Positions 1 through 64,000 of a DNA stretch of 64,000 nt are shown here, piece after piece. The notes under the pieces are model-generated. The model saw nothing but the letters and a program-made list of their open reading frames with translations, made no database searches and was not told the DNA's origin. The stretch spans positions 96,001 through 160,000 of the forward strand of contig JAHQWG010000016.1 of assembly GCA_029856045.1 (NCBI GenBank), written 5' to 3'. This DNA comes from Promethearchaeia archaeon. GTDB taxonomy: Archaea; Asgardarchaeota; Lokiarchaeia; Sigyniarchaeales; SOKP01. The translations under genes were made by a program, and so were the position numbers. How positions within the stretch are numbered: the first letter of the stretch is position 1; each line of letters begins with the position of its first letter.

Positions 1-1
1 T

Positions 2-958
2 TCTCCAGATGAAGTTTTGCCCCTATATGGAGCCGATGCACTAAGACAGTGGGCTGCAATGGGTTCATTAGGTGATGATTACCCGTTTGAATATTCGTGG
101 ATTGAGAAAAATACCAAACAACCTGTTAGTAAAGATAAAATCGAAGATGATAAAAATAAATTACCTGAAGATAAATTCAAGAGAAAATATGAGAGAAGAT
201 ACAATCAATTAATAGGGGCTTCTAAATTTCTAACAAAAATCTGGAATGCATATAGATTTTTATATTTAACTAATGAGAAAATTGATTTAAAAGAGATTGA
301 CATAGATATAAATGAATTATCACCTATTGATAGCTATTTTTATAATAAATTTAATGAAGTTCTTGAATATATAACTAATTCTTTCGAAGGATATAATTGG
401 CATGAAGGATTTGCAGCATTTCGCTCATTTTTTTGGTATGAAATATGTGATGATTACATTGAGGCAATAAAATATAAATTTTATTTAGAAGATGCAGCTA
501 TAAAACAAAATGCATTAAAAGCCGTATTAAATCTGATGTATAAAATACTAAAGATTTTAGCAATAATAAGTCCTTTTATTTCAGAGGATATATATTCAAT
601 TCTCTTTAAAAATTATATAAAACAGAAATCAATCCATCTTGAAAAATGGTCAGTTCCTTATCAAAGAATTCCAGAAAAATTCGCTGAACAAGGAAAATTT
701 TGTTTAGAAATTATTAAAAATATTAGAATGGTTAAATCTTCAAATAAAATTCCATTGAATCAAGAATTAAATAAAGTTATATTAATTTTAGACATTAATA
801 GAGTAAAAATGTTGGAAGCGTTACAAATCGATATAAAAAAAACAATTAGAATTAAAGAATTAATAGTAATTGATAAAGAGACACAGGAATCATTAGATAC
901 ACCCGATATAGAAGAGAATATAGAAGATTTAGGGTTAAATATTTTAATTTTTAAATAA
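2..958 (+). CDS. valS: valyl-tRNA synthetase, C-terminal part (5' end outside window)
   Basis: Frame open from position 2 (SPDEVLPLYGADALRQWAA); class Ia post-KMSKS and anticodon-binding motifs YGADALR, KFLTKIWNA, FFWYEICDDYIE, PFISEDIY, SIHLEKW. Confidence 0.85.
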   Translation, partial: SPDEVLPLYGADALRQWAAMGSLGDDYPFEYSWIEKNTKQPVSKDKIEDDKNKLPEDKFKRKYERRYNQLIGASKFLTKIWNAYRFLYLTNEKIDLKEIDIDINELSPIDSYFYNKFNEVLEYITNSFEGYNWHEGFAAFRSFFWYEICDDYIEAIKYKFYLEDAAIKQNALKAVLNLMYKILKILAIISPFISEDIYSILFKNYIKQKSIHLEKWSVPYQRIPEKFAEQGKFCLEIIKNIRMVKSSNKIPLNQELNKVILILDINRVKMLEALQIDIKKTIRIKELIVIDKETQESLDTPDIEENIEDLGLNILIFK

Positions 959-996
959 CTTTCCATTTATTGGAGCAACTAATACTTCTTGTTAAA

Positions 997-1878
997 CTAT
1001 AGCTCGCCTTCAAGTTGAGAAATTATTTGCTTTTTCATTTCTTCAACGTTTGTTGAGAAGCCGAAAGTTTCAGCGAATTTTTGGTTCGTAGTTAACTCGT
1101 GAGTTCTTCCTTTTTTAATGGCGTTAATGAATTCATTATCTAATAACCATTTCACATGTTCGTAAGCGCCAGAACCACGTATTTTAATAAGTTTTGATTT
1201 CAGAATTGGTTGTTTTAAGGCAATAATAGTTAATGTTCGCATTATTCTTTGGGGAATAAGGCCACCAGCAGCAAACTTTGCAACTTTTTCAGTATATTCA
1301 GGTTTTATTTGCATACTATATTTATCTCCAATTTGAACGATTTCAATTGCAGTAGTTCTATCCAGAAACTCAAATGCGAGTTCATTGATTATATTTTTTA
1401 TTAAATCTTGCTTAATCTCTAATTTTGAAGAAAGTTCTTCAAGCCCAAGTGGACGACCTGCGACAAATAAAGCGGCTTCAATTTGATTTTTGTGAAAATC
1501 TAAATCAAGTCTTTCTTTTCTTTCTTCATCCGATAATTCTTGAATTTCTGGTTCAACTTTATTAATTTCCATTTCTATTAAGGATTCATCTATTGGTTTA
1601 ACTACTTCCTCTGTAGATTTATCCATTAATTCAACTTCATCTTCTCGTAAAGATTTATCTATTAATTCAATTTCATCTTCTTCTGTTGACTCATCTAATA
1701 ATTCAATTTTATCTTCTTCTAGAGATTCATCTATTAGTTTAACTTCTTCTTCTGTAGATTCATCTTTTAATTCAACTTCATCTTCTTCTAGAGATTCACC
1801 AATAGATTTATTTTCTAAATCTTGCTCTAATTCATTATTTTCATTATTTTCATTATTTTCTTGTTCCATGCACATCAA
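997..1878 (-). CDS. scpB: SMC-Scp complex subunit ScpB with acidic repetitive N-terminal extension
   Basis: IEAALFVAGRPL, RTLTIIALKQPILKSKLIKIRG, TTNQKFAETFG; downstream of smc-scpA. Confidence 0.9.
   Translation of the reverse strand: MMCMEQENNENNENNELEQDLENKSIGESLEEDEVELKDESTEEEVKLIDESLEEDKIELLDESTEEDEIELIDKSLREDEVELMDKSTEEVVKPIDESLIEMEINKVEPEIQELSDEERKERLDLDFHKNQIEAALFVAGRPLGLEELSSKLEIKQDLIKNIINELAFEFLDRTTAIEIVQIGDKYSMQIKPEYTEKVAKFAAGGLIPQRIMRTLTIIALKQPILKSKLIKIRGSGAYEHVKWLLDNEFINAIKKGRTHELTTNQKFAETFGFSTNVEEMKKQIISQLEGEL
1579..1806 (-). repeat. ~6 imperfect 33-36 nt coding repeats (EEDEVELxDES/T-like) in scpB
   Basis: EEDEVELKDEST / EEEVKLIDESL / EEDKIELLDEST / EEDEIELIDKSL / REDEVELMDKST / EEVVKPIDESL; recurring ttcaacttcatcttct on + strand. 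Confidence 0.85.
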
Positions 1879-1910
1879 AATTTTTTTTTATTCTAATAAT
1901 TCTTTGTATA

Positions 1911-2900
1911 TTATTTAATTGTAATTGAAATATCTTCAAAATCATCTGCTTGAAATATATTTATTTTATTGGAAGTTCCTAAGAACATTAATGAAAGGAA
2001 CATCCTAACAAGAGCAAACTTACGGGAAATTGTTTCCTCTTGTTCATTTTTTATTAAATTTAAAAGTTTAAAAAAGGAGATATAATCAGTGTCATTAAGA
2101 TCTTGGGAAGCTTTAATTTTGTTATACCATCCATCGATCAATTCTTCAATCGTTTGGTCTTTTCCTGTAATATGTTTTAATAATTCTTTGGGTAATTTTG
2201 CTTTTGATTTTTTTAATTCTACCATTTGTTTTGCATCTTCTCTTCGTTCACGTGCGCGTCTTAATTTTTCTCGGTTTTGCATTGTTTCTAAAATAGCAGA
2301 TCTCATTGCAGAAAAGAGTTCTTCCCTAGTAGCGACTTTCTTTTTGGGTTGAATCGGTTGAGCAAATGCTTTTGGGATTGAACGTTTAGTTCGTTCCCTT
2401 AATTCCTCTAATTCTTGTTCCTGCTGTACTTTTTGTTCATGTTCAATGACATCCTTTATTTTTGTATGATGAATAGTTGCCGCACCTAAAATTGCCATTC
2501 CAGAAATTCTAAAATTAATAAAATCTTCTTTAAGCATCTTTTCAAAGAATTTATGAATTATCGGTGTGAAGTCTTGATTTAAAAATGTTGAATCCTTTAA
2601 TAATTCCGGATCCAAAAGTGAATTATATGGAGGTTTTTGCCAGAATTTTTTATCAGCTTCAATTTTTTTTTTCATTTCTTCTGTTATTTCTTTTAATAAT
2701 TCACCATCTTCTTCAAATTCTGCGATTAATTCTTCTTTAACTTCAATTTCCTTTTGGATTTCAGGTAATGGTTTTTCAATTGAATTTATTTGATCAATAT
2801 TTGATTTAGAAATATTTGGTGTTTCATCTTTAGGCTTTTTAGGGCATTTATGTTGAGATAGCCTTTTAAAGGTTTTTCCACAATAAGGGCATTTTGGCAT
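1911..2900 (-). CDS. scpA: kleisin ScpA with N-terminal C2HC zinc-finger-like segment
   Basis: N-kleisin-like INFRISGMAILGAATIHHTKI; C-terminal VRMFLSLMFLGTSNKINIFQADDFEDISI; lies between smc and scpB. Confidence 0.8.
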   Translation of the reverse strand: MPKCPYCGKTFKRLSQHKCPKKPKDETPNISKSNIDQINSIEKPLPEIQKEIEVKEELIAEFEEDGELLKEITEEMKKKIEADKKFWQKPPYNSLLDPELLKDSTFLNQDFTPIIHKFFEKMLKEDFINFRISGMAILGAATIHHTKIKDVIEHEQKVQQEQELEELRERTKRSIPKAFAQPIQPKKKVATREELFSAMRSAILETMQNREKLRRARERREDAKQMVELKKSKAKLPKELLKHITGKDQTIEELIDGWYNKIKASQDLNDTDYISFFKLLNLIKNEQEETISRKFALVRMFLSLMFLGTSNKINIFQADDFEDISITIK

Positions 2901-2922
2901 ATTTACGTTCTCCTTATTTTTT

Positions 2923-5900
2923 TTAAGTTTCCTCTAATTCCAATATTTGTTTAGCTTCTTTTTCTAAATCCACACTAAAAACATCTGTAATTCCACCTTG
3001 CATTGAAACACCGTATATTCTATCTGCATTTACAATGTTTTCTTCACGGTGACTAATAACTAAAAATTGAGCTTGTTTAGCGAATTCCTTAATAACCATC
3101 GAAACACGATGAACATTTGGGCCGTCTAAGGCCGCATCGATCTCATCTAAAATATAAAATGGAGCAGGATAAAATTCTTGAACGGCAAAGATGAAAGATA
3201 ATGCAACTAGAGTCTTTTCTCCGCCACTTAAAATTTCAAGTGAACTAATTTTTTTACCTCTTGGGCGAGCTTCTATGTCAATTCCTCCTTCAAAAGGTTT
3301 ATCTGGTCGCTCTAATATCATTTTAGCAGAGCCGCCTGGTGATAATTTTTGAAACACACTTGAAAATTGTCTATTAATCTCATGGTAAGCTTTCATGAAA
3401 TTTCTAGTTTTTTCCAATTCAATTTTATCAATAGAGTCAAGAATCGCTTTTCTTTCTCGTTGGATGGTTTGTCTTCTCATATCTATTTCATCAAATCGCT
3501 CTTTAACATCATCATATTGATCAATCGCTTTAAGATTTACTGGTTCAAGTTTCTTCTTAGCATTTTGCGTTTCTATGATATCATTTTGAAGTCCTTGTTC
3601 TGTAAGTTCTTCAGTTACTGGTGGAAGAGCTCCGTAATCTTTACCTCTTTCATAAAGTGTTTCAATCTGATCAGTCGTTATTATTTTTTTAGATTCAAGA
3701 TTATTTAATTTGGAATGTTCCATCGATAGATCCGCTTTTAATGAGGAAATAACATTTTGCATTTCTTTTTGTTTTTTCCAGGATTCATCTTTTTTAATCA
3801 CTATCTCGTCGATTTCTTTTTGTTTTTCTATTTTATCATTATTTACTTCAGTAAGAGTTTCATTAATTTTTTCTATATCTTTTTCAATCTGTTCAATGAG
3901 CTGATTAGAATTCTCAATTTCTTCTACCAAAATTTTAATTTGTTGTTCTCGTTCTTTATTTTTAGATAATTCGTTTAGATCTTTTTGTTGTTTCTGTAAT
4001 TTTTTGTTCATGTCTTTCAAGTATTTTTGAATTTCCTTCTGTTTATTGAATTCCTCATCTTTATGGTTTTTTAATTCATTAATTGTAATTTGTTCTTCAT
4101 CGATTTTCTTTTGAATTTCTTCTTGAGAAAGAGTTTGTTCCTCAATTTTTTTATTATTAGCATCGATTTTATTATTCGAGTCAACATTTTCAGTTTTTAA
4201 TTCTTCAATAGAATCTATGAGTCGCTGAATATTTTGTAGAGCTCTCAAATTATCAGTTATTAATTCTAGATTTTGATTTTCTACATCAATTTGTTTTTGT
4301 AATTCCGCTGTTTTTCCCCAGAATTTTTCTTTCTCTAATTTTAAATCGTTAATTTTGTTCTGATGTGTTTCTAATTCTTTTTTCCTTGTTTCAATGCTTT
4401 TATTTGTTGCAATAATTTCATTATTTTTTTCTTCAATCTCTATTTCAATAGACTTAATATTTTCCTCAATTTCTGTTATGTTTTCCAATAAATTTTGTAT
4501 GCCTTTGAGATCTTGTAAATTCTCTTGAATATTATCAAGTTCCTTCTGATTATTTTCAACCTTATCTTGAATCTCTTTCTTTATTGTCCAAAACTGTTTT
4601 TTCAGCTCTTTAATATTTTCTTGTTCTTTAATTAATTGTTCTTTCTCTTTGTTTTTCTCATCGATAAATTTATTTTTTTCAGTGGTCTCGTTTTCAAATT
4701 CTATAATTTTATTTTTTATTTCTTCCGATTGAGAAGAGAAATCATCTAATTTTCTTTTATCCTCTGATAATTTTTGATCGAATGATTCCTTTTTTGAATT
4801 AAAAACAGTTAGTTTTTGTTCATGATCATTCAATTCATTTAATTGGGAATTAATACTTTCAGAAATTTCTTCTAATTCTTTATAAAGATCTTGACTTTTT
4901 GATAATGTTAATTTTCTTAAAGCAAGATAAACATTTTCTAATATTTCCATTAAATCTTGGACGAAATCGTCAATATTGGAGGTTGATTCTTGGACAGCAA
5001 CGTCTGTAGATTCTTTTACGGATGTAAGTAATTGAGAAATTGAAGAGTCTGCATTTTCAATATATAAATTCAGAGTTTGAGTGAAAGAATTCAATGACCC
5101 ACGAATATTCTCATCAGATAATTCCTCCTTATTAATTTCTTCAATAATTTTCATCATTTCAACAATATCATAGATATAAGTTTTGAAATCTTCAGCAGAT
5201 GTTGAAATTGCTTCAAAATTTGATTCTTGAATTGCGCCTTTTATTGATTCAACAGAAATATGTATATTTTGGGTTAACATATTTAAAATTTGTAAAATTC
5301 CTGTTAAATTTTCTTTATTTTGATCATAATCTTCCTCAGAAACCCTAATTCGGTCTAAAAGAGTTTCTTTTTCCTTACTCAATTCATTTATTCTTTTGTT
5401 AATATTTTCTTTCTTTTTAGAGAGATTATTAAGATTAGAATTTGTTTCATTCAAATCCTCGGTAAGTGACTTTGTTTCTAAGTTAAGGTTTTTGATTTCT
5501 CGCTCAAAATTTTTTTGATTCTTTTGGAGAATTCTTATTTCAGTTTTAATGTTAGAGATTCTGGTATTATATTCAGTAATTTCAGATTCTGATGTATTTT
5601 TTTTCATTTGAATTAATTCATAATTCTGTTCATTCTTTTTTAAAGTATTTTCTTCTTGTAGAAGTTGTTTCTTTAAATCTGCTATATTCTTAATATAACT
5701 ATCTTTCTTTTTCATTAATTCTATTATTCTTACTTGAACTTCTTTTCCCTCACTTAATCTCTTGAATTCTTCTTCGATTTCAATTTTCTTTTTATTGAGT
5801 GTATTGATTTGGTTTTTATTCATTTTTATCTCTGTATTTAAAGATGAAAAAGATGAATGTAAATCAGAGATGATTTTATTAATATCACTTCTCTGGTTCT

Positions 5901-7353
5901 CGATTTCAGTAATTTGCGATTCCAAATCTTTCTGAACTTTATTTTCATTATTAATATTTTTCTTAATTTCTGCTATTTTTTCTCGAATTTGCTGCTGTTT
6001 TTGTTTAGTTTTATCAACGGCTTTTTCAATGTCTTCTTCTTCCCCCTTTAATTTTTCTAGTTCGGTTTCAAGTTCAACTTTTTTATTCTTATTTCGTTTA
6101 ATATTATTTTTCAATACCCCAATTTCAGCTTTGAGTGAAGAAATATTTTGTTTTATTGTAGAGATTTCACCTTTAAAACCTGCAACAATTTTTGTATGTT
6201 CATTAATATCTCCTTCAATTTCTTTATGCTTTGATTGACTAATTTCAAATGAGTTTCTAGAATTTTCTATTTCTTTTTCAATATTTGATATATCTTTCTG
6301 GACATCTTCAATCATATTATCAAATGTTTGACCCTCTTCCAAAACCTTTAGCTCTTTTTCAAGGTTCTCCTTTTTTATTTTTGATTTTTCAAGGGATTGT
6401 TTTTCTATTTCCATCGTTGTTTTATTAGAACTAAGTTCTGTTTTAATCTTAGTGATTTTTTCAGAGATATCTTCTCGTTCCTTTTCTTTCTCACTTATCG
6501 TTTGTTGAAGATTTTCCATAATAAGAGCTTCTTGTTTATAAATATCCTCTTGTCTATCAATTTTTCCTTTAAATTCTTCAATGATTTCTTGGGTCTTTTC
6601 CATATATTTTTCTAATTGTTCCTCTTCCGCTTGTAATTGGGATATTTTTAGAGCAATCAATTGCGAATTATAATAGTTAATTTTTTCATCTAATTCCTTC
6701 CATTTTAACGCATCATTTTTTTCTTTCTCAACTTTTTTCAGTTGAGAAGATACTTCTGAGAAAATTGCTTCAAATTTTCCTAAATCACGTTCTGCTTTAT
6801 CTAATTTTTTAAGAGTAGCATCTCTCATTTCATCATATTTTTCTAAACCTATAAGCGTTTCAATGAATGCGCGTCTATCAACAGAATTCATATGAGTTAA
6901 TTCCACTATTTTTCCTTGTAAAACAAATTGATTTGAGCCATCGGGGTCAATATTTGCTTGTGCTAAAGCATTTAATAATGCTGAGCGGGTTGCATTCTTT
7001 CCATTAATTAAATATTTACTTCCTGTTGTTTTTCTTACTTCTCTTGCTATTTCAAATGTATCTCCACCACCAGGAAATATTCCCTCTGAATTATCAAATG
7101 TAATTGCTACCCTTGAAGTTGAGGCAGGCTTTTCTTTTTGGGTTCCAGCAAAAATTAAATCCTTTAATGATTCAGCTCTCATAGTTTTTTTCGATAAACG
7201 CCCAAGACAAAAACATAATGCATCAATAACATTCGATTTTCCTGCCCCATTAGGTCCTACAATACAAGTAAAACCAGGAGAGAGCTTAATCGAAACCGTT
7301 CTATCTCCAAAGGATTTAAAACCAGTCATACTGATTTTCTTTATAATAGTCAT
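2923..7353 (-). CDS. smc: SMC chromosome segregation ATPase (atypical: long arms, no recognisable hinge)
   Basis: GFKSF, Walker A GPNGAGKS, Q-loop FVLQG, signature LSGGEK, Walker B/D-loop ILDEIDAALD, ISHR; long coiled coils; operon with scpA/scpB. Confidence 0.93.
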   Translation of the reverse strand: MTIIKKISMTGFKSFGDRTVSIKLSPGFTCIVGPNGAGKSNVIDALCFCLGRLSKKTMRAESLKDLIFAGTQKEKPASTSRVAITFDNSEGIFPGGGDTFEIAREVRKTTGSKYLINGKNATRSALLNALAQANIDPDGSNQFVLQGKIVELTHMNSVDRRAFIETLIGLEKYDEMRDATLKKLDKAERDLGKFEAIFSEVSSQLKKVEKEKNDALKWKELDEKINYYNSQLIALKISQLQAEEEQLEKYMEKTQEIIEEFKGKIDRQEDIYKQEALIMENLQQTISEKEKEREDISEKITKIKTELSSNKTTMEIEKQSLEKSKIKKENLEKELKVLEEGQTFDNMIEDVQKDISNIEKEIENSRNSFEISQSKHKEIEGDINEHTKIVAGFKGEISTIKQNISSLKAEIGVLKNNIKRNKNKKVELETELEKLKGEEEDIEKAVDKTKQKQQQIREKIAEIKKNINNENKVQKDLESQITEIENQRSDINKIISDLHSSFSSLNTEIKMNKNQINTLNKKKIEIEEEFKRLSEGKEVQVRIIELMKKKDSYIKNIADLKKQLLQEENTLKKNEQNYELIQMKKNTSESEITEYNTRISNIKTEIRILQKNQKNFEREIKNLNLETKSLTEDLNETNSNLNNLSKKKENINKRINELSKEKETLLDRIRVSEEDYDQNKENLTGILQILNMLTQNIHISVESIKGAIQESNFEAISTSAEDFKTYIYDIVEMMKIIEEINKEELSDENIRGSLNSFTQTLNLYIENADSSISQLLTSVKESTDVAVQESTSNIDDFVQDLMEILENVYLALRKLTLSKSQDLYKELEEISESINSQLNELNDHEQKLTVFNSKKESFDQKLSEDKRKLDDFSSQSEEIKNKIIEFENETTEKNKFIDEKNKEKEQLIKEQENIKELKKQFWTIKKEIQDKVENNQKELDNIQENLQDLKGIQNLLENITEIEENIKSIEIEIEEKNNEIIATNKSIETRKKELETHQNKINDLKLEKEKFWGKTAELQKQIDVENQNLELITDNLRALQNIQRLIDSIEELKTENVDSNNKIDANNKKIEEQTLSQEEIQKKIDEEQITINELKNHKDEEFNKQKEIQKYLKDMNKKLQKQQKDLNELSKNKEREQQIKILVEEIENSNQLIEQIEKDIEKINETLTEVNNDKIEKQKEIDEIVIKKDESWKKQKEMQNVISSLKADLSMEHSKLNNLESKKIITTDQIETLYERGKDYGALPPVTEELTEQGLQNDIIETQNAKKKLEPVNLKAIDQYDDVKERFDEIDMRRQTIQRERKAILDSIDKIELEKTRNFMKAYHEINRQFSSVFQKLSPGGSAKMILERPDKPFEGGIDIEARPRGKKISSLEILSGGEKTLVALSFIFAVQEFYPAPFYILDEIDAALDGPNVHRVSMVIKEFAKQAQFLVISHREENIVNADRIYGVSMQGGITDVFSVDLEKEAKQILELEET

Positions 7354-7472
7354 AAGATGAAAAACCTTTTGATCTAATATCTTACTTTAATTTAAATAAT
7401 CACATTTATTTATAATTATTTTTAATTTCTTATAATTTATTTATTGGAATTTATAACGTAGAATTTTAATTG

Positions 7473-7898
7473 TTATAAAATTTTTTCACATTCAATATTA
7501 ATTTCACGCATTACTTTTGCAAAAGTAGTCCATAACTGTTGAGAAAATTGACTTACTAATATGGTATCTGTTCGTTTTGAATCTAAACATTTTAATTCTT
7601 CTTTATGAGATTTAATTTTTGTTTTCCAAATTTCCGAAAAGATTTCCTGTAGATTTATCTTTACTTTTTTTGCAATTTGTTCATATGTTTCATCGATATC
7701 TGCCTCCTTTTGCAATTTTTGAAGTTGTTCATATCTTCTTTTTTCTTTTGCATGCGTTAAATCTTTGCAATCAATAATAATTTGAAATGGATTTTTTTTT
7801 CCATATTGGCAGCCTCTAATATCACATTCATTACATATATCTTCGAATGAGATTGTAAATTGAGAAAGACCAGTTATAGAATATTTTAGAGTTGCCAT
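7473..7898 (-). CDS. hypothetical protein (Cys cluster CNECxxxxC)
   Basis: 141-aa ORF with ATG start, same strand as and just upstream of smc. Confidence 0.65.
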   Translation of the reverse strand: MATLKYSITGLSQFTISFEDICNECDIRGCQYGKKNPFQIIIDCKDLTHAKEKRRYEQLQKLQKEADIDETYEQIAKKVKINLQEIFSEIWKTKIKSHKEELKCLDSKRTDTILVSQFSQQLWTTFAKVMREINIECEKIL

Positions 7899-8007
7899 TA
7901 TCTTTTTTTTTTTTTCTCTTTAATAAATTAAGTGTTTATATAATATTTTAACTTTAATTAATGATTAAATCAATAAGGTTAAGAAATAATTTGATTAGTT
8001 GTGATAG

Positions 8008-8102
8008 TGCGCCCGGGGGGATTTGGACCCCCGACTTCACGGTTATATCGGCAGTAATTTTTACTTCAGCCGTGCGCTCTAACCAAGCTAAGCCACGGGC
8101 GC
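8008..8102 (-). tRNA. tRNA-Ile(GAT) with 20-nt intron at position 34/35 (8047-8066)
   Basis: Acceptor GCGCCCG/CGGGCGC-A, D arm GCTTAGCTTGGTTAGAGC, anticodon stem CACGG/CCGTG; BHB-like CGGC-TGA-AGTAA..TTACT-GCCG-ATA splices to loop CT-GAT-AA; isotype less certain than tRNA identity. Confidence 0.8.
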
Positions 8103-8162
8103 AAAATCTCAAGAACTATATTTATAATTTTAATAATCTTGGATTTAAATAAAAAATTTACT

Positions 8163-8456
8163 TTTTTAATATATCATAAGAAAACTTTTGTCCAGTCTCT
8201 AATTCAAATTCATATATAAAAACGGTTTAAAACTTATAAGAAAGTTAGATATTATTCGGTGAATTTCTTACTAGCCGGAGATTCTTGAGTAGAAATTCTT
8301 AATAATGTTATTGATAACTTATTGCAAAGAGAAGAGCCTTTAACTATTGCTCTAAAGACGATTCAGTTACATGAAATTAAGAAAAATATAAACTTTTTCC
8401 TCGAAGTATGCAATCTTGTGATGGATGATGAGAATAAAGAGATACTGAATTTATAG
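8163..8456 (+). pseudogene. possible decayed coding remnant of unknown family
   Basis: One frame reads as protein-like for ~98 codons (..VEILNNVIDNLLQREEPLTIALKTIQLHEIKKNINFFLEVCNLVMDDENKEILNL*) with internal TAA 8217 and TGA 8286. Confidence 0.3.
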
Positions 8457-8536
8457 TATTTCATTTTTTTATTTAAATTTGGTCGGTTATTATAAGTTAT
8501 TATAAAAACATTAGTTTAGAAGGTCTTTATTCGAAC

Positions 8537-9217
8537 ATGCCGATAAGCCTAAGCATATTATTGACGGCAACTAAAGGAATCTTCCTTTTTCTCTGCTCAT
8601 TTTTCAAAAGAGGTGATATTAATAAAGTTTGTATTATTTCTGGAACACCCGGGACGGGGAAAACTTTTTTGACAAAAATAATTAGTCAAAAAATTAACAC
8701 ATTTTGTGTTTTTTTAAATGAATTAATTATTAATGAAAAACACACATTGAATTATGATAATGCAAGAGAAACATGGGTAGTAAATGAAAAAACATTGATT
8801 CCGCGATTAAAAGAAATCATAAAACGAGAGAAAAGAAGTAAAAATTATGAATTAATTATCATTGAAGGTCATTTATCCGATTTAGTTCCTAATAAATTAA
8901 TTGATTATGGAATTGTTCTTAGATGCCATCCAGACGTATTAAAGAGGAGATTGGAAAAAAGAAATTATAAAGAGGGAAAAATAAAGGAAAATGTACAAGC
9001 TGAAATTTTAGGAGATTGTGTTTCCTTCCTCTTAGAGAAAAAGAGAATAAAATCAATTTTGGAAATTGATACAACAAATGAAAATTTTGAAGAAATTGCT
9101 AAAAATGTGGTTTCAATAATTAGAAATGATAAAAGTTTTAAAAAATATGCATTAGGAAAGATAGACTGGCTAGAAGAGTTATTTTCAAATAATCGCCTAG
9201 GTGAATTTTTTGAATAA
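8537..9217 (+). CDS. adenylate kinase 6 / Fap7-hCINAP family NTPase (true start may be ~8618)
   Basis: ISGTPGTGKT, IIEGH, VLRCHPDVLKRRLEKRNY, KENVQAEI, EIDTT, IDWL. Confidence 0.88.
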   Translation: MPISLSILLTATKGIFLFLCSFFKRGDINKVCIISGTPGTGKTFLTKIISQKINTFCVFLNELIINEKHTLNYDNARETWVVNEKTLIPRLKEIIKREKRSKNYELIIIEGHLSDLVPNKLIDYGIVLRCHPDVLKRRLEKRNYKEGKIKENVQAEILGDCVSFLLEKKRIKSILEIDTTNENFEEIAKNVVSIIRNDKSFKKYALGKIDWLEELFSNNRLGEFFE

Positions 9218-9271
9218 AAATAATATTTGTAGAGTCTATATTTATATGAAAAGAAGAAAAATTCTAGAACA

Positions 9272-10912
9272 ATGAATTTTGAAATTATCGAGACGGACGG
9301 ACTCGGAAGAATCGGAAAAATTGAAGTGAACGGTAAAAAATTAATAACTCCCAATTTATTTGCTGTAGTTAAACCTTCAGGGAATTTAATTACCCCGTAT
9401 GAGCTTAAAAGATTAGGGGTTGATTGTATATTTACAAATGCATATATATTATATCAAAATGAAATTTTAAAAGAGAGAGCATTAAGGAATGGCATTCATA
9501 AATTATTAGAGTATGATGGCATTATTGCAACAGATTCCGGAGCTTTTCAGCAATATATGTATAATGACAAAATAGATATTAATCCAGAGGAAATTGAGCT
9601 TTTCCAAGAGGATATTGGTTCAGATTTTCCTGTGATTTTAGATATCCCAGTGCAACCCAATGATTCTTACGAAGTTGCAAAAAGTAAAGTATTAAAAACC
9701 ATTGAAAGGGCAAAAGAAAACATAAAAAGAAGGAAGCAAACTAAATCTGAATGGATGGGACCAATTCATGGAGCAAAATATAAAGATTTGCTCCAAATGA
9801 GTGCTAAAGAAATGAGTAAATTAGATTTTAGTATAAATGCTATAGGAGGGTTGGTTAAATTATTTGTAAATTATCGTTTTGATTTAGCAGTTGATATTTT
9901 ATTAACTGTTAAGAAAAATGTTATTCCAAATAGACCATTACATATGTTTGGTTTAGGACTCCCTCAATTTTTTTCTTTAGCTGTTGCTTGTGGGTGTGAT
10001 TTTATGGATTCAGCAGCTTTTATGTTATATGCTAAAGACGAGCGATATTTTACCTTATCCACCGGGACTAAGAAATTAGATCAATTAAAAGAATTTCCTT
10101 GTACATGTCCAGTTTGTTTTAATTTTAGTCCCAAAGAACTGATGACGTTCAATAAAAAATTAAGAACAGAATTATTAGCAAAACACAATTTACATGTTTC
10201 TTATTCAGAATTAAAGACAATTAGACAAGCTATTAGGGAGGGGAAATTGTGGGAATTAGTAGAAATAAGAACTCGTTCCCATCCAAATTTAATTAGAGGT
10301 TTAAATGTATTAAAAAAATATTCTGGTTTTATTGAAAAATATGAAAAAAGATATAAAAAAGGAGGTTTATTTTACATTTCTTCAGAAACACTTAATCGTC
10401 CAATAATTACGCGGCAATTAAAGTATTTAAAAAACACCTATATTGTTCCTGAATCAGTTAAATATGTTCTAATATTACCAGAATTAGATGTTAATAGAGA
10501 GAGTTCTCCAATCATAAAAAAATGGCTAAATTTTATAGAGAATTTTAAGGAGATAAATAGAAAATTGATCCATGTGATTTTTATGACAACCCTCTTTGGA
10601 ATAGTACCTTTAGAATTAAGTGATTCTTATCCATTTGGTCAGAATGAAACAATTACATTTCCAGATCAATTTAATGAGCTATATAAAAAATCTATAAGGA
10701 ATTCGGTAGATTTTTTCGAAAATTATGCCAAATTATATCAAAAATGCGGAATTTTAGTTCCAAAAACCTATTATAATCAATTTAATGAAAAAAAAGAATT
10801 TATTTCCCATCCAATAAAAGACTTAAAGGCTTATTTAGAGAAAAACTTTCAAAACACTCTGATTGAAAGCGATTCATTAGAAGAAATTTTAAATTTTTTT
10901 ATTGAAAATTAA
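9272..10912 (+). CDS. tgtA: archaeosine tRNA-guanine(15) transglycosylase
   Basis: GRIGKI, TDSGAFQ, LHMFGLG, DFMDSAAF, Zn site CTCPVC..H, LWELVE.R.RSHP, YPFGQ. Confidence 0.92.
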   Translation: MNFEIIETDGLGRIGKIEVNGKKLITPNLFAVVKPSGNLITPYELKRLGVDCIFTNAYILYQNEILKERALRNGIHKLLEYDGIIATDSGAFQQYMYNDKIDINPEEIELFQEDIGSDFPVILDIPVQPNDSYEVAKSKVLKTIERAKENIKRRKQTKSEWMGPIHGAKYKDLLQMSAKEMSKLDFSINAIGGLVKLFVNYRFDLAVDILLTVKKNVIPNRPLHMFGLGLPQFFSLAVACGCDFMDSAAFMLYAKDERYFTLSTGTKKLDQLKEFPCTCPVCFNFSPKELMTFNKKLRTELLAKHNLHVSYSELKTIRQAIREGKLWELVEIRTRSHPNLIRGLNVLKKYSGFIEKYEKRYKKGGLFYISSETLNRPIITRQLKYLKNTYIVPESVKYVLILPELDVNRESSPIIKKWLNFIENFKEINRKLIHVIFMTTLFGIVPLELSDSYPFGQNETITFPDQFNELYKKSIRNSVDFFENYAKLYQKCGILVPKTYYNQFNEKKEFISHPIKDLKAYLEKNFQNTLIESDSLEEILNFFIEN

Positions 10913-10937
10913 TTTTTAATAAAATTTGTGAATAAAG

Positions 10938-11363
10938 ATGGATTCTTTGGAAGTTCTTAAAGCGTTCGGTCATGCAAACATTCTAGGAACACATAAAACT
11001 ACTATTGAGATTACAAAAGAGAAAGATTTAACTTTAAAAGGAGATTGTATAATAGGAATTAAAGCAGATAAAGCATGTTCTGATTTAAATATAAAACTAA
11101 AACAAGAAATTAGGAGAGAAAATAAATTTAAAGTGGTTATAAAATTAAATAATATAAGTGAAACTTTTTATGGATGGGGTCATAAAGGTTTAAAATTAAG
11201 GAGTTCTAGAGATATCGTTTTTAGAAAGAGTAATTTTATTTGTAACCGAACAATTTTAATTAATTGCACCAAATCAAGTCAAGATTTAAATCGCACATTG
11301 ATTGAAAAATTAAAGAATGAAAATCAACTAATTGAATTGACTATTGGATTATCAGATGAATGA
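10938..11363 (+). CDS. DUF371 family protein
   Basis: AFGHANILGTHKTTIEITKE..LT..GDCIIGI, IVFRKSNF..RT. Confidence 0.85.
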   Translation: MDSLEVLKAFGHANILGTHKTTIEITKEKDLTLKGDCIIGIKADKACSDLNIKLKQEIRRENKFKVVIKLNNISETFYGWGHKGLKLRSSRDIVFRKSNFICNRTILINCTKSSQDLNRTLIEKLKNENQLIELTIGLSDE

Positions 11364-12489
11364 AGAAAATATTCATTATTTAAAGATTGATAGAGAAAAA
11401 TCAAACTCTATTAAAAAATTATTCTCAAAAAAAAAAATTATCGAAAAGAAATATCGCATTTTAAGAAGCCAAGATTATGTTTTATTTCCTTTAAAAGAGG
11501 AGATTTTCACTCAAGAAAAAATTATAAAAATAATTGAACAAAAACCATTTATGGAGATAATTGTTAGCAAACCAATAATTAATGAGAATTACGATTATAA
11601 AGATATAATCGGAGAATTAAAAAATAAATTAGATAATAACTATTTATATTTAATTCCAAGATCTTTTGATATAATTGGGTCAAAAAAATCAAAAAGATTT
11701 GCAATTATTGAATTTCCAGAAAATACGGATATCGAAAGAGAAAGATTTAACCAAATTAAAAAGACTATTGCCGTTGCGTTTCTGAATGTAAATAAAAGTA
11801 TTAATTCAGTATTTGAGAAAAAAGGTGAAAGAGAAGGAATATATAGAACTAGAAGATTAAACCTTTTAGCAGGTGAGGAGAGATCAGAAACAATACACAA
11901 GGAAAACAACTGTTTTTTTAAATTGGACATTAAAAAAGTTTTCTTTTCTCCCAGGCTAGTTCATGAAAGGCAGAGAATAACGCATTCAGGTTTAAATGAG
12001 AAAAATTTCGTTTTAGATTTATTTGCTGGGGTAGGAACGTTTTCAATTCAGATAGCAAAAAAGTGTAATTCGAAAATTTTTGCGATAGATATTAATCCTG
12101 ATGCAATTAAATACCTGAAGGAAAACACTAAAATTAATAAAGTTGAAGGAAATATAACTTGTTTTCTGATGGATGCTAAAGATCTGCTGAATAAAAATAA
12201 TGATTTAGGAAAAAAGCTCAAAGATAAAGTGGATAGAATAATTATGAATTTACCAAAAAATTCAATAGACTATTTAGAAGTAGCATGTAATATGATAAAA
12301 AAGAAAGAAGGGATTATTCATTTTTATAGTATTTCTGGAGAACCTTATCCTTTAGAAAATGTTAACAAGAAATTTAAATCAAAATTAGAAGAATTGAATT
12401 TTAATATTGAGAAAGTCTTAACAACAAAAATCGTTAAAACATATAGTCCTTATAAATATCTAACTGTGATGGATGTAAAGATTAGATAA
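11344..12489 (+). CDS. Trm5/Taw2-family tRNA G37 class I SAM-dependent transferase
   Basis: SFDIIG, ETIHKEN, VFFSPRL..ER, DLFAGVGTF, DINP, RIIMNLP. Confidence 0.85.
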   Translation: MDYQMNEENIHYLKIDREKSNSIKKLFSKKKIIEKKYRILRSQDYVLFPLKEEIFTQEKIIKIIEQKPFMEIIVSKPIINENYDYKDIIGELKNKLDNNYLYLIPRSFDIIGSKKSKRFAIIEFPENTDIERERFNQIKKTIAVAFLNVNKSINSVFEKKGEREGIYRTRRLNLLAGEERSETIHKENNCFFKLDIKKVFFSPRLVHERQRITHSGLNEKNFVLDLFAGVGTFSIQIAKKCNSKIFAIDINPDAIKYLKENTKINKVEGNITCFLMDAKDLLNKNNDLGKKLKDKVDRIIMNLPKNSIDYLEVACNMIKKKEGIIHFYSISGEPYPLENVNKKFKSKLEELNFNIEKVLTTKIVKTYSPYKYLTVMDVKIR

Positions 12490-12502
12490 GTAAATATGGT
12501 AA

Positions 12503-13549
12503 TTATGATACCTTTCTACCTCTAATGAAAGGTTCCATAATTGTTGGTTTAAATATATTAATTAAATCGATTGAATCAGTAAAAATTCCAATCGTTTTTT
12601 CATCCCTTGTTATTCCGATAGTAATAGTAGCGGAATCTATATTTAAAGCAAAAATACCTTCATTAGAATAATTAATAATCTGATATCTTTTTCTTATTTC
12701 TTGAATAAATTTATTATCGGCTTGTTCATCAATTTTTCCTGCAACCCAAACATTTACATTTTCAGGCAATTCATTTAGAATTTCTAATAAACCATATCTT
12801 TCGAGATCCCTAATATTTGGTAAAACTAATCGAATATTTCGCTTAGTATTTTTTATATGGTTTTTGAAATAATTTTCCATAGCAGAAATATCTGAAATTA
12901 TTCCTGTTCCTTGAATGTCAATATCTTGTTTGAATTCTACTTTTTGAGTTTCCTCGTGATCCAACCGAATTATTTGTTGAAGTTCCGCCACTTTTTGCTT
13001 ATAATTTACCAATTCTTCAAAAATTAACGTTCTGGTTTCTTCCAACTCTTTCTGATTATTTAGATTTTTTTCAAAATCCATTTGTTTTATTAAAATTTGA
13101 CTTAAAGCCCTGTTAAATTTGGCTTTTAAATCAGCTATTTTTACCTCTCTCTCTTGCATTTTAAGTTTTAAATTAGCATTTTCTTGAAGAATTTCATTCT
13201 TTTTTTCTAAGATTTGTGCTTTTTCATTTAAAATTGTTTCTCGATCTTTTAATAAATATTCATTCTTTTGTCGATATTCTGATAATTGTTGTTCGAGTTT
13301 CATTTGCTCTCTTGATAAATTTTTAACCCGTTCTTCCATTACTTCTGTGTTTTTTACTTTAATCTCCATTAATTTCATTTCTGAATTTATTGCTTTCAAA
13401 TCGCCTTCAAATTTAACTTTTGAAATTTTAGTTTCATTTAATTCCGACTTCAATTGTGATATTTTTTCATTTAACTGGATAATAAGATCTTCTTTTTCTT
13501 TTAATTCTTTCTGGAGGTTTTCTATCTCAAGTTCATTTTCTAAACTCAT
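12503..13549 (-). CDS. coiled-coil protein with C-terminal PLD/TrmB-like alpha/beta domain
   Basis: ~200-aa heptad region followed by IKNTKRNIRLVLP...FALNIDS...IGIFTDS; domain call is inference. Confidence 0.6.
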   Translation of the reverse strand: MSLENELEIENLQKELKEKEDLIIQLNEKISQLKSELNETKISKVKFEGDLKAINSEMKLMEIKVKNTEVMEERVKNLSREQMKLEQQLSEYRQKNEYLLKDRETILNEKAQILEKKNEILQENANLKLKMQEREVKIADLKAKFNRALSQILIKQMDFEKNLNNQKELEETRTLIFEELVNYKQKVAELQQIIRLDHEETQKVEFKQDIDIQGTGIISDISAMENYFKNHIKNTKRNIRLVLPNIRDLERYGLLEILNELPENVNVWVAGKIDEQADNKFIQEIRKRYQIINYSNEGIFALNIDSATITIGITRDEKTIGIFTDSIDLINIFKPTIMEPFIRGRKVS

Positions 13550-13919
13550 TTATTTCCTCACAAATAGAAGATGAATATTTTATTTATTATAAGCTTAGAG
13601 AGGTGATTATTAATACTCTTTTGAATAATAAAAAATATTTTATATTATTAATTATCTTCGAGAAATTTATCTTTTAATTTTATGAATTAAATTGAAATTG
13701 ATAAAAAACAATTTAGTATTATATATAAGCAGGTTTAATAGGATTGAATGTTCTTAAATTAACTTAATGATTTTACCTTTTATTTTTTTTTTTTATATTT
13801 TCAAACACCATAATTATTTTTGAAATGAAATCATATCAATTTTTTAATTTTAAAGAAAAATTTAACTTAAATGACCTTTTCTTTTTAAATAGATTTAGGT
13901 TTAAAATAATAAAAAAAAT

Positions 13920-14056
13920 GGACCTATAGCCTAGCCTGGATTTAATACATTATTTATACTGTCAAATGGGTAAATAGGGCATCGGACTTCTAATCCGAGG
14001 GTCGGCGGTTCAAAAAAAAGTGCATTTCGTACTTTTTGAAATTCCGCCTAGGTCCG
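13920..14056 (+). tRNA. tRNA-Arg(TCT) with two introns (D-loop ~13941-13975; T-loop 59/60 at 14015-14042)
   Basis: Acceptor GGACCTA/TAGGTCC-G, anticodon arm TCGGA-CT-TCT-AA-TCCGA, T stem GGCGG/CCGCC; perfect BHB TTCA-AAA..TGAA-ATT restores loop TTCAAAT. Confidence 0.9.
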
Positions 14057-14265
14057 CTAATTTAAAATATTTAATTTATGGAAGCATCTTAATTAATGTA
14101 CTTTTAGAATTAGAGTAAGTTTCTTTTGATATTGTCGGTAATATACTCAAATAAAATCGGGTAAAATTAATAATTCATTAATATCTTAATTTTATTAAGA
14201 ACAGTTAGTTATTTCTTTTTATAAATCTAATATTAAATTGAATTAACAATTTTAAAGTTTTTTTT

Positions 14266-14982
14266 TTGATAAAAAGAAAGAATTTTCATCATAAAAATCT
14301 GGTATATTCCTTTAATTGGAATATGGAAAATCATAAAAAATTAAAACATATTTCAAATAATCCAGATATTATTAAACTTTGGAATTTTTTTGAAAGAATT
14401 GGAAAAGGAGATATACCAAATCAACTATTTAATGATTATAATCTTCCAAGAATATCACAATTCAAATTATCGGGAATTAATCCTAAATTACTTGGATCAT
14501 TTAAAACAAAATTAATAAGACAAGGAAAAATAAAACGATTAGATGAAACATCTAAATATTCTAAAATGGTTCAAAGCGTATTTAGAAATTTTAAACAGAA
14601 TGGTTTTAAAAAAAAACCCAATCATGAAGCCGTATTAAAAAATATTCTTATAAAAGATGAGGAATCTCTTGCTATAGAAATTCCAGTTTGGAAAAGAGGT
14701 CAAAATGGCTCCTTAACAGGACATATTGATTTGATTCAAGCAAATGAAAATTTAATTAAAGTTATTGACTATAAACCTGAGGGAAGGTTCCTGTGGAGCC
14801 TACCACAAGTAGCAACATATGGGAATTTAATAAAAAATCTTTTAAAAGTGAAGAAATTACGTTGTATTTCATTTAGTTTGAGGGAAGTTTGGGAATACAA
14901 TCCAGAAATATTATTAACAGACATCAAGGATTTTTTAAGTAATCATGGTTATGAAGATAGAATGTGGGAGAAATATTTTTAA
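14266..14982 (+). CDS. PD-(D/E)XK nuclease family protein
   Basis: EIPVW..LTGHIDLI..VIDYKP..PQVATY (RecB-like motifs). Confidence 0.75.
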   Translation: MIKRKNFHHKNLVYSFNWNMENHKKLKHISNNPDIIKLWNFFERIGKGDIPNQLFNDYNLPRISQFKLSGINPKLLGSFKTKLIRQGKIKRLDETSKYSKMVQSVFRNFKQNGFKKKPNHEAVLKNILIKDEESLAIEIPVWKRGQNGSLTGHIDLIQANENLIKVIDYKPEGRFLWSLPQVATYGNLIKNLLKVKKLRCISFSLREVWEYNPEILLTDIKDFLSNHGYEDRMWEKYF

Positions 14983-14999
14983 AAAAAAAATTAAAGTAA

Positions 15000-15281
15000 T
15001 TACATTATATTATTTGATTTTCCTTTATTGATTGGCTTTTTCTGTTCTTCTGATATTAAAAAGCCTTTTAGTAAAAAATAAAGTAGGGTAATACAAATTA
15101 ATTCAATAATTATTGAAAAAAACAAAATAATTAATCCATCAAATTCAAGAAATCTCAAAATTGTGGCAACAGCAACCCCACTAACCGCCAAAATAAAAAC
15201 TAATGAAGCCATAATAATTTCTGAAGTAGATGCAATGAGTTGTTTGAACTGATCTTTTAGCCAGATAGTGAAAGTCCCCAA
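15000..15281 (-). CDS. small membrane protein (2 TM)
   Basis: Two long hydrophobic segments and a basic C-tail. Confidence 0.6.
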   Translation of the reverse strand: MGTFTIWLKDQFKQLIASTSEIIMASLVFILAVSGVAVATILRFLEFDGLIILFFSIIIELICITLLYFLLKGFLISEEQKKPINKGKSNNIM

Positions 15282-15444
15282 TTTTTTTCACATATTATCA
15301 TTATAAGATATTTAATTAAGAAAAAATAATTTAAGATTTATTTTAATCCCTTAGGTTTTTTTAAAATTTCTTTAAAATTTCATTCAGAAATTTATTTTAA
15401 TAGGGGAATTAATGATTAAAAATTAAATACTTACTTTTATCAAA

Positions 15445-17850
15445 TTATTTTTTTCGATGCGTTTTGAATTTCTCATATAATGCTTTATCCAAAAATTTTC
15501 CGATTTTTTTTGATATATTACTAGCAATTCCCAAACGTTCTCCTTCAATCATTAATTTAAAATCTTCAGAAGTTGGCTCACGATTCAGTCTTGTTTGTAA
15601 AATTGGAGCTGCAATTTTGATTACTATTTCTTTTATTTCTTCATACGCCGGAATTCGGATAGGATCCCAGCGTTCTTTTATTTTCTGTAGTGCAAAATAA
15701 TAATATTGAGTGAGTAATTCAATAGGATCTCCTTTTAATTCACTATGAAGTTTAATATTTTCAGCTGCTGTTTTATTATCTTTTTCATTCCAATATAATT
15801 GATTAGGATTTATTCCTGGACTAGTAATTCTCATTAATGATGAGGTTATTTTTCTCTCTATCCAATTTAACGTACTAATTTCTTGTTTCTCTCTTATTTC
15901 TTTTTTCTTCTCTTCTTCTTTTTGTTTCTTTTCTTCATAGATTTCTTCAATTCTTAATTTTCTAAGCTGTTCATATGTTTTAAGTCTTTGAATTAAATCA
16001 TATGCAATTATATAAGAGACTGGAGAAACATATTCTTCTTTTAATGTCAATGAAGCAAAATCCTCAAAAATTGGACTAACTTCAGTTTTTAATTCATTAA
16101 TACCTTCTTTTAATGATTTATCTGTAAGTCTAGCCAAAATGAAACCGTTTACTAAGAAAGGATTGTTTTGTGCGTTAAAAATATTACTTAACTCTGTTTG
16201 TCTTCTTAACATTCTCTCAATCATTAACTCTTCAATTTTAACACTAACCCATCCTTCAGTACTTGTTGTACCGAATATTCTTTCTAATCCTTTTAAAAAT
16301 AATGATTTATCATCACTGATTTTAATATACGCTTCAAGAATTCGGCCCAAATGTCGATTAATTTCCGAAAAAATATTAAAATATACTTCTTTTGCGAGAT
16401 TTAATAGTATTTCTTTATATTCTAATATTTTTAATAATTGAGAATAATTTTGAAGATTATATTTTTTAATAATTCGATTATTAATAATTTGGTGTTTAAG
16501 ATTATATGTTTTTAACTCTTTCGGTGAGATGCCAATACCATTGCAAATTCGTGCAATTATTTTTTGATTTTTATCATCTGAGAATAGTTCCTTTAAATTC
16601 ATGTATTTTAATTCATTTACATTTTCCATGGCAGTTAATCCTTGATAATGAGGCTTTTTTAGTTCATTATAAAAAAGTTTTGCAAGAATTATTGGATTCC
16701 TTTGAGGATCTCGCAATTTATTTATATCTGATTTATCAATATTAAAATTCTTCATTGTTTCTATAACATTTTCTACAACTTCAAGTGAAATTTTATTAAG
16801 ATGGTTAAGGTTAAAAACACCATACTTATTTAGTACAAAAATGGTATCGGAAAATGAATAATTCATTAAACTTTGAAAGTAATAGACAAAATCATTAACA
16901 TTTTTACTATTTATTTGAGCAAGATCATTAAATATGAATCCAATTATTTCTTTCTCAAAATCTTCATAATTTATTTCTTGTTGAAGACCATCTTCAATTT
17001 TACTTACAAGTTCTTGTTTAGTTTGATTTGCATGTAGAAATAAATTTAACCCACGTTTTGAAATGGGAAAAGTATCAAAATTAAATTCTAAAGCTTTTCT
17101 TAAAATCATTCTAATAGACATTGTCTGCATTTGGAGATCTTTAAATGACTTGAATTCAAATTTTTTTTTTAACGTTTCTTCTAATCGAGAAATTAAGGAT
17201 AATTCAATATATTTATCTTCTTTTTCTTTTAAGGCTAGTTCCTTCTCAATCTCAATAGAAATGCTTTTTAATTCTGATCCTTCTTCAATAATTTCACCTT
17301 TAATTTGATTGGTAAACCCTAAAAGATCTCCAAGAAAATCATAGAAATGATATTCAGGATAATTTTGTATTAGTAGGACAAGAAAATCTTCCATTTCTTG
17401 TTTAATTTTTTGTTTTTCTTGTTCTTTTTGAAAATCAGCTAACTTATCATAATTTAGTAAATAGGTTATTATGTTCTTTCTAATATTTAACTTCTTATTA
17501 TTAAGTTTTATCTCATAATCAAATGAATCTTTTCCAAATGATTTTATTTCTTTAAATAAAGTATCTTTTTCCATTTTTTCAATTTTATATGTAGATTCCA
17601 CAGAGATTTGAGCTAAATTAGATGAATCCTGTATTCTTATACCTAAATTATGATATGCATGGATTGCAGCAGCAGCTATGAGTACATTATGAAGTTTATT
17701 TTTATTACCAATTAATTCAAAAATTTTCTGTTTATCTGCCTTACGTTTCAAGTGTGAAATTATTAAGTATATAGTTTGAAAAAACTTTTGAGTGCTCTCA
17801 GCTGCTGTAGTTTTTCTTTTTATTCCAGAGATGCTCAATATATCATCCAC
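15445..17850 (-). CDS. large hypothetical protein, predicted mostly alpha-helical
   Basis: 801-aa ORF overlapping the 3' end of the upstream 771-aa ORF; no motif recognised. Confidence 0.75.
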   Translation of the reverse strand: MDDILSISGIKRKTTAAESTQKFFQTIYLIISHLKRKADKQKIFELIGNKNKLHNVLIAAAAIHAYHNLGIRIQDSSNLAQISVESTYKIEKMEKDTLFKEIKSFGKDSFDYEIKLNNKKLNIRKNIITYLLNYDKLADFQKEQEKQKIKQEMEDFLVLLIQNYPEYHFYDFLGDLLGFTNQIKGEIIEEGSELKSISIEIEKELALKEKEDKYIELSLISRLEETLKKKFEFKSFKDLQMQTMSIRMILRKALEFNFDTFPISKRGLNLFLHANQTKQELVSKIEDGLQQEINYEDFEKEIIGFIFNDLAQINSKNVNDFVYYFQSLMNYSFSDTIFVLNKYGVFNLNHLNKISLEVVENVIETMKNFNIDKSDINKLRDPQRNPIILAKLFYNELKKPHYQGLTAMENVNELKYMNLKELFSDDKNQKIIARICNGIGISPKELKTYNLKHQIINNRIIKKYNLQNYSQLLKILEYKEILLNLAKEVYFNIFSEINRHLGRILEAYIKISDDKSLFLKGLERIFGTTSTEGWVSVKIEELMIERMLRRQTELSNIFNAQNNPFLVNGFILARLTDKSLKEGINELKTEVSPIFEDFASLTLKEEYVSPVSYIIAYDLIQRLKTYEQLRKLRIEEIYEEKKQKEEEKKKEIREKQEISTLNWIERKITSSLMRITSPGINPNQLYWNEKDNKTAAENIKLHSELKGDPIELLTQYYYFALQKIKERWDPIRIPAYEEIKEIVIKIAAPILQTRLNREPTSEDFKLMIEGERLGIASNISKKIGKFLDKALYEKFKTHRKK

Positions 17851-20150
17851 TCTTTATATATTTCATTCCAATTATTTTTTAATCGAATTTTAAGATTATT
17901 ATGCCAATATTGAAAATCAAGGACATGATATAATTCCTCTTTAACCCGGTCTTTTTCATTCTCATCTAAAATATGCTTTAGAGTTATAGTCATAGGTCGT
18001 GCGATTAATTTCGAGAAATATTTTAATTCTATTCTTTCTAAAAATTCAAATAATGATTCTTGAGAATCATCTGGAAAAATTAATTTAATAGGTATTTGAG
18101 GTTCTAATTCAAATCTAATTTTTTTTAGATCCTCAATTATAATGTTTTCTATATATTTAGGAAAATTTTGTTTAATTTCTAATGAAGCTTGATAATGTTT
18201 AGAGAAATTTAAGAGAATACTTTTTTCTTCTTGATTAATAATGGTTTCAATGTATCTATTCAAAACTGCGCTAAAATTTTTTGGGTCTTGATCTTGTTTT
18301 TCAATTTTTTCCAAGAAATCAATAAATTCATTAACAATTTCATAAATTTGCCAATCTTTCTTTTCTATTATGTTCAAGTATTGTTTAACATATAATTTTA
18401 TCCAATTTAGACAATGCTCGCTCCATTTTAAATCAATCCCTCCCACTCTTTTTTGTAAGAATCTATGAAAGTAATTTCCAAATGTAACTGGATCTTGAAT
18501 TTCATCTATAGATATTCCTCTAAGGAATCGGTTTATTGTAGAATATCGTAAAATAAAATTTAGTAGATATTTTATTTCTTCAGAAAAAACTTTAAGTTTA
18601 TCTAAATGTATTCTAATTCGGCTTGGGTCTTCATCCATCATTATCTCTGAAAAAGAAATAAGATCGGATATATTGAAATCTAGATTTTCAAAAAATTCCA
18701 TTATACTGGAATTAATTATTTCTTTAATTTCTTCAATTGGTTGTGTCTCATCATATTTATTTATTCTTTCAATAATCAATCTTTTTTCTATTAAATTACT
18801 AATGAAATCATCCAATTTATCAATAAATTTATTTCCGAGGATATTTGAGAGTTTTGGCTTATTTTTCATCAAGATTCTTAGACTTTGTATATATTTCTTT
18901 AAATAGAATTTTAATCGATAGCCAAAAAGGTATTTTGGAAGCGCGATAATGAATATTTTTAAGGTTTTTTTAAATAACTCATTCAAATAGTTTAGTGTTG
19001 ATTCGAGCTCAGCAGCGTGAATATAATTATATTCTTTTAACAATTGTTTCAGAGTAAATTCAACTAAATAATTATATTCTTTGTAATTTTCTTCGGTTAT
19101 TTCTATTTTATGAGAAGCATATTTTAATAATTTTTCTATAATTTCCTCTAAATTGCCAGTTTCGCCCGTTTTAATGAATTTAAAAATGAAATCGAAATAT
19201 TTACTAAAAGATAAAGAACAATTCATTAATATTGCATTTATCTTATCAATTAACCATTGATCATTTTTAAGCTCTTTTATTGGTTGAATTTTTTGAGCAA
19301 TATGTTCAATTAAGTAAGTAACAATCTTTTCTTGAATCTCGTCAATTGTACCAGTATTTGCAATTTTTAATAAATTCGCCCCCAATTTCAACGTATTTAA
19401 CGTAATGAAATATGCGCTTGGTGATGAGATAAAATATTTAGTATGTTCATTAATAACAGTTTCTTTAAAATTTAAAGGCATTTTTACAAATATAGGGTTC
19501 TCAACTCGTATTTCAGGGGGGGATTCTCCATATAAAAATATATTATCACCCTTAATTGTGCTATATACATTCATTGATTCATCTTCAGTAGGTGTCGAAG
19601 ATTTTATTCCAACTAATTTTTTATTCCATTTACCCTCCAATAAATCTCCTTGTAGTTTAAATGTGAAATGAGTGGCAAATTTCGCTAGAACTGCTTCTTT
19701 ATGAAATTTATTTAAATCAGGACGTCTAGTAAATTCCTCAACTTCAAAAAATAATTTACTGATTTTATCGAGAGATTCTCGGGAATTATGAATTTCTAAA
19801 ACTTTTTTTTCAGGCTTTAATGCAAGTAGAAGAGTTTCACAATCCTTAAAAGAACCAGGAATAAAAATCATAGAATTTGGATATAATTTAGTTTTTGCAT
19901 CTTTCTCATCAATATTAAATAATTCAAATTCAATGAAATAAATTTCTGAGCCAGCATAATCTTTTAACATTGCATTATATTGAGCTTGAAATATCAATAG
20001 TTCACTAACTAAGTTTTTTATTTTTTCCTGTGTTAATTTTCCAGGTCCAATAACTTCTCCAACTTTTATATTTCGATCTGGAGAGGAATATCCAAAGATT
20101 ATGGTATAAATATTCTCAATATATTCGCGTGTAGTAATCAAATAAATCAA
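17835..20150 (-). CDS. large hypothetical protein
   Basis: 771-aa ORF; no motif recognised. Confidence 0.75.
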   Translation of the reverse strand: MIYLITTREYIENIYTIIFGYSSPDRNIKVGEVIGPGKLTQEKIKNLVSELLIFQAQYNAMLKDYAGSEIYFIEFELFNIDEKDAKTKLYPNSMIFIPGSFKDCETLLLALKPEKKVLEIHNSRESLDKISKLFFEVEEFTRRPDLNKFHKEAVLAKFATHFTFKLQGDLLEGKWNKKLVGIKSSTPTEDESMNVYSTIKGDNIFLYGESPPEIRVENPIFVKMPLNFKETVINEHTKYFISSPSAYFITLNTLKLGANLLKIANTGTIDEIQEKIVTYLIEHIAQKIQPIKELKNDQWLIDKINAILMNCSLSFSKYFDFIFKFIKTGETGNLEEIIEKLLKYASHKIEITEENYKEYNYLVEFTLKQLLKEYNYIHAAELESTLNYLNELFKKTLKIFIIALPKYLFGYRLKFYLKKYIQSLRILMKNKPKLSNILGNKFIDKLDDFISNLIEKRLIIERINKYDETQPIEEIKEIINSSIMEFFENLDFNISDLISFSEIMMDEDPSRIRIHLDKLKVFSEEIKYLLNFILRYSTINRFLRGISIDEIQDPVTFGNYFHRFLQKRVGGIDLKWSEHCLNWIKLYVKQYLNIIEKKDWQIYEIVNEFIDFLEKIEKQDQDPKNFSAVLNRYIETIINQEEKSILLNFSKHYQASLEIKQNFPKYIENIIIEDLKKIRFELEPQIPIKLIFPDDSQESLFEFLERIELKYFSKLIARPMTITLKHILDENEKDRVKEELYHVLDFQYWHNNLKIRLKNNWNEIYKEWMIY

Positions 20151-20359
20151 AAAAAATTTTTTATTATCTATATTTATTTTAAAATCTTATATAAATAATT
20201 ATATCGTTATTTTTAATTTAATCCATCCTAAATTTATCTGAAATCATATTTACATTTTTTATTTAAAAATAATCTTAAAAGAAAAAAAATAAATAACCAT
20301 TTCCTTATTAGAATTATATTAGTCATAAAAAAAGTTTAAATTTGTGGACGTGAGAATAA

Positions 20360-20764
20360 ACGCAATTCGGTTCTGACCTAGGATTAGATCAGCGGGTTAT
20401 TGATGAAATTGCCCCTCAAATAACTTTTATCACATCAAATTGTGAAATAGAGGCACTAGCACTTGTAAGCCAAGAAGGATATGTCATAGCTTTCAGTTGT
20501 CTCCCACAATATAAAATGGATGGAGATAGATTTGGAGGTCTAAGTTCGGCAATTCTAATGACAGCGAGGAGCGCAATGAACTCACTTTTTGGAGAAAATA
20601 TTAATGAAATAATTGTAAGAGGAGATACAGGTTATTTTATTGTATCAAATGCCGGTCGTTTCGTTTTAGTTGGAGCAGGAACTATTATTCAAACAATGAT
20701 GAAAACAGTGAAGGTATTTAGAATCGCCGCAAATAAAATCAGAGAAATTCTAAGCAGAGTCTAA
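20360..20764 (+). CDS. Roadblock/LC7 (MglB/LAMTOR-like) protein; probable ACG start
   Basis: Frame open from ACG 20360: TQFGSDLGLDQRVIDEIAPQITFITSNCEIEALALVSQEGYVIA...RFGGLSSAILMTA..IIVRGDTGYFIV; the track ORF from 20516 lacks the first helix and strands of the fold. Confidence 0.85.
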   Translation, partial: TQFGSDLGLDQRVIDEIAPQITFITSNCEIEALALVSQEGYVIAFSCLPQYKMDGDRFGGLSSAILMTARSAMNSLFGENINEIIVRGDTGYFIVSNAGRFVLVGAGTIIQTMMKTVKVFRIAANKIREILSRV

Positions 20765-20830
20765 TATTCTAATTTTGTTTTAAAAAAAAAGATTTATATA
20801 TTTTAAAATATATCACATTTTAATATTGGG

Positions 20831-20844
20831 AAATTTTAAAAAAA
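20831..20844 (+). promoter_or_regulatory. putative BRE/TATA box for the trp-leader transcript
   Basis: GGGAAA-TTTTAAAA about 20-25 nt before TTG 20858; weak evidence in an AT-rich genome. Confidence 0.35.
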
Positions 20845-20857
20845 TTGGTTAAAAAGC

Positions 20858-20935
20858 TTGAAAATTAAGGAATTTAATTGTAATTTTTTTAATTGTTCAT
20901 GGCGTTGGCAGTGGGCTTGGCGTTGGTGTCGATAA
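20858..20935 (+). CDS. putative Trp-rich leader peptide (M)KIKEFNCNFFNCSWRWQWAWRWCR
   Basis: TTG..TAA ORF with five TGG codons in alternating positions, ending ~180 nt upstream of trpB2 on the same strand. Confidence 0.7.
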   Translation: MKIKEFNCNFFNCSWRWQWAWRWCR

Positions 20936-21115
20936 GCCTATTGGCATTGGTCTTTCCTTAATATAATCTTGCAACTTTATTAACTTTTACTTAAATAGTT
21001 TATAATAACTATTTCGCGTCCTAAAACTGCATCATTCTTATTAAGATCTAATAAGAGATGAATCACATCTTAGATGTGAATAAATTGTAATATTAAAAAT
21101 AATATTGAAGGAAAA

Positions 21116-22519
21116 TTGAATATGGATTTATTTAATAGCAGAATAATATTGCCAACTAGTGAAATACCAAAAGAATGGATAAATATACTTCCAGATTTAC
21201 CAACTCCAATAACACCACTAGTCAATCCTGCCGATGGTAAACCAGCACCTCCCGAATTAGCAATGAGGATTTTCGCAAAGGAATGTGTTTTACAAGAGGT
21301 ATCACAAGAAAACTCAATTCCAATCCCAAATGATTTAAGAGCAATGTATGCATCTATAGGAAGACCTACACCACTTCATAGAGCATACAGATTGGAAAAA
21401 GAACTTGGAATAGAAGGAGATAATATAAAGATTTTTTATAAAAATGAATCAGTAAGCCCAACTGGTAGCCACAAATTGAATACTGCACTTGCACAAGCAT
21501 ATTTTTGCAAGAAACAAGGTATTACTGAGATGGTGACAGAAACAGGTGCAGGTCAATGGGGTAGTGCTTTAGCTTTAGCATGTAATTTATTTGGGATAAA
21601 ATGTACAGTGTATATGGTTCGAATAAGTTTTTTACAAAAACCAGGAAGAAAAATTTTAATGAGTATTTTTAATGCCAAAGTACATGCTAGTCCATCAGAA
21701 TTCACAGAATCTGGAAGGAGATATTGGGAAAAAGATAATAATCATAATGGAAGTTTAGGACTTGCAATATCTGAAGCGATAGAACATTGTTTAAGGGATG
21801 AATCTATTAGATATTCTTTAGGAAGCGTTGTAAATCACGTGCTTTTACATCAAACAGTAATCGGTCAGGAGGCAAAATCCCAGCTTTCTAAAATAGGAGA
21901 ATATCCTGACATTGTGATTGGTTGTGCTGGAGGTGGATCAAATTTTGCTGGAACCGCCATTCCTTTTATAAGAGAAAAGATAAGGGGTATACACCCCGAA
22001 ACGGAAATGATCGCTGTTGAGCCTAGAGCATGTCCAAGTATGTGTAAAGGAAAGTATATGTGGGATTATGGAGATACGGCAAAGATGGCACCTATTGTGA
22101 AGATGTATACTTTAGGGCATAACTTTATTCCCTCTCCAATTCATGCGGGAGGATTAAGATATCATGGAATGGCACCAATCCTCTCTATTTTATTGAAGAA
22201 TAACGTCATAAAAACAGTTATGCACCATCAAACAGATGTTATTAAAGCGGGAATTTTATTTGCAAAAACAGAAAATATATTACCTGCACCAGAAACATGT
22301 CATGCGATAAAAGAAGCAATAGATCAGGCATTAAAAGCTAAGGAAAATAAAGAGAAAAAAACAATTCTATTTAATTTTAGTGGTCATGGATTTTTTGATT
22401 TGTTAGCTTATAAAGAATATATGGATGGAGCCCTAAAAGATTATGAGATGCCAACGGAAGAAATTGAAAAGGCGTTATCTGCAGAGGATATGCCGAATAT
22501 AGATGAAGCCTTATTTTAA
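21116..22519 (+). CDS. trpB2: tryptophan synthase beta chain, type 2 (TrpB2)
   Basis: IPKEWINILPDLP, GRPTPLHRA..LE, SPTGSHKLNTA (PLP Lys), TETGAGQWGSAL, GCAGGGSNFAG, HAGGLRYHG, SGHGFFDL. Confidence 0.95.
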   Translation: MNMDLFNSRIILPTSEIPKEWINILPDLPTPITPLVNPADGKPAPPELAMRIFAKECVLQEVSQENSIPIPNDLRAMYASIGRPTPLHRAYRLEKELGIEGDNIKIFYKNESVSPTGSHKLNTALAQAYFCKKQGITEMVTETGAGQWGSALALACNLFGIKCTVYMVRISFLQKPGRKILMSIFNAKVHASPSEFTESGRRYWEKDNNHNGSLGLAISEAIEHCLRDESIRYSLGSVVNHVLLHQTVIGQEAKSQLSKIGEYPDIVIGCAGGGSNFAGTAIPFIREKIRGIHPETEMIAVEPRACPSMCKGKYMWDYGDTAKMAPIVKMYTLGHNFIPSPIHAGGLRYHGMAPILSILLKNNVIKTVMHHQTDVIKAGILFAKTENILPAPETCHAIKEAIDQALKAKENKEKKTILFNFSGHGFFDLLAYKEYMDGALKDYEMPTEEIEKALSAEDMPNIDEALF

Positions 22520-22602
22520 ATTTAATAAATTTTTTTTTTTTTTATTTTTTTAGTTAAGTTAAAATTTTTTTTAATATTTAACTTAATAATAAAAATTAGT
22601 AA

Positions 22603-23697
22603 TTGTGCATTTTTTTGATAGTTACGTACCTAATATATTTATTTTTACTATTTTTGACATGTGGTACGTTATTTAAACTTTCATTTATTTCATATAAATA
22701 TGATGAAATGATTGCTTTTATTAATAATATTATTACTAGTTCAACATTACTATTCGCAATTATTTCAAGTATTTTGAGATCTATTATTAACCCAAATATT
22801 AATCCAATTTTAATATATCCATTTGATTTCTTTACTATAATATTTATGTTCCCCTTTTTTCTTGCGTTCCATTTATTAATATATAGAGAAAGAAAAAGAA
22901 TGAAAAAAGATACGAATAATTTAACTGAATTACGTGTTGATGCTGAAGGATTGAGAGTATTACCTCTTAAATATGAGATATACAGGAAATTAACTCATTT
23001 AATAGTTATTTGCATTTGCTTTTTCTATTTCATATTTGGAGTATTTACAAAATTTCTTTTAGATAATTTTATTTCCATTCTTCCCGATTTTATTAAGAAT
23101 TTTTTTTCTGGGGCAAATTTAATAATTTTAAATAATGTAGATTTTACTCAATATTTAGTTGTTTTTTTAACCAGTATTTCATTAATGGGACTTTTAACAG
23201 CAGATTATGTGAGAATAATTGCTCCCGAAGATTATCCTTTGAAATCAATTAATCGACTTTTACGACAAAGAGAATTAAAAACTAGAATAGGACCTCATAT
23301 TACAATGGCAGTAGGGACTATTTCAATAGTCCTAATTTTTGGACCTCTATCAAACATTGGTCCGTTAATAGTTAGTCTTTCAATACTTATGTCCTCCGTT
23401 GGTGATAGTTCAGCAAATTTAATAGGAATCACAATAGGATGTCATAAAATAAGAGAGGGAAAAAAGAGTTATGAAGGATTAATTGGTGGGATTTTATTTT
23501 CTTTTTTATCCGGAATTTTCTTTTTAATTTTTCAATTCTTCCCGAACTTTATAAGCCCTCAGAAAATACTTCTTATCTCATTAACAGTTGCTTTAATAAT
23601 TGGGATAATAGATTATCTTGATTTGCCAATTGATGATAATCTTAGTTTCCTAATAACATCTTCAATTATTATATATTTATTATTGCAAAGTTTTTAA
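22603..23697 (+). CDS. CTP-dependent polyprenol/dolichol/diacylglycerol kinase family membrane protein
   Basis: EIYRKLTH, GDSSANLIG..G.H, KKSYEG, IDDNL; multiple TM segments. Confidence 0.75.
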   Translation: MCIFLIVTYLIYLFLLFLTCGTLFKLSFISYKYDEMIAFINNIITSSTLLFAIISSILRSIINPNINPILIYPFDFFTIIFMFPFFLAFHLLIYRERKRMKKDTNNLTELRVDAEGLRVLPLKYEIYRKLTHLIVICICFFYFIFGVFTKFLLDNFISILPDFIKNFFSGANLIILNNVDFTQYLVVFLTSISLMGLLTADYVRIIAPEDYPLKSINRLLRQRELKTRIGPHITMAVGTISIVLIFGPLSNIGPLIVSLSILMSSVGDSSANLIGITIGCHKIREGKKSYEGLIGGILFSFLSGIFFLIFQFFPNFISPQKILLISLTVALIIGIIDYLDLPIDDNLSFLITSSIIIYLLLQSF

Positions 23698-23764
23698 TTA
23701 TGGATAATTTCTTAAAAGATAAATAAAGAACAATTATTGGTTTTATTATTAAAGTGAGATAGAT

Positions 23765-24271
23765 ATGGAAGAATTAGACAAATTAAAAATACCAAAAATT
23801 AAAAAAGGGACAGTAATTGATCATATAGACCCAGGATATGCATTATCTATTATGGATATTATTGGGTTAGGAGAGACACAGAATCTAATGACAATTGGTG
23901 TTAATATTGAATCAAAAAAATACGGAAAAAAGGACCTTATTAAAGTTGAAAATATATTTTTAACAGAAACTCAAATACAACAAATTTCAATAATCACACC
24001 AAATGTGTCAATATCGTTAATAGAAGATTTCAATGTAATAGAAAAAGTAAGATTAAAGTTACCAAAAATAATTAAAAAATTAATCAAGTGCCCAAATGGT
24101 ACTTGCATTTCTAATTCTGAAAAAGAACCAATTGACTCTGAATTTAATGTATTAAATGAAAAACCTTTAAAAATTCAATGTATTTATTGTGATCGAATTT
24201 TAAATTTAGATGAATTAGTTTTTATTGAAAAAAAGCGAGAAAAGAGAATAAAACAGAGAATATTATTATAA
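23765..24271 (+). CDS. pyrI: aspartate carbamoyltransferase regulatory subunit
   Basis: IKKGTVIDHI, GKKDLIKVEN, KCPNGTCISN..EP, CIYCD. Confidence 0.95.
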   Translation: MEELDKLKIPKIKKGTVIDHIDPGYALSIMDIIGLGETQNLMTIGVNIESKKYGKKDLIKVENIFLTETQIQQISIITPNVSISLIEDFNVIEKVRLKLPKIIKKLIKCPNGTCISNSEKEPIDSEFNVLNEKPLKIQCIYCDRILNLDELVFIEKKREKRIKQRILL

Positions 24272-24592
24272 AAATAAAAATTTTAAAATTGTATGTATCA
24301 AAGTCCCAGCTACCATGAAAGTAAAGAAAAAAATTCCAATACCAGTTTTTAACATTATTTTCCAATTCCATTCTTCATTATCATAAGGAGAAATCAAAAA
24401 ACCAATTATAAAAGGAAAGCCGAGCCAAAAAGAGAGCATCCAAATAAACATCGGCCAACCAATTAAACCAAGAAATAATCTTCCAACTAATGCACTAACG
24501 ACACCTGTTATTGCTTTAGTCCAATAAAGCTTATTTTCTTTCTTCAATCGTATTTCTAAGAGATCAGTTTCTTCCTCTTTTTTATTGGACAT
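24266..24592 (-). CDS. EMC6/Rab5IP-like 3-TM membrane protein
   Basis: LYWTKAITGVVSALVG..LGLIGW..FI and LKTGIGIFFFTFMVAGTLIH follow the EMC6 pattern. Confidence 0.6.
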   Translation of the reverse strand: MSNKKEEETDLLEIRLKKENKLYWTKAITGVVSALVGRLFLGLIGWPMFIWMLSFWLGFPFIIGFLISPYDNEEWNWKIMLKTGIGIFFFTFMVAGTLIHTILKFLFL

Positions 24593-24631
24593 AAAATCTA
24601 ATAATTATAATTATTTTAAATAATTATTGTT

Positions 24632-26677
24632 ATGAAAACGCAACTCTCCAATATTGATGTTTTTGCTGTAGCTAAGGAATTAAATGATAAGTTATCTGAT
24701 GGATTTATTGATAATATATACGAGGTAAAAGATTTATTAATAATAAAAATTAGAACTAGAGAAGCAAATAGAAATCTAGTTATTGAACGAGATTCAAGAG
24801 TAAATCTTACCAATTATAATTATCCTGTACTAAAATTTCCAAGTCAATATTGTAGTTCTTTAAGAAAATTTTTAAAAAATCGTCGAATTTTAAGCGTCTA
24901 TCAGCATAATTTAGATAGAATATTGATAATTGAGTTGAGTAATCAGAACACAGCTTCATGGAAATTTATTATTGAACTTTTTGCCAAAGGTAACTATATT
25001 CTCATAAATGAAGAAAATTTAGTTATGGTAGCAAAGAAATATAAAAAATTTAAAGATCGAGATATATTAGCTAAAAGAGAATATAAATTTCCTCCATCAA
25101 GAGGTTTAGATTTATTTTCATTAGATAAAGATACCTTATCTAAAATTATTTATACTTCTAATGATGAGTTAGTGAGAATAATCGCAAGAAACATTAATAT
25201 AGCAGGATTATATAGTGAAGAAATTTGTAAAACGTCCCAATTAGATAAGAATGTTAAATCAAATACATTAAGCGAAGAAAATTTTAGCGAATTATTCAAT
25301 AAATTAAAGAAATTTGCTCTAAAATTAAAAAATGAAAAATTTAAGCCTCAATTTATTTTAGATGATAAGAATGAAGCGATTGATGTAGTACCATTTGATC
25401 TATCCATATATGATGGGTATCAGAAACAATATTTTGAATCTTTTAATGAAGGTCTTGATAATTATTTTTCAAAGTTAGATTCTGCGAAAATTATAACTCA
25501 ACCAATTGAAAAATATGATCGAGAGATGCAGAAATTAGAAAAAAGATTACAAACACAAAAGGAATATATAAAAGAGCAAGAAAATAAAAAAGAAAAAAAT
25601 TACATTATTGGAGAGAGTATATATAAACATTTCAAAGAATTAGAAAAACTATTAAAAACCATATTGGAAGCAAAAAAGAAAGGATATCATTGGAATGAGA
25701 TTGATGATAAATTAAATTCTGGAAAAGAACAAGGAATTAAAGAGACAATTCCATTTAGAAAAATCATAGCTTCTAAAAAGCAAATTGTTATTCAATTAGA
25801 TGGGAATGAATTTATCATAGATTTAAATAAAAGTATAGGAGTAAATGCAAATTTATTTTTTTCCATAGGTAAAAAAGCACAAAAAAAAATTGAAGGAACT
25901 TATTCTGCCATTGAGGAAACAAAAAAAAAGATAAAAAAACTTATAATTGAGAAAGAAAGTGAACAAGTTATTGTTGATCATTTGGTAAGAAAACCAAAGA
26001 AAAAATGGTATGAAAAATATAGATGGTTCATTTCCAGTGATGATTTTTTAGTAATTGGAGGAAGGGATATCAGTTCGAATGAAGCAATCTATAGAAAATA
26101 TATTGAGCCTAATGATTTGGTTTTACATTCAGAAATTAGAGGATCTCCATTAACAGTTATAAAAAATCCAGAAAATAAGGAGATACCTCTTAATACTATT
26201 AATGAAGCTAGTATTTTTGTTGGTTGCTATTCTCGAGCATGGAAAGAAGGTTATAAAATAACTGACATTTTTTATGTTTTACCTAAACAAGTAAGTAAAA
26301 CGCCCCCTTCGGGAGAATTTTTACAAAAAGGTTCATTTATAATCTCAGGAAAAAAGAATTTTATTCAAAAAGTAAAATTAATATTGGGAATTGGAATTAT
26401 AATTGAAAAAATTAAGGATGATTTGAATCCTGAATTAATACATTTTTACCCGAAGGTAATTTCAGGACCAGAATCATCTATTAAAAAACAAACGCAGATT
26501 TATGAGCTATTAATTCCTCAAAAAGAGGGAAAATCTTCAGGGAGTATCGCAAAAAAATTAAAAATTCTTTTTTTGAAGAAAGTTGATAATGATTTGAAAA
26601 AGTGGGTGAATATTTTGTCCCTAGATGATATAATATTACTGATCCCAGCCGGAAACTCGGAAATATTAGCTAATTAA
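24632..26677 (+). CDS. rqcH: ribosome quality-control protein RqcH/Rqc2/NEMF (NFACT)
   Basis: MKTQLSNIDV..V.EL, LRKFL, DRIL, IIELFAKGNYIL, KWYEKYRWFISSD..LVIGGRD..NE, QVSKTPPSGEFLQKGSF. Confidence 0.92.
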   Translation: MKTQLSNIDVFAVAKELNDKLSDGFIDNIYEVKDLLIIKIRTREANRNLVIERDSRVNLTNYNYPVLKFPSQYCSSLRKFLKNRRILSVYQHNLDRILIIELSNQNTASWKFIIELFAKGNYILINEENLVMVAKKYKKFKDRDILAKREYKFPPSRGLDLFSLDKDTLSKIIYTSNDELVRIIARNINIAGLYSEEICKTSQLDKNVKSNTLSEENFSELFNKLKKFALKLKNEKFKPQFILDDKNEAIDVVPFDLSIYDGYQKQYFESFNEGLDNYFSKLDSAKIITQPIEKYDREMQKLEKRLQTQKEYIKEQENKKEKNYIIGESIYKHFKELEKLLKTILEAKKKGYHWNEIDDKLNSGKEQGIKETIPFRKIIASKKQIVIQLDGNEFIIDLNKSIGVNANLFFSIGKKAQKKIEGTYSAIEETKKKIKKLIIEKESEQVIVDHLVRKPKKKWYEKYRWFISSDDFLVIGGRDISSNEAIYRKYIEPNDLVLHSEIRGSPLTVIKNPENKEIPLNTINEASIFVGCYSRAWKEGYKITDIFYVLPKQVSKTPPSGEFLQKGSFIISGKKNFIQKVKLILGIGIIIEKIKDDLNPELIHFYPKVISGPESSIKKQTQIYELLIPQKEGKSSGSIAKKLKILFLKKVDNDLKKWVNILSLDDIILLIPAGNSEILAN

Positions 26678-27425
26678 TCAATCTTTCTTTTATTAATTCA
26701 TTTCTGATAATTTTTAAATTAGTTAATGAATCAAATAGAATTCCATCGATATCTAATTTTAATAATTCTCTGATCTTTAAAATGGAATTCTTGAGATTAA
26801 TGAAATCCCAAGCTAAGGCGATAATATTATTAGAATGACAAATTTTAATAAAATTTTGTGAAACCAATGTAGAGCGGAGGGAAATCATATCAAATTTCAT
26901 GGATTTAATCTTTTCAGAATTATTTTTTAGGAATTTTTTTAACGTATATTCCTTTGCTTTCGTTATATTATAGCAAATTCTACAATTTGGTAAAATAGAT
27001 TTGACTTTTTCTAATTTCCAAAGGTCTCTTGAGCTAATCACACAATTTGAAATAAGATTATATTTTTCAATTATTCTTACGGCAGGTTCTACTACATTAT
27101 CTCCTTTTAATTCTACTAAAAATTTAGTTTTATTTTTAAATGCTGAAATTAATTCAGTAAATAATGGCATTTTCTGACCATCTTTTTTTGATCTAAACTT
27201 ACAAATTTCTCCGTAAGTCATTTTGGAAATTATACCATTTCCATTATAAGTTCTTTGTAAAGTATTATCATGATTAATGACTAATTTTTGATCTTTTGTT
27301 ATATGGATATCAAATTCAATAAAATCTACACCGTTCTCTATAGCTTTAGAAAATGAAATTATAGTATTTTCATCATAATCTAATCTAGTTCCACGATGGG
27401 CAATTAATAAAGGGTTTTTTGTCAT
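26670..27425 (-). CDS. glycerophosphodiester phosphodiesterase
   Basis: IAHRG, ENTI..F..A, IEFDIH.TKD..LVINHD..L.RT, VELK. Confidence 0.9.
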   Translation of the reverse strand: MTKNPLLIAHRGTRLDYDENTIISFSKAIENGVDFIEFDIHITKDQKLVINHDNTLQRTYNGNGIISKMTYGEICKFRSKKDGQKMPLFTELISAFKNKTKFLVELKGDNVVEPAVRIIEKYNLISNCVISSRDLWKLEKVKSILPNCRICYNITKAKEYTLKKFLKNNSEKIKSMKFDMISLRSTLVSQNFIKICHSNNIIALAWDFINLKNSILKIRELLKLDIDGILFDSLTNLKIIRNELIKERLIN

Positions 27426-27512
27426 ATGATTTAAAATAAGCTTTTTTCATTCCAATTTTATAATACTGAAATAATATACGTAATTATATTTTTGAATTCT
27501 TATTTAAATTTC

Positions 27513-27659
27513 ATGAAATTAATTACAATTCATCTACCTGAAAAATATATAGATAAATTGGAAGAATTAGTAACGCGAGATCTATATCCAAATAGAAGTG
27601 AAGCAATCCGCATGGCCGTAAGAGACCTTTTAAAAGAAGAACTAGGCAGGTTAACTTAA
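27513..27659 (+). CDS. ribbon-helix-helix (CopG/CdrS-like) transcription regulator, 48 aa, not in ORF track
   Basis: MKLITIHLPEKYIDKLEELVTRDLYPNRSEAIRMAVRDLLKEELGRLT*. Confidence 0.88.
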   Translation: MKLITIHLPEKYIDKLEELVTRDLYPNRSEAIRMAVRDLLKEELGRLT

Positions 27660-27685
27660 TTTATAAAGTTATTCTCTCTTTTTTA

Positions 27686-28111
27686 TCAACTTTCTTGGAG
27701 CAACCAAAAATAAAGAATTAATACAATAATCCCTAGACTTGAGAAAAGAAATACCCAACCATTTCTTATGGATTGAATTAATGATATTATTATGAGGATC
27801 GTGAGTTTTTTCCAACCAAGTACTTTTCCGTTTATTTCTTCTACATTACCTATTGCAACACTAAAAAACAAGAAAAATAGTATAATTGTAATAGTTTTAA
27901 TTGAAATATCAACAATATCTAGGAAAAGATTTTGATTCATAAAAATAGTTACTATCCCCGAATTGAATAATATGGAAACAACAAAGAATATACCAGCTAG
28001 ATAAAACGAATTAACTCCCGATTTTATTATAAATTCATCTGTTGATAATATTTTCTCAGGTTTTTGTTTTTCTACGGTTTCTTTTTCGGGAATTTTTTTA
28101 TATTTTGACGT
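27686..28111 (-). CDS. membrane protein, ~4 TM; probable ACG start
   Basis: Frame open from ACG 28111 (TSKYKKIPEKE...FYLAGIFFVVSILF...), AGGAGG upstream; the track ORF starts 57 codons later. Confidence 0.7.
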   Translation of the reverse strand, partial: TSKYKKIPEKETVEKQKPEKILSTDEFIIKSGVNSFYLAGIFFVVSILFNSGIVTIFMNQNLFLDIVDISIKTITIILFFLFFSVAIGNVEEINGKVLGWKKLTILIIISLIQSIRNGWVFLFSSLGIIVLILYFWLLQES

Positions 28112-28948
28112 TTATCTACTCCTCCTTTTATGTTTGCTTTTAGTTTTAAAGATATAAAAACCAAAATAACTATAAATAATCCCTGCACTAATAAAAAAAA
28201 TTATTGTAAAAACATTTATTGTTAATTCTAATAGATCTAAAGGTAATTCTTCAGATTCTTCGAACAAACCAATCGTTATTTTTAGAGTTGCAGATTCTTT
28301 TAAAATAGAGCTTGAGCTATTATAATTGGGATTATCTCCATATATGAATTTAATTGCATAAGTTTGTGAGACATTCAATAAAACATCCTGCTTATCTGTA
28401 TTATTTTCATTGAATTTTATTTCAAATTCATATTTAGTCTTCTTCTCATCAAGCTTACAGGAGCCATTTCCATTTATATTAGTATCTAGAATATAATTGG
28501 TCCCACTAACTATATTAAAATCAAAAAATGACGTATTATGAAGTGATAAACTGTCCAAATTATAGTTTTGAACAATTTTCGCGTCTAAAAATTCTGTTTC
28601 ATTTTCATCTGAAGAATTGCAAAGAATTATTCCTAAAAATTCATTGGAAGGATGGATTTCTAACTCAATACTAATTGCTATATATAGTGATGAATTAGAT
28701 TTATTATGACAAACCCAAATTTCAATAGGAAGATCATCAATAACTCCTTCTGTACTATTTGCATTCATCCATTCATTTTCTTTAGATGAAAAATTTCCAT
28801 CAATAATTGGTGGCATTGTTTCAATTGAGGTTAAAATATCATCATTAAAACCAGCTCCAACAAATTTTGGATAAGAATTTAGAGAATAACTAATTAAGAC
28901 AAGAATAATAAATGCAAGAAATATTTTTACACTATTAATTTTCTTCAC
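28112..28948 (-). CDS. exported membrane-anchored protein, DOMON/CBM9-like beta-sandwich
   Basis: N-terminal signal/TM, PPIIDG..EW, LYIAI, YEFEI, C-terminal TM plus basic tail. Confidence 0.6.
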   Translation of the reverse strand: MKKINSVKIFLAFIILVLISYSLNSYPKFVGAGFNDDILTSIETMPPIIDGNFSSKENEWMNANSTEGVIDDLPIEIWVCHNKSNSSLYIAISIELEIHPSNEFLGIILCNSSDENETEFLDAKIVQNYNLDSLSLHNTSFFDFNIVSGTNYILDTNINGNGSCKLDEKKTKYEFEIKFNENNTDKQDVLLNVSQTYAIKFIYGDNPNYNSSSSILKESATLKITIGLFEESEELPLDLLELTINVFTIIFFISAGIIYSYFGFYIFKTKSKHKRRSR

Positions 28949-29116
28949 AAGAGTCGAACCAATTTATTTCAACATTATTAAATATAATATTAGATTATAG
29001 TGAAAAATACATTTTAAATAGATACTAAAGTAGTAAAAATCAACATCACTCACTATGATAAAGATTTTTTAGTTAAAATATATAAGAGAATATAAGAAAA
29101 GAGAAAAACCTTCTTT

Positions 29117-29560
29117 TTAAAGAAAATTTGGGAGCAGAACTAGATTTGCCCACTTGCTAGGGTACGCTATAAAGTAATTTAATAATTTCTTAATAGTTTT
29201 ATCTGATTCCTTTCTAGAATTTAGATAGTTTGCAAATTGTTTTGGACCTATTGCAACCAGTAATCCATCTAGATTTTTTTCTCTTTTAAACAAGAGCCAA
29301 ATTGGTTTTTGATTTTCCAATTCTTTTATTAATAAAAAAAGCCATGGATTGTTTGTCCAATCAGATCCATCTGGTCCAGAAACTTTATTAATTGCTTTCC
29401 CCGTAATATATTTTGGGTTATCTTTTATTTGTTTAATTAATTCATTAAAATACTTTCGTTTGATGGTTATATATTCATTGAATATTGATGCGCAATCATA
29501 TAAATCTAACTGATCATTGGTTCCATCAGAAAAATTAATCCCAATTTTCCATATCTTCAT
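29117..29560 (-). CDS. hypothetical protein
   Basis: 147-aa ORF in the rnp3-rnp2 run. Confidence 0.65.
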   Translation of the reverse strand: MKIWKIGINFSDGTNDQLDLYDCASIFNEYITIKRKYFNELIKQIKDNPKYITGKAINKVSGPDGSDWTNNPWLFLLIKELENQKPIWLLFKREKNLDGLLVAIGPKQFANYLNSRKESDKTIKKLLNYFIAYPSKWANLVLLPNFL

Positions 29561-29600
29561 TAAAGTTTATTTATTCTGATTAAATTTTTTTTATACATTT

Positions 29601-30017
29601 TTAGTAATTTATTTTCTCAATTAATAATTTATAAATTCCTTCTATGTCTTTAATTTCTTTTTCCAAAATACTTTGATCAATTTCTTTAGGGTTTAAATAT
29701 ATTTCTTGAATTATTTCATCTTTTTTTAATGATACTCCGGAGGTATGAATAATATTAAATTTTTTGAGAATTTCAAATATTTTTAATGTGTTTTCACTGG
29801 AAAAGTTAATTCCATAAGTTGTTATTTTTATGACAGTATCATTTTGGACTGGATAAACCATATATTTTATAAATTTTTTTGAAATAGTTCGTATTATTAA
29901 AATACTACTTTTATTTTTTAAACTTTGCAAGGTGGATTTTGAAATATCGATTTTTAATGAAAAATCATCATTAATTTTCTTCAAAAATGCGGTAGTTAAT
30001 TGTTTTTTTTCATTCAT
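29601..30017 (-). CDS. hypothetical protein (possible C-terminal ACT-like domain)
   Basis: 138-aa ORF overlapping the rnp2 stop; IIHTSGV motif. Confidence 0.6.
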   Translation of the reverse strand: MNEKKQLTTAFLKKINDDFSLKIDISKSTLQSLKNKSSILIIRTISKKFIKYMVYPVQNDTVIKITTYGINFSSENTLKIFEILKKFNIIHTSGVSLKKDEIIQEIYLNPKEIDQSILEKEIKDIEGIYKLLIEKINY

Positions 30018-30369
30018 ATTTTAAAGAAGCATTTTTTTCTAAGTGAAAGTTTTTTAAAATTTTTCTTAATTTTTTTATTGTTCCGCTTGTTTTTATTGGA
30101 TAAATAGATATTCGAGAATTCTGAAAATATCGTATCATTCCTAATGAAGTGATTACAATTTCTTTTGATGTATGAGCAAATCTTAAGATACCCCATCGTT
30201 CTTCTAAATTAAATTTAACTAGCCATAATCCGATTTTACTTGTCTCTTTTACGCCAAAATATCTAAATAAATTATTCCAAATGAGATTGATAATAGATTT
30301 TCCATCAATTGTTAGATCTTTTTCAATAATATAATAAAATAAAATATATCGCTGTCTTTCAAATTTCAA
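30010..30369 (-). CDS. rnp2: RNase P protein Pop5/Rpp14
   Basis: ERQRYILF, FG..GLWLV, GILRF.H, TSGTIKKLR. Confidence 0.88.
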   Translation of the reverse strand: MKFERQRYILFYYIIEKDLTIDGKSIINLIWNNLFRYFGVKETSKIGLWLVKFNLEERWGILRFAHTSKEIVITSLGMIRYFQNSRISIYPIKTSGTIKKLRKILKNFHLEKNASLKYE

Positions 30370-30391
30370 TTTTCATTTAACTCCAAATTAC

Positions 30392-31105
30392 TTATTTTAT
30401 TATTTTAACTCCATTTTCAACTATGTTTGGATCAATTTTTTTATTCAATTTTTGTATTAATTTGGATGGATTATCTTTTAAAGCTAATTTAGCGTTAGTA
30501 AAACTCATATCTAAAAGTGTCTGGCAAATACTTATTAATACTCTTGGGGATTTGTAATCAAGAAAACTTAAAAAATTTCCACTAATGAAATAATTGACTT
30601 TTTTAACTAAGGTCATTCGCAATGCAGAGAAAATAATACGAATATTTTTAGATTGAGTATATTTATTTTCATTAAAAATCGGAGCAAAAGAAAATTCAAT
30701 AAAAGAATTATACTGCTTGGAAAGGGATAATACCCCAGGAGTTAATGTTTTTGCAATAATTGGATTAGAGAAAGAAACAACATCAATTCTAGTATCTCTT
30801 GCACAAAAAATTTGTATCTCTTTATTTTCAGATTCCACTGATAAAATATGTGAAAAATTATTATACTTTTTGATTAATTTTTTTAACTCTGTAATATTTT
30901 TTGGTTTAAGATTTATTCTGAAATAGACATTAAGATCGATTGCTTTTCTTATTTTTTCTAATAATTTTTTTGGCAATTTTTCAATATTATTTACTGGTTC
31001 TATGATAACATTTTTAAAATCCAATTCTCCAAGAAATTTGAGTCTATTTATGATATCATCATATTTTTCAATGTCTACCGGGACTCTTGATTCAAAAAAC
31101 CCCAT
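30392..31105 (-). CDS. rnp3: RNase P protein Rpp30
   Basis: PHP-like barrel, R.DVV, IEFSF, SPR.L, NP; conserved L15e-Rpp30-Pop5 order. Confidence 0.8.
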   Translation of the reverse strand: MGFFESRVPVDIEKYDDIINRLKFLGELDFKNVIIEPVNNIEKLPKKLLEKIRKAIDLNVYFRINLKPKNITELKKLIKKYNNFSHILSVESENKEIQIFCARDTRIDVVSFSNPIIAKTLTPGVLSLSKQYNSFIEFSFAPIFNENKYTQSKNIRIIFSALRMTLVKKVNYFISGNFLSFLDYKSPRVLISICQTLLDMSFTNAKLALKDNPSKLIQKLNKKIDPNIVENGVKIIK

Positions 31106-31328
31106 TTATTATTAAACTCCTTTATTATGAAACATCTTCTAAAAATTTAATATTATTTTCAAAATTTTTATTTTATGTGATAAATTTTGTTATTGAGCTT
31201 GATTAATATATAATTCGTAAAAAGATAGGTCGATATATAAATTCACTTTAAATTATGCATCAATAATTATAGATTATAAACATAAGGATTTAAAAGATTA
31301 AAACTAAATGAATGATACTTAAAGTAAT

Positions 31329-31913
31329 TTATTTTCCACGTCCTTTATTTGCTCTGATGCTTGGGCGGGTTTTTTCAGAACCCCATCCTTTCTTATGCAA
31401 ACCTCTACCCCGTTTTCCTGCAGAAGTCAATCCTCTAAAGACTCTCTTCTTATGTTGTTGATGTACAATCCAATTTATATTTGGATCTAAGATAATCCTT
31501 GGATGAAGTGGATCAACAAATATCACTTCATAATACCACGATTTTCCGTCATCATACACTTTATATGAATTTAAGACTTCAAGATTTGGATATTTTTTCT
31601 GTGCTCTTTCTTCGGCAATTCTTTGTAAGTTTTTCCCAGGAGTAATTTTTGAGACACCCATAGCCCTTGGTTTTCGGCCCATTTTTGGTCTAGATTTACG
31701 TCTACTACCCTTTCGGATTCTCGAGCGAACGATACAATATCCTTGTTTTGCTTTATAACCTAATTCCCTCGCCCTATATAATTTAGTTGGTTTTTCTATG
31801 CGTTCGACTGATCTACCCTTTCTATATTTTATACCTCTATGCCAATAGTCCGTATCATGTCCAGTTTCGATATTCTGAAAAGTCTCCTTAATGAATCTAT
31901 ATCCTGACTTCAA
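31329..31913 (-). CDS. rpl15e: 50S ribosomal protein eL15
   Basis: RARELGYKAKQG, AEERA..KYPNLEVLNSY, RVFRGLTSAG, RPSIRAN. Confidence 0.97.
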   Translation of the reverse strand: MKSGYRFIKETFQNIETGHDTDYWHRGIKYRKGRSVERIEKPTKLYRARELGYKAKQGYCIVRSRIRKGSRRKSRPKMGRKPRAMGVSKITPGKNLQRIAEERAQKKYPNLEVLNSYKVYDDGKSWYYEVIFVDPLHPRIILDPNINWIVHQQHKKRVFRGLTSAGKRGRGLHKKGWGSEKTRPSIRANKGRGK

Positions 31914-32128
31914 ACATGTTTCACTTAATTCTAATGTAATTGTTAAAAAATTTCATAAGTTAAAAATTTTGTTTCTCAAAAAATTAAGGTAAATGATCAA
32001 GTTTAACATTAAAGGTTTTTTATAGAAAAAATTCCTTATAGTCATTTATAATGATTTATACTATTTTGATTTGATTATCTAGATAATTTTTTAACTTTAC
32101 CAAAAAATATTTTATTAAAATAAATTTA

Positions 32129-32548
32129 TTGATTTTTTCAAAAATGGGGAAAAAAAATAAAGAAAGTAGTTTAAAAAAAGCAGTTATTAAAAATAATAAG
32201 GGTATTTCAATATCTTATGATAGAGAAGAGATTAAGAAAAATCTTCCTCATCTTTTTAATGAATTAAAAAAAAGTAATCAAAAAATTAGAATAAATGGAA
32301 TTACAGATTCTAATGAAATTATAGAAAGATCGGACGAAATCTTTAATCCTGGGGTAGAGGACTTTATAAGACGTTGTAGTAGTCAAGAAGAAGCTTACGA
32401 TATTTTAGATTATCTCCTTAAAAGAGAAAAAATATCTGAAAAGGAATATAATACCTTAAAGAAACGAGTAAAAAATGAGGGGATAGAAAGTTTTGGAGAA
32501 AAAAAGACATGGGGTTATTATGAGAGAAAATATAGAGCTAGAAAGTAA
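32129..32548 (+). CDS. DUF2095 family protein
   Basis: KKNLPHL..EL, NP.V.DFIRRC...EEA..I.DYL..R..I, G..SFG.KK.WGYY. Confidence 0.8.
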   Translation: MIFSKMGKKNKESSLKKAVIKNNKGISISYDREEIKKNLPHLFNELKKSNQKIRINGITDSNEIIERSDEIFNPGVEDFIRRCSSQEEAYDILDYLLKREKISEKEYNTLKKRVKNEGIESFGEKKTWGYYERKYRARK

Positions 32549-32631
32549 ATATTTTGATTTTAAAATTTAAATAAATCTATAAATTAATATTAGATATTTT
32601 ATCAAATGAGATCTTTTTAAGGGGAAATAAT

Positions 32632-32846
32632 ATTAAAAAAATAATATTTGCAATTGCTGGAATAGGAAATGTTGGATCTGCATTAATTTAAGGAATAAAA
32701 TATTATTAAAAAATTGATGAAAATAATTTATACACTCATGGTTTAATGAATACCAAGAGTGGTAACCTCCTCCAATTCAAGCCCCTTCTGATGTATTAGC
32801 CAAACATTGGGTTCAAGAATTTATTGAAGGAAAAAGAGAAAGATAA
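32632..32846 (+). pseudogene. ino1: myo-inositol-1-phosphate synthase remnant (N- and C-termini only)
   Basis: IKKIIFAIAGIGNVGSALI*GIKYY*KIDEN..HGLM joined to PPIQAPSDVLAKHWVQEFIEGKRER*. Confidence 0.78.
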
Positions 32847-32855
32847 ATTGATAGG

Positions 32856-32930
32856 TGCATTCAGTTTGGGGCGACAAAATCATTGCCAAGAGCATTAGCT
32901 CAGATTGTCACTGAGTACATCATCATGCAT
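32856..32930 (-). ncRNA. box C/D methylation guide sRNA
   Basis: TGCAT/ATGCA terminal stem, C box ATGATGA, D' CTGA, internal hairpin, C'-like ATGATT, guide TTGTCGCCCCAAA, D box CTGA. Confidence 0.8.
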
Positions 32931-32953
32931 ATTTACTTAATTTAAAATCTTTA

Positions 32954-33223
32954 TTAAATTTTATTTTTAAATTCTACTCGCTTTTTAAATTCGATTCCTC
33001 TTTCAGTTATGTGAAATTCTTCATTAATTTTACTTATTAAATTAAGATCAATCAAAACGGGTAGTCTTCCATTAATGCATTCCATCGGGACTCCAGAAAA
33101 TAATTTAATAGTGTCTTTTTTCCTTGCCCCTTTTTCAATAGCAAGGAGAATCTCAAACCCCATATCTCCTATTAAATATTTCAAGTTATTATTATTTTTT
33201 GGTTTTCTTTTCTTAGCAGACAT
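32954..33223 (-). CDS. small winged-helix protein
   Basis: EILLAIEKG..IKLFSGVPMECINGRLPVLIDLNLI...FHITERG. Confidence 0.7.
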   Translation of the reverse strand: MSAKKRKPKNNNNLKYLIGDMGFEILLAIEKGARKKDTIKLFSGVPMECINGRLPVLIDLNLISKINEEFHITERGIEFKKRVEFKNKI

Positions 33224-33272
33224 TATATCCTAAAACCGATATTTTCGATTAAAAAATTAAGGGGGATTATTC

Positions 33273-34505
33273 TTATTTTTTCTTTTTTTTCTTAGATACT
33301 TTTTTTTTCTTATCCACTTTATTCTTATATGTAGATTTTGAAGATAAATCATCAAGAAAATTTTTTATATCAAATTCTTTTTTTACAGGTGGTTCATATT
33401 TATCAGCAATAACCGCTTTAGATTCTCTTGGTAATAATTTCCTGAGATATTTAGGAAACAAAGTAGTTATTTGAATATCAGTTTTTAAAATAACGTAAAT
33501 ATCCCCTTCATATTTGAATTCATCAATAATTTCAATTTTTTTTAAAGTGTCGAGAATTTCGAAATAAGATGCTAAAGCTTTTTCTGAGATGAGTTTTGGG
33601 AGAACACTTTTTAAAATAGGACCAGCTCTAAGTTTCGAAAGCACATTGTAAATTTTAGAGTCCGAAATCAATTGAAATAATTGAAATGAATCTTCTTTGG
33701 TTGGTTTATATACATCAAAAAATTGTGTTACTTTTTTAATAACTAGATCAATTAGCATTGGTTTTTCATCAAAATATTCAATAACACTTTTTGGTGGCAT
33801 TCGTATTGATTCAACTTCTTTTACAAGAAGAATATATCTTTCATAACCAATTTCATTTATGTGAATAAAATCTTGATTTATTAATGTTTTTATTAAATCC
33901 TCAAATAATGATTTTTTGAAAGTTTCATTGAACCATTTTTGTAAATCTTCATATGTAATTGGTCCATTAGAAAGTTTTTCTAGTGTATAAAAAATTTCTT
34001 TATCTTTTAGTAAAATTGAAATTTGTTCTTCTTCAGTTTTTTCACGAATTTCATCTAATGAGACCCAATATAATTCCTTTAGCCATAATTTAATTAATTC
34101 TTGATTTTCTTCTATTTTTTTCCGTTCAATTTCATCATAGCTATTTTTTTCATTTATATAAAATGCTTTATGTACTTCTTCATTAGATTGTAGCTTTTCT
34201 GCAAATTCAATACACGATGAAAGAATATTTTGTTCTATTTCTGGAGTCATAGATTGATCAATAATCACTGATAGCATTAACATTTCCTTGCCTCCTCGAG
34301 CTTTTTCTGAATAAATTTCAAAATAATAATTCATAGAGTTAAGATCTTCAATACTATGAGTAAAAAAGCCCTCTTCAATAGCTTGATCCATAATATTTGC
34401 AATTCTAACATATAATCTAGTATCTAAAGCATTTTCTGGAAATGAATAATATACTAATGGTCCAATCTTACGATGAAAATAACTAAGAGAAACGATGGGC
34501 TTCAT
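33273..34505 (-). CDS. uDENN/longin-like domain protein with C-terminal winged-helix repeats
   Basis: LSYFHRKIGPLVYYSFP, FFTH, NYYFEI.S..ARGGKEMLMLSVI; fold call is inference. Confidence 0.6.
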   Translation of the reverse strand: MKPIVSLSYFHRKIGPLVYYSFPENALDTRLYVRIANIMDQAIEEGFFTHSIEDLNSMNYYFEIYSEKARGGKEMLMLSVIIDQSMTPEIEQNILSSCIEFAEKLQSNEEVHKAFYINEKNSYDEIERKKIEENQELIKLWLKELYWVSLDEIREKTEEEQISILLKDKEIFYTLEKLSNGPITYEDLQKWFNETFKKSLFEDLIKTLINQDFIHINEIGYERYILLVKEVESIRMPPKSVIEYFDEKPMLIDLVIKKVTQFFDVYKPTKEDSFQLFQLISDSKIYNVLSKLRAGPILKSVLPKLISEKALASYFEILDTLKKIEIIDEFKYEGDIYVILKTDIQITTLFPKYLRKLLPRESKAVIADKYEPPVKKEFDIKNFLDDLSSKSTYKNKVDKKKKVSKKKKKK

Positions 34506-34788
34506 ATTTTACTTCATATAGTTTTTTCTTTAATGAAATCCAAGATTGAAGGTCTTTTTTTTAGTTAGTTTTTTTTTTATTATTTTTTATATATTTTAAA
34601 GATTGAAAAATATTCTAATGTGACTCTCTCTAAACCATTAAAAAACAAAATAGGATTTTATTACGTATATCAATATTAATTAATATCTGCCGATTAAATA
34701 TATAAAGATTTATTTTAATTAATTTTTATAAATTTCCTTAAGTTAAAAAAATATTTTCATTCATTTTTTTTTATGGTCTTACAGATAA

Positions 34789-35538
34789 GTGAAAAAAGTG
34801 GTAATTAAAGTAATAGCATTCGATTTAGACGATACACTTTATAATGCGACAGAATTAGCGAGAGAAGCTAGAATTAGTGGTTTAAAAGCTATGATTAAAA
34901 AGGGTTTAAAAATTGATTTAAAAAATGCAATTTCAATTTTAGATGAGATTGTTAAAGAATATGGCACAAATAATTCTCATCATTATGATATATTCATTCT
35001 ACGTATTAATAGATTTGAACCTCAAATTGATTTTATTAAAACAGATCAAAAAAATAAATATGTATCTGCTGCTGTTATGGCATATCACGAACAAAAAATT
35101 GAATTAATTAAGCCTTTTAATGATGTTATTCCTTGTTTGAAGCAAATTAGGAATTTAGATATAAAAACCGCAATAATTTCTGATGGAATACCAATTAAAC
35201 AATATGAAAAAATATTAAGATTAGGAATTGATGATTTAATTGATTTAATTGTAATTTCGGATGAGATTGGAATCAGAAAACCAAATCCTAAGCTATTTGA
35301 ATATTGTTTGAAAAAATTTAGGATTATAGGAGAAGAATCAATTTATGTGGGTGATAATCCAGAGAGAGATCTCGTTCCAGCTCGTATGAATGGAATGAAC
35401 AGTGTATATATTCATAGAGGTGGAAAATATAATAACATAACCACGGGAGAGAAAATTCTTAATGGAAAAAAACCTGAGTATGAAATAAATACTCTTCTAG
35501 AATTAAACAAAATTATTAAAGAAATTAATTCTAAATAA
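34789..35538 (+). CDS. HAD-superfamily hydrolase (subfamily IA)
   Basis: FDLDDTL, ISDG..KQYEKI, KPNP, YVGDNPERD. Confidence 0.9.
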   Translation: MKKVVIKVIAFDLDDTLYNATELAREARISGLKAMIKKGLKIDLKNAISILDEIVKEYGTNNSHHYDIFILRINRFEPQIDFIKTDQKNKYVSAAVMAYHEQKIELIKPFNDVIPCLKQIRNLDIKTAIISDGIPIKQYEKILRLGIDDLIDLIVISDEIGIRKPNPKLFEYCLKKFRIIGEESIYVGDNPERDLVPARMNGMNSVYIHRGGKYNNITTGEKILNGKKPEYEINTLLELNKIIKEINSK

Positions 35539-35543
35539 ACGGA

Positions 35544-36359
35544 TTGGGTGTTAATTTGAAACTAATCTTAATTCAATCGGAAATGTTTGATAAAGACAAG
35601 GAATGTTTTATTGAAATTCAAAATCTCATAAATAGCATTCCATCTATAGAAGAAAATTGTGATTTAGTTTGTTTGCCAGAAAGATGGATTAAGATGAATC
35701 CAAATCTTGAAAAAAATATTCAAGAAGAGAGGGGGTCTCATTATCAATTCATTAAGAAAATTGCAAAAAAATATCATATTAACATCCTTTCAGGAGGTAT
35801 TTGGGAAAAAAGAGAAAATTCAAACAAAAATTATGTAACATGTTATTTTTTTAATAAAGATGGTGAAGAAATTGGACGTCAAGATAAAATTCACCTATAT
35901 CGTTATGAAAAATTTTTCTTTGAACCTGGAGATACTTTAAATTTATTTAATCTAAATGGACACCTATTTTCAATTTTAATTTGTTTTGATATGGTGTTTG
36001 AAACGCCCCGTTTTGCAGTTAGGAATGGTGCTGAATTTTTAATATCTCCTACATTAATTAGAGAAGAGGGAATGGAGAATTGGGGTGTTTATTTAAGGGC
36101 GAAGTCTCTAGAAAACAGAGTTCCAATCGCAGCGTGCAACTCCTTTGGAATTTTAAAAGACCGAATATTTCCCGGCAATAGTAAAATAATTTCTTTTGTA
36201 AAAGGTTTTTATTCACCATCTAAATTAAAAGTTCTTGAAGCTCCATTTAATAAACATGCTATTTTATTTGATAATATTGATTTAAGATTTCCAAATAAAC
36301 TTAGAAAGAAAAGATTAAAAGAAGCAATAAGTTTGGAGGAAATTAAATTAAAAAAGTAA
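35544..36359 (+). CDS. carbon-nitrogen hydrolase (nitrilase family)
   Basis: E-K-C triad: LPERW, QDKIHL, ICFDM; LENR. Confidence 0.9.
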   Translation: MGVNLKLILIQSEMFDKDKECFIEIQNLINSIPSIEENCDLVCLPERWIKMNPNLEKNIQEERGSHYQFIKKIAKKYHINILSGGIWEKRENSNKNYVTCYFFNKDGEEIGRQDKIHLYRYEKFFFEPGDTLNLFNLNGHLFSILICFDMVFETPRFAVRNGAEFLISPTLIREEGMENWGVYLRAKSLENRVPIAACNSFGILKDRIFPGNSKIISFVKGFYSPSKLKVLEAPFNKHAILFDNIDLRFPNKLRKKRLKEAISLEEIKLKK

Positions 36360-36409
36360 AACTAAGGTTTATTAGCCGAAAAATTTGGAAATATTATTAG
36401 AAACTTTCA

Positions 36410-37153
36410 ATGAAATGTAAAAAACATAATTTATCCTATAAATATGTATGCCCGGAATGCTTCCAACCGTATTTAGAGGAGACACCCTTTTCGAGTTTAG
36501 AAGAAATCAGAAAATATCAAAAATTAAATTCTAAAAGAATTAAGACAACAAATCTAAATAATAAAATTAATTTAATTGCTTGTCTGAAAATTAAATATTA
36601 TAATAATGTTGCTTACGCTGGATCAATACTTTATAATATTAAAAACCAGAAATACAAAAATTTTAAGATAAGAAAGTATAAACAAATCATTCCTTATTTC
36701 CCTACTCTTTTATTTTTGAGAGATCTGGAAATTTATTTGAATTTAGCTGAACAGATTAAGTTTAATCCGGATTGTTATATATTAAATGCAAGTGGTCAAT
36801 TGCATCCTTTTCTATTTGGAGTTGCATCTGATTTTGGTGTAAAGTTAAAAGAAGAGATTCCAGTTATTGGAGTATCTAAGAATAATCTTTGTAAGAGTAG
36901 TATACCTATTAATTTAAAAGAATTAAATAAATCTAAGATTGTAGGAGACATAGTATTTAAAAACAAATTAGTAGGTAAATATTTATTAATTAAAAATCTA
37001 AAAAATGGCATTTATATTTCTGTTGGTAATAATATTAGTTTAAATTTCGCTATGATAATTATATCAAATTTATTAAAATATCGAATCCCTGAACCTATAA
37101 GACTATTAAACATTGAATTAAATAAAACTATTAAAAATGAAATTGAAAGATAG
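36410..37153 (+). CDS. endonuclease V-like protein with degenerate active site and N-terminal Zn-binding motif
   Basis: PYFPTLLFLRD, SGQLHP..FGVASDFG, PVIGVSKN.L, IYISVGN, YRIPEPIR. Confidence 0.75.
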   Translation: MKCKKHNLSYKYVCPECFQPYLEETPFSSLEEIRKYQKLNSKRIKTTNLNNKINLIACLKIKYYNNVAYAGSILYNIKNQKYKNFKIRKYKQIIPYFPTLLFLRDLEIYLNLAEQIKFNPDCYILNASGQLHPFLFGVASDFGVKLKEEIPVIGVSKNNLCKSSIPINLKELNKSKIVGDIVFKNKLVGKYLLIKNLKNGIYISVGNNISLNFAMIIISNLLKYRIPEPIRLLNIELNKTIKNEIER

Positions 37154-37426
37154 ATACTTATTATTAAATTTACTTTCGTAATATTTACTTCTTAAAATAG
37201 AAATATTAAGATATATCTTAGAATGTTTAATCAAATTCCATATATCTCAGAATAATTTGATTATTTTATAAAAAATAATCCAAGAATATAAAGATTAACA
37301 AACTAATTCAGATGGAGCTTAGGTTTATTTTTAAAAAAAAAAGGGGACTTTATAAAGACAGAGAGTAAATTAAAAGTAAAAAATACAGAGAGAGAGAGTA
37401 AATAAAAAATAAAAGAGTAAAAAAAA

Positions 37427-38596
37427 ATGGCATCTCAAATAAAACCTATCTATTTTGGCCCTAAAGCTATATTTGATCCATATTTTATACCTCCTGAATT
37501 ATTGCATAGAAAATCTGAGGAAGAAATGCTTAGTACAATTTTAAAAGACTCATTTTTAGATAACTTTGGGGCTAATATTTTAATTAAAGGAATAAAAGGG
37601 GTTGGGAAAACTGTTCTAATAAATAAAGCGATATCAGATTTAAAAATAAAAAGTAAAGATAACGGCAAAGATATTTTAAAATTATTTGTAAATTGTGAAG
37701 GGAAAAATCTAGAAGAAATAATAATTTCATTGATTTTAAACTTAGAAAAGACAGAAGAAATGAAATTAGATATTAATTTCTTGGTAAATTTGACTATTCC
37801 AAGACTATGGAATATTTTAAAACTTGCTTGTAAAAAATGTAATACTTTTAAATTTCTTGTATTTCATAATATAGAGGAAATAGAGCCCAAGATTTTTAAA
37901 AAATTTTTAAGATTTGGTAAAGAGATGAAAATTTCAATAATATCAACAATTAACAAGATTTCCATCAATCCAGAATTAAACTTTCTTTCTGAATTTGATG
38001 TTAAGAAAAGGATTGATTTATATAATCCATCACAATTATCTGATATAATTAAACAAAGATTTGCTTTAACTTACCCCTTTAATATCGATGATTCTCTTTC
38101 AAATTTAATAGTTGATTTAGTTGCGGAATATGATTACTTAAGACCAGGCAAATGCATAGAATTGATGAGAGAAATTTACCCTATCATTAAAAAAAAAAAT
38201 GGATCAATTACATCTGATCACCTACGAGAACAATGTTTACTGCAATTTGATTCTTTTTCCTTAGACGAATTTGAGATAATTTCATATCTAACGGAAGCAG
38301 ATATTTTAATAGACATTTTTCTGGATAATTTGGCAAATTACTTTTCAAATGAATATAATTATTACATTGATTTAGTTAAATTAAAAGAATTATATGAAAT
38401 ATCATGTGAGACATTAGAATTTGAAAAAAAATCTAGTGAATTTAATCGAATACTCCAAAAGCTATTAGATTTAGAAATTTTAAAAGAATCAAAATTTGCC
38501 AGAAAATACCCCAATAATATAAGATTTTTTTATTCAATAATGCAGACATCTCAATTAAAAACAATGATTGATGTTATATTTGGAGAAATAAAATAA
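37427..38596 (+). CDS. Orc1/Cdc6-like AAA+ protein, divergent
   Basis: IFDPYFIPPELLHR..E, GIKGVGKT, VNC, YNPSQLSDIIKQR, C-terminal winged helix; Walker B reads VFHNIE. Confidence 0.75.
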   Translation: MASQIKPIYFGPKAIFDPYFIPPELLHRKSEEEMLSTILKDSFLDNFGANILIKGIKGVGKTVLINKAISDLKIKSKDNGKDILKLFVNCEGKNLEEIIISLILNLEKTEEMKLDINFLVNLTIPRLWNILKLACKKCNTFKFLVFHNIEEIEPKIFKKFLRFGKEMKISIISTINKISINPELNFLSEFDVKKRIDLYNPSQLSDIIKQRFALTYPFNIDDSLSNLIVDLVAEYDYLRPGKCIELMREIYPIIKKKNGSITSDHLREQCLLQFDSFSLDEFEIISYLTEADILIDIFLDNLANYFSNEYNYYIDLVKLKELYEISCETLEFEKKSSEFNRILQKLLDLEILKESKFARKYPNNIRFFYSIMQTSQLKTMIDVIFGEIK

Positions 38597-38889
38597 TTTA
38601 AATGAATTTAAAATCGATTTAATTAATCCTTATAAAATTCTTAAAAAATTTGAAAACGAAACATTTAAATAGTTAAAGGGAAATATTTAAGTTTACAATA
38701 GAGAGATCGGTAACATATAGAATACTACTAAGCATTATTTACGCTTTAATTTAATTACGCTTATAAGGGATTCACTGACAAAATCATTATAATATAAATT
38801 TACGATTTTTTGGGGATTTGGGTTAGGAAATAGGTTCTGATGTATTTATAGTATTATTTATAAATTAAAAAAAAATGAAATAAAAAAAA

Positions 38890-39795
38890 ATGGATGATAT
38901 TAAAAATTTGATCAGTAAGAAAGAAATTAAGTTTTCAAATCAATGTCCCGAATGTGGAAGTGAGATTATTTCACAACCAAAAAGAGGAGAATTGGTTTGT
39001 GAAGGATGTGGTTTAGTAATAAGTGAACATATAATTGATACTGCTCATAATGGGAAAAGAGCCTTTACTCAACAAGAGAAAGAAAAACGAGAGAGTACTG
39101 GGTCTCCAATTACTTTATTATTGCCAGATATGGGATTAAGTACTGTAATAGATAAAAAGAATTTAAATGATCCCAATCTTAAAAGGGCTGCAAAATGGAA
39201 TACTCGGATGACTTGGGACAAGCGGAATATGTTACTAGCCACAACGGAATTAAAAAGAATTGCAAGTAATTTAAATTTACCTAATCATGTTAAAGAATTA
39301 GCTATAAAAATATATAAAAACGCTTTTAATAAAAAATTATTACGAGGTAGATCCATCAATGGGATGGTATCAGCAGGGTTATATTATTCCTGTAGAAAGG
39401 AAAAAATTCCCAGAACACTTCAAGAAATTATTGATCAAACCAATGTAAAGCCAAGAGATGTTAGAAGATGCTATAGAACTCTTGTTAGAGAATTAAATCT
39501 TAAAGTTCCTTCAACAAACCCAATTTTATTAATTCCACGATACGTTACAGATCTTGGACTTTCACAAGAAGTTGAGAAAGATACAATCGAATTATTAAAA
39601 AAATTTATTAAAAATTTCTCAACAAGTGGAAAAGATCCTAAGGGATTATGTGCAGGGGCAATATATTTAATATGTAAATTAAAAAATATAAAGGTCTCAC
39701 AAAAGAAAATTGCAACAATCATTGGTGTCACAGAGGTTACACTACGTTCCAGATATAAAGAACTTTCAAATAAGCTTAATTACAATAAACAATAA
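38890..39795 (+). CDS. tfb: transcription initiation factor IIB
   Basis: CPECG..GELVCEGCGLV, RAF, D.GLST.I, LLRGRSI, PRTL.EI, GKDPKG..A, VTEVTLRSRYKEL. Confidence 0.95.
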   Translation: MDDIKNLISKKEIKFSNQCPECGSEIISQPKRGELVCEGCGLVISEHIIDTAHNGKRAFTQQEKEKRESTGSPITLLLPDMGLSTVIDKKNLNDPNLKRAAKWNTRMTWDKRNMLLATTELKRIASNLNLPNHVKELAIKIYKNAFNKKLLRGRSINGMVSAGLYYSCRKEKIPRTLQEIIDQTNVKPRDVRRCYRTLVRELNLKVPSTNPILLIPRYVTDLGLSQEVEKDTIELLKKFIKNFSTSGKDPKGLCAGAIYLICKLKNIKVSQKKIATIIGVTEVTLRSRYKELSNKLNYNKQ

Positions 39796-39874
39796 TAATT
39801 GAAGAAAAGATTAAGAAGTTACCAAAAACCAATGTTTTTGGAAAAATATTTTTTTTTTATTTATGATTAATTTG

Positions 39875-40465
39875 TTATTTTATTTTATCGATTAATATTT
39901 TCATAAAATCAGATAATGTTAATACATAACTCTGAATATTTGGTAATTGATTTTTTATTTTAATAAACATTTGTGAGTAATGTTCTGCACGTTCTTTTAC
40001 CTTTAGTAAATCATTTCTACTTTGTTCTCTTATTTTTTCTACAGGTATTCCTTTCATTATTGCTCTCTCTTGAATCGTTAAGCCAGAAGGAACTTGACTA
40101 TTTTCAAGGATAATGACACCTTCACCTATAGAAGCTCCTTCATAAATAATTGTTCCGGCTAACACTTGAATATAATCTGCGAAAACACATCCAAAAATTA
40201 ATACTCCAGTTTCAATTATACAGAAATTACCTATGATTATTGGAGATTGGTGCGTCCTAGTAATCAAAGCCACATTATTAAAAATTGTTGAATATTGGCC
40301 GATTCTTATTTGGGCATTTTCTGCTCTGATATACGAGCCGGGCCAGATTACAGCATTGTCCTGCACCTCGATATCGCCGATTAGAACACTATTTGGAGAG
40401 ACATAAGCATTTTCGCTTATTTGGGGTTTTTTACCATTATATTCAATTATTGGCATAATCATCAA
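39875..40465 (-). CDS. gamma-carbonic-anhydrase-like left-handed beta-helix protein lacking the Zn-binding histidines
   Basis: YNGKKPQI..AYV..LIGDIEV...IWPG.IRAE..IRIG; hexapeptide repeats; GIP..KIR. Confidence 0.8.
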   Translation of the reverse strand: MMIMPIIEYNGKKPQISENAYVSPNSVLIGDIEVQDNAVIWPGSYIRAENAQIRIGQYSTIFNNVALITRTHQSPIIIGNFCIIETGVLIFGCVFADYIQVLAGTIIYEGASIGEGVIILENSQVPSGLTIQERAIMKGIPVEKIREQSRNDLLKVKERAEHYSQMFIKIKNQLPNIQSYVLTLSDFMKILIDKIK

Positions 40466-40576
40466 TTATATTTCTTAAAAATAATTATTAGAATTCTTAT
40501 ATATTATATTTTTCTTTATATCTTTTTAATATTTATTCTTAAAATTAGGGTCTTTAAAATTAAAAAAATGAAAACC

Positions 40577-41386
40577 TTAGATTGCATAAGAAAAGGGATC
40601 ATTTGAATCAAAAAAAATAAAAGACTCTCGGGGAAATTCAATTGAAAGAATTTTATATAGCTCTTTCATTCCAATAATCTCGCTATTAAAATGAGGGGTT
40701 ATAATTAGATCTAAATTTAAATCTCTAGCGATTAATGCTGTTTCATATTGGATATCTCTTGTTAGCATACAATCACAATTAAGTTTTAATGCATTTAATA
40801 GTGAATTCTTAGAAACTTTTTCAATTATACAAATTTTACTTATCTCATCATTTATTTTACCGATGTATTTTATATATCTCAAATTCAGATTTTTTTTAAT
40901 TCGATTTATCAAATCTTCCAGCAAGAAAGGTTTAGTATTATTAAAAAACTTTTTAGGTGTACAAATTCGGCCTAAAGGGATTTTTTTACCAGATTTATCT
41001 TGTAATTCAAATAAATTTTCGATTTTTAATGACAACCGATTTGCAATAATTTCCAAAATACCATTTTGAGCGACTTCAAATGCTATATTAATAACAAAAA
41101 GAATAATATGGGCGCTTGATAATAAGTAAAATTTTTTGATAAGATTTTCGTGAAAATATTTTGTGGGAGTGTGAATTAAACCATGATGGGAGATAATCAA
41201 TGAAACTTTTTGTTTTACACCTTCTATTATTGCATCTAGAGAAGGATCTAAGGTAAGCATAATTTTTTTTATATTTCTATCCTCAAATTTTGGCCCAAAT
41301 TGAATTCCATAAATATCATTTTTAAAAGCAAAATGTTTTGGTGCAATTTTTTTCTCTAGAAAATCAGTTATTTGACTTAAAAGCAT
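40577..41386 (-). CDS. Nif3/DUF34 family metal-binding protein
   Basis: D..G.Q.G, LTLD, IISHHGL, LGRI, PHFNSE. Confidence 0.85.
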   Translation of the reverse strand: MLLSQITDFLEKKIAPKHFAFKNDIYGIQFGPKFEDRNIKKIMLTLDPSLDAIIEGVKQKVSLIISHHGLIHTPTKYFHENLIKKFYLLSSAHIILFVINIAFEVAQNGILEIIANRLSLKIENLFELQDKSGKKIPLGRICTPKKFFNNTKPFLLEDLINRIKKNLNLRYIKYIGKINDEISKICIIEKVSKNSLLNALKLNCDCMLTRDIQYETALIARDLNLDLIITPHFNSEIIGMKELYKILSIEFPRESFIFFDSNDPFSYAI

Positions 41387-41566
41387 AATTATACGAGAAT
41401 TTCTTAGTTTTTTTAAATTTTAATAGGCTCAAAGTTTATAGGAATACAAAAAGGAAATGGTATGAAAAAAAGGATAACAAAAAAAATAAATACTTATTAA
41501 AATTTATAATTACTATTTTCTGATATTTTTCATAATAAATAAAAAATATAAATGTGATAAAGATAA

Positions 41567-41983
41567 ATGGCATCGAATCAAAACTGTATTTTCTGTAAAA
41601 TTATAATGGGGGATATACCTTCTAAAAAAGTATTTGAAAATGATAAAATTTTAGCTTTTCTGGATATTTTTCCAATATCTCTTGGTCATACAATAGTGGT
41701 CCCTAAATCACACGTAAATTATTTTGAAGATGTTGATAAAACTGAAGTTTGTGAAATTTTCAATATAGTCCAAGATTTAGCTAATGAATATTTAAAAAAA
41801 TTAAATATAGATGGATATAACATACTGGTTAATAGCCATTCAGCAGCAGGTCAAGAAATAAAACATTTTCACGTACATATTATTCCTAGAAAATTAGATG
41901 ATGGAGTAATTAGACATAAAATTCCTAAAAATCAAGCAACATCGGAAGAACTTGAAAAAATTTTGAAAGAAATATCTTCTTAA
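41567..41983 (+). CDS. HIT family nucleotide hydrolase
   Basis: CIFCKI, AFLDIFP..GHT.VVPK.H, AGQEIKHFHVHIIPR. Confidence 0.93.
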   Translation: MASNQNCIFCKIIMGDIPSKKVFENDKILAFLDIFPISLGHTIVVPKSHVNYFEDVDKTEVCEIFNIVQDLANEYLKKLNIDGYNILVNSHSAAGQEIKHFHVHIIPRKLDDGVIRHKIPKNQATSEELEKILKEISS

Positions 41984-42130
41984 AAAACTCTTATTTTCTT
42001 TATTTTTAATTTTTAATAAAAATAATTAGTTTTAATTTTAGAAAAATTAGAGAATTTTATATAGTTTTATATAAAAAAAAAATCGGTTTTAACAAGATTA
42101 AATATTTATAATAGCTAAAAGGATACAAAT

Positions 42131-42715
42131 ATGAAATTTGACAAAAAAAATAAAATAATTGATGTAAAAATCGTTTTTTATGGTCCTGCACTAAGTGGAA
42201 AGACTACAACTTTAAAATATCTATTTCAAAAATTTGGGAAGTTAGATAAAATTAAATCCATTAATACTACCACTGGAAGAACTTTATTTTTTGATTTTGG
42301 TATAATAAAGTTAAAAGGGATTAAGTGGGATGTTAAATTTTTGATATATTCCACAACAGGTCAAGATTTTTATTATATAACTCGTCCAATGACCTTGAAA
42401 GGAGCAGATGGTATAATTTTTGTAGCAGATTCATCGGTAGAAAGTTTTGATAGAAATTTAAATTCATGGAAAGAATTAGCAAGTTTATATAATGAAAAAT
42501 TATTGAAAATGCCTATTGTATGCAATTTTAATAAGCAAGATTTGTCAAGGAAATTTAATTATTTAGATTTTTTGGAGAAAATATATTTTAAAAAATATAA
42601 ATCATTTGCGTTTTTTAAAACAATAGCTCTTGTAGGAGATGGTATTGTAACCTCTTTTAAAAAAATAATTGAACTAATATTTCCAGGATTAATAATTAGT
42701 CAAATATCAACCTAA
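42131..42715 (+). CDS. MglA-like small GTPase
   Basis: KIVFYGPALSGKTT, RTLFFDF, YSTTGQ, LKGADGIIFVADS, NKQD. Confidence 0.88.
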   Translation: MKFDKKNKIIDVKIVFYGPALSGKTTTLKYLFQKFGKLDKIKSINTTTGRTLFFDFGIIKLKGIKWDVKFLIYSTTGQDFYYITRPMTLKGADGIIFVADSSVESFDRNLNSWKELASLYNEKLLKMPIVCNFNKQDLSRKFNYLDFLEKIYFKKYKSFAFFKTIALVGDGIVTSFKKIIELIFPGLIISQIST

Positions 42716-42770
42716 AATCAAAATTTCCAAAAGAAATAGGAAATTCATATTTATTAATAAAATAGATTTT

Positions 42771-45700
42771 TCATAAAATTTCTGGAATATCTCTTCCACA
42801 AAATTTACAAATTTTATCATTAATAATTATTTTTTGGCCACAGTAGGGACAGAATTTAAATTCTTTTAATCCAATATCATGCTCAAATTTATAATTATTA
42901 ATCTCGTAATTATTTTCATAATAATCCTCATAAGTTTTATTTAAATCACGTGTTTTTCGAGATAATAAAAGAAATGTTATGATAATTGTACCTATTACAC
43001 CTATAATTATTAGAATTATGACTATTAAATAAGGATCAATTCGATCATCACTTATATTCATAAGAATATAGAAAGTATCAAATCCCCCTTCAGAATCTTG
43101 AACAGTTATATAAAATAGACCATAATAGCTACTATACGATGCTACAGATTTTTGGATTACTCCATTATCTGAAGTATAATTTATAAATTCCGGAATTAAA
43201 AATGCACCTAGGAAATTTTTAGAATCCGTATTATAACTTAACTCCAAGAACACAAAATTTGAGGAGAATAAAAGGCTAACAACACCATCAGTTGAGGAAG
43301 TGACTATAAAAAAATTTATAAAAACTCTCAATTCATCTTGATTATCCTCATAGTCAACTAACTCACCCGTTTTTATTTGGAAATTATAGTTTGTTAGAAG
43401 AAAAGTATCTTGAATAGTTAAACTTTCATTAATTATAGTTTCATTGAAATATATATATGATCCGTAAAAAGATTCAGTTAAATTAATAATAGGGTCATTA
43501 TTTTCGATATTAAAGAATAAACGATTAGAATAGGGATTAGAGTAATTTTTAGAGGATTTTGGGATTAAATAAAAAAAAGCATAACCTGCCGTATCTTCAA
43601 TGTTAGGAATGAAAGTGTATTTATATTTATTTGAACTTTCTTCTTCAAAATTTAAAGTTTTATTAATTGTATTTCTTGAATTAAAGAAGGAACTAGGATG
43701 AATTCCCATATAAGCAGTTAAATTAATATTAGATTTATCTAAATTAACAATTATTTGATTATATATCCCACTTTCCCGAGTTATGCTAGAGTATTCTATT
43801 GAATAATTAATGATTTCTGGGATTTTAGATTTATTAGGGTGAAGTAATTTAATCTTCTTTTCAAAAATTTCATTATTAATTTTTACAGAGATACTAATTA
43901 TATAATTTTCATAACTAAAATTTGGTAATTTTATTGAATCGTTATAATAGACACCATCTCCCAAATTTAGTAATGTAATGTTAATATCTTTTTTTGTTAC
44001 CGGATTTTCGATCGATGTATTAAGACTGGTTCCAATAATTAAATTAGAAATTCCCATTTCAGTAGTCTGATTTTTAATAAATACAGATAAAGATGTAGTA
44101 TTTGTGAAAACCCTTTCTGATTTTAATCCGAGATTGATAGCTAAATCATCTTCAGGAAGTAAAAATTTAATGGCATTCTGTAATAACATGGAGTGATCTG
44201 ATGAATAAGAAATATCATCATAAAATTCATCTAATAGCCAATTCAAATCTCCAAACGCTAAGAATTTGCCTTTGCCTTCATCTGATTTATCACAACTTGC
44301 TACAACCGACGAATTATATAATTCTGCTTGGGATACTCCATTTCCATAAACATCAAAGGCACAACCGGTTAACCAATAAAATTTAGAGACTCCTTTAAAT
44401 ATTGAAGAATTTTCTAAAAAATCTTTTACTTCATTAGAATCTAATATCGCGCCAATTCCTACATGAGTTGAATTTTCAATATTTTCTCCTTTTATTTGAA
44501 TTCCAACATTTAATTGATCAAATAAAGAATTAATATTTTCTGTGCATATTTCTTGATATCTTGCTCCCAGAAATAGAATATTACCTCCCGTTTCAAAGTA
44601 TTCTTTTAAAGCTTTTACTTCTGATTGACTATAAGGTAAAATTGGGTTTTGCAAAATAATTAAGTCATAAAAACTTAATTTTTCTGAACTTAGAATAGAG
44701 TTATTTAAGGACGAATTATATTTAGGTATCCATTTATCCATAAAGTATATAGGGGAACAATTTAGATTTGAAAGATCTTTCATTGATCTATAAAAATCAA
44801 TTTGTTTGAAAGAATATTCCGGAAACCAATCATTTAAACCATGAAATGACTCATATAATATTTTAAATTCGGGTATTTTTTTTTCAATTTCTATTTGTAT
44901 CTGATCTATTATTTCTCCTGTAATATCATCAGACATGTTTATCGTGATTTTTTCAACTCCTGGAGTAGCATTAAAAAGAATTTCAACATAAATTGATAAA
45001 AAATCAACTCCGTGAGAGTTAAAATTTATTTTTTCCTTATCTAATTCTATCCTAATATCAAGAACTTGATCAGATATTTGAAATGTAATATTTCTTGTGA
45101 TTCCTGATAAAACCGTTAGGTTAAAAATTTGTTTATCGCCTGGATAATTAAGAAGATCAAATGGTTGTATTGGAAGTTTATTGGGATAAATAGTTGTAAT
45201 ATTGTTTACATCTTTAGTCGAAGAATTAATATCATGTAATAAATTAATAGATTTTGATATATTGATAATTCCGGCACCGATTTTCAGGGTTTCATGGTTA
45301 TTCGTTTTATATGCTCCTTTCAATAATGCAATTTTTGCTGCTTCTGGATTTAAATCAGGAAATGCTTGTAATAACAAAGCTAAAGCACCCGAGACCATTG
45401 GACATGACATAGAAGTTCCACTGAGTGGATAATAATCATAAGAACCGGGATAATTAATATAATCTCCAAGATATTTCTTTTCATTGGAGATTATAGAATT
45501 AATTGCTTCTGTAGAGATAATATTTTCTCCTGGAGCGCATATACTTGGGTAATATTGATAAGTATTTGTTGGACCCCTGCTACTAAATATAGATAAATTT
45601 CCATTTTTATCAACCGAACCTACAGCGATGGCATTTACACTTGTTGCGGGGATTCCGCCAGAATAATAACTGGGTCCATCATTTCCTGCTGATACAACAC

Positions 45701-46736
45701 ATAAAACACCTTGATTAGTCGCATTTGTTATGGCTAATGTAATTGGATCATATACTTCTGGATATGAAGTTCCAAAGCTCATACTAATTATTTGAGCACT
45801 ACTTTCTACAGACCATTCAATAGCTTTTAGAATATCAGTATCTTTTAGACTTCCTGATGAATTACCAGCTTTAACATTCATAAGATTTACATTTGGAGCC
45901 ACTCCTCGATATTTTCCTGAGGAGATTTCTCCATCTCCTCCTATAATTCCTGCAACATGTGTTCCATGTCCATTTCTATCTATAAAATCAGAATTATCTG
46001 TTTCTTCTCCCTTAGAAGCGAAATTTGTTTGCTTTATTATTCTTGTTTGAAAATCGGGATGAGGGTAAATTCCAGTATCAATAATAGATACATTAATTCC
46101 TGTACCGTCATATGTTAAATTTTCAGCACCAATTGATTGTAGCCACCAATTATTCCAGTCCACTGGATTTAAACTATTTTCTTGAATTTTCATGTTATTT
46201 GGGATTGTATAAATATTTTCCTTAAAGATTTTTATGATTTCATTGGATTCTTCAATTAAAGTTTTTAATTGTAGTAATTCTGAACTCTGACATTCCAAAT
46301 ATATCCCAGGAATAATATTAAATTCATAAATTATGTTAAAATTGCTAAAAAGCTTTGTTATTTCTCCTAATCTTTCTTTCTTTGACAATTCTTCATTAAA
46401 AATGATTATTACTGGAACTTTTTCATCATATAATTTATTTTTATTATTAAGTAAGGATTTTTGTAGATTAATACTATATTTTGATAACCTTTCCAACTCT
46501 AATTGATTATATTCTTTACTTCTGATGTAATTTTTATAAATATTATCATTGAATTCATTTGATTGCGAAAAAAAATCATTAACTGCATCTTCTGCAATAT
46601 TATAATCAAATTCTTTCTGGTTAATATTTAATTGATTATGTGACAGATCTAAAAAAAAGATATTTGTAAATAAAAACAAATAGATAAATGATATATAGGC
46701 AATATTATAATAATATTTTACCAAAATTGAATTCAC
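42771..46736 (-). CDS. membrane-anchored S8 subtilase, site-1-protease-like architecture, C-terminal zinc ribbon
   Basis: IIDTG / GHGTHVAG / SAGNDG / SGTSMS; GATase-like domain; C-terminal TM followed by CPYC..CKFC. Confidence 0.88.
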   Translation of the reverse strand: MNSILVKYYYNIAYISFIYLFLFTNIFFLDLSHNQLNINQKEFDYNIAEDAVNDFFSQSNEFNDNIYKNYIRSKEYNQLELERLSKYSINLQKSLLNNKNKLYDEKVPVIIIFNEELSKKERLGEITKLFSNFNIIYEFNIIPGIYLECQSSELLQLKTLIEESNEIIKIFKENIYTIPNNMKIQENSLNPVDWNNWWLQSIGAENLTYDGTGINVSIIDTGIYPHPDFQTRIIKQTNFASKGEETDNSDFIDRNGHGTHVAGIIGGDGEISSGKYRGVAPNVNLMNVKAGNSSGSLKDTDILKAIEWSVESSAQIISMSFGTSYPEVYDPITLAITNATNQGVLCVVSAGNDGPSYYSGGIPATSVNAIAVGSVDKNGNLSIFSSRGPTNTYQYYPSICAPGENIISTEAINSIISNEKKYLGDYINYPGSYDYYPLSGTSMSCPMVSGALALLLQAFPDLNPEAAKIALLKGAYKTNNHETLKIGAGIINISKSINLLHDINSSTKDVNNITTIYPNKLPIQPFDLLNYPGDKQIFNLTVLSGITRNITFQISDQVLDIRIELDKEKINFNSHGVDFLSIYVEILFNATPGVEKITINMSDDITGEIIDQIQIEIEKKIPEFKILYESFHGLNDWFPEYSFKQIDFYRSMKDLSNLNCSPIYFMDKWIPKYNSSLNNSILSSEKLSFYDLIILQNPILPYSQSEVKALKEYFETGGNILFLGARYQEICTENINSLFDQLNVGIQIKGENIENSTHVGIGAILDSNEVKDFLENSSIFKGVSKFYWLTGCAFDVYGNGVSQAELYNSSVVASCDKSDEGKGKFLAFGDLNWLLDEFYDDISYSSDHSMLLQNAIKFLLPEDDLAINLGLKSERVFTNTTSLSVFIKNQTTEMGISNLIIGTSLNTSIENPVTKKDINITLLNLGDGVYYNDSIKLPNFSYENYIISISVKINNEIFEKKIKLLHPNKSKIPEIINYSIEYSSITRESGIYNQIIVNLDKSNINLTAYMGIHPSSFFNSRNTINKTLNFEEESSNKYKYTFIPNIEDTAGYAFFYLIPKSSKNYSNPYSNRLFFNIENNDPIINLTESFYGSYIYFNETIINESLTIQDTFLLTNYNFQIKTGELVDYEDNQDELRVFINFFIVTSSTDGVVSLLFSSNFVFLELSYNTDSKNFLGAFLIPEFINYTSDNGVIQKSVASYSSYYGLFYITVQDSEGGFDTFYILMNISDDRIDPYLIVIILIIIGVIGTIIITFLLLSRKTRDLNKTYEDYYENNYEINNYKFEHDIGLKEFKFCPYCGQKIIINDKICKFCGRDIPEIL

Positions 46737-46889
46737 ATAAAGGTTATGATTTTTTTTTATTATAAGATCTCAATAATATATTTTAATATAAATCTAATGT
46801 TAAACATTTAAAAATCTAAATAAAACTCACCAATTACTGTAAAGTTCTAAAAAGTTTAATATTAAAAGAAGAATATTATAATAGCAACT

Positions 46890-47780
46890 ATGTTTAAGAA
46901 ATATGGATTTAAAACTACAAAAGAATTAGAAGTAAAAGCTGCTAAGGAGAATTATGCTGTAGGAGCCTTTAATTTTAATAATCTTGAACAAATTTTAGGA
47001 ATAATTAAGGCAGCATCAGAATTGAATAGTCCGGTTATTTTAGCCGCTAGTCATGGTGCAACGAAATATGCAGGGACTATCTTTTTAGTTCACTTAGCAA
47101 TTGCTGCAAAAAAAAAGTTCCCTAATATAGAAATGGCATTACATTTGGATCATGGATTGGATTTTAATAAATGTAAGGAATGCATTGATTTAGGTTTTTC
47201 TTCTGTAATGATAGACGCAAGTAAATATCCATTAAAAGAAAATATAAAGAAATGTAAAGAAGTAGTAGGATATGCACACAAATTTGGAGTATCTGTTGAA
47301 GGAGAGCTTGGTCGTTTATATGGAGTAGAAGATGAGATTAATGTATCTGAAGCTGAATCGGCTATGACAGATCCTAAAGAAGCTGCAGTTTTTAGTGAAG
47401 AATCAGATATTGATTCTTTGGCCATTTCAATTGGAAATTCTCATGGATTATATAAAACTGATAATCCATTCATTGATTTTGAGAGATTAAAGGAAATAAA
47501 GGATTACGTATCAATACCATTAGTATTGCATGGTGCATCTGGAATTCCTGAAGATTCGATTCGCAAAGCTTGCAAAATTGGTATTTCAAAAGTGAATATT
47601 GATACTGAGTGCAGGTTAGCTTTTCGACGAGAGATTGATAAATTTATTTATTCTAATCCATTTGATGATCATAAATCAATAACTTATGATCCAAGAAAAA
47701 TTTTAACTCCTGCACTTGAATCTATTACCGAAGTAATAAAAATGAAAATAAACTGGTTTGGATCAAGAAATAAATTATAA
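46890..47780 (+). CDS. fba: class II fructose-1,6-bisphosphate aldolase
   Basis: YAVGAFN, LHLDHG, SSVMIDAS, VEGELG, LAISIGNSHG, LVLHGASG, KVNIDT. Confidence 0.93.
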   Translation: MFKKYGFKTTKELEVKAAKENYAVGAFNFNNLEQILGIIKAASELNSPVILAASHGATKYAGTIFLVHLAIAAKKKFPNIEMALHLDHGLDFNKCKECIDLGFSSVMIDASKYPLKENIKKCKEVVGYAHKFGVSVEGELGRLYGVEDEINVSEAESAMTDPKEAAVFSEESDIDSLAISIGNSHGLYKTDNPFIDFERLKEIKDYVSIPLVLHGASGIPEDSIRKACKIGISKVNIDTECRLAFRREIDKFIYSNPFDDHKSITYDPRKILTPALESITEVIKMKINWFGSRNKL

Positions 47781-47820
47781 TTTTTTAAAATTTTTAAATC
47801 AAATAAATAAGATATTTACT

Positions 47821-48060
47821 TATACCCCAAGATTTCCACTGTAAAATTAGTATAATTTCTTTTTGGTTTTTTATCAATTTAATATGAAATTATTTAGATG
47901 ATAATATTGAATTGTTTTTTAATTATTAAAAAAACTTAATTGATAAATAAAAAATTATTTATATTATGAAAATAAGAATCTATGGGGGGTATATTTAATT
48001 AATTAATTTAAATATATTATTAGGTGTATATTTAAAAAAATTTCAATGGAAATATAGGAG
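47821..48060. other. ORB-like motifs / long imperfect inverted repeat around an AT-rich core (candidate replication origin)
   Basis: Minus TTTACAGTGGAAATCTTGGGG (47825-47845); plus TGAAAATAAGAATCTATGGGGGG (~47967-47989) and TTTCAATGGAAATATAGGAG (48041-48060). Confidence 0.35.
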
Positions 48061-48145
48061 TCTTTGTTCATTTTTATTTGTCGAAGAATTAATTAAAATA
48101 ATAATTTATTTAAAAAAGATATAAATTAATTTTTCATGTTCACTC

Positions 48146-48430
48146 TTATTCGATATTTAATTTCCAGAAAATTTGAGGTCTACCACGTTCTCCATTATTT
48201 CTTGCAAATTTAGAAACTATATTATTCCTTTGCAATTTTGATAAATTATCAAAAATAGTGGTTCTAGCTTTATCTAATTTTTTCACTAAATCTCGTCTTG
48301 TTAATGGTCCATTTTTATATAGTTCTATTATTATATTATGTTGAAGAGGAGATCCATTTTCTCGTAAATTAAATCTATTTGTTAATAAAGAATTTTTAAA
48401 CATTTTTTTCTTCACTTTTAGAAAATACAA
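48146..48430 (-). CDS. winged-helix transcription regulator (TrmB/ArsR-like)
   Basis: GPLTRRDLVKKLDKARTTIFDNLSKL..GRPQIFW. Confidence 0.8.
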   Translation of the reverse strand: MYFLKVKKKMFKNSLLTNRFNLRENGSPLQHNIIIELYKNGPLTRRDLVKKLDKARTTIFDNLSKLQRNNIVSKFARNNGERGRPQIFWKLNIE

Positions 48431-48618
48431 AAGAAATTTTTTATTCTAAATATATTAAAAATTGTTTAGTATTTAAATGATGCTTATTTACATATAAATA
48501 ACATACTTTTATCATCTCTTCACCATAAGATTTTTAAATGTCGATTTTTGTCTTATTATTAAAAATATAAAATTTAAAAATACAGATTGAAAGAAATTTA
48601 TGTGGTTTTAAATAATTA

Positions 48619-48984
48619 ATGACAGATACTGAAAGAACAACCATAACACTAAGTAATTACCATATGAATATTATCAAAAGTTTAATAGGTATTAAAGGTA
48701 ATACTGCAGCTTCAGTTATAGCCGGAGTTATTGCTTCTTGGATAGATCAAAATTTACAGGAAATTAAAGAACATCTTCAAATGAAAAAGTTAATGTTACC
48801 TCCTTCTGAAGAGGAAATTAATAAGAAATTGAAATTAATTATGGAAAATTTTGAAAAATTAAAAATAGATGATCTCGCAAAGCTATGTAAAATTGATAGA
48901 CAATTAATTATTGAAAATATTGCTTACTGGAGTAAAAAATATAATATTATAATTAGTGGAGATTTTGTAATTAAAAAGAAATAA
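48619..48984 (+). CDS. RHH-like N-terminus fused to a winged-helix-like domain
   Basis: ERTTITLS..II..LIG..G.T.ASVI..WI, then LKIDDLAKLCKID. Confidence 0.6.
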   Translation: MTDTERTTITLSNYHMNIIKSLIGIKGNTAASVIAGVIASWIDQNLQEIKEHLQMKKLMLPPSEEEINKKLKLIMENFEKLKIDDLAKLCKIDRQLIIENIAYWSKKYNIIISGDFVIKKK

Positions 48985-49111
48985 AATGTCTTAAATTATG
49001 TTTTCTATCCTGATAAATTTCAAAATCTTCCCAACCACCACTAAAATCTTTTTTTAGAAGAGAAATAAGAATTAAATCATAAGTTTATATAGATAGATAT
49101 AAAAAATTATT

Positions 49112-50950
49112 GTGCCTAATCTTAAAAGAAAATCAAAAATAATTCTAATTTTGTTTTTTTTAGCACAATTTACTATAATTATTCCAAATGTAATTGCAGT
49201 ACTTCAAATAAATATTTTAAATTTTAATACTGATAAAAATGAATATTTTACAGATGAGGATATAATAATAGAAGCTTCTTGGATTTTAAATTACAATCCA
49301 ATTGAAGAATGGGCCTATGTTCAAATACAACTCTATAATAATCTTGATCAATTGTTATGGTGTTCCGAACAAAATGATAGTATGGGGATTATTAATAAAA
49401 CTTGGAATGTTAATATTTTAGATTTGAATTTTAGTTTTTCTGAAAATCCTATCAATTTTAGTGTTATTTTTTATCTTTTTCATATGGTTGGTGAGGAAAT
49501 TTTTAGTTCAGGTCCCATTGCTACAAAATCTATTCAAATTTCGAAAAAATTAATTTCTTGTTCTTTATTTAATTATAAAGAAAGAATTAATTACGGAGAG
49601 CCTATAGATTTTCAAGCTCTATTCTATAATATCACCGATACTATAACTTATTATCCCGATAATCTTTCAATCACCTTAGAACTGTATAAAGCAAATGAAT
49701 CGGTTTTTAGTCAAAACTATAATACTGTAAATGGATGGATCAATGTTAATATCTCAACTACAACATTTTTAATCGTTGGTAAAATAGAATTAAGATTAAT
49801 TGCATCTGAGAATTCTTTTTATTTTGGCAATGTTTTTAATTATGATTTAGAAGTTGAGCAATTAAATTTATTTTGCTCTCTCTATAATTATATAGAGAAA
49901 ATTAACTATGGTGAGCCTATAGATTTTCAAGCTTTATTCTATAATATCACCGACACTATAACTTATTATCCCGATAATCTTTCAATCACCTTAGAATTGT
50001 ATAAAGCAAATGAATCGGTTTTTAGTCAAAACTATAATACTGTAAATGGATGGATCAATGTTAATATCTCAACTACAACATTTTTAATTGTAGGTGAAAT
50101 AGAATTAAGATTAATTGCATCTGAGAATTCTTTTTATTTTGGCAATGTTTTTAATTATGATTTAGAAGTTGGGCAATTAGATTTATTTTGCTCTCTCTAT
50201 AATTATATAGAGAAAATTAACTATGGTGAGCCTATAGATTTTCAAGCTTTATTCTATAATATCACCGACACTATAACTTATTATCCCGATAATCTTTCAA
50301 TCACCTTAGAATTGTATAAAGCAAATGAATCGGTTTTTAGTCAAAACTATAATACTGTAAATGGATGGATCAATGTTAATATCTCAACTACAACATTTTT
50401 AATTGTAGGTGAAATAGAATTAAGATTAATTGCATCTGAGAATTCTTTTTATTTTGACAATATTTTTAGCTACAGTTTGAAAGTTCAAAAGTTGGGATTA
50501 AACTATTATATTAATGAATATGATAAAAATATAAAATATCAAGAAGATATCCCAATCATCATAAGATTTTTCAATCGTAGTAATGGTCAAATTCGATATC
50601 TAGAAATTTTTAATATTAGCATGAAAATTTTTTCAAATAATATTATGATTTACAATAATTTTTATAATAGTGATAAAAATGGGACTCTCATTATAGTAAT
50701 TCCTAGTGAAATATTTGAAGAGAATGGAGAAATATCAATTAACATCAACATTTTCAATAATTCATACTACAAAGATCTATCAATTAAATTAATATTAAAT
50801 GACCAAAATGAAAATAATTTGATCTTCAATTTGAATAATCTAATCTTAATTTTAGTTGTTAGTATTTTTAGTGGTGCAGGAACTTTTTTTATTTTCCTAA
50901 GAAAGAGAAAAATTAATAAAAATTTATTTGAGATAACATTCAAACATTAA
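49112..50950 (+). CDS. cell-surface glycoprotein with three near-identical 105-aa beta-rich repeats
   Basis: Signal peptide, many NxS/T sequons, C-terminal TM plus RKRK. Confidence 0.8.
   Translation: MPNLKRKSKIILILFFLAQFTIIIPNVIAVLQINILNFNTDKNEYFTDEDIIIEASWILNYNPIEEWAYVQIQLYNNLDQLLWCSEQNDSMGIINKTWNVNILDLNFSFSENPINFSVIFYLFHMVGEEIFSSGPIATKSIQISKKLISCSLFNYKERINYGEPIDFQALFYNITDTITYYPDNLSITLELYKANESVFSQNYNTVNGWINVNISTTTFLIVGKIELRLIASENSFYFGNVFNYDLEVEQLNLFCSLYNYIEKINYGEPIDFQALFYNITDTITYYPDNLSITLELYKANESVFSQNYNTVNGWINVNISTTTFLIVGEIELRLIASENSFYFGNVFNYDLEVGQLDLFCSLYNYIEKINYGEPIDFQALFYNITDTITYYPDNLSITLELYKANESVFSQNYNTVNGWINVNISTTTFLIVGEIELRLIASENSFYFDNIFSYSLKVQKLGLNYYINEYDKNIKYQEDIPIIIRFFNRSNGQIRYLEIFNISMKIFSNNIMIYNNFYNSDKNGTLIIVIPSEIFEENGEISININIFNNSYYKDLSIKLILNDQNENNLIFNLNNLILILVVSIFSGAGTFFIFLRKRKINKNLFEITFKH
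49559..50503 (+). repeat. 3 x 315-nt tandem repeat
   Basis: gagcctatagattttcaagc at 49598, 49913 and 50228; third copy diverges after ~50460. Confidence 0.95.
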
Positions 50951-50986
50951 AAAAATTTAAAAAAATCAAATTAATTAATCTAAAAT

Positions 50987-52789
50987 TTATGAGACATAAT
51001 AAAATTCATTTATTTTTTTCTGATATTCATCTTTTGTACTTCCTGGTTTATTAACTCTAGGTCGTTTTGTCAAATTATCTCGTCTAAATGTAATATCCAT
51101 AATTTTAAGAAATTTATTAAAACCATCTCTTAAATCCAATGGAACTGAAGCAACTCCTTTTATTCCTGGAATCCCCTCAAAAATCAAAATTGAATCTGCA
51201 ATGAAATCTTGTGTAACTATATCATGTTCGACAACAAAAGCTGCTTTTTTCAGCTCTTCAATAACTTTTCTAATTAATTGAGCTACATTTAATCTCATTT
51301 CAACATCTAAAAAAGCACAGGGTTCGTCTATTAAAAAAAGATCTGCTTCTTCAGCCAAACATTTTGCTATTTCAACACGTTGTAACTCACCTCCACTTAA
51401 TTCAGTAATTTTTCTTTGTTCAATATTTCGTAAATTGAGATTATTGATTAAACGTTTTATTATAGGTGGAGATAAATGAGGTTTTGATATAATATTAGAT
51501 ATTATATTTTTAACCGTTAGATCTTGTTCTGGTTTAATATATTGTGGTTTTATTGATATTAAAAGTTCGTTAGATTCTTTTTGAGAAATATTTTTTTTAA
51601 AATTCCCTTGATTGGCTATAAGATTAATGAAAGTAGTCTTCCCAATTGCGTTTGGCCCCAAAATCCCAATAACCTCACCTAAATGTATCTCACTACCCGA
51701 TACCTTTAAATGAAATTCGCCCATGTGTGTTTCTGAATCATTATACGAAAAAAGAACTTCTCCTTTATCAAAGGAAGAAATTTGTGGAGGACGGACATGG
51801 AAAATTATCGGTAATTCTCTAATACGCATATTTTCATCTTTGATATATCCTTGTAGATAAATGTTTATTCCATTACGTACACTTTGAGGGTGTGAAACTA
51901 TTCCATACACTCCAGGTTTTCCGTAAAAAATTGAAACGTAGTCACTTAAATAATCTAAGATAGCTAGGTCATGCTCAACAACTACGATTGTTTTTCCATT
52001 TTCTGCTAAAGATCTAATAATTCTTGCTACTTTTATTCGTTCACTTACGTCTAAATATGATGTTGGCTCGTCTATTAAATAAACATCTCCATCTCTTAAA
52101 AATGCAACTGCTATTAATATTCTCTGTAATTCTCCTCCGGACAAAACGGAAATTTCCCTATCTAAAATTTTTCCTAAATTTAATTTTTTAATAATTTCAT
52201 CTAAATAATTACTATTACTTATTCCTTTCAAGATATCTTCTACTTTTCCTGAAATCCTTTTGGGAATATCAGTAATATTTTGGGGTTTATGAATTATCTT
52301 AATATTTTTTTCCCTTAAATCAGTAAAATATCCTTGTAATTCTGAACCTTTAAACTGATTTATAATTTTATTCCAATCTGGAGCATCATTATCGAATTTG
52401 CCTAAATTAAGAATTATTTCTCCAGCTAAAATTTTTAACATAGTACTTTTTCCACAACCATTTGGTCCAATTAAACCCAAAACACTTCCCTTCTTAGGTA
52501 TTGCCATACGAAAAAGAGCAAAACCATCTGTAGCATACCTATAAGATATTTCATTTTTCAATGGATCAGGTAAATTTATTATGCTGATACTATTAAACGG
52601 ACACTTTTTAACACAAATTCCGCATCCTGAGCACAAATTTTCAAAAATCTCAATTTTTTTCTCATTTAATAGAATTATTGTTTTAACACCCGTTCTCACC
52701 ATAGGACAATATTTTATACAGGGTTTTTGACCAAATGGACTACATTTATGTGGTTTGCATGTCTCTCTATTAAGAACGGCTATTCGCAT
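50987..52789 (-). CDS. ribosome recycling ATPase ABCE1/Rli1
   Basis: N-terminal Fe-S Cys motifs (C.GCGICVKKCPF), two ABC cassettes, RPRVNK.GS.KD. Confidence 0.96.
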   Translation of the reverse strand: MRIAVLNRETCKPHKCSPFGQKPCIKYCPMVRTGVKTIILLNEKKIEIFENLCSGCGICVKKCPFNSISIINLPDPLKNEISYRYATDGFALFRMAIPKKGSVLGLIGPNGCGKSTMLKILAGEIILNLGKFDNDAPDWNKIINQFKGSELQGYFTDLREKNIKIIHKPQNITDIPKRISGKVEDILKGISNSNYLDEIIKKLNLGKILDREISVLSGGELQRILIAVAFLRDGDVYLIDEPTSYLDVSERIKVARIIRSLAENGKTIVVVEHDLAILDYLSDYVSIFYGKPGVYGIVSHPQSVRNGINIYLQGYIKDENMRIRELPIIFHVRPPQISSFDKGEVLFSYNDSETHMGEFHLKVSGSEIHLGEVIGILGPNAIGKTTFINLIANQGNFKKNISQKESNELLISIKPQYIKPEQDLTVKNIISNIISKPHLSPPIIKRLINNLNLRNIEQRKITELSGGELQRVEIAKCLAEEADLFLIDEPCAFLDVEMRLNVAQLIRKVIEELKKAAFVVEHDIVTQDFIADSILIFEGIPGIKGVASVPLDLRDGFNKFLKIMDITFRRDNLTKRPRVNKPGSTKDEYQKKINEFYYVS

Positions 52790-52892
52790 ATTAAATTACC
52801 CTTTAATTATACTTAAAAACTAAAAATTAAATTTGTCTAAAAACTTTTATCTTTATATTAATAAAGAATTTATAAATTATAATTAAAATTCA

Positions 52893-54611
52893 TTGAGGAT
52901 TTTGCATAAAGAGTACCCTATTCACTGGCTTGAAGAAATTATCAATAAAATTCAGGACAAAAATTTATTAGAAATTACTTTAGCTACTGGCAAAACCCCC
53001 TCTGGACATATTCATATGGGGATTTTAAGAGAACTAATAATATGTGATTCAATTCGTAGAAAATTAGAGGAAAATAGAAAAAAGGTAAATTTTTTCTTAT
53101 TTATTGATAGTTTAGATGCTGCTAAACGATTTCCTGAATATATTGATAAAACTTTTACTAAAAAATATTTAGGAAAACCATTCTCGAAAATTCCGTGTCC
53201 AGTAGATGAAACAGGTTATAATAGCTATGCTGATTATTTTGGAACAGAACTCCTCTCGACCTTTAAACAATTTGGAATAAAAGCTGATGTAATTTGGACT
53301 CATGAATTATATCAAGATACAATAATGAAGGAGAAGATAAGAATCTCATTAAACAATACTGATAAAATCAAAGAGATAGTTAGAAAAAATATTTTACCAA
53401 CTTTAGACGAAAGAAATAGAAAATTATTTATAGATACTCAAAAGAATTGGTTTCCAGCAATGGTTATTTGCGAAAAATGCGGCAAAATGCAAAAAATAGA
53501 TGATGATAATTCAATAAAACCTAATCGTGTTTTATCTTATGATAAAAATAAAGATACTGTTACCTATTATTGCACATCATGCGGTAATAGCGGAGAAATT
53601 CCAATTAATATAGGAGAATTAAAATTAAATTGGCGGGTTGATTGGCCTGCTAAATGGGCAATATTTGAAACTACTTGTGAACCTGCAGGGAAAGACCACA
53701 GTGTAAAAGGAGGATCTTATGACACGGGTTTGGAAATATGTAAAGCTATTTTCAATTATGATGGACCAATCAAATTAAGTTATGAATGGTTAAGATTGGG
53801 CGATCAGGATATGAAAACATCAAAGGGAATAATCTTTACACCAAAAAAATACCTTGAAATAGCTGATCCCGAAATTTTACGTATGGTATTTTTAAGAACT
53901 CCTCCAAATAAACACATTTCATTTAGAATTGAAGAATTATATCAACTTTACGACTCTTATGAAAAAATGGAAAACGTTTATTATAATTTAGAACCTGCTA
54001 ATTCAGAAACAGAAGAAAAAGTTCTAAAATACATTTATCCACTTTGTCAAATAAATAGTATTTCAGCGAAAAAACCTCTTAGATTACCTTTTAAATATTT
54101 AACTACTATAGTACAATTAAAAAACATACTTAAAATCGAGGAAATCTATGAAAAAGCAAAAAATATTTTAAGATATAAAGGTTTTAATGAGAATCTTCCT
54201 TTTAATGACTTTAAAATACAATTAAATAGGGCAGAAAAATGGATAAACGAAATTAAAGATATTTTTAAAAATGAAAAAAATGAATCCATTAAAAAAAAAA
54301 TATTGAAAAAAGTAACAATATTTGAAGTCCCTGATACCGTTACAGAAGATATCAAAAATAATTTAAGTCCCACTCAAAAATTAGGAATAAAATTATTAAA
54401 GATGTTTTTAATCTCAAATAAGGATTTAAGTGATGAAGTAATTCAAAATAAAATTTTTGATATAGCTAAAAATGAATTAAAAATTAAACCCCAGAAGTTA
54501 TTTAAAGCAATTTATTTAATAATAATAGGAAAAGAATTTGGTCCAAGATTAGGCCCATTTCTTCTAATGTTAGATAAACATTGGTTAATAAATCGTTTAT
54601 CTATTGAATGA
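52893..54611 (+). CDS. lysS: lysyl-tRNA synthetase class I
   Basis: TGKTPSGHIHMG, KLNWRVDWPAKW, EPAGKDH..GGSY, MKTSKG, GPRLG. Confidence 0.96.
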   Translation: MRILHKEYPIHWLEEIINKIQDKNLLEITLATGKTPSGHIHMGILRELIICDSIRRKLEENRKKVNFFLFIDSLDAAKRFPEYIDKTFTKKYLGKPFSKIPCPVDETGYNSYADYFGTELLSTFKQFGIKADVIWTHELYQDTIMKEKIRISLNNTDKIKEIVRKNILPTLDERNRKLFIDTQKNWFPAMVICEKCGKMQKIDDDNSIKPNRVLSYDKNKDTVTYYCTSCGNSGEIPINIGELKLNWRVDWPAKWAIFETTCEPAGKDHSVKGGSYDTGLEICKAIFNYDGPIKLSYEWLRLGDQDMKTSKGIIFTPKKYLEIADPEILRMVFLRTPPNKHISFRIEELYQLYDSYEKMENVYYNLEPANSETEEKVLKYIYPLCQINSISAKKPLRLPFKYLTTIVQLKNILKIEEIYEKAKNILRYKGFNENLPFNDFKIQLNRAEKWINEIKDIFKNEKNESIKKKILKKVTIFEVPDTVTEDIKNNLSPTQKLGIKLLKMFLISNKDLSDEVIQNKIFDIAKNELKIKPQKLFKAIYLIIIGKEFGPRLGPFLLMLDKHWLINRLSIE

Positions 54612-54661
54612 AAAGTTTTTTTACAGATTCATTTTTTGTTGTGCTTTTTCTGTTATTTTTT

Positions 54662-54859
54662 TTAAACTTTCTTTCTAATTTTATTCTTAAATCGTTTAAA
54701 TATTGATCCTTTCATTTCTTTTTCTTCTTTTTCTTGCTTGATTTTTTGGGAGCATTTATCACAATATTCTTTGGTTTCTGAAATCATCGTGTTGCATTTT
54801 AGGCAATGCTTATGTGGATAGATCCATTCATTTTTTTTATACTTTTCAAACTTACTCAA
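54662..54859 (-). CDS. DUF2116-like small Zn-ribbon protein
   Basis: PHKHCLKC..I....EYC..C; SD AAGGTGA upstream. Confidence 0.65.
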   Translation of the reverse strand: MSKFEKYKKNEWIYPHKHCLKCNTMISETKEYCDKCSQKIKQEKEEKEMKGSIFKRFKNKIRKKV

Positions 54860-54938
54860 AACAGATTCACCTTATCATAAAATAATTTAGCTAATTAAAA
54901 AAATTATTGACTTTTTAAAGGATTTATTAAAATAATGA

Positions 54939-55565
54939 TTGATGATTGAAAAAAAAATATTTAAGGAAATCTTATTTTCTTTTAAATTAATTTTAATTTT
55001 AATAATTATATTAATGCCTTTTTTGCTTTTTAAAGAAAATTTATATGTAATTACTTCAAATTCAATGTATCCTAATCTAAACATTGGAGACCTTATTTAT
55101 GTAGAAAAAAAAAATAGCTCAAATATAAAAGTTGGATTTAATGAGGGAGACATCTTAGTTATCCAAGGTCCTGATTATTATTATGAAAATGGTTTAAATC
55201 CTATTTTTTTTAACAATTTATTGAATAATACTCCAATCATTCATCGAGTAGTGGGGAAAATACAAAAAAATGAAAAATATTATTTTTTATTAAAAGGAGA
55301 TAATAATCTTTTAGTTGATGGAGCCTATAAATTAATTAATAGTTCTGAAGATTATAGTTATTTTTTCATTGAATATAACAAATCAGATGCTATATATGTT
55401 AGCGAAGATGAAGTTTTAGGAGTGTTTATATTCAAAATTCCTTATATTGGGTATTTAAAAATATTTTTTCCGTATATTTTGATTTTTGTTATCTCTATAA
55501 TCATAATATTAATCTGGTTAAAATTAACTGGTTATAAAATTAAAATAATTAAAACCAAATCTTAA
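54939..55565 (+). CDS. signal peptidase I, Sec11/S26B type
   Basis: VITSNSMYPNL..GDL, PIIHRV, KGDNN..D, IPYIGY. Confidence 0.88.
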   Translation: MMIEKKIFKEILFSFKLILILIIILMPFLLFKENLYVITSNSMYPNLNIGDLIYVEKKNSSNIKVGFNEGDILVIQGPDYYYENGLNPIFFNNLLNNTPIIHRVVGKIQKNEKYYFLLKGDNNLLVDGAYKLINSSEDYSYFFIEYNKSDAIYVSEDEVLGVFIFKIPYIGYLKIFFPYILIFVISIIIILIWLKLTGYKIKIIKTKS

Positions 55566-55623
55566 TTAAAATCACGAAATTCTTCGGAATTTAAAATATT
55601 CTTTCTAAATTGAATATAGAATA

Positions 55624-56808
55624 ATGATAAAAAAAGGAAAATATAATCTTTTCTCTTTTTCTATAGAAAATGAAATGATTATATATTATAGTAAAAACAG
55701 AATGAAAAAATTGGTTATTTTTAATCTTCTGAAAACAAATAACTTAGAAAAGATGATTCCGCTTTTAAACACCTTATTAAAGAAGGGTTTGATAAAATAT
55801 TATTCCATTCAATTTTTAAATAAAAATCATCTAAAAACTTTTATTTTATTAAATTACCAAAATAAGACAAAAGAGAATATTTTAAAGTCTATAAATAAAA
55901 TTAAGGAAGAAATAAAAGAATATACAATAAAAAAACCTTTACATATAGAATTTTTAACTGATAATGAATTGAAGAGAGAGTTTATCAATATCATTCTTGA
56001 AGAGGATTTAGATAAAACTCTAAAAATAAATATTAGAAAAAAATTCTGTGTTATAAGAAATAATAAAAATATTCAATCTATTAAATTATATTCATTATAT
56101 TTTATTCAGGATACGCTAATTGAGTCTATTTTAAATATATTTTTCAACCTTATTACTGATTTAGGAATAAAAGGAAATTTAATTTTAAATTTTAAATTAA
56201 AAAATGGAAATATCATTTTTTCCTCATTTTTTGTTAAATATTCTTATAATAAAGAGATAGCCTCTAAAAATGTTGAAACTGTAAATGAATTTATTTCTAA
56301 TGAATTATACATAAAGGAGCAGAAAATTAAAATAAATATGATTGGATATATATTATGGAGATTAAATTTTACTAAAAATTATTCAGATTATGATAAAAAT
56401 AAAGGCTTAGTATTCTCTTTATGTAGTGTTATTAATCAAAATGAAAAACCATCGGTCTTAAATGGACAAAAAAGATCATTATCGCCAATAAGTAAAAATT
56501 TTATGACTCTTCTCATAGAATTTCTAAAAAGAAATAATATTGAGTTTAATAAAAAAGATTCCCACCTAATAGAAATAAAGAATCAATATATAATTTTATC
56601 AATTGATGATTTTAATCCATTAATAATCAATGATATCTTCCAAAAATATTATCAAAATCGAATTATTTATATTATATTGCATGATTTATTCTTTTTCAAA
56701 AAGTTAGTATTAGAAACAAAAATCACTAATCTTTTAGGAGTTAAAATATTCAATCCAATAAGCTTCATTAAATTTTTGAAAAAAGCAAATTCATTAATGA
56801 TTTATTAA
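55624..56808 (+). CDS. hypothetical protein
   Basis: 394-aa ORF; no motif recognised. Confidence 0.65.
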   Translation: MIKKGKYNLFSFSIENEMIIYYSKNRMKKLVIFNLLKTNNLEKMIPLLNTLLKKGLIKYYSIQFLNKNHLKTFILLNYQNKTKENILKSINKIKEEIKEYTIKKPLHIEFLTDNELKREFINIILEEDLDKTLKINIRKKFCVIRNNKNIQSIKLYSLYFIQDTLIESILNIFFNLITDLGIKGNLILNFKLKNGNIIFSSFFVKYSYNKEIASKNVETVNEFISNELYIKEQKIKINMIGYILWRLNFTKNYSDYDKNKGLVFSLCSVINQNEKPSVLNGQKRSLSPISKNFMTLLIEFLKRNNIEFNKKDSHLIEIKNQYIILSIDDFNPLIINDIFQKYYQNRIIYIILHDLFFFKKLVLETKITNLLGVKIFNPISFIKFLKKANSLMIY

Positions 56809-56876
56809 ATTATATGCTTTGTTCAAAACAATCAATATTTTAACTTGAGAAAAGTGATATTAGTAATTAAAAACAA

Positions 56877-57140
56877 CTAAAAAATTCCTAAATCTATAGC
56901 GAGATCAGAGGCTGAGTTATCTGGGTGAAGTTTAATAAACGCTTTTTTTTTCCCATCAGGTGTTATTAGAGTATTTATTTTTACAACTTTAACTTTATGT
57001 ATTCGTTCAATTGCCTTTTTAATTTGATTTTTATTTGCTTTTCTTTCTACATAAAAAACTAGTTTGTTTTCATTTTCTATTAAATCAAATGTATTTTCAG
57101 TTATCAATGGCTTTTTAATAATTTTATAATCATTTTCCAT
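56877..57140 (-). CDS. rpl23: 50S ribosomal protein uL23
   Basis: IIKKPLITE, ENKLVFYV..KANK..IK, INTLITPDGKKKAFIKL. Confidence 0.96.
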   Translation of the reverse strand: MENDYKIIKKPLITENTFDLIENENKLVFYVERKANKNQIKKAIERIHKVKVVKINTLITPDGKKKAFIKLHPDNSASDLAIDLGIF

Positions 57141-57144
57141 AAAA

Positions 57145-57933
57145 TTACACCAATATTTTTAATTGATTTAAATCATTGAAAGCATTTTGTGCCCATAATA
57201 CTAGTCTCCCTGGAATTCCACCAGGGGCAAAATCAATAGTTGATACATTATTTATATTTTTAATATCTACTCCAGGAATATTTCTTGCGGCTTTATATAT
57301 CCCAAAATCTTCTTTTATGATGATCAAAATACCTTTTTTATTTTTATATTTCCTACCTCTCCTTTTACCTTTACCAGCTCTAATTTTTTTTCCTTTTTTA
57401 AAACGTTTAATCTCATTCTCTAATCCTAATTTTGTAAAGATTTCCATTATTTTTTTAGTATTTTTTATAGTTTGAATTTTATCATCTATAACTAACGGAA
57501 TTTCAGGGATATTTTCAATAGAATACCCTCTTTTTTTGACCCAATTTATATCACCAGAGGCAGAAATTGATGATATTAATGCAATTGATTTTTCTTTTTT
57601 ATTTATTTTTTTAACTATTTTTTTTATGGGTTTTGGAGCATGTGCTAATCTCCCTCCTTTTGCGGAAGGAATAAATCCTGCATTTCTTGAAGTTAAAAAT
57701 CCTGAACCTTGAATCCTGGGCACTCTAGCCATCCCAAACCCAGTTCCCCAGCTACGAGCAGTATTTCTTTTACCAGCAAGGGGATCTTTTCCTTGTTTTT
57801 GTTTACTTTGACTAAAATGGGCATTTATTGCTCTTTGAATCAAATATAACTTTGGTTTTTCCTTAAATATCTGTGGTATCGAAATTGATTCTTTAGGTTT
57901 TCCATTTAAATTGTAAATATTTATTTTTTCCAT
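57145..57933 (-). CDS. rpl4: 50S ribosomal protein uL4
   Basis: AGKR.TA.SWGTGFGMARVPR, GGRLAH.P, RAGKGKRRGRKY, APGG.PGRL. Confidence 0.96.
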   Translation of the reverse strand: MEKINIYNLNGKPKESISIPQIFKEKPKLYLIQRAINAHFSQSKQKQGKDPLAGKRNTARSWGTGFGMARVPRIQGSGFLTSRNAGFIPSAKGGRLAHAPKPIKKIVKKINKKEKSIALISSISASGDINWVKKRGYSIENIPEIPLVIDDKIQTIKNTKKIMEIFTKLGLENEIKRFKKGKKIRAGKGKRRGRKYKNKKGILIIIKEDFGIYKAARNIPGVDIKNINNVSTIDFAPGGIPGRLVLWAQNAFNDLNQLKILV

Positions 57934-57946
57934 AATGCATCAATTC

Positions 57947-58966
57947 TTATTTTAATTGTTGGCTTTCTCGATTAACATATGTAATTTCTACTTGTGAATC
58001 AATAAATTTTTGAGCGCCTCTATTGGTCTTTCTAAATTGTATTAATCTTTTTTTGGGTCCGGGTACAGAACCTAAAAGCATGATGTAGTCACCCTTTACA
58101 ATGCCATATCTAATAAATCCACCTTTTGGATTAATTTCTTCGCCGTTCTCACCAATTTGCATAATTCTTTTATGGTATTCCGTTCTTTGGTGAAAACCCA
58201 TTTGTCCTGCTCTTGGAACTGTATATAAAACTCTAGCGGGATGCCATGGACCGATGCAAGCAACCACTCTCCTAGCTTTACTATTTTTTCTAGATAAAAT
58301 AGTAATTCCAAATCGTTTAACTGGACCTTGGAAACCTTTACCTTTTGTAATACCAATAACATCAACTAAATCTCCAAGTTTGAAAACATCTCGAACTCTA
58401 ATTTCCTTTCCCAAATTTTTAAAAGCTAAATTTAAAGCTTTCTTTGGATCATTACCATTAGAAATTTTTATTTCAATAATATCTGGTTTTTTCCGTGGTA
58501 ATGAAGCTTTATGAGGTTGAGTTTGAAAAATTCCAAAAATCTCTGCTCCCTCTTGGATTTTTTTTTCAATTTCTTTTTTATCTTCTTCTGGATTAAAATT
58601 TTCTAATTTAATATTTTTAATCTTTCTTTGAAGATATTTATTAATTTCTTTAGTGAAAATATCTCCAATTATATATTTTCCATAGTTATCTTGATTATAT
58701 ATTCTAATTCCAATTAGTATTACTGGAGGAGTATCGATGATAGTAACTGGTTTCATTAATTCTTTACCAAATGTAGAACTATATTTATAATCATCGATAT
58801 ATGTAATATGCGTCATTCCTGCTTTAAATCCACAAAAACCCAAAAAACTTGTTTCTCCCTCATGATATCCCCAATGTTTAATGTGCCCCTTTATTGAAGA
58901 TGCTCGTTTTCTAGGTAAAAATGCAAGAGAGCCATGCCTTGGCGCGTGTTGCTTTCGATGTCCCAT
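57947..58966 (-). CDS. rpl3: 50S ribosomal protein uL3
   Basis: PRHGSLAFLPRKRA, GFKAGMTH, TKGKGFQGPVKRFG, CIGPWHPAR, RAGQMGFHQRTE; ATG 58966 follows SD AGGTG. Confidence 0.97.
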   Translation of the reverse strand: MGHRKQHAPRHGSLAFLPRKRASSIKGHIKHWGYHEGETSFLGFCGFKAGMTHITYIDDYKYSSTFGKELMKPVTIIDTPPVILIGIRIYNQDNYGKYIIGDIFTKEINKYLQRKIKNIKLENFNPEEDKKEIEKKIQEGAEIFGIFQTQPHKASLPRKKPDIIEIKISNGNDPKKALNLAFKNLGKEIRVRDVFKLGDLVDVIGITKGKGFQGPVKRFGITILSRKNSKARRVVACIGPWHPARVLYTVPRAGQMGFHQRTEYHKRIMQIGENGEEINPKGGFIRYGIVKGDYIMLLGSVPGPKKRLIQFRKTNRGAQKFIDSQVEITYVNRESQQLK

Positions 58967-59267
58967 TTTGTTTAACACCTAAATTAAATAGATAAAAGAA
59001 ATAAAATAAATAAATTTTTTGATACAAGAAAAATTAAATAAGATTAAAATAAGATTAAAATAAGAAAATGTTGATAGATTTCTTGAAATTGTTAAAATTA
59101 GAGAAATTTTATCACTTAATTAATTTTTTGATTAATTGTAAAGATTTTAACATTTTTATCTTAAAGCTTAATTTTTTTAAATATTTCTATCTCAATTCAT
59201 TTTTAATTTGTTCCCTCCCTCCCTCCTAGGAATAAACTTCTTTTTAAAGGAAATCTTGTTCTATTAG

Positions 59268-60398
59268 ATGGTAATCTCCTTTTCAAAAAATGAAATAAAA
59301 GATTTAAGTCTTTTTATTAATAAAAAGGGTGTTTTATTTAATTTGTATCATAATTCAAATTTTGAAAGAAAAATCTCTAATAATTTACTTACTTCTTGTC
59401 CAGAATGTGGTTGTAAAATAATTAATTCTGATTTTGAAAGAGTATGCAAAAATTGTGGACTTGTTATCGGTGAAATTTTCAGTGATCATTCATATATAAT
59501 GAATAATACGATTGAATCATATAATTTATCAAATAAGCAATATGTTGCGTTAGGAGAGCGAATTAATTTTATTGGGGGATTGGGAACTTGTATAGATTTT
59601 GAGAATTCTTATTATCTTAAGGATAGAAACGGCAAGTTATTATCTCCAAATAGTCAAAAATTATTTCGTCGTTTAAAAAAAAATTATTCTAAATTTATTA
59701 GAATTAAAAATTTTGAAACAGAATATAGAATTTTAAAAATTTTAAATAATGTTATTTCATATTTAAATTTAAATAATAATATCAGAAATAATGCAGCATA
59801 TTTTTATAGGAAAATAATAAAATCTGCTCCTAGAATAATTAATAATATTTCACTCATCGCTTTTTGTCTATTTTATTCATTAAGACAGAATAATGATTAC
59901 ATTCCACTATCAATAAAAGAGATTTCGGAGATTTTTCAAATAATTGGTCACCGTGTCACACCTCGATTAATAATTCGTGATGGAATCATGTATAAGAAAT
60001 ATCTTGATAAGAAGGATTCCTCCCTTAAAAGTGAAAAATATCTACCAAGATTAATTAATGAAATTGTTGCCCATAAATCTTTAAAAGAACGTTTAATCAA
60101 GAAGGAAATTAAATGGAATCTTAGTAATTATAAGAAGGAATTAACAATAATGTCAGAATATTTGCTAAAGAATCTTAATCAAAAACAAAGAGGTGGAAGA
60201 AATCCATTAATTCTGGCGGGAGCAATAATTTATTGTGCAGATAAGATTTTAGCAATTAAAAATTCTCAAAAAAAGATTTTAACACAAAAATTGATATCGT
60301 TAGCTACAAAAATTGCAGAATATTCAATCAGAGATCACTATGTGTCATTATTAAAACCCATCTTTCTGGCAAAAAATTTAAATAAAATTCCCAAGTAG
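59268..60398 (+). CDS. divergent TFB/TFIIB-family paralogue
   Basis: CPECG..ERVCKNCGLV, GLGT.I, cyclin folds, GRNPLILAGAIIY, LTQKLIS..AEYSIRDHY. Confidence 0.8.
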   Translation: MVISFSKNEIKDLSLFINKKGVLFNLYHNSNFERKISNNLLTSCPECGCKIINSDFERVCKNCGLVIGEIFSDHSYIMNNTIESYNLSNKQYVALGERINFIGGLGTCIDFENSYYLKDRNGKLLSPNSQKLFRRLKKNYSKFIRIKNFETEYRILKILNNVISYLNLNNNIRNNAAYFYRKIIKSAPRIINNISLIAFCLFYSLRQNNDYIPLSIKEISEIFQIIGHRVTPRLIIRDGIMYKKYLDKKDSSLKSEKYLPRLINEIVAHKSLKERLIKKEIKWNLSNYKKELTIMSEYLLKNLNQKQRGGRNPLILAGAIIYCADKILAIKNSQKKILTQKLISLATKIAEYSIRDHYVSLLKPIFLAKNLNKIPK

Positions 60399-61682
60399 AT
60401 AAGATCCTTCTATTTTTTCAATTTTAATATTAATAAAACTTCCAATTTTTCCTTCATTGATATAAATTGGAACATAATAAATATTTTTTCCAAAGAATAA
60501 ATTTTTTCTTATCTTTTTTGTAATTAAAATTTCACCCTTCCAATTTATCCACTTTCTAAAATGCTCCAACTTTGTTCGATTATAAAGATTACTCAGTTCT
60601 CTCGTTCTTAGTTTAATAATTTCACTTTTAATCTGTGGTTTCTTTTTTGCAAGAGTTCCAGGCCGAGGTGAGAATTTTGAAATATTAAGAATTTCTGGGT
60701 TTAACCATTTAATAAACGAAAGAGTTTCTATAAATTCCCTTTGATTTTCCTCTGGAAATCCACAAATAATATCTGTTTCTATAGTTAATCCAGGAATTTC
60801 TTTTTTTAAATTTTTTAATTTTTCTTTTAATGTCTGAATTTCATAATTTCTACCCATTTTTTTTATTATCTCATCACTTCCAGATTGAATTGGAATATGT
60901 AGGAATTTGTATAATTTCTCATTTTGATAAAATTTGATAAAATCATCAGAAAAATCAATGAAAAATGCTGGATTTATCATTCCTATTCGTAAATAAAATC
61001 TCTGATTCAAAGTTAAAATCTCTCTTAGTAAATCTATAAAATTTAATCCATTATAATAATAACAACTACAATCCTGAGCCGTTAAGAAAATCTCTTTTTT
61101 TTCACCTCTTAATTGATATTTTACTTGATTTAAAATGCTCTCTAAATCAAAACTATATGATATTCCTCTACTATTTTTAACACAACAGTAAGTACAACTC
61201 CCCAAACAACCCTCAGATATGGGGATTATTGCTGTAGTATTATTTTGTGGATAATTTAAAAGAAATTTGGATTTATCAATTCTTTTTTCAGATTTTATAA
61301 TTATATTTGTTTTTCCTTTTAATATCTCTTCTAAGATTAAATTAATTTTATGAATACTGTCAACATCAATTATTGCTGAAAATGATGGAACTAAGTTAAC
61401 AATTTTCTTTAAAGTACTATTAGTGATTTGAGGCAAACAACCTGTAATAATTATTTTTTTTTTTAAAAATTTTTGAGAGAGAATTTTCAATTGATGCATG
61501 ATTTTATTCTCAGTCACTCCCTTGACTGCACATGTATTAATTATAATAAAATAAGAGTTTTGGATTGAAGTTTCAGTAAAATTATTCTTCTTAAGGATTT
61601 CTCGTATTATTTGAGAATCTACTTTATTATAGGCACATCCATAGGTTTGTAAGTAGAAAGTTTTTTTTTTCACAAAATTCAC
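60378..61682 (-). CDS. tRNA t6A37 methylthiotransferase (MtaB/CDKAL1-like radical SAM)
   Basis: TYGCAYN..DS, INTCAVK, GCLPQ, EGCLGSCTYC, LHIPIQSGS, TDIICGFP.E, SKFSPRPGT. Confidence 0.9.
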   Translation of the reverse strand: MNFVKKKTFYLQTYGCAYNKVDSQIIREILKKNNFTETSIQNSYFIIINTCAVKGVTENKIMHQLKILSQKFLKKKIIITGCLPQITNSTLKKIVNLVPSFSAIIDVDSIHKINLILEEILKGKTNIIIKSEKRIDKSKFLLNYPQNNTTAIIPISEGCLGSCTYCCVKNSRGISYSFDLESILNQVKYQLRGEKKEIFLTAQDCSCYYYNGLNFIDLLREILTLNQRFYLRIGMINPAFFIDFSDDFIKFYQNEKLYKFLHIPIQSGSDEIIKKMGRNYEIQTLKEKLKNLKKEIPGLTIETDIICGFPEENQREFIETLSFIKWLNPEILNISKFSPRPGTLAKKKPQIKSEIIKLRTRELSNLYNRTKLEHFRKWINWKGEILITKKIRKNLFFGKNIYYVPIYINEGKIGSFINIKIEKIEGSYLLGNFI

Positions 61683-61816
61683 AAAAAATATTTAAATCGT
61701 ATAAAAATCTTACTAAATTCCATAAATAAGTTTTATTACTTTTAAGGAGGAATCCGATGTATCTGATTTCTTTTTTTCCATTATTTTAATCATCAATACT
61801 TAAACAAATTAAATAA

Positions 61817-61912
61817 TGCTTCTGGGGGGATTTGAACCCCCGTCAGGAGGGTGAGAACCTCCGATGCGTTACCCTAAATTTTATTAGTTTGACCGAGCTA
61901 CACTACAGAAGC
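61817..61912 (-). tRNA. tRNA-Glu(CTC) with 21-nt D-arm intron (~61868-61888, position 21/22)
   Basis: Acceptor GCTTCTG/CAGAAGC-A, anticodon arm GGAGG-TT-CTC-AC-CCTCC, T arm GGGGG-TTCAAAT-CCCCC; insert contains CTAA/TTAG stem. Confidence 0.9.
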
Positions 61913-62002
61913 ATAAATGACCTTATCAATAGAATTTTTTCGAAATTAAATATATAAAAAATTTGGTATTGGATTTGAGATTATAATATTCTTATCCTTT
62001 AT

Positions 62003-62407
62003 TTAAAAAGAATTTTTTCTTAGTTTCTCTATTAAATTTAGAAAATTTAATAATGTAAACGAATAAGATTCTAAATTTTTTATTTGATCCTCATCTTCCA
62101 ATTTACTTAATAGCCATTTAAATTTATTAATTAAAATATTCTCTAATTTTTTAGTAACTTCAGTATAATTACTTAATGTTGGCTCTTTTGTATATTTTAA
62201 ATTTTCTACACTGATGTCATTATACTTCTTAATTATTTCTTCTCCTTCTTTAACAATTCTTACTTTCTTATTACAAATTGGGCAGAAAACATCTTCACTC
62301 TTGAATTTAAATAAAGGAGAATTACAAACAGGACAAGCCTTATTTAACATTGTTGAGCCTTTTCTTAAAAGTTCTGCCATTTTTTTAAAATCTTTTTCTT
62401 TAAGCAT
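62003..62407 (-). CDS. UPF0148 / SSSCA1(ZNRD2)-like Zn-ribbon protein
   Basis: KKMAELLRKGSTML..ACPVCNSPLF...VFCPIC. Confidence 0.85.
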   Translation of the reverse strand: MLKEKDFKKMAELLRKGSTMLNKACPVCNSPLFKFKSEDVFCPICNKKVRIVKEGEEIIKKYNDISVENLKYTKEPTLSNYTEVTKKLENILINKFKWLLSKLEDEDQIKNLESYSFTLLNFLNLIEKLRKNSF

Positions 62408-62433
62408 TTTCTTTACAATTATACTCTCTTTTT

Positions 62434-62637
62434 CTAATTAGATTCCTTTTTTTCTTTTATATTAAGCAGATTTACAACATATCCGGCTATTCTATTTCTT
62501 AAGTGTTTTGAATCTATCTCCGCATACTTATTCAATAAATCTTTATTTTTATTAAAGTCGGTAGTAAAAATATTCGGATATTTCTCAATTAATTCTTTTG
62601 AAATATTTTTTATTAAAATAGTTCTAATTTTTCCCAT
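62434..62637 (-). CDS. rps17e: 30S ribosomal protein eS17
   Basis: MGKIRT..IK, FTTDF..NK, SKHLRNRIAGYV. Confidence 0.96.
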   Translation of the reverse strand: MGKIRTILIKNISKELIEKYPNIFTTDFNKNKDLLNKYAEIDSKHLRNRIAGYVVNLLNIKEKKESN

Positions 62638-62759
62638 TTTTTCTTAAATTCCTCTAATTTCAATAATAATATGAATATTTTATTATAAATCTTAAATTTT
62701 TTGTTTTTAAAATAACATCAATTATTTATTTTAAAATTATATTCTTCTATAAAAAATGT

Positions 62760-63101
62760 TGATGACAAATGAAGAGCATACCCACCCTTTAGTTTTATTT
62801 TTTGTCACCAAAAAAAAATTCGGATATTAAACTAATTCGGCATACCTAAAGTTCAAATCCAAAATTTCATCACTTTTATTTTGCCTTTCTCCAAGATTTT
62901 ATATCGTTTCAACATATCCCTAATAATAAATTTTCCTTGAATTTCTAAACAATCTCAAATCATTAAAATCAAATTATAGGGCTGTTCCGTTTCTATAATT
63001 TATAGATGATTTCTCATCATTTAATTAATCTTGTTTGGATATGAGGGGTGAAGTTCCTCATTGTAGATACAACGTTAATCCGAGCTCTTCATTTGTCATC
63101 A
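62760..63101 (-). ncRNA. rnpB: RNase P RNA
   Basis: 18-bp P1 TGATGACAAATGAAGAGC/GCTCTTCATTTGTCATCA; CR-I TGAGGAACTTCACCC pairing with CR-V AAAGGGTGGGTAT (P4); P2 TCGGAT/ATCCGA; P9 GATGA-GAAA-TCATC; CR-II ATAGAAACG; CR-III TTGAAACG. Confidence 0.88.
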
Positions 63102-63216
63102 TTTAATTAAAGAAAATCATTATTATTAAATATTTTTCATAGCTAGATTCAAAAAATAAGTATTTTTTATCCAAAGAAATTTAAATCAAAGGAATTTAAA
63201 GGTTAGCAATTAATAA

Positions 63217-63546
63217 TTAAATCAAGCTCTTTATTTCAGAAAAAGTCTCATCTCTTAATCTCTCGACATCTTGTAACTGAATTTCATCTGCTTGTTTAGC
63301 AGGAACTTTTAAATTTACAACTGAATTGATAGCTTTTATTTCTTCTGAAGAAATAGTGAATTCTACACCTAATCCCTTTACAATTATTGAAATTTTAATT
63401 GGAAAAAATTGAATTTTGATACTTCTTACGATTCCTACTTTTCTAGCATAGGAATCAATTACTTCAAGACCAATTAATTTTCCTGGTGCAGGAAGTTCAT
63501 ACAATTCTGTTTCGATTGTAGTATTAAGTATTTTATCCAATTTCAT
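63217..63546 (-). CDS. PRC-barrel domain protein
   Basis: KLIGLEVIDSYARKVGIVRSI..I..I.V....I..E.I..I.S.V.LK. Confidence 0.75.
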   Translation of the reverse strand: MKLDKILNTTIETELYELPAPGKLIGLEVIDSYARKVGIVRSIKIQFFPIKISIIVKGLGVEFTISSEEIKAINSVVNLKVPAKQADEIQLQDVERLRDETFSEIKSLI

Positions 63547-64000
63547 TATGAATCAATTTCAATTATCAAAAAGAAATAATAATATATCATGTGTATATTA
63601 CAATCACAATGATATAAATTTCTAAAAAAGCTCGAAAATTAGATATAATAATATTATCCTCTAAGGAAATAGAAATCAAATTACGATAAATCAATTTCAA
63701 CATTTAAAAATCTTCTTTAAATAAAAAAGTATAATAATTATTCATTTAAGAAAAATCCACTAAATAAATTCTTCTCCATTAAAAATTTGTTCAATTTAAT
63801 TCGACAAAATCCTGTAAATAATATAAATATAGAATCTTATCTTTCTATTTTTTTGATTAATGCTAAATTATTATTTTTCTGATTTATGTTTTATGAATTT
63901 TTATTTTTATTTAATAATAAATTAAAACTCTGTTTATTATTATTAATCTCATTTTTTTTTAAATAAATATACTAAAAGAGTGGGAAAAGATAATTCATAA

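Follow-up and report, generated by a model that had tools for sequence, protein, structure and literature searches.

The window, a stretch of 64,000 nucleotides from the genome of a Lokiarchaeia-type Asgard archaeon, carries on its minus strand a gene for a large Smc-like ATPase (P0001), followed by genes for a putative ScpA-like kleisin and for the kite protein ScpB, with the housekeeping genes for a tRNA-synthetase C-terminus, TGT and Trm5 around them (Table 1). The segment 4890-5310, minus strand, corresponds to residues 682-821 of the 1476-aa Smc ORF.

Table 1. Features of the smc-scpA-scpB locus; coordinates are those of the window, residues those of the hinge-less Smc.
Feature	Residues	Coordinates	Strand	Evidence and remarks
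Hinge-less Smc gene (P0001)		2923..7353	-	1476-aa ORF
N-terminal ATPase head half (Walker A, Q-loop)	~1-170	6844..7353	-	motifs; family entropy 0.07-0.7
Walker A GPNGAGKS	33-40			read from sequence
Q-loop VLQGK	144-148			read from sequence
Ascending coiled-coil arm	~171-685	5299..6843	-	modelled part 601-742 one continuous helix; variable, entropy 1.0-1.7
Apex repeat unit 1	686-737	5143..5298	-	67% of columns at least 90% conserved; 2.8 hydrophobic columns per heptad
Variable tip	738-756	5086..5142	-	predicted turn 743-747; 11% of columns conserved; family indels
Apex repeat unit 2	757-808	4930..5085	-	54% of columns at least 90% conserved; 2.6 hydrophobic columns per heptad
Conserved extension of descending helix, LRKLTLSKSQDLYKELEEI	809-835	4849..4929	-	59% of columns at least 90% conserved
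Descending coiled-coil arm	~836-1294	3472..4848	-	modelled part 819-919 helical; family-variable
C-terminal ATPase head half (signature, Walker B, D-loop, H-loop) with stop codon	~1295-1476	2923..3471	-	motifs
Signature LSGGEKT	1375-1381			read from sequence
Walker B FYILDEID	1399-1406			read from sequence
D-loop AALD	1407-1410			read from sequence
H-loop VISHR	1432-1436			read from sequence
Putative kleisin (ScpA-like), 329 aa		1911..2900	-	N-terminal CxxC...HxC zinc-finger-like motif; sub-threshold PF02616
ScpB (kite), 293 aa		997..1878	-	PF04079 7.1e-34; acidic N-terminal extension of ~125 aa

Several lines of evidence support the view that P0001 encodes a genuine Smc accompanied by kleisin and ScpB genes. 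The whole protein matches SMC_N in Pfam (1.3e-52), and the ATPase motifs, read directly from the sequence, are all intact and divided between the N- and C-terminal halves of an ABC-type head, as in SMC proteins proper. With the NCBIfam models it scores 624.6 bits against TIGR02169, under the equivalog cut-off of 729.4, and 571.3 bits against TIGR02168, just over the cut-off of 567.35; the Rad50 and RecN models reach at most 99 bits as against 624 for the Smc models. The best PDB match of the C-terminal head is Pyrococcus Smc 5xei (214 bits), followed by bacterial Smc and then by SMC1-4, with SMC5/6 absent from its 43 matches.

The assignment of the 1911-2900 gene as a putative kleisin draws on sub-threshold matches, namely to PF02616 (E=0.0078 over profile positions 36-231 of 232), to the Rad21_Rec8 C-terminus (E=0.035) and, with the kleisin family profile A2, to six PDB entries (E 0.02-0.28), all six of which are kleisin C-terminal winged helices (ScpA 5xns_C, 4i99_C, 5h66_C and 5xg3_C; Scc1 6qpw_B and 1w1w_E). 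ScpB also passes TIGR00281 (103.8 bits, cut-off 89.2); a 36-nt repeat in ~6 copies lies inside its gene at 1583-1798. Judged by these matches and by the conserved gene order, the kleisin and kite partners of an SMC proper appear to be present at the gene level: among the related loci scpA is found downstream in 51 of 81 and scpB in 50 of 81, many of the others ending earlier, and nearly all such loci have the pair directly after smc, the gap being ~2-3.5 kb in four. A sister-family genome made up of a single contig shows this gene order too. No further conserved operon gene was found in the loci examined, where only scpA and scpB recur. Queries with PF02616 and P0002 found no second kleisin in the genome; the extra matches were to the N-terminal zinc-finger motif only. 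The original prediction had claimed intact head motifs followed by scpA and scpB, and this is borne out from Walker A to the H-loop and for ScpB (PF04079, 7e-34), with the kleisin matches lying below threshold.

The protein lacks the central alpha/beta hinge of SMC proteins proper. PF06470 (SMC_hinge) is not matched at E ≤ 1 anywhere in it, nor at E ≤ 10 in residues 640-900 of it and of two homologues; Pfam likewise gives no hinge in five family representatives or in the homologue from genome G210. As a positive control, the same model detects the hinge of a second Smc of the genome studied here with 116 bits. There are only three glycines in residues 600-920, and the AlphaFold2 model described below is all-helical. 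Because cysteines are confined to positions 30, 47 and 49, all in the N-terminal head half, there is no CXXC zinc hook of the Rad50/SbcC type at the apex either. The MukB family is absent among the listed Pfam and NCBIfam matches, and the protein, whose partners are of the ScpA/ScpB type and not MukE/MukF, does not classify as a MukB. Apex matches to Apolipoprotein, Spectrin, HAUS1 and similar Pfam families at E ≤ 10 were set aside as helical noise, and at that threshold the apex has no match to Pfam MCP. The earlier claims that the apex has neither an SMC hinge nor a Rad50 hook thus hold, as does the expectation that a PF06470 scan of it would be negative.

What stands in place of the hinge is, as the evidence supports, a conserved helical apex composed of two homologous halves. 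A helical block of ~140 aa with two similar halves had been proposed; compared as single sequences, the halves quoted (starts 699 and 770) give z 6.3 over shuffles, yet their score lies within the top 8% of arm-arm scores. As the single-sequence likeness is no better than that among arm segments, the duplication was established by a profile-level test, in which residues 686-737 and 757-808 align without gaps (hhalign probability 95.6%, score 45.2), as against a mean of 17.9 (sd 3.8, maximum 28.5) in 80 control comparisons of arm with arm profiles. On this profile evidence the two halves are a real internal duplication, and the proposal survives. In the alignment of 103 full-length homologues, which is almost without gaps, the family entropy of both halves is head-like at 0.3-0.6, versus 1.0-1.8 in the arms. 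The apex further differs from the arms in its hydrophobic columns per heptad (2.6-2.8 versus 1.7) and lysine content (5% versus 17%), has a net charge of -18 over 151 residues, and shows at least 90% conservation of a polar residue in one third of its columns. The centre of each repeat is acidic and polar, unlike a classic hydrophobic bundle core.

An AlphaFold2 model of residues 600-920, computed from the 103-sequence alignment, contains only helices and a single turn at 743-747, and forms a helical hairpin with a mean pLDDT of 83. Values exceed 90 in the arms, including residues 601-670 of the ascending helix, which falls to 74-83 from ~671, as against ~59-78 in the apex of this monomer model; the lower apex values would be compatible with a missing partner and also with plain uncertainty. 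A kink is predicted at 817-818, within the extension of the descending helix. Foldseek comparison of the apex model with the PDB recovered antiparallel coiled coils only (Smc arms 5xg2 and 5nnv, the MukB elbow, dynein stalks and the chemoreceptor 2ch7) and no specific fold, and the clusters retrieved by an ESM Atlas feature search with residues 670-845 were either unnamed fragments or, where they had a name, at chance level. The hairpin and the matches to Smc arm fragments point to the long antiparallel intramolecular coiled coil typical of SMC proteins proper. Its arms are balanced on either side of the turn (~572 and ~547 residues) and are ~1.6x the normal length, those of canonical Smc being ~340 residues.

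The genome has three Smc genes, and the notion that the hinge-less one is its only condensin-type Smc therefore fails. The second, on contig C25, encodes a canonical Smc of 1195 aa (TIGR02169 835 bits, cut-off 729) with its own ScpB-like gene directly downstream; no kleisin gene was recognised beside it. The third, on contig C41, is divergent, with a weak hinge and a head that scores 42 bits to Pyrococcus Smc. As a canonical Smc is also present, the hinge-less protein is an added paralogue in this genome. The two share the canonical lineage (the C25 protein has 208 bits to 5xei) and fall in the same 31-row tree group, but the C25 protein differs in having a strong hinge, passing TIGR02169 and lacking a recognised adjoining kleisin. 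For most genera of this family no Smc of the C25 type was found, in contrast to the hinge-less form. Of 81 sampled genomes of the order, 71 yielded a hinge-less Smc, among them 35 of the 38 high-quality ones, and in 53 of the 81 it occurs without a strong-hinge canonical Smc. Closed genomes of the sister family apparently carry both.

Phylogenetic trees were built with FastTree and, on 42 rows, with IQ-TREE (LG+G4), named SMC5/6 sequences being left out. In both, the hinge-less proteins form a monophyletic clade (support 100, stem ~0.5) nested within hinge-bearing Asgard Smc; a sister-group relationship to Smc labelled as Heimdall/Hodarchaeales has only 84% support. The deepest member of the clade, labelled Sigynarchaeota, has 1296 aa and shorter arms, and its apex is homologous to that of the hinge-less Smc (hhalign 99%, E 2e-18). 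In a 1041-aa frame of G210 that weakly matches the apex profile, Pfam recognises nothing and hence no ATPase head; the match was put down to similarity between coiled coils. Affinity to SMC5/SMC6, as in the SMC5/6-related archaeal SMC (Yoshinaga and Inagaki 2021, PMC8665677), was rejected in view of the PDB matches of the head and the nesting among hinge-bearing Smc of canonical length.

The above observations make it fairly probable that P0001 encodes the ATPase of a second Smc-kleisin-ScpB complex of the condensin type, in which a helical tip replaces the hinge and pairs with a second tip. Such a protein would have descended from canonical archaeal Smc by replacement of the hinge with a tandemly duplicated helical unit of ~71 residues in the ancestor of the order and its Sigynarchaeota-labelled relatives, the arms being much lengthened in this order. 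Within the antiparallel arm each strand would carry one repeat unit, and the two units would pack together just below the variable turn. Heads, neck and cap would function as in Smc-ScpAB, with ATP driving head engagement and with a kleisin that carries ScpB and links one Smc at its neck to the other at its cap. The acidic, hydrophobic-rich and conserved tip would take over the architectural role of the hinge; its conservation and hydrophobic pattern suggest that two tips most probably pair, presumably in a four-helix bundle, which would make the complex a rod or ring of great length. The best reading of the tip is a helical dimerisation or partner-binding module of an Smc-ScpAB-type complex. 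Of the predicted condensin variant with a novel helical dimerisation apex, the Smc, kleisin, ScpB and loss of the hinge stand, and dimerisation is the part that conservation and the hydrophobic pattern suggest. Given the canonical hinge-bearing Smc alongside, the hinge-less complex probably has a partly distinct task.

The features of the apex also bear on an alternative which we consider unlikely, though not negligibly so, namely that the tip serves to dock another factor, such as a basic chromatin protein or a loader or anchor, and that the complex is an open-armed Smc held only by its ATP-engaged heads and kleisin, in line with the open arms that the original prediction offered as its other option. 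The strong acidity and lysine-poverty of the apex would suit this role, as would its conserved polar columns, of the kind that a surface for specific recognition should have; but its excess of hydrophobic columns implies burial beyond that of a two-helix coil, for which self-association is the simplest explanation, and in the loci examined only scpA and scpB recur beside smc. Further, to our knowledge every characterised SMC-family protein (Smc, MukB, Rad50, RecN) has its arms connected at their distal ends. It is much less likely again that the hinge-less Smc heterodimerises through its heads with a hinge-bearing Smc, or shares its kleisin, as a regulatory or asymmetric subunit. Eukaryotic SMCs are heterodimers, this genome has three Smc genes and its sole recognisable kleisin gene adjoins the hinge-less one; however, the 53 genomes without a strong-hinge Smc indicate that the protein is independent of a canonical partner, its arms of ~560 residues are too long to stay in register with those of ~340, and the head of the third Smc is very divergent. 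That the gene is a decaying or non-functional paralogue with a deleted hinge, as the canonical Smc in the same genome might suggest, is effectively refuted by the pattern of conservation and hardly credible: the reading frame is intact, the C-terminal heads are ~89% identical across the family (tblastn), the alignment of the 103 homologues has almost no gaps, conservation of the apex equals that of the heads, and in the order the gene is kept in 71 of 81 genomes, the canonical copy being the one usually missing.

A bolder proposal can also be made, which we advance tentatively as somewhat less than probable. The whole order, closed single-contig genomes apparently included, may organise its chromosomes with a hinge-free SMC motor; the duplicated acidic tip would close the SMC in a new way, as a four-helix zipper or as a clasp gated by a partner, and in genomes like this one hinge-bearing and hinge-less complexes would divide the work. 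Such a division would mean that the core SMC motor activity needs no hinge, and would allow the contribution of the hinge to be studied in a natural system. The hinge is treated as a defining and near-universal part of SMC proteins, and roles in dimerisation, DNA binding and DNA entry have been attributed to it. Here a hinge-less form is widespread, and strongly conserved, among the prokaryotes most closely related to eukaryotes; with its long arms and normal kleisin and kite partners it therefore provides a natural test of hinge-dependent functions and of arm length. Where both forms occur in one organism, the loading sites, loop size and partners specific to each paralogue can be compared. 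No description of this Asgard family was found in the literature searched. The searched text of two published accounts describes duplication of SMC complexes in Asgard archaea before eukaryogenesis and makes no mention of hinge loss (10.1101/2024.01.07.573240; PMC8665677); to these accounts the present findings add detail.

Among the closest known systems is canonical Smc-ScpAB (5xei, 5xns, 4i99; B. subtilis 3zgx), with which the hinge-less Smc shares its head (142 bits to 3zgx, besides the match to 5xei), all ATPase motifs, antiparallel coiled-coil arms and adjoining kleisin and ScpB genes. It departs from this system in the lack of PF06470, the longer arms, the duplicated acidic helical tip and a score below the TIGR02169 cut-off. 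Rad50/SbcC, with its zinc hook, and RecN, with a coiled-coil tip dimer, are SMC-superfamily ATPases that connect their arms distally by other means than an SMC hinge. Their likeness to the hinge-less Smc is a functional analogy only, as the latter has no CXXC and is partnered by kleisin and kite rather than Mre11. The hairpins of MCPs pair into four-helix bundles, the geometry proposed here for the tip; the chemoreceptor hairpin 2ch7 shares with the apex a long antiparallel helical hairpin (TM ~0.5 in Foldseek), an analogy of shape without sequence relationship. SMC homologues with an antiparallel coiled coil and neither hinge domain nor CXXC hook have been described from marine Actinobacteria metagenomes, where they were not found alongside regular SMC (PMC12153180). 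These belong to another domain of life, and the paper gives no sign of a conserved duplicated tip, extended arms or co-occurrence with canonical Smc; we infer that the hinge was lost independently in the actinobacterial and Asgard lineages.

The 1476-aa ORF of this locus encodes a real and conserved Smc paralogue that is long-armed, lacks a hinge and is accompanied by ScpA and ScpB. Pfam recovers SMC_N in it (1.3e-52) and its top NCBIfam models are two prokaryotic Smc equivalogs, with a TIGR02169 score of 624.6 bits that lies below the cut-off of 729.4. The original prediction had described all head motifs as intact, and we located the six ATPase motifs in this ORF: Walker A (residues 33-40), Q-loop (144-148), signature (1375-1381), Walker B (1399-1406), D-loop (1407-1410) and H-loop (1432-1436). 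The neck and cap regions are likewise conserved and the SMC ATPase is intact.

At the far end of the hairpin, as predicted, no SMC_hinge domain is detectable with Pfam: the whole protein matches no hinge family at E<=1, and residues 640-900, scanned here and in two homologues, give no SMC_hinge match at E<=10, only helical noise. The proposed lack of a Rad50-type CXXC hook also stands, since the only cysteines are residues 30, 47 and 49 and the protein is thus without a zinc hook. Three glycines occur in residues 600-920, and AlphaFold2, run on this segment with a 103-sequence family alignment, models it as a hairpin of helices only: a helix at 601-742, a turn at 743-747, a helix at 748-816 and, after a kink, another at 819-919 (mean pLDDT 83; arm parts above 90, apex about 59-78). 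A Foldseek comparison of the apex model with the PDB retrieved antiparallel coiled coils only. The arm strands on either side of the turn measure ~572 and ~547 residues, in contrast to ~340 in canonical Smc.

These 103 homologues, all full-length, align nearly without gaps. Both halves of the apex (691-720 and 781-840) are as conserved as the heads, with an entropy of 0.3-0.6 as against 1.0-1.8 in the arms, and the tip loop between them is variable and has indels. The two similar halves noticed originally prove to be a clear duplication at the profile level. As single sequences they score z 6.3 over shuffles but reach only the top 8% of arm-arm comparisons; as profiles, residues 686-737 and 757-808 align without gaps (hhalign probability 95.6%, score 45.2). 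Because this score is above the maximum of eighty arm-versus-arm controls (28.5; mean 17.9, sd 3.8), the apex is a tandem duplication whose period is ~71 residues. With one copy on each strand of the predicted hairpin, the copies lie antiparallel and face to face just below the turn.

Columns conserved in at least 90% of the sequences make up 54-67% of the repeat units as against 30-34% of the arms, placing the helical tip under strong purifying selection. Further, hydrophobic columns number 2.6-2.8 per heptad in the units and 1.7 in the arms, exceeding the needs of a two-stranded coil. We propose that the tip takes the place of the hinge as the far-end junction, which in its simplest form would be two hairpins paired into a four-helix bundle. 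The apex is acidic (net charge -18 over 151 residues) and lysine-poor (5%, as against 17% in the arms), which argues against hinge-like DNA binding. Such a surface leaves room for the main alternative, namely that the tip docks another, basic factor. Pairing of tips is a putative role.

Features of the smc locus and of the other Smc loci of this genome (C25 and C41 are further contigs, L014 and L015 excerpts of them)
Feature	Position	Strand	Remarks
ScpB gene	997-1878	-	293 aa, co-directional, downstream of kleisin gene
36-nt tandem repeat	1583-1798		encodes acidic units of ScpB
Kleisin (ScpA-like) gene	1911-2900	-	329 aa, co-directional, downstream of smc
Zinc-finger-like motif	2850-2900	-	N-terminus of the kleisin
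Hinge-less Smc ORF	2923-7353	-	1476 aa; encloses the originally noted 4890-5310
ORF directly upstream of smc	7473-7898	-	141 aa
Canonical Smc and ScpB-like locus	C25:28600-32770 (L014:6600-10770)	-	Smc 1195 aa
Divergent Smc	C41:117092-120523 (L015:9092-12523)	+	1143 aa, at contig end

Both genes downstream of smc are the predicted partners. ScpB is identified by PF04079 (7e-34) and by TIGR00281, whose cut-off it exceeds; the kleisin by ScpA and Rad21/Rec8 C-terminal Pfam matches, both sub-threshold, and by a profile of 23 orthologues with six matching PDB chains at E<=1, each of them the C-terminal winged helix of a kleisin (ScpA 5xns_C, 4i99_C, 5h66_C and 5xg3_C; Scc1 6qpw_B and 1w1w_E). The kleisin begins with a C2HC zinc-finger-like motif (CPYCGKTFKRLSQHKC), and most orthologues begin instead with a motif of consensus WTVKxLREFAxxNNIKIPxKSKKxDIIxLL, which we would label SAP/HeH-like by our own judgement; a small, probably DNA-binding N-terminal module seems to have been exchanged. 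ScpB carries an N-terminal extension of ~125 aa in which an acidic 12-aa unit of the type DES-L/T-EE-D/E-x-V/I-EL recurs about six times, and as orthologous ORFs span 194 to 346 aa this tail seems to vary in length. The neighborhood otherwise contains housekeeping genes (a tRNA-synthetase C-terminus, archaeosine TGT and Trm5/TYW2). The small upstream ORF matches only a CEP19-like Pfam family, weakly and below cut-off (E 6e-4).

A search with the apex recovered 168 proteins, nearly all of 1470-1487 aa, with 45-79% apex identity and none with a precomputed PF06470 match; the named ones bear labels such as Lokiarchaeota and Promethearchaeota. In a phylum-level sample of 301 genomes, the apex profile is present in 60 of 68 from this family, in all 7 from the second family of the order, and in only 2 of ~225 elsewhere, one a fragmentary assembly. 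Within the order, 71 of the 81 sampled genomes (35 of 38 high-quality ones) encode the hinge-less Smc. The kleisin gene lies downstream in 51/81 related loci and scpB in 50/81, nearly always immediately after smc, and many loci lacking them end before that point. The single-contig 4.36-Mb genome G210, from the second family, has this arrangement too, with its hinge-less Smc (1487 aa) followed by a 366-aa gene and ScpB.

We used the C-terminal 327 residues as query in an exhaustive HMMER search, which returned 10 representatives at >=361 bits and then dropped to ordinary hinge-bearing Smc proteins of about 1170-1200 aa at <=226 bits. Pfam finds no hinge in the five representatives scanned and finds one in the next two matches; an iterated hinge search likewise detected none in any full-length representative. 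In trees of head sequences (FastTree, 90 sequences; IQ-TREE with LG+G4, 42) the hinge-less proteins are monophyletic, with support of 100 and a stem of about 0.5, and fall inside a hinge-bearing Smc group (98% in IQ-TREE, 89% in FastTree). Their sister clade, weakly supported (84), has Heimdall/Hodarchaeales Smc as its named sequences. Given this nested monophyly, hinge loss is, on the sequence evidence, derived and a single event in this lineage. The deepest member, labelled Sigynarchaeota, has a homologous apex (hhalign 99%, E 2e-18) and only 1296 aa, which suggests to us that the arms lengthened after the hinge was lost. Two other proteins may represent further independent hinge-divergent lineages: P0171 (1162 aa; cluster members labelled Freyarchaeota/Freyrarchaeum), a canonical-length Asgard Smc from the same search with a marginal hinge (PF06470 E 0.061) and a match to a CT398-like coiled-coil hairpin, and P0250 (1260 aa), without detectable hinge.

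This genome (3.34 Mb, estimated 100% complete) has two further Smc genes. The second canonical smc whose existence had been raised originally is indeed present on contig C25, with a strong hinge (116 bits) and a TIGR02169 score of 835 bits that passes the cut-off; its head and that of the hinge-less Smc are equally close to Pyrococcus Smc (208 and 214 bits). A 197-aa ScpB-like gene (PF04079 2.6e-15) overlaps its end, no kleisin is recognisable nearby, and a 764-aa gene upstream matches nothing in Pfam or NCBIfam. The only kleisin-like gene recognised in the genome adjoins the hinge-less Smc. The Smc on contig C41 has a weak hinge (23.5 bits in the genome search, 18.8 in the protein scan) and a head scoring only 42 bits to Pyrococcus Smc; it may be the SMC5/6-related archaeal type. 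It is preceded by an Eco57I/TaqI-type methylase and by a 438-aa protein that matches nothing in Pfam and has one weak NCBIfam hit, CdvC (20 bits, cut-off 650). Most genomes of the family have this weak-hinge type as their sole hinge match. Across the 81 genomes of the order the strong-hinge Smc occurs in 21 and the hinge-less form stands without it in 53, making the latter the better-retained copy; this genome is among the minority of 18 keeping both, which include all four of its genus and three single-contig genomes.

In the literature searched, the coverage of which was incomplete, we came upon no account of this hinge-less Smc of Asgard archaea, so that a prior description elsewhere is possible. 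Two or three SMC-kleisin-kite sets have been published for TACK and Asgard archaea (10.1101/2024.01.07.573240; PMC8665677), and hinge-less SMC homologues for marine Actinobacteria (PMC12153180).

Follow-up and report, generated by a model that had tools for sequence, protein, structure and literature searches.

Does the short, tryptophan-rich open reading frame that precedes a tryptophan synthase gene in an Asgard archaeon serve as a leader peptide, the translation of which signals how much charged tRNA-Trp is available? In bacteria, leader-peptide attenuation is a textbook mechanism; it requires a ribosome that closely follows RNA polymerase. Archaeal gene control has been described almost entirely at promoters, also in the literature we searched, and there we found no paper on leader-peptide attenuation in archaea. 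The locus studied here lies on contig JAHQWG010000016.1 of a Promethearchaeia archaeon; all coordinates are positions in the analysed stretch of 64,000 nt (the window), and both the leader and the gene trpB2 are encoded on the + strand.

The leader ORF (20858..20935, + strand) starts with TTG and comprises 25 codons; the encoded peptide ends with ...C-S-W-R-W-Q-W-A-W-R-W-C-R and is terminated by TAA at 20933-35. Within nine codons, five are TGG (positions 20900, 20906, 20912, 20918, and 20924), and these alternating Trp codons (20900..20926, + strand) constitute the proposed sensing site. The GC content of the segment 20900-20959 is 53%, compared to 10-20% in the flanking intergenic DNA. The pattern of four TGG-N3 units gave no match in 100 shuffles of the window, which indicates that the array is not to be expected by chance; it is also the sole non-coding instance in the whole genome (3.34 Mb, 29.4% GC). 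Two further TGG triplets (20942 and 20948) continue the leader frame past the stop; they belong to the 3' arm of a hairpin and are not codons. In a sister species (locus L003), one of these post-stop triplets was lost via a G-to-A change, and the base pair was retained. All five TGG codons are retained in four species of the genus, and the intervening codons change. An overlapping hydrophobic frame, which begins at ATG 20899, is open in the window and would give a 20-residue peptide (MALAVGLALVSISLLALVFP).

The Shine-Dalgarno-like sequence TGGT (20846..20849, + strand) is located 8 nt before the leader start, and in other genera TGGTTTA or TGATTTA is found 6-9 nt before the leader ATG. In the window's own genus this motif is only weakly supported, because sister species have TAGT at this position. 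A TATA-like motif (GATTTATATATT; 20791..20802, + strand), 67 nt before TTG 20858, is the proposed promoter of the leader transcript; its function is inferred. The leaders of the relatives show an enrichment of the motif [AG][ACT]TTT[TA]TA[TA] at 51-65 nt before their start (40/73). As a conserved helix makes use of the 25 nt before the start codon, a 5' UTR is to be expected for the leader transcript. Altogether, the window's copy is an atypical member of its family, having a TTG start, an SD-like motif not kept in the sisters, and no T5 run.

The gene following the leader is trpB2 (21122..22519, + strand), which codes for a stand-alone TrpB-like PLP enzyme of 465 aa with a PALP domain (NF009057, 659 bits; TIGR01415, 612 bits). 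According to marker genes the genome is 100% complete. It lacks trpA, a chorismate-binding trpE, and a canonical trpB; no IGPS scored above the cut-off, and a protein query did not detect trpD. TrpB2 stands alone because trpA, trpD, trpE, and canonical trpB are missing; it is the only enzyme of Trp synthesis found in this genome. One run labelled as metatranscriptomic yielded only a 290-nt contig within trpB2 (21169-21458), which is evidence neither way.

A first-pass annotation of the locus, made from the sequence alone, can be assessed at this point. It had described the ORF beginning at TTG 20858 with five TGG in nine codons inside a GC-rich island, and it had named tryptophan synthase beta-2 as the next gene; both statements held. 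Its count of seven TGG in frame was correct with respect to the positions, the last two being hairpin arm instead of codons. A pairing of CAGTGGGCTT with AAGCCTATTG across the Trp codons, followed by a pyrimidine tract, was likewise confirmed in the predicted lowest-energy fold. Not supported was its assumption of a TATA box 20-25 nt before the TTG and a leaderless uORF, given the location of the motif in the relatives and the expected 5' UTR.

The frame, the start, and the stop of the leader ORF are conserved. Approximately 85 of the 110 trpB2 loci in the same order of Promethearchaeota possess a Trp-rich short ORF, which ends 115-190 nt before the gene. Among 74 aligned leaders, the TGG frame has an in-frame ATG in 69 cases and GTG or TTG in the remaining 5, whereas the other two frames have an ATG in 1/74 and 7/74, respectively; the latter value belongs to the hydrophobic frame (ATG 20899), the stop position of which is variable. 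The leader stop follows the last W after 1-2 codons in 67/74 sequences, and typically 8 codons precede the first W. The N-terminus is variable, whereas the ORF length and the core W-Q-W-P-W-R-W (W-x-W-x-W) are conserved. A short W-P-W-H variant exists in single-contig genomes of 4.3 and 6.0 Mb within the order. The same leader is found upstream of a second, independent unit, the trpD-trpC-trpF operon, namely in 23 of the 25 instances in the family, and is thus linked to two kinds of trp units. Altogether, about a hundred relatives have such a leader ahead of tryptophan genes. The motif TGGCARTGGCCNTGG matches 66 of 134 family genomes; the reversed control gave 2 matches in 400 genomes. The first-pass annotation had suggested looking for conserved in-frame TGG clusters with variable flanking codons and comparing the TGG frame with the overlapping ATG frame (20899-20961): such clusters exist within the order, and it is the TGG frame that is conserved, which favours the earlier reading. 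Six matches of the pattern WQWPW outside the order, and one more in the family, are all contained in long coding frames and were regarded as chance. When this genome was scanned in full for further short ORFs with a bias toward a single amino acid, nothing comparable emerged; of the two candidates that contain Trp, one is the end of a convergent gene and the other the beginning of a gene for adenylate kinase.

Conservation of this type might also mean that the product itself matters, i. e. that a Trp-rich peptide acts in trans or that the hydrophobic peptide MALAVGLALVSISLLALVFP beginning at ATG 20899 is a real gene. In favour of this explanation, the inter-Trp residues Q, P, and R are conserved, some bacterial leader peptides have roles in trans (peTrpL, PMC7298713), and the hydrophobic frame is open in the window. 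However, the ATG of the hydrophobic frame occurs in just 7/74 relatives and its stop position varies. Moreover, the Q, P, and R codons are rare, GC-rich ones that pair in hairpin P1 and in the candidate helix Pa (see below), which argues for selection on RNA rather than on the peptide, and the fixed position before two kinds of trp units argues for an action in cis. We therefore regard a functional product as very improbable. The inter-Trp codons used in the leaders are CAG, CCT, and CGT. Such codons are generally unusual in AT-rich genomes. Because they seem to be chosen for RNA pairing, a part of what appears as ORF conservation is conservation of the RNA.

The RNA fold was analyzed by means of own-versus-cross duplex tests and, for hairpin P3, with a structure given by hand. 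These replaced RNAalifold, which on the full 74-sequence alignment delivered only fragments because the helices shift register between clades. The closing helix P0 has as its 5' strand ATTAAGGAA (20867..20875, + strand; leader codons 4-6), which forms a duplex of 9 bp with 20954-20962 (-9.6 kcal/mol). In the relatives the two strands covary (own -6.24 versus cross -4.46 kcal/mol, p<=0.0005), and this conserved closing helix involves the leader's own ribosome-binding region. Hairpin P1 (20909..20943, + strand) contains the Trp codons in its 5' arm (CAGTGGGCTT, 20909-18); the 3' arm (AAGCCTATTG, 20934-43) overlaps the stop codon TAA (20933-35). In a local alternative, 20923-32 pairs with 20937-46, and the 4-nt loop (20933-36) then includes the final A of the stop. 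In most relatives it is the last Trp codons that form P1, and the loop contains the stop codon. Covariation is seen between the arms of P1 too (own -10.06 versus cross -8.65, p<=0.0005). For the candidate helix Pa, leader codons 2-4 (GGCAACUG) are complementary to the Q-W-P codons (CAGUGGCC) in most leaders; covariation was not demonstrated for this helix (p=0.11), the sequence being too conserved to show any.

These data bear on two explanations which do without a sensing ribosome. The first one is a GC-rich, repeated DNA operator, to which a transcription factor binds and controls trpB2 in the manner of TrpY. The archaeal trp control characterised so far does rely on DNA-binding repressors, and the site is located between a promoter-like motif and the gene. 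Yet the compensatory changes include G-U pairs, which are meaningful only in RNA; strand-specific ORF features are unexpected of an operator; and the repeat is direct and not palindromic. An operator is hence most unlikely. According to the second one, an oligomeric, TRAP-like RNA-binding protein that is activated by Trp recognizes the UGG repeats, which recur every 6 nt, and the ORF is incidental. The regular spacing of the triplets by 3 nt is in agreement with this idea, as is the base after TGG, which is nearly always C, beyond coding need; in addition, the device precedes trp genes, as TRAP sites do. Nevertheless, a protein site explains neither the in-frame ATG (69/74 versus 1-7/74) nor the stop right after the last UGG. 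Only 3-6 repeats are present, whereas TRAP uses 9-11, and the C after TGG is accounted for by P1 pairing. Finally, a search of the complete genome for PF02081 was negative, whereas the control search detected this family in B. subtilis. We consider a TRAP-like site to be a remote possibility.

Downstream of the junction, two more hairpins separate the leader from P4 and trpB2. The first one is AT-rich (20993..21014, + strand; fold), and the two halves of this region covary (own -3.70 versus cross -2.15, p<=0.0005). The second one, P3 (21030..21060, + strand; CATC..TCTTATTA-AGATC-TAATAAGA..GATG), is specific to Trp leaders. In the alignment of P3, 83% of the cells are paired and 14 of the 18 pairs show compensatory changes; none of 500 shuffles reached a value as high. 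The P3 covariance model R1 matches 21023-21072 and no other site of this genome; P3 exists once per genome, only in Trp leaders, and its apical sequence is nearly invariant. Two loci of one genus, L005 and L006, retain P3 without a clear Trp ORF. Readings of P3 as a K-turn, as a mimic of an anticodon loop, or as T-box-like were dropped by eye, as the sequence does not fit.

A further rival is a structured RNA that, in the manner of a riboswitch or T-box, itself recognizes tryptophan or tRNA-Trp. In this case, the UGG triplets would be structural or pairing elements, P3 would bind the ligand, and translation would not be needed. The extensive covarying fold (P0, P1, P3) and the nearly invariant, Trp-leader-only apex of P3, together with its retention in L005 and L006, speak for such a sensor. 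On the other hand, there is no match above chance level to any Rfam family, T-box and Trp_leader included, and such a sensor does not predict that the start codon, the stop position, and the length of the ORF are conserved. Furthermore, Trp has UGG as its sole codon, and a sensor based on the ribosome requires precisely such an enrichment. For these reasons a direct RNA sensor appears very unlikely too.

P1 is followed by a pyrimidine-rich tract (20951..20973, + strand), which opens with TCTTTCCTT (20951-59) and contains the 3' strand of P0 (TTCCTTAAT, 20954-62). Alternatively, it can pair with the trpB2 ribosome-binding region (duplex with 21085-21113, -11.0 kcal/mol). In the relatives, T5+ runs are present in 63/74 leaders at a median distance of +37 nt from the stop (30-45 nt), compared to only 16/74 for A5+; in most of them the U tract lies 0-13 nt past the closing helix of the junction. 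The window's genus has only T runs of 3-4 (TCTTTCC, CTTTATT, CTTTTAC) and no T5. A local hairpin abutting the U tract was not found (mean z 0.04). The ribosome-binding region and start of trpB2 (21107..21124, + strand) consist of GAAGGA (21107-12) and ATG (21122-24). Across the relatives, the SD guanines of trpB2 are predicted to be paired with P=0.73, of which 0.35 is with the tract +18..+64 past the leader stop. The trpB2 ribosome-binding site was predicted to be equally accessible with and without blocking of the bases that a ribosome covers (0.53 versus 0.54), and masking of this site driven directly by ribosome occupancy was rejected on the basis of these values. A 2:3 antiterminator partner for the freed 3' arm of P1 could not be identified among the leaders: there was neither a consistent position nor covariation.

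Taken together, we conclude that the 25-codon frame is likely a translated leader peptide, which reports the supply of charged tRNA-Trp for ribosome-mediated attenuation. Translation, stalling, the direction of control, and the output step are inferred, as no expression, start-site, 3'-end, or ribosome-footprint data are at hand. Transcription would start about 30 nt upstream of the leader, and a ribosome would bind the leader while the RNA is still open. If Trp-tRNA is scarce, the ribosome would stall at the five alternating UGG codons. These codons form the 5' arm of P1, the 3' arm of which begins inside the stop codon; stalling of the ribosome would therefore prevent formation of P1 and of the junction closed by P0. 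If Trp-tRNA is plentiful, the ribosome would finish and depart, and the junction would fold. In most relatives, the folded junction would then lead to premature termination at the oligo-U tract and the unfolded one to read-through. We consider this the likeliest output there, since oligo-U tracts serve archaea as termination signals, which RNA polymerase and aCPSF1/FttA recognize. In the window's genus, control of translation initiation is equally possible, because the U run is short and the tract can pair with the leader (P0) or with the trpB2 ribosome-binding site. P3, which lies just before the regulated gene, would belong to the device, and we do not assign a role to it. A need for hairpins in termination is not known for archaeal RNA polymerase, and no local hairpin abuts the U tract; the way in which RNA folding would gate termination is therefore unclear. 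The proposal of the first-pass annotation that Trp-dependent ribosome stalling controls termination or downstream initiation is supported in this sense, although translation, stalling, and the controlled step have not been shown.

A comparison with known systems helps to classify the device. It resembles the bacterial trpL leader (enterobacterial, RF00513) in having a short ORF that is rich in codons of the end product and located just upstream of biosynthetic genes. Its regulatory codons are part of a hairpin 5' arm with the stop at or near the loop, as in the 1:2 hairpin of bacteria. A tract rich in U comes next, and the device precedes more than one trp transcription unit. In contrast to trpL, the device has an archaeal host, its Trp codons are alternating (W-x-W-x-W) rather than tandem, there is no match of sequence or covariance model, and no 2:3 antiterminator was found. 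Moreover, there is no adjacent GC hairpin, the U tract follows a multi-helix junction that holds the leader's ribosome-binding site, the extra hairpin P3 is specific to Trp leaders, and termination would make use of archaeal RNA polymerase and aCPSF1/FttA. Criteria of a bacterial attenuator are fulfilled insofar as an ORF with clustered Trp codons, the translation of which is inferred, lies upstream of trp genes and these codons overlap a hairpin arm. The criterion of an intrinsic terminator (a GC-rich hairpin with an immediate U run) is not fulfilled, as there is no abutting hairpin and no T5 in the window's leader. When 20000-22000 was compared with Rfam at an E value of up to 10, merely four weak matches at chance level resulted; Trp_leader (RF00513) and T-box (RF00230) were not among them. 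The locus is in this respect distinct from T-box riboswitches, which are characterised by a specifier loop and a conserved T-box sequence.

With the TRAP leaders of Bacillus, the device shares short-spaced triplet repeats that are located in the leader of a trp gene and overlap alternative RNA structures. However, TRAP, an 11-mer protein, recognizes 9-11 (G/U)AG triplets (GAG/UAG) with spacers of 2-3 nt, whereas here the triplet is UGG, with 5 copies in the window's leader (7 with the hairpin arm), the repeats are in frame within an ORF having a conserved start and stop, and no gene for TRAP (MtrB, PF02081) was found. In the case of tnaC, a nascent-peptide sensor of free Trp, a conserved W..D..P-stop peptide stalls the ribosome at the stop codon ahead of a Trp-degrading operon; here, the downstream genes are biosynthetic, there are multiple Trp codons, and a terminal Pro-stop is absent. 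Mycobacterial polycysteine short ORFs, which are cysteine-responsive attenuators (bioRxiv 10.1101/834739), are related in principle, since a uORF enriched in one amino acid controls genes for the metabolism of this amino acid; they exemplify that the principle arose outside the classical enterobacterial systems. They differ in being bacterial and in belonging to leaderless transcripts, whereas the Trp leader is archaeal and implies a 5' UTR. With respect to termination, aCPSF1 binds the U-tracts of terminators, and a Lokiarchaeota orthologue of aCPSF1 likewise cooperates with U-tracts (PMC8716108). An attenuator of this kind would be expected to carry U4-U8 in the sense strand where transcription ends prematurely. 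The device shares with this mode of termination an oligo-U without an obligatory hairpin (63/74 relatives). However, U-tract/aCPSF1 (FttA) termination is known from gene ends, and its regulated use for attenuation within 5' leaders is not known; the U runs of the window's leader comprise only 3-4 nt.

A conserved family, supported by covariation and located before two kinds of trp units across an Asgard order, makes translation-coupled attenuation in archaea directly testable. For the genetics that is emerging in these organisms it provides a natural switch responsive to Trp, and it is a defined case in which RNA folding would gate either archaeal U-tract/aCPSF1 termination or translation initiation. 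It also marks TrpB2 as a tryptophan-regulated enzyme, which probably serves indole salvage, in organisms without the rest of the pathway. A bolder reading, toward which we lean only slightly, is that these leaders are the first archaeal family of ribosome-mediated, amino-acid-sensing attenuators. Their ORF would be threaded through a three-way junction that holds its own ribosome-binding site, the output would be U-tract/aCPSF1 termination or masking of a ribosome-binding site, and P3 may be a second, independent sensor. If this were true, the archaeal lineage nearest to eukaryotes would control genes by means of tight transcription-translation coupling.

Several alternative pairings were seen in addition. 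The sequence CAUUGGA after P1 and UCCAAU at the apex of P3 are complementary in many leaders; without covariation (own -4.48 versus cross -4.43), this pairing was rejected. Hairpin P4 (21063..21079, + strand; TCACATC-TTA-GATGTGA) follows P3, and its 5' arm can alternatively pair just upstream of P3, where it opposes the base of P3 to P4. In this alternative helix at the base of P3 (columns 6-10 with 48-52), 77% of the cells are paired, and 4 of the 5 pairs show a compensatory change. In the window, a further alternative exists between P0 and the trpB2 ribosome-binding site.

The leader ORF preceding trpB2 extends from 20858 to 20935 on the forward strand; it starts with TTG, comprises 25 codons and ends with TAA. 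In-frame TGG codons are located at positions 20900, 20906, 20912, 20918, and 20924, and two more follow in the same frame past the stop. The GC content of 20900-20959 is 53%, as compared to 10-20% for the surrounding intergenic region. Four TGG triplets spaced by 6 nt did not occur in any of 100 shuffles of the window, and a scan of the genome (3.34 Mb, 29.4% GC) identified this as the sole non-coding TGG array of such type. What the first-pass annotation had observed, namely a Trp-codon-rich leader ORF in front of trpB2, was thus confirmed by coordinates, shuffles, and genome scan. This copy is atypical with respect to its TTG start, the 14 codons preceding the first Trp codon, the lack of a T5 run, and a divergent P3 (a hairpin between leader and trpB2). 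In a public run with a near relative, contigs break exactly at the TGG repeat, one ending at 20918 and the next beginning at 20897; the repeat probably caused this break during assembly.

For 110 genomes from the window's order, we compared the 500-600 nt preceding trpB2. In about 85 of these, a short ORF ends 115-190 nt before trpB2, and the consensus of the trpB2 leader ORFs is M-A-T-V-x4-W-Q-W-P-W-R-W-Q/R-stop. The leader occurs in all four families of the order and, within the window's family, in most genera; in the other three families, which were checked by eye only, the leaders are shorter (W-A/P-W-H/R-stop), are located further upstream and have a hairpin over the stop. In an alignment of 74 leaders from the window's family, the TGG frame opens with an in-frame ATG in 69 cases and with GTG or TTG in five, whereas the remaining two frames have an ATG in one and seven cases, respectively. 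This result is an independent test, because the start codon played no part in the choice of loci. Most family leaders consist of 15-18 codons; the first Trp codon typically lies 8 codons past the ATG, and the stop follows one or two codons past the last Trp codon. Four species of the window's genus retain all five Trp codons, with varying intervening codons (A to V, R to C). Note that the compared genomes are kin, so that these counts do not represent independent events. The feature is real and its conservation strong; that it is a translated tryptophan sensor is very likely, which is an inference from sequence alone, without expression data. A binding site for a TRAP-like, Trp-activated protein at the UGG repeats is very unlikely: it would leave the start and stop codons of the leader unexplained, the repeats are too few, and no TRAP gene was found in the window's genome.

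Several copies deviate. Three trpB2 leaders from three genomes (L057, L058, L067) have a 1-nt deletion behind the fourth Trp codon; the shifted frame reaches a UAG within the otherwise conserved GCAUUGGA, which there reads GCAUAGGA, and the resulting peptide ends in ...WCWQWPWRGDNAFA-stop. At the trpB2 loci L005 and L006 of one genus, P3, the subsequent hairpin P4 and what is left of the P1 3' arm (AACGCC..CATTGGA) are kept and the Trp codons are lost. The trpD leader of this genus is apparently decaying too, with TGG changed to TGT or TGC in some genomes (..TWFCICCWHA).

For nearly every leader, a hairpin P1 is predicted, with the last Trp codons and their neighbours forming its 5' arm and the stop codon in its loop. 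Its arms change together (GGCGUU/AACGCC, GUUGGC/GCCAAU, AGUGGC/GCCACU, GGUCUU/AAGACC), and the duplex energy is -10.06 kcal/mol for arms of the same leader vs -8.65 kcal/mol for arms mixed from different leaders (p<=0.0005). The pairing of 20909-18 with 20934-43 proposed in the first-pass annotation held, being the predicted lowest-energy fold of the window; the two post-stop TGG that it had counted in the same frame are bases of the P1 3' arm, not codons. The alternative that it had named, an overlapping frame opening at ATG 20899 for a hydrophobic peptide of 20 residues, is not conserved, in contrast to the TGG frame. That a functional peptide is what matters is very unlikely, as the codons that separate the tryptophans, rare and GC-rich ones, engage in RNA pairing, which indicates selection on RNA, and as this hydrophobic frame is not conserved.

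A closing helix, P0, forms between the 25 nt that precede the leader start, among them the Shine-Dalgarno (SD)-like UGGUUUA, and sequence 16-45 nt past the stop. A clear compensatory change is UGGUUUA/UAAACCA vs UGAUUUA/UAAAUCA; here the energies for own and mixed arms are -6.24 and -4.46 kcal/mol (p<=0.0005). In the window, ATTAAGGAA (20867-75) pairs with TTCCTTAAT (20954-62) at -9.6 kcal/mol. Upstream of the leader start, at 51-65 nt, there is an enrichment of a TATA-like motif (40/73), which in the window is found at 20791. We argue that this position and P0 favour a 5' UTR some 25-35 nt long and speak against a leaderless transcript, which the first-pass annotation had considered compatible with its TATA-like box. 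A DNA operator for a transcription factor is very unlikely, as it fits neither the G-U-containing compensatory changes nor the strand-specific ORF features.

P3 and P4 are inverted repeats between leader and trpB2, both supported by covariation. P3 lies 35-75 nt upstream of the regulated gene; in its alignment, paired cells make up 83% and compensatory changes occur at 14 of 18 pairs, values reached by none of 500 shuffles. Of 19 family genomes, 17, including that of the window, gave exactly one hit each with a covariance model of P3, and every hit is a Trp leader site before trpB2 or trpD, with none elsewhere in the genome. The 5' arm of the short P4, which follows P3, can alternatively extend P3. 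A direct RNA sensor of Trp or tRNA-Trp is very unlikely for the element as a whole, since it leaves the ORF features unexplained and no Rfam family matches the locus; for P3 it remains possible.

A second link to tryptophan is provided by trpD operons. We found the motif TGGCARTGGCCNTGG (W-Q-W-P-W) in 66 of 134 family genomes, and the reversed control gave two hits in 400 genomes of the phylum. Most sites precede trpB2; sites elsewhere occur in genera whose trpB2 lacks a Trp leader, and six of them are complete leaders upstream of genes with TrpD (PF00591), TrpC (IGPS), and TrpF (PRAI) domains. In a direct survey of the family, a Trp-rich leader ORF was found upstream of 23 of 25 trpD operons; one of these leaders belongs to the window's own genus (MTTAKNFVWRWQWSWWRWQ), and in one genome both units bear leaders. 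Thus, the leader moves between two different Trp units with its Trp codons kept, which matches the prediction for a Trp-responsive cis-regulator. In two genera, an ORF of 80-90 aa without Pfam match lies between the Trp leader/P3 and trpD (L135:401-673 and L137:399-641, both on the plus strand); it is apparently the first gene of the regulated operon.

The gene downstream of the window's leader, trpB2 (21122-22519), encodes a TrpB-like PLP enzyme (NF009057, 659 bits; TIGR01415, 612 bits). In the window's genome, which is 100% complete by marker genes, we found no trpA, chorismate-binding trpE or canonical trpB, no IGPS above the cut-off, and no match to a TrpD protein query. As no other Trp-synthesis genes were found, TrpB2 is a stand-alone enzyme. 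TrpB2-family chemistry suggests that its product is likely tryptophan, with indole plus serine or a serine derivative as substrates. A trpD operon behind a six-Trp leader is present in an incomplete genome from the window's genus; the loss of the pathway thus seems to be recent and to have taken place inside this genus.

In the proposed mechanism, the Trp codons would be the sensing site and double as one P1 strand inside the P0/P1 junction. From this anatomy it follows that a ribosome stalled on the Trp codons for lack of charged tRNA-Trp would keep the junction open, and that one completing the leader would let it fold; all later steps are inferred. For most relatives, the simplest output would be premature termination at the oligo-U tract directly past the junction. 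Termination in archaea is signalled by oligo-U; published work shows binding of U-tracts by aCPSF1 and cooperation of a Lokiarchaeota orthologue with them (PMC8716108). The region from stop to P3 is pyrimidine-rich (45% T, 16% C). A run of at least five T occurs in 63 of 74 leaders, vs 16 with a corresponding A run; counted from the stop, the first T run lies at a median of 37 nt (IQR 34-41.5), and the run starts 0-13 nt past P0 in most leaders. No local hairpin abutting the T run was found in the leaders, and U runs in the window's leader are only 3-4 long. Two alternative partners are predicted for the window's pyrimidine tract (20951-73): the leader (P0, -9.6 kcal/mol) and the trpB2 ribosome-binding region at 21085-21113 (-11.0 kcal/mol). 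Across relatives, the trpB2 SD guanines have a predicted pairing probability of 0.73, of which about half falls to the post-leader tract. Control of translation initiation therefore stays a live alternative to termination. Blocking ribosome-covered bases in the fold prediction left the accessibility of the ribosome-binding site unchanged, and the freed P1 3' arm had no covarying partner that we could find. We rank neither termination nor initiation control above the other, and thermodynamics did not yield the direction of control.

With the enterobacterial trpL attenuator, the window's family has in common a leader ORF rich in Trp codons, regulatory codons within a hairpin that has the stop at its loop, and a U tract ahead of trp genes. 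However, it is not a trpL-family member by sequence or model; unlike trpL, it has no GC hairpin running directly into a U run, and a 2:3 element was not found. Features of its own are the alternating Trp codons, the junction containing the leader's ribosome-binding site, and P3. The full-text literature searched contained no archaeal case of leader-peptide attenuation, of a trpB2 leader or of a tryptophan-codon leader, and a review of archaeal transcription-translation coupling does not mention attenuation.

Two long ORFs adjoining the locus have no Pfam match, 17835-20150 on the minus strand (771 aa) and 22603-23697 on the plus strand (364 aa); the latter has no NCBIfam match either. Upstream of the leader, a Roadblock/LC7 gene (20516-20764, plus strand) is open from ATG 20516 for just 82 aa, and its Pfam match begins at profile position 37 of 91; the true start likely lies upstream of 20516, at a non-canonical codon.

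What the first reader, a model, noticed from the sequence alone, without database searches (positions are those of the whole stretch)
32856..32930. Box C/D sRNA predicted to guide 2'-O-methylation of the 23S P-loop (Gm2251 equivalent)
Seen: complete C-D'-C'-D layout with a terminal stem and an extra hairpin between D' and C'. The D guide UGUCGCCCCA is complementary to the conserved LSU sequence UGGGGCGG(C/U)A, and the D+5 rule lands on the second G (E. coli G2251). Known: bacteria make Gm2251 with RlmB, and yeast uses snoRNA snR67 for the equivalent Gm2619. The target of the D' guide (UGUACUCAGUGACAAU) is not identified. Inference: an Asgard counterpart of a eukaryotic snoRNA function, retained beside a decayed gene.
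Basis: partly seen in the sequence, partly recalled or inferred. Interest (0 to 1): 0.7.

Follow-up and report, generated by a model that had tools for sequence, protein, structure and literature searches.

The report
Asgard dual-guide rRNA methylation sRNA
This is a real small guide RNA of an Asgard (Loki-type) archaeon that most likely directs sugar methylation at two spots beside the ribosome's catalytic centre (G2251 and U2460, E. coli numbering); it is an ordinary kind of RNA, but the same pair of targets is kept from Sulfolobus-like archaea to Asgard, which is unusually deep conservation.

Summary
Confirmed: a box C/D sRNA on the minus strand, 32929–32856. Its D guide pairs (9 bp, one G·U) with this genome's own 23S P-loop, and D+5 falls on G2251. 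Its best site is helix 89, D'+5 = U2460, 212 nt away. That pairing is weak alone (17/200 shuffles as good), but guide and 23S co-vary in 15/15 genomes over 3–4 independent switches. The gene is conserved across the family, with terminal stem and internal hairpin covarying. The same two guides in swapped order occur in other Asgard lineages and in 32/61 genomes of the Sulfolobus class, including the RNA-seq-detected, target-less Sulfolobus acidocaldarius sR110. So it is not Asgard-specific and not shown to be an snR67 orthologue. Fibrillarin, Nop5 and L7Ae-family genes are present; RlmB was not found. The decayed neighbour (Ino1) is real but incidental. Expression and methylation are untested here. 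The scan found this family before on other Asgard DNA. New member of a known kind.

The parts
32856..32929 (-). box C/D sRNA gene (ends predicted from the terminal stem)
   Evidence: homologues in 96/134 family genomes
32925..32929 (-). 5' arm of terminal stem (UGCAU)
   Evidence: 5 pairs, all with changes on both sides among 13 homologues
32917..32923 (-). C box AUGAUGU (preferred register; the alternative AUGAUGA is 32926-32920)
   Evidence: k-turn geometry and alignment with homologues
32904..32916 (-). D' guide; pairs with 23S helix 89 5' strand, N+5 = U2460 (E. coli numbering; own 23S nt 2652)
   Evidence: best site in the cognate rRNA; guide-target covariation
32900..32903 (-). D' box CUGA (perfect here, degenerate in most relatives)
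32885..32899 (-). hairpin between D' and C'; loop motif GCUC kept in 32 of 34 family variants
   Evidence: covarying stem; loop count
32877..32883 (-). C' box AUGAUUU
32865..32876 (-). D guide; pairs with the 23S P-loop (helix 80), N+5 = G2251 (own 23S nt 2440)
   Evidence: compensatory changes in family f2
32861..32864 (-). D box CUGA
   Evidence: invariant in alignment A1
32856..32860 (-). 3' arm of terminal stem (AUGCA)
32954..33223 (-). upstream 89-aa winged-helix gene; the sRNA starts about 25 nt after its stop and follows it in families f1, f2 and f3 (probable co-transcript, inferred)
   Evidence: Pfam HTH_45 E 2.9e-5, just under cut-off; synteny
32629..32840 (+). remnant of an inositol-3-phosphate synthase (Ino1) gene: codons 4-49 with two stops, joined to codons 349-372; incidental neighbour, convergent with the sRNA

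Best explanation
A dual-guide archaeal box C/D sRNA. It is probably cut from the 3' end of the transcript of the upstream winged-helix gene (inferred) and assembles with L7Ae, Nop5 and fibrillarin (established mechanism; genes present). The D guide opens helix 80 and places G2251 for 2'-O-methylation. The D' guide pairs with the 5' strand of helix 89, 212 nt downstream, and places U2460. It is a circularly permuted member of an old family shared by Thermoproteota and Asgard archaea, in which the P-loop guide normally sits at D' and the helix-89 guide at D; S. acidocaldarius sR110 is the sequenced member. Shown here: boxes, structure, conservation, both complementarities and their covariation. 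Inferred: expression, the two methylations, and descent of both orders from one gene.
For: Cognate P-loop pairing, -19.4 kcal/mol, 1/200 shuffles. Helix 89 is the best D' site in the cognate rRNA. 23S position 2458 is U with guide A in 8 genomes and C with guide G in 7, 15/15 concordant, needing 4 changes on a 23S tree, at least 3 forced by well-supported branches. G042 changes both targets and both guides follow. Family f2 flips P-loop 2248 from C to G and the guide's -2 base becomes C. Swapped-order form: 61 of the 80 listed GTDB hits are archaeal, nearly all Thermoproteota by title; 32/61 genomes of the Sulfolobus class, control 0; also Asgard families f4, f7, f9, f19, f20, f33. sR110 is RNA-seq detected (PMC4644070 supplement) and matches genome G499 at the same coordinate. 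Fibrillarin, Nop5 and L7Ae-family genes are present; the only SpoU protein is TrmJ-like, not RlmB.
Against: Neither duplex has 9 consecutive Watson-Crick pairs, the usual prediction threshold (PMC4644070). The helix-89 duplex alone is not significant (17/200 shuffles) and needs a bulged A. Many relatives have degenerate D' boxes, and some have 3-4 extra bases before D', so U2460 methylation may be absent there. In G310 and G175 the cognate helix-89 pairing ranks only 7th and 5th of 10 targets. Guides are constrained by their targets, so two separate origins of the same pair cannot be excluded by sequence alone.
Confidence: 0.82

Rival explanations
1. Only the P-loop guide methylates. The helix-89 arm pairs without methylating, as an anchor or folding chaperone that holds two parts of domain V during large-subunit assembly.
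For: D' boxes are degenerate in most family members and the spacing to D' varies. The helix-89 duplex carries a conserved mismatch or bulge at -8/-9. Long-range dual guides have been proposed as chaperones (PMC4644070).
Against: The N+5 pair A-U2460 is Watson-Crick in all 15 genomes. In Thermoproteota this guide sits before a perfect D box (the search pattern required one) with 8-11 pairs. Pyrobaculum sR17 and Ignicoccus sR132 are predicted to methylate the same U (alignment U2734). This genome's D' box is perfect.
Confidence: 0.1
2. [quoted passage not shown]
For: RNAalifold predicts this 5-bp helix in all 13 family sequences; in G059 and G060 it reaches -12 kcal/mol.
Against: The helix hardly varies, so it carries no information. 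Thermoproteota members have a C x A mismatch in it. In G042, G038 and G175 the guide follows the 23S, not the other guide (-12.3 vs -1.4, -19.2 vs -5.3, -9.4 vs -3.5 kcal/mol). The cognate helix-89 duplex is more stable than the internal one in all 15 genomes.
Confidence: 0.04
3. A direct orthologue of yeast snR67, guiding Gm2619 and the Um2724 equivalent, as the first reader suggested testing.
For: The guide is identical to the Rfam snR67 consensus over 12 nt, including the wobble U at -10.
Against: Rfam score 11.9 against a gathering score of 55. No pairing of the D' guide in the Um2724-equivalent region. The Um2724 guide is limited to Saccharomycotina (PMC5824354). In snR67 the Gm2619 guide is at D', here at D.
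Confidence: 0.02
4. A chance look-alike in an AT-rich spacer.
For: A loose C/D pattern scan of the genome gives 39 candidates with D-guide pairing score 8 or more, most of them probably chance. The RNA does not fold better than shuffles (z -0.89). No Rfam family matches at gathering level.
Against: Conservation in 96/134 family genomes with control 0, fixed gene order, covarying stems and guide-target covariation.
Confidence: 0.01

Closest known systems
Sulfolobus acidocaldarius Sac-sR110 (Dennis et al. 2015, PMC4644070, additional file 1; RNA-seq coverage 5636; targets listed as NP/NP)
   Same: Same two targets by my pairing: 11 bp on the P-loop with N+5 = G2251, and 8 bp on helix 89 with N+5 = U2460 (sequences).
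   Different: Guide order is swapped (P-loop guide at D', helix-89 guide at D); the G·U wobble is at -6, not -10; 3-nt spacer instead of a hairpin between D' and C'; degenerate D' box. The paper assigns it no target.
Archaeal sRNAs predicted to guide G2251 (alignment G2520): an sR7 with U2544 and a Methanopyrus sRNA with G2490 (PMC4644070); Pyrobaculum sR17 and Ignicoccus sR132 for U2734 (= U2460)
   Same: Same individual target sites, same N+5 mechanism.
   Different: The two sites are on separate sRNAs, each paired with a nearby second site under 100 nt away; here one RNA spans 212 nt.
Eukaryotic clan CL00053: yeast snR67 (RF01177), human SNORD31/U31, plant snoR35; also trypanosome TBR7 (RF00295)
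   Same: Guide the equivalent nucleotide (yeast Gm2619). The snR67 and TBR7 consensus guides share the core UGUCGCCCCA with the wobble U. The clan is placed in LECA (PMC3511168).
   Different: Scores far below gathering (11.9/55 and 16.6/45); no helix-89 guide seen in the consensus; snR67's second target (Um2724) is not shared.
Bacterial RlmB (Gm2251)
   Same: Same product at the same nucleotide.
   Different: Stand-alone SpoU protein; not found in this genome.

Membership tests
Archaeal box C/D methylation-guide sRNA | 5' C box (RUGAUGA) and 3' D box (CUGA) closed by a terminal stem (k-turn geometry) | tested here: met
   C AUGAUGU or AUGAUGA, D CUGA; 5-bp stem with changes on both sides in all 5 pairs
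Archaeal box C/D methylation-guide sRNA | internal D' and C' boxes, two guides of about 10-14 nt, length 50-80 nt | tested here: met
   D' CUGA, C' AUGAUUU, guides 13 and 12 nt, 74 nt
Archaeal box C/D methylation-guide sRNA | guide complementary to cognate RNA with a Watson-Crick pair at N+5 | tested here: met
   C-G2251 and A-U2460, with covariation
Archaeal box C/D methylation-guide sRNA | at least 9 consecutive Watson-Crick pairs (the strict prediction rule of Dennis et al. 2015; a working threshold, not a definition) | tested here: not met
   7 WC + G·U + 1 WC on the P-loop; 8-pair run with two G·U plus 4 WC past a bulge on helix 89. The RNA-seq-detected sR110 misses the same rule.
Archaeal box C/D methylation-guide sRNA | host encodes L7Ae, Nop5 and fibrillarin | tested here: met
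Archaeal box C/D methylation-guide sRNA | expressed as a stable small RNA that directs 2'-O-methylation | not testable with these tools
sR110-type G2251+U2460 family (Thermoproteota and Asgard) | one guide to G2251 and one to U2460 in the same RNA | tested here: met
sR110-type G2251+U2460 family (Thermoproteota and Asgard) | P-loop guide at D', helix-89 guide at D | tested here: not met
   reverse order in families f1, f2, f3; sR110 order in f4, f7, f9, f19, f20, f33; read as a circular permutation
snR67 / SNORD31 / snoR35 clan (CL00053) | Rfam gathering score | tested here: not met
   snR67 11.9 bits against 55
snR67 / SNORD31 / snoR35 clan (CL00053) | guide for the Gm2619/Gm2251 site | tested here: met
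   12 of 12 nt identical to the snR67 consensus guide
snR67 (Saccharomycotina) | second guide for Um2724 | tested here: not met
   best D' pairing in 23S nt 2500-2600 is -5.2 kcal/mol, against -13.8 on helix 89
snR67 / SNORD31 / snoR35 clan (CL00053) | common descent rather than convergence on the same target | tested here: inconclusive
   shared wobble U at -10 in most Lokiarchaeia-type guides, yeast and trypanosome, but most Thermoproteota put the wobble at -6 or -7; one character is not enough

The most novel reading that the evidence does not exclude
The G2251+U2460 sRNA is a single gene lineage older than the Thermoproteota-Asgard split, kept because it clamps helix 80 and helix 89 together during folding of the peptidyl-transferase centre. 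Its P-loop half (at D', with the wobble U) was inherited by eukaryotes as the snR67/SNORD31/snoR35 clan, which would make it one of very few individual snoRNA lineages traceable from archaea into LECA. The conserved loop between D' and C' in this family may add eukaryote-like extra pairing next to the helix-89 target.
Probability: 0.25. Interest if true: 0.65.

Novelty: new member of a known kind. Interest (0 to 1): 0.38.

Why it matters
The mechanism is textbook and Gm2251 guides are known in archaea, so the Asgard sRNA by itself is ordinary. The wider family is of modest real interest. [quoted passage not shown] It gives targets to a published orphan, Sac-sR110, in a genetically tractable host, so the proposed chaperone role of long-range guides can be tested at the catalytic centre. 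A 2012 survey found only one archaeal sRNA (sR12) matching a LECA snoRNA by site and could not exclude convergence (PMC3511168); this family is a further candidate with the same caveat.

Tried and rejected
Rfam at gathering level: nothing at the locus or in 11 homologous loci; weak matches to TBR7 and snR67 reflect only the shared guide and boxes. A D' target in tRNAs, 16S or the Um2724 region: none better than helix 89. A second C/D-like element on the plus strand at 32711-32796 (snoU18, E 5.1): lies inside the Ino1 remnant and has no convincing target; rejected. Promoter and terminator scan: nothing above chance, and it is a bacterial model. Folding energy: not better than shuffles, as expected for a protein-scaffolded RNA. 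A hit titled 'Methanobacteriota' (L178) falls in the same class as the Sulfolobales genomes, so it is no evidence for Euryarchaeota. The 19 bacterial hits of the GTDB scan lack the conserved helix-89 guide and a regular C' box and are read as chance. A review equates Haloarcula Gm1950 with G2251; from my own knowledge the equivalent is G2284, so I did not use it. mis-extracted the helix-89 rows of G000 and G060; these were redone. A target for the GCUC loop: 6 GAG(C/U) sites lie near the targets and 38 in the 23S, so none can be singled out.

Full report
Observation. The element is on the minus strand, 32929-32856: stem, C box, 13-nt guide, D' CUGA, a 5-bp hairpin, C' AUGAUUU, 12-nt guide, D CUGA, stem. 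The C box can be read in two registers. Rfam has no family for it.

Is it real? A DNA search found full-length homologues in several genera of the family. The guide plus D box pattern occurs in 96 of 134 other family genomes, the reversed control in none of them. In 13 aligned homologues, 9 of the 10 pairs of the terminal stem and the D'-C' hairpin have changes on both sides, and sliding the partners drops pairing from 97% to 25-53% (the structure came from these sequences, so this leans in its favour). The gene lies just 3' of the same small winged-helix gene in families f1, f2 and f3.

First target. The genome has one 23S gene. The D guide pairs with its P-loop over 9 bp with one G·U; N+5 is nt 2440, E. 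coli G2251. It is the best site in the rRNA, and 1 of 200 shuffled guides does as well. In family f2 the P-loop stem is altered and the guide follows: C at -2 against G2248 in G044, G050 and G055, and further changes at -10 to -12 in G042.

Second target. The D' guide's best site is the 5' strand of helix 89, N+5 = nt 2652 = E. coli U2460, 212 nt downstream: 8 pairs (two G·U), a bulged A, then 4 more. Alone this is not significant (17 of 200 shuffles). The support is comparative. In 15 genomes with both the sRNA and the 23S, position 2458 is U with guide A (8) or C with guide G (7), without exception. The state changes 4 times on a 23S tree, at least 3 forced by well-supported branches. Cognate pairings beat all 100,000 random reassignments (kin are not independent, so this is not a p-value). 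G042 has UU at 2462-2463 and its guide has AA. G310 and G175 are weak cases. The Um2724 region offers nothing, and that snR67 target is limited to Saccharomycotina (PMC5824354).

How wide is the family? Other Asgard lineages (f4 in the same order, f7, f9, f19, f20, f33) carry the same two guides in the opposite order. So does S. acidocaldarius sR110, an RNA-seq-detected sRNA that Dennis et al. 2015 list without targets (PMC4644070). It is in 16 of 121 sampled genomes of that phylum and 32 of 61 of the Sulfolobus class, controls 0. The simplest reading is one old gene, permuted in the ancestor of f1+f2+f3 (inferred). Circular permutation of archaeal sRNAs is documented (PMC6009581). Many Asgard families gave no hit with these strict patterns; that is not absence. 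Euryarchaeota and DPANN were not searched separately.

Mechanism. Fibrillarin and Nop5 are adjacent on the same contig, L7Ae-family genes are present, and the only SpoU protein is TrmJ-like. By the established N+5 rule the RNA should give Gm2251 and Um2460. In E. coli the G2251 methyl blocks a misfolded contact to D2449, and modifications at the base of helix 89 keep that helix rigid (PMC13469067), so both marks fit a role in shaping the catalytic centre (inference). Degenerate D' boxes in many relatives leave room for pairing without methylation at U2460. The two guides can also pair with each other over 5-8 bp, but that helix is nearly invariant, broken in Thermoproteota, and weaker than the rRNA duplex in all 15 genomes.

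The decayed gene. 32629-32840 (+) is the remnant of an inositol-3-phosphate synthase gene: codons 4-49 with two stops joined to codons 349-372. It is intact in the four sister genomes and absent from this position in other genera, so it is unrelated to the sRNA.

Comparison and verdict. It works like, and is, an archaeal box C/D guide. sRNA guides for G2251 were predicted in three archaea and Gm is seen at that site in T. kodakarensis. It shares 12 guide nucleotides with the snR67 consensus, including a wobble U also in TBR7, but fails the family score and the second target, and most Thermoproteota put the wobble elsewhere; descent into eukaryotes stays open. I found no paper describing the G2251+U2460 family. 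Earlier notes of this scan reported the same family on other Asgard DNA; my target assignments and the sR110 match were made from my own tests. New member of a known kind; interest 0.38, carried by the depth of conservation and the testability in Sulfolobus.

Noticed in passing
window 32629-32840 (+): Ino1 (inositol-3-phosphate synthase) lost recently: about 300 codons deleted and two stops, intact in four sister genomes. A more distant Ino1-like match lies on contig C46 (38% over 84 aa).
   Followed up: partly
L130-L209 (archaeal hits) and family alignment A1: Almost every P-loop guide carries a G·U wobble (at -6, -7 or -10); none of the 61 archaeal hits of the GTDB scan is a perfect complement although the pattern allowed it. 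This suggests selection against a fully paired duplex.
   Followed up: partly
window 32885-32899 (-): The loop of the D'-C' hairpin keeps GCUC in 32 of 34 family variants while the stem covaries; family f2 lacks it. It could pair with GAG just 5' of the helix-89 target, but the match is too short to assign.
   Followed up: partly
L045, L046, L051, L053 (23S of family f2): Helix 80 of family f2 is changed (G2248 with C2256 in place of C2248 with G2256), unusual for this conserved stem.
   Followed up: partly
G000 C27:171155(-), C32:26716(+), C52:14922(-), C50:1055(-), C3:4031(-): Other plausible box C/D sRNA candidates in this genome, with rRNA-complementary D guides.
   Followed up: no
L062 (G139) and L094 (G314): Asgard sRNAs with the P-loop guide at D but a different D' guide whose target was not identified.
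   Followed up: no
window 30010-31913 (-); L119; L123: The sRNA lies about 1 kb from a run of L15e and RNase P subunit-like genes; the swapped-order copies in G175 and G310 also sit beside RNase P / exosome-cluster-like genes (recognised by eye from the translations).
   Followed up: no
window 8008-8102 (-): tRNA gene with an insertion at the anticodon loop, probably an intron.
   Followed up: no
window 32711-32796 (+): C/D-like look-alike with a hairpin inside the Ino1 remnant; no target found, read as chance.
   Followed up: yes
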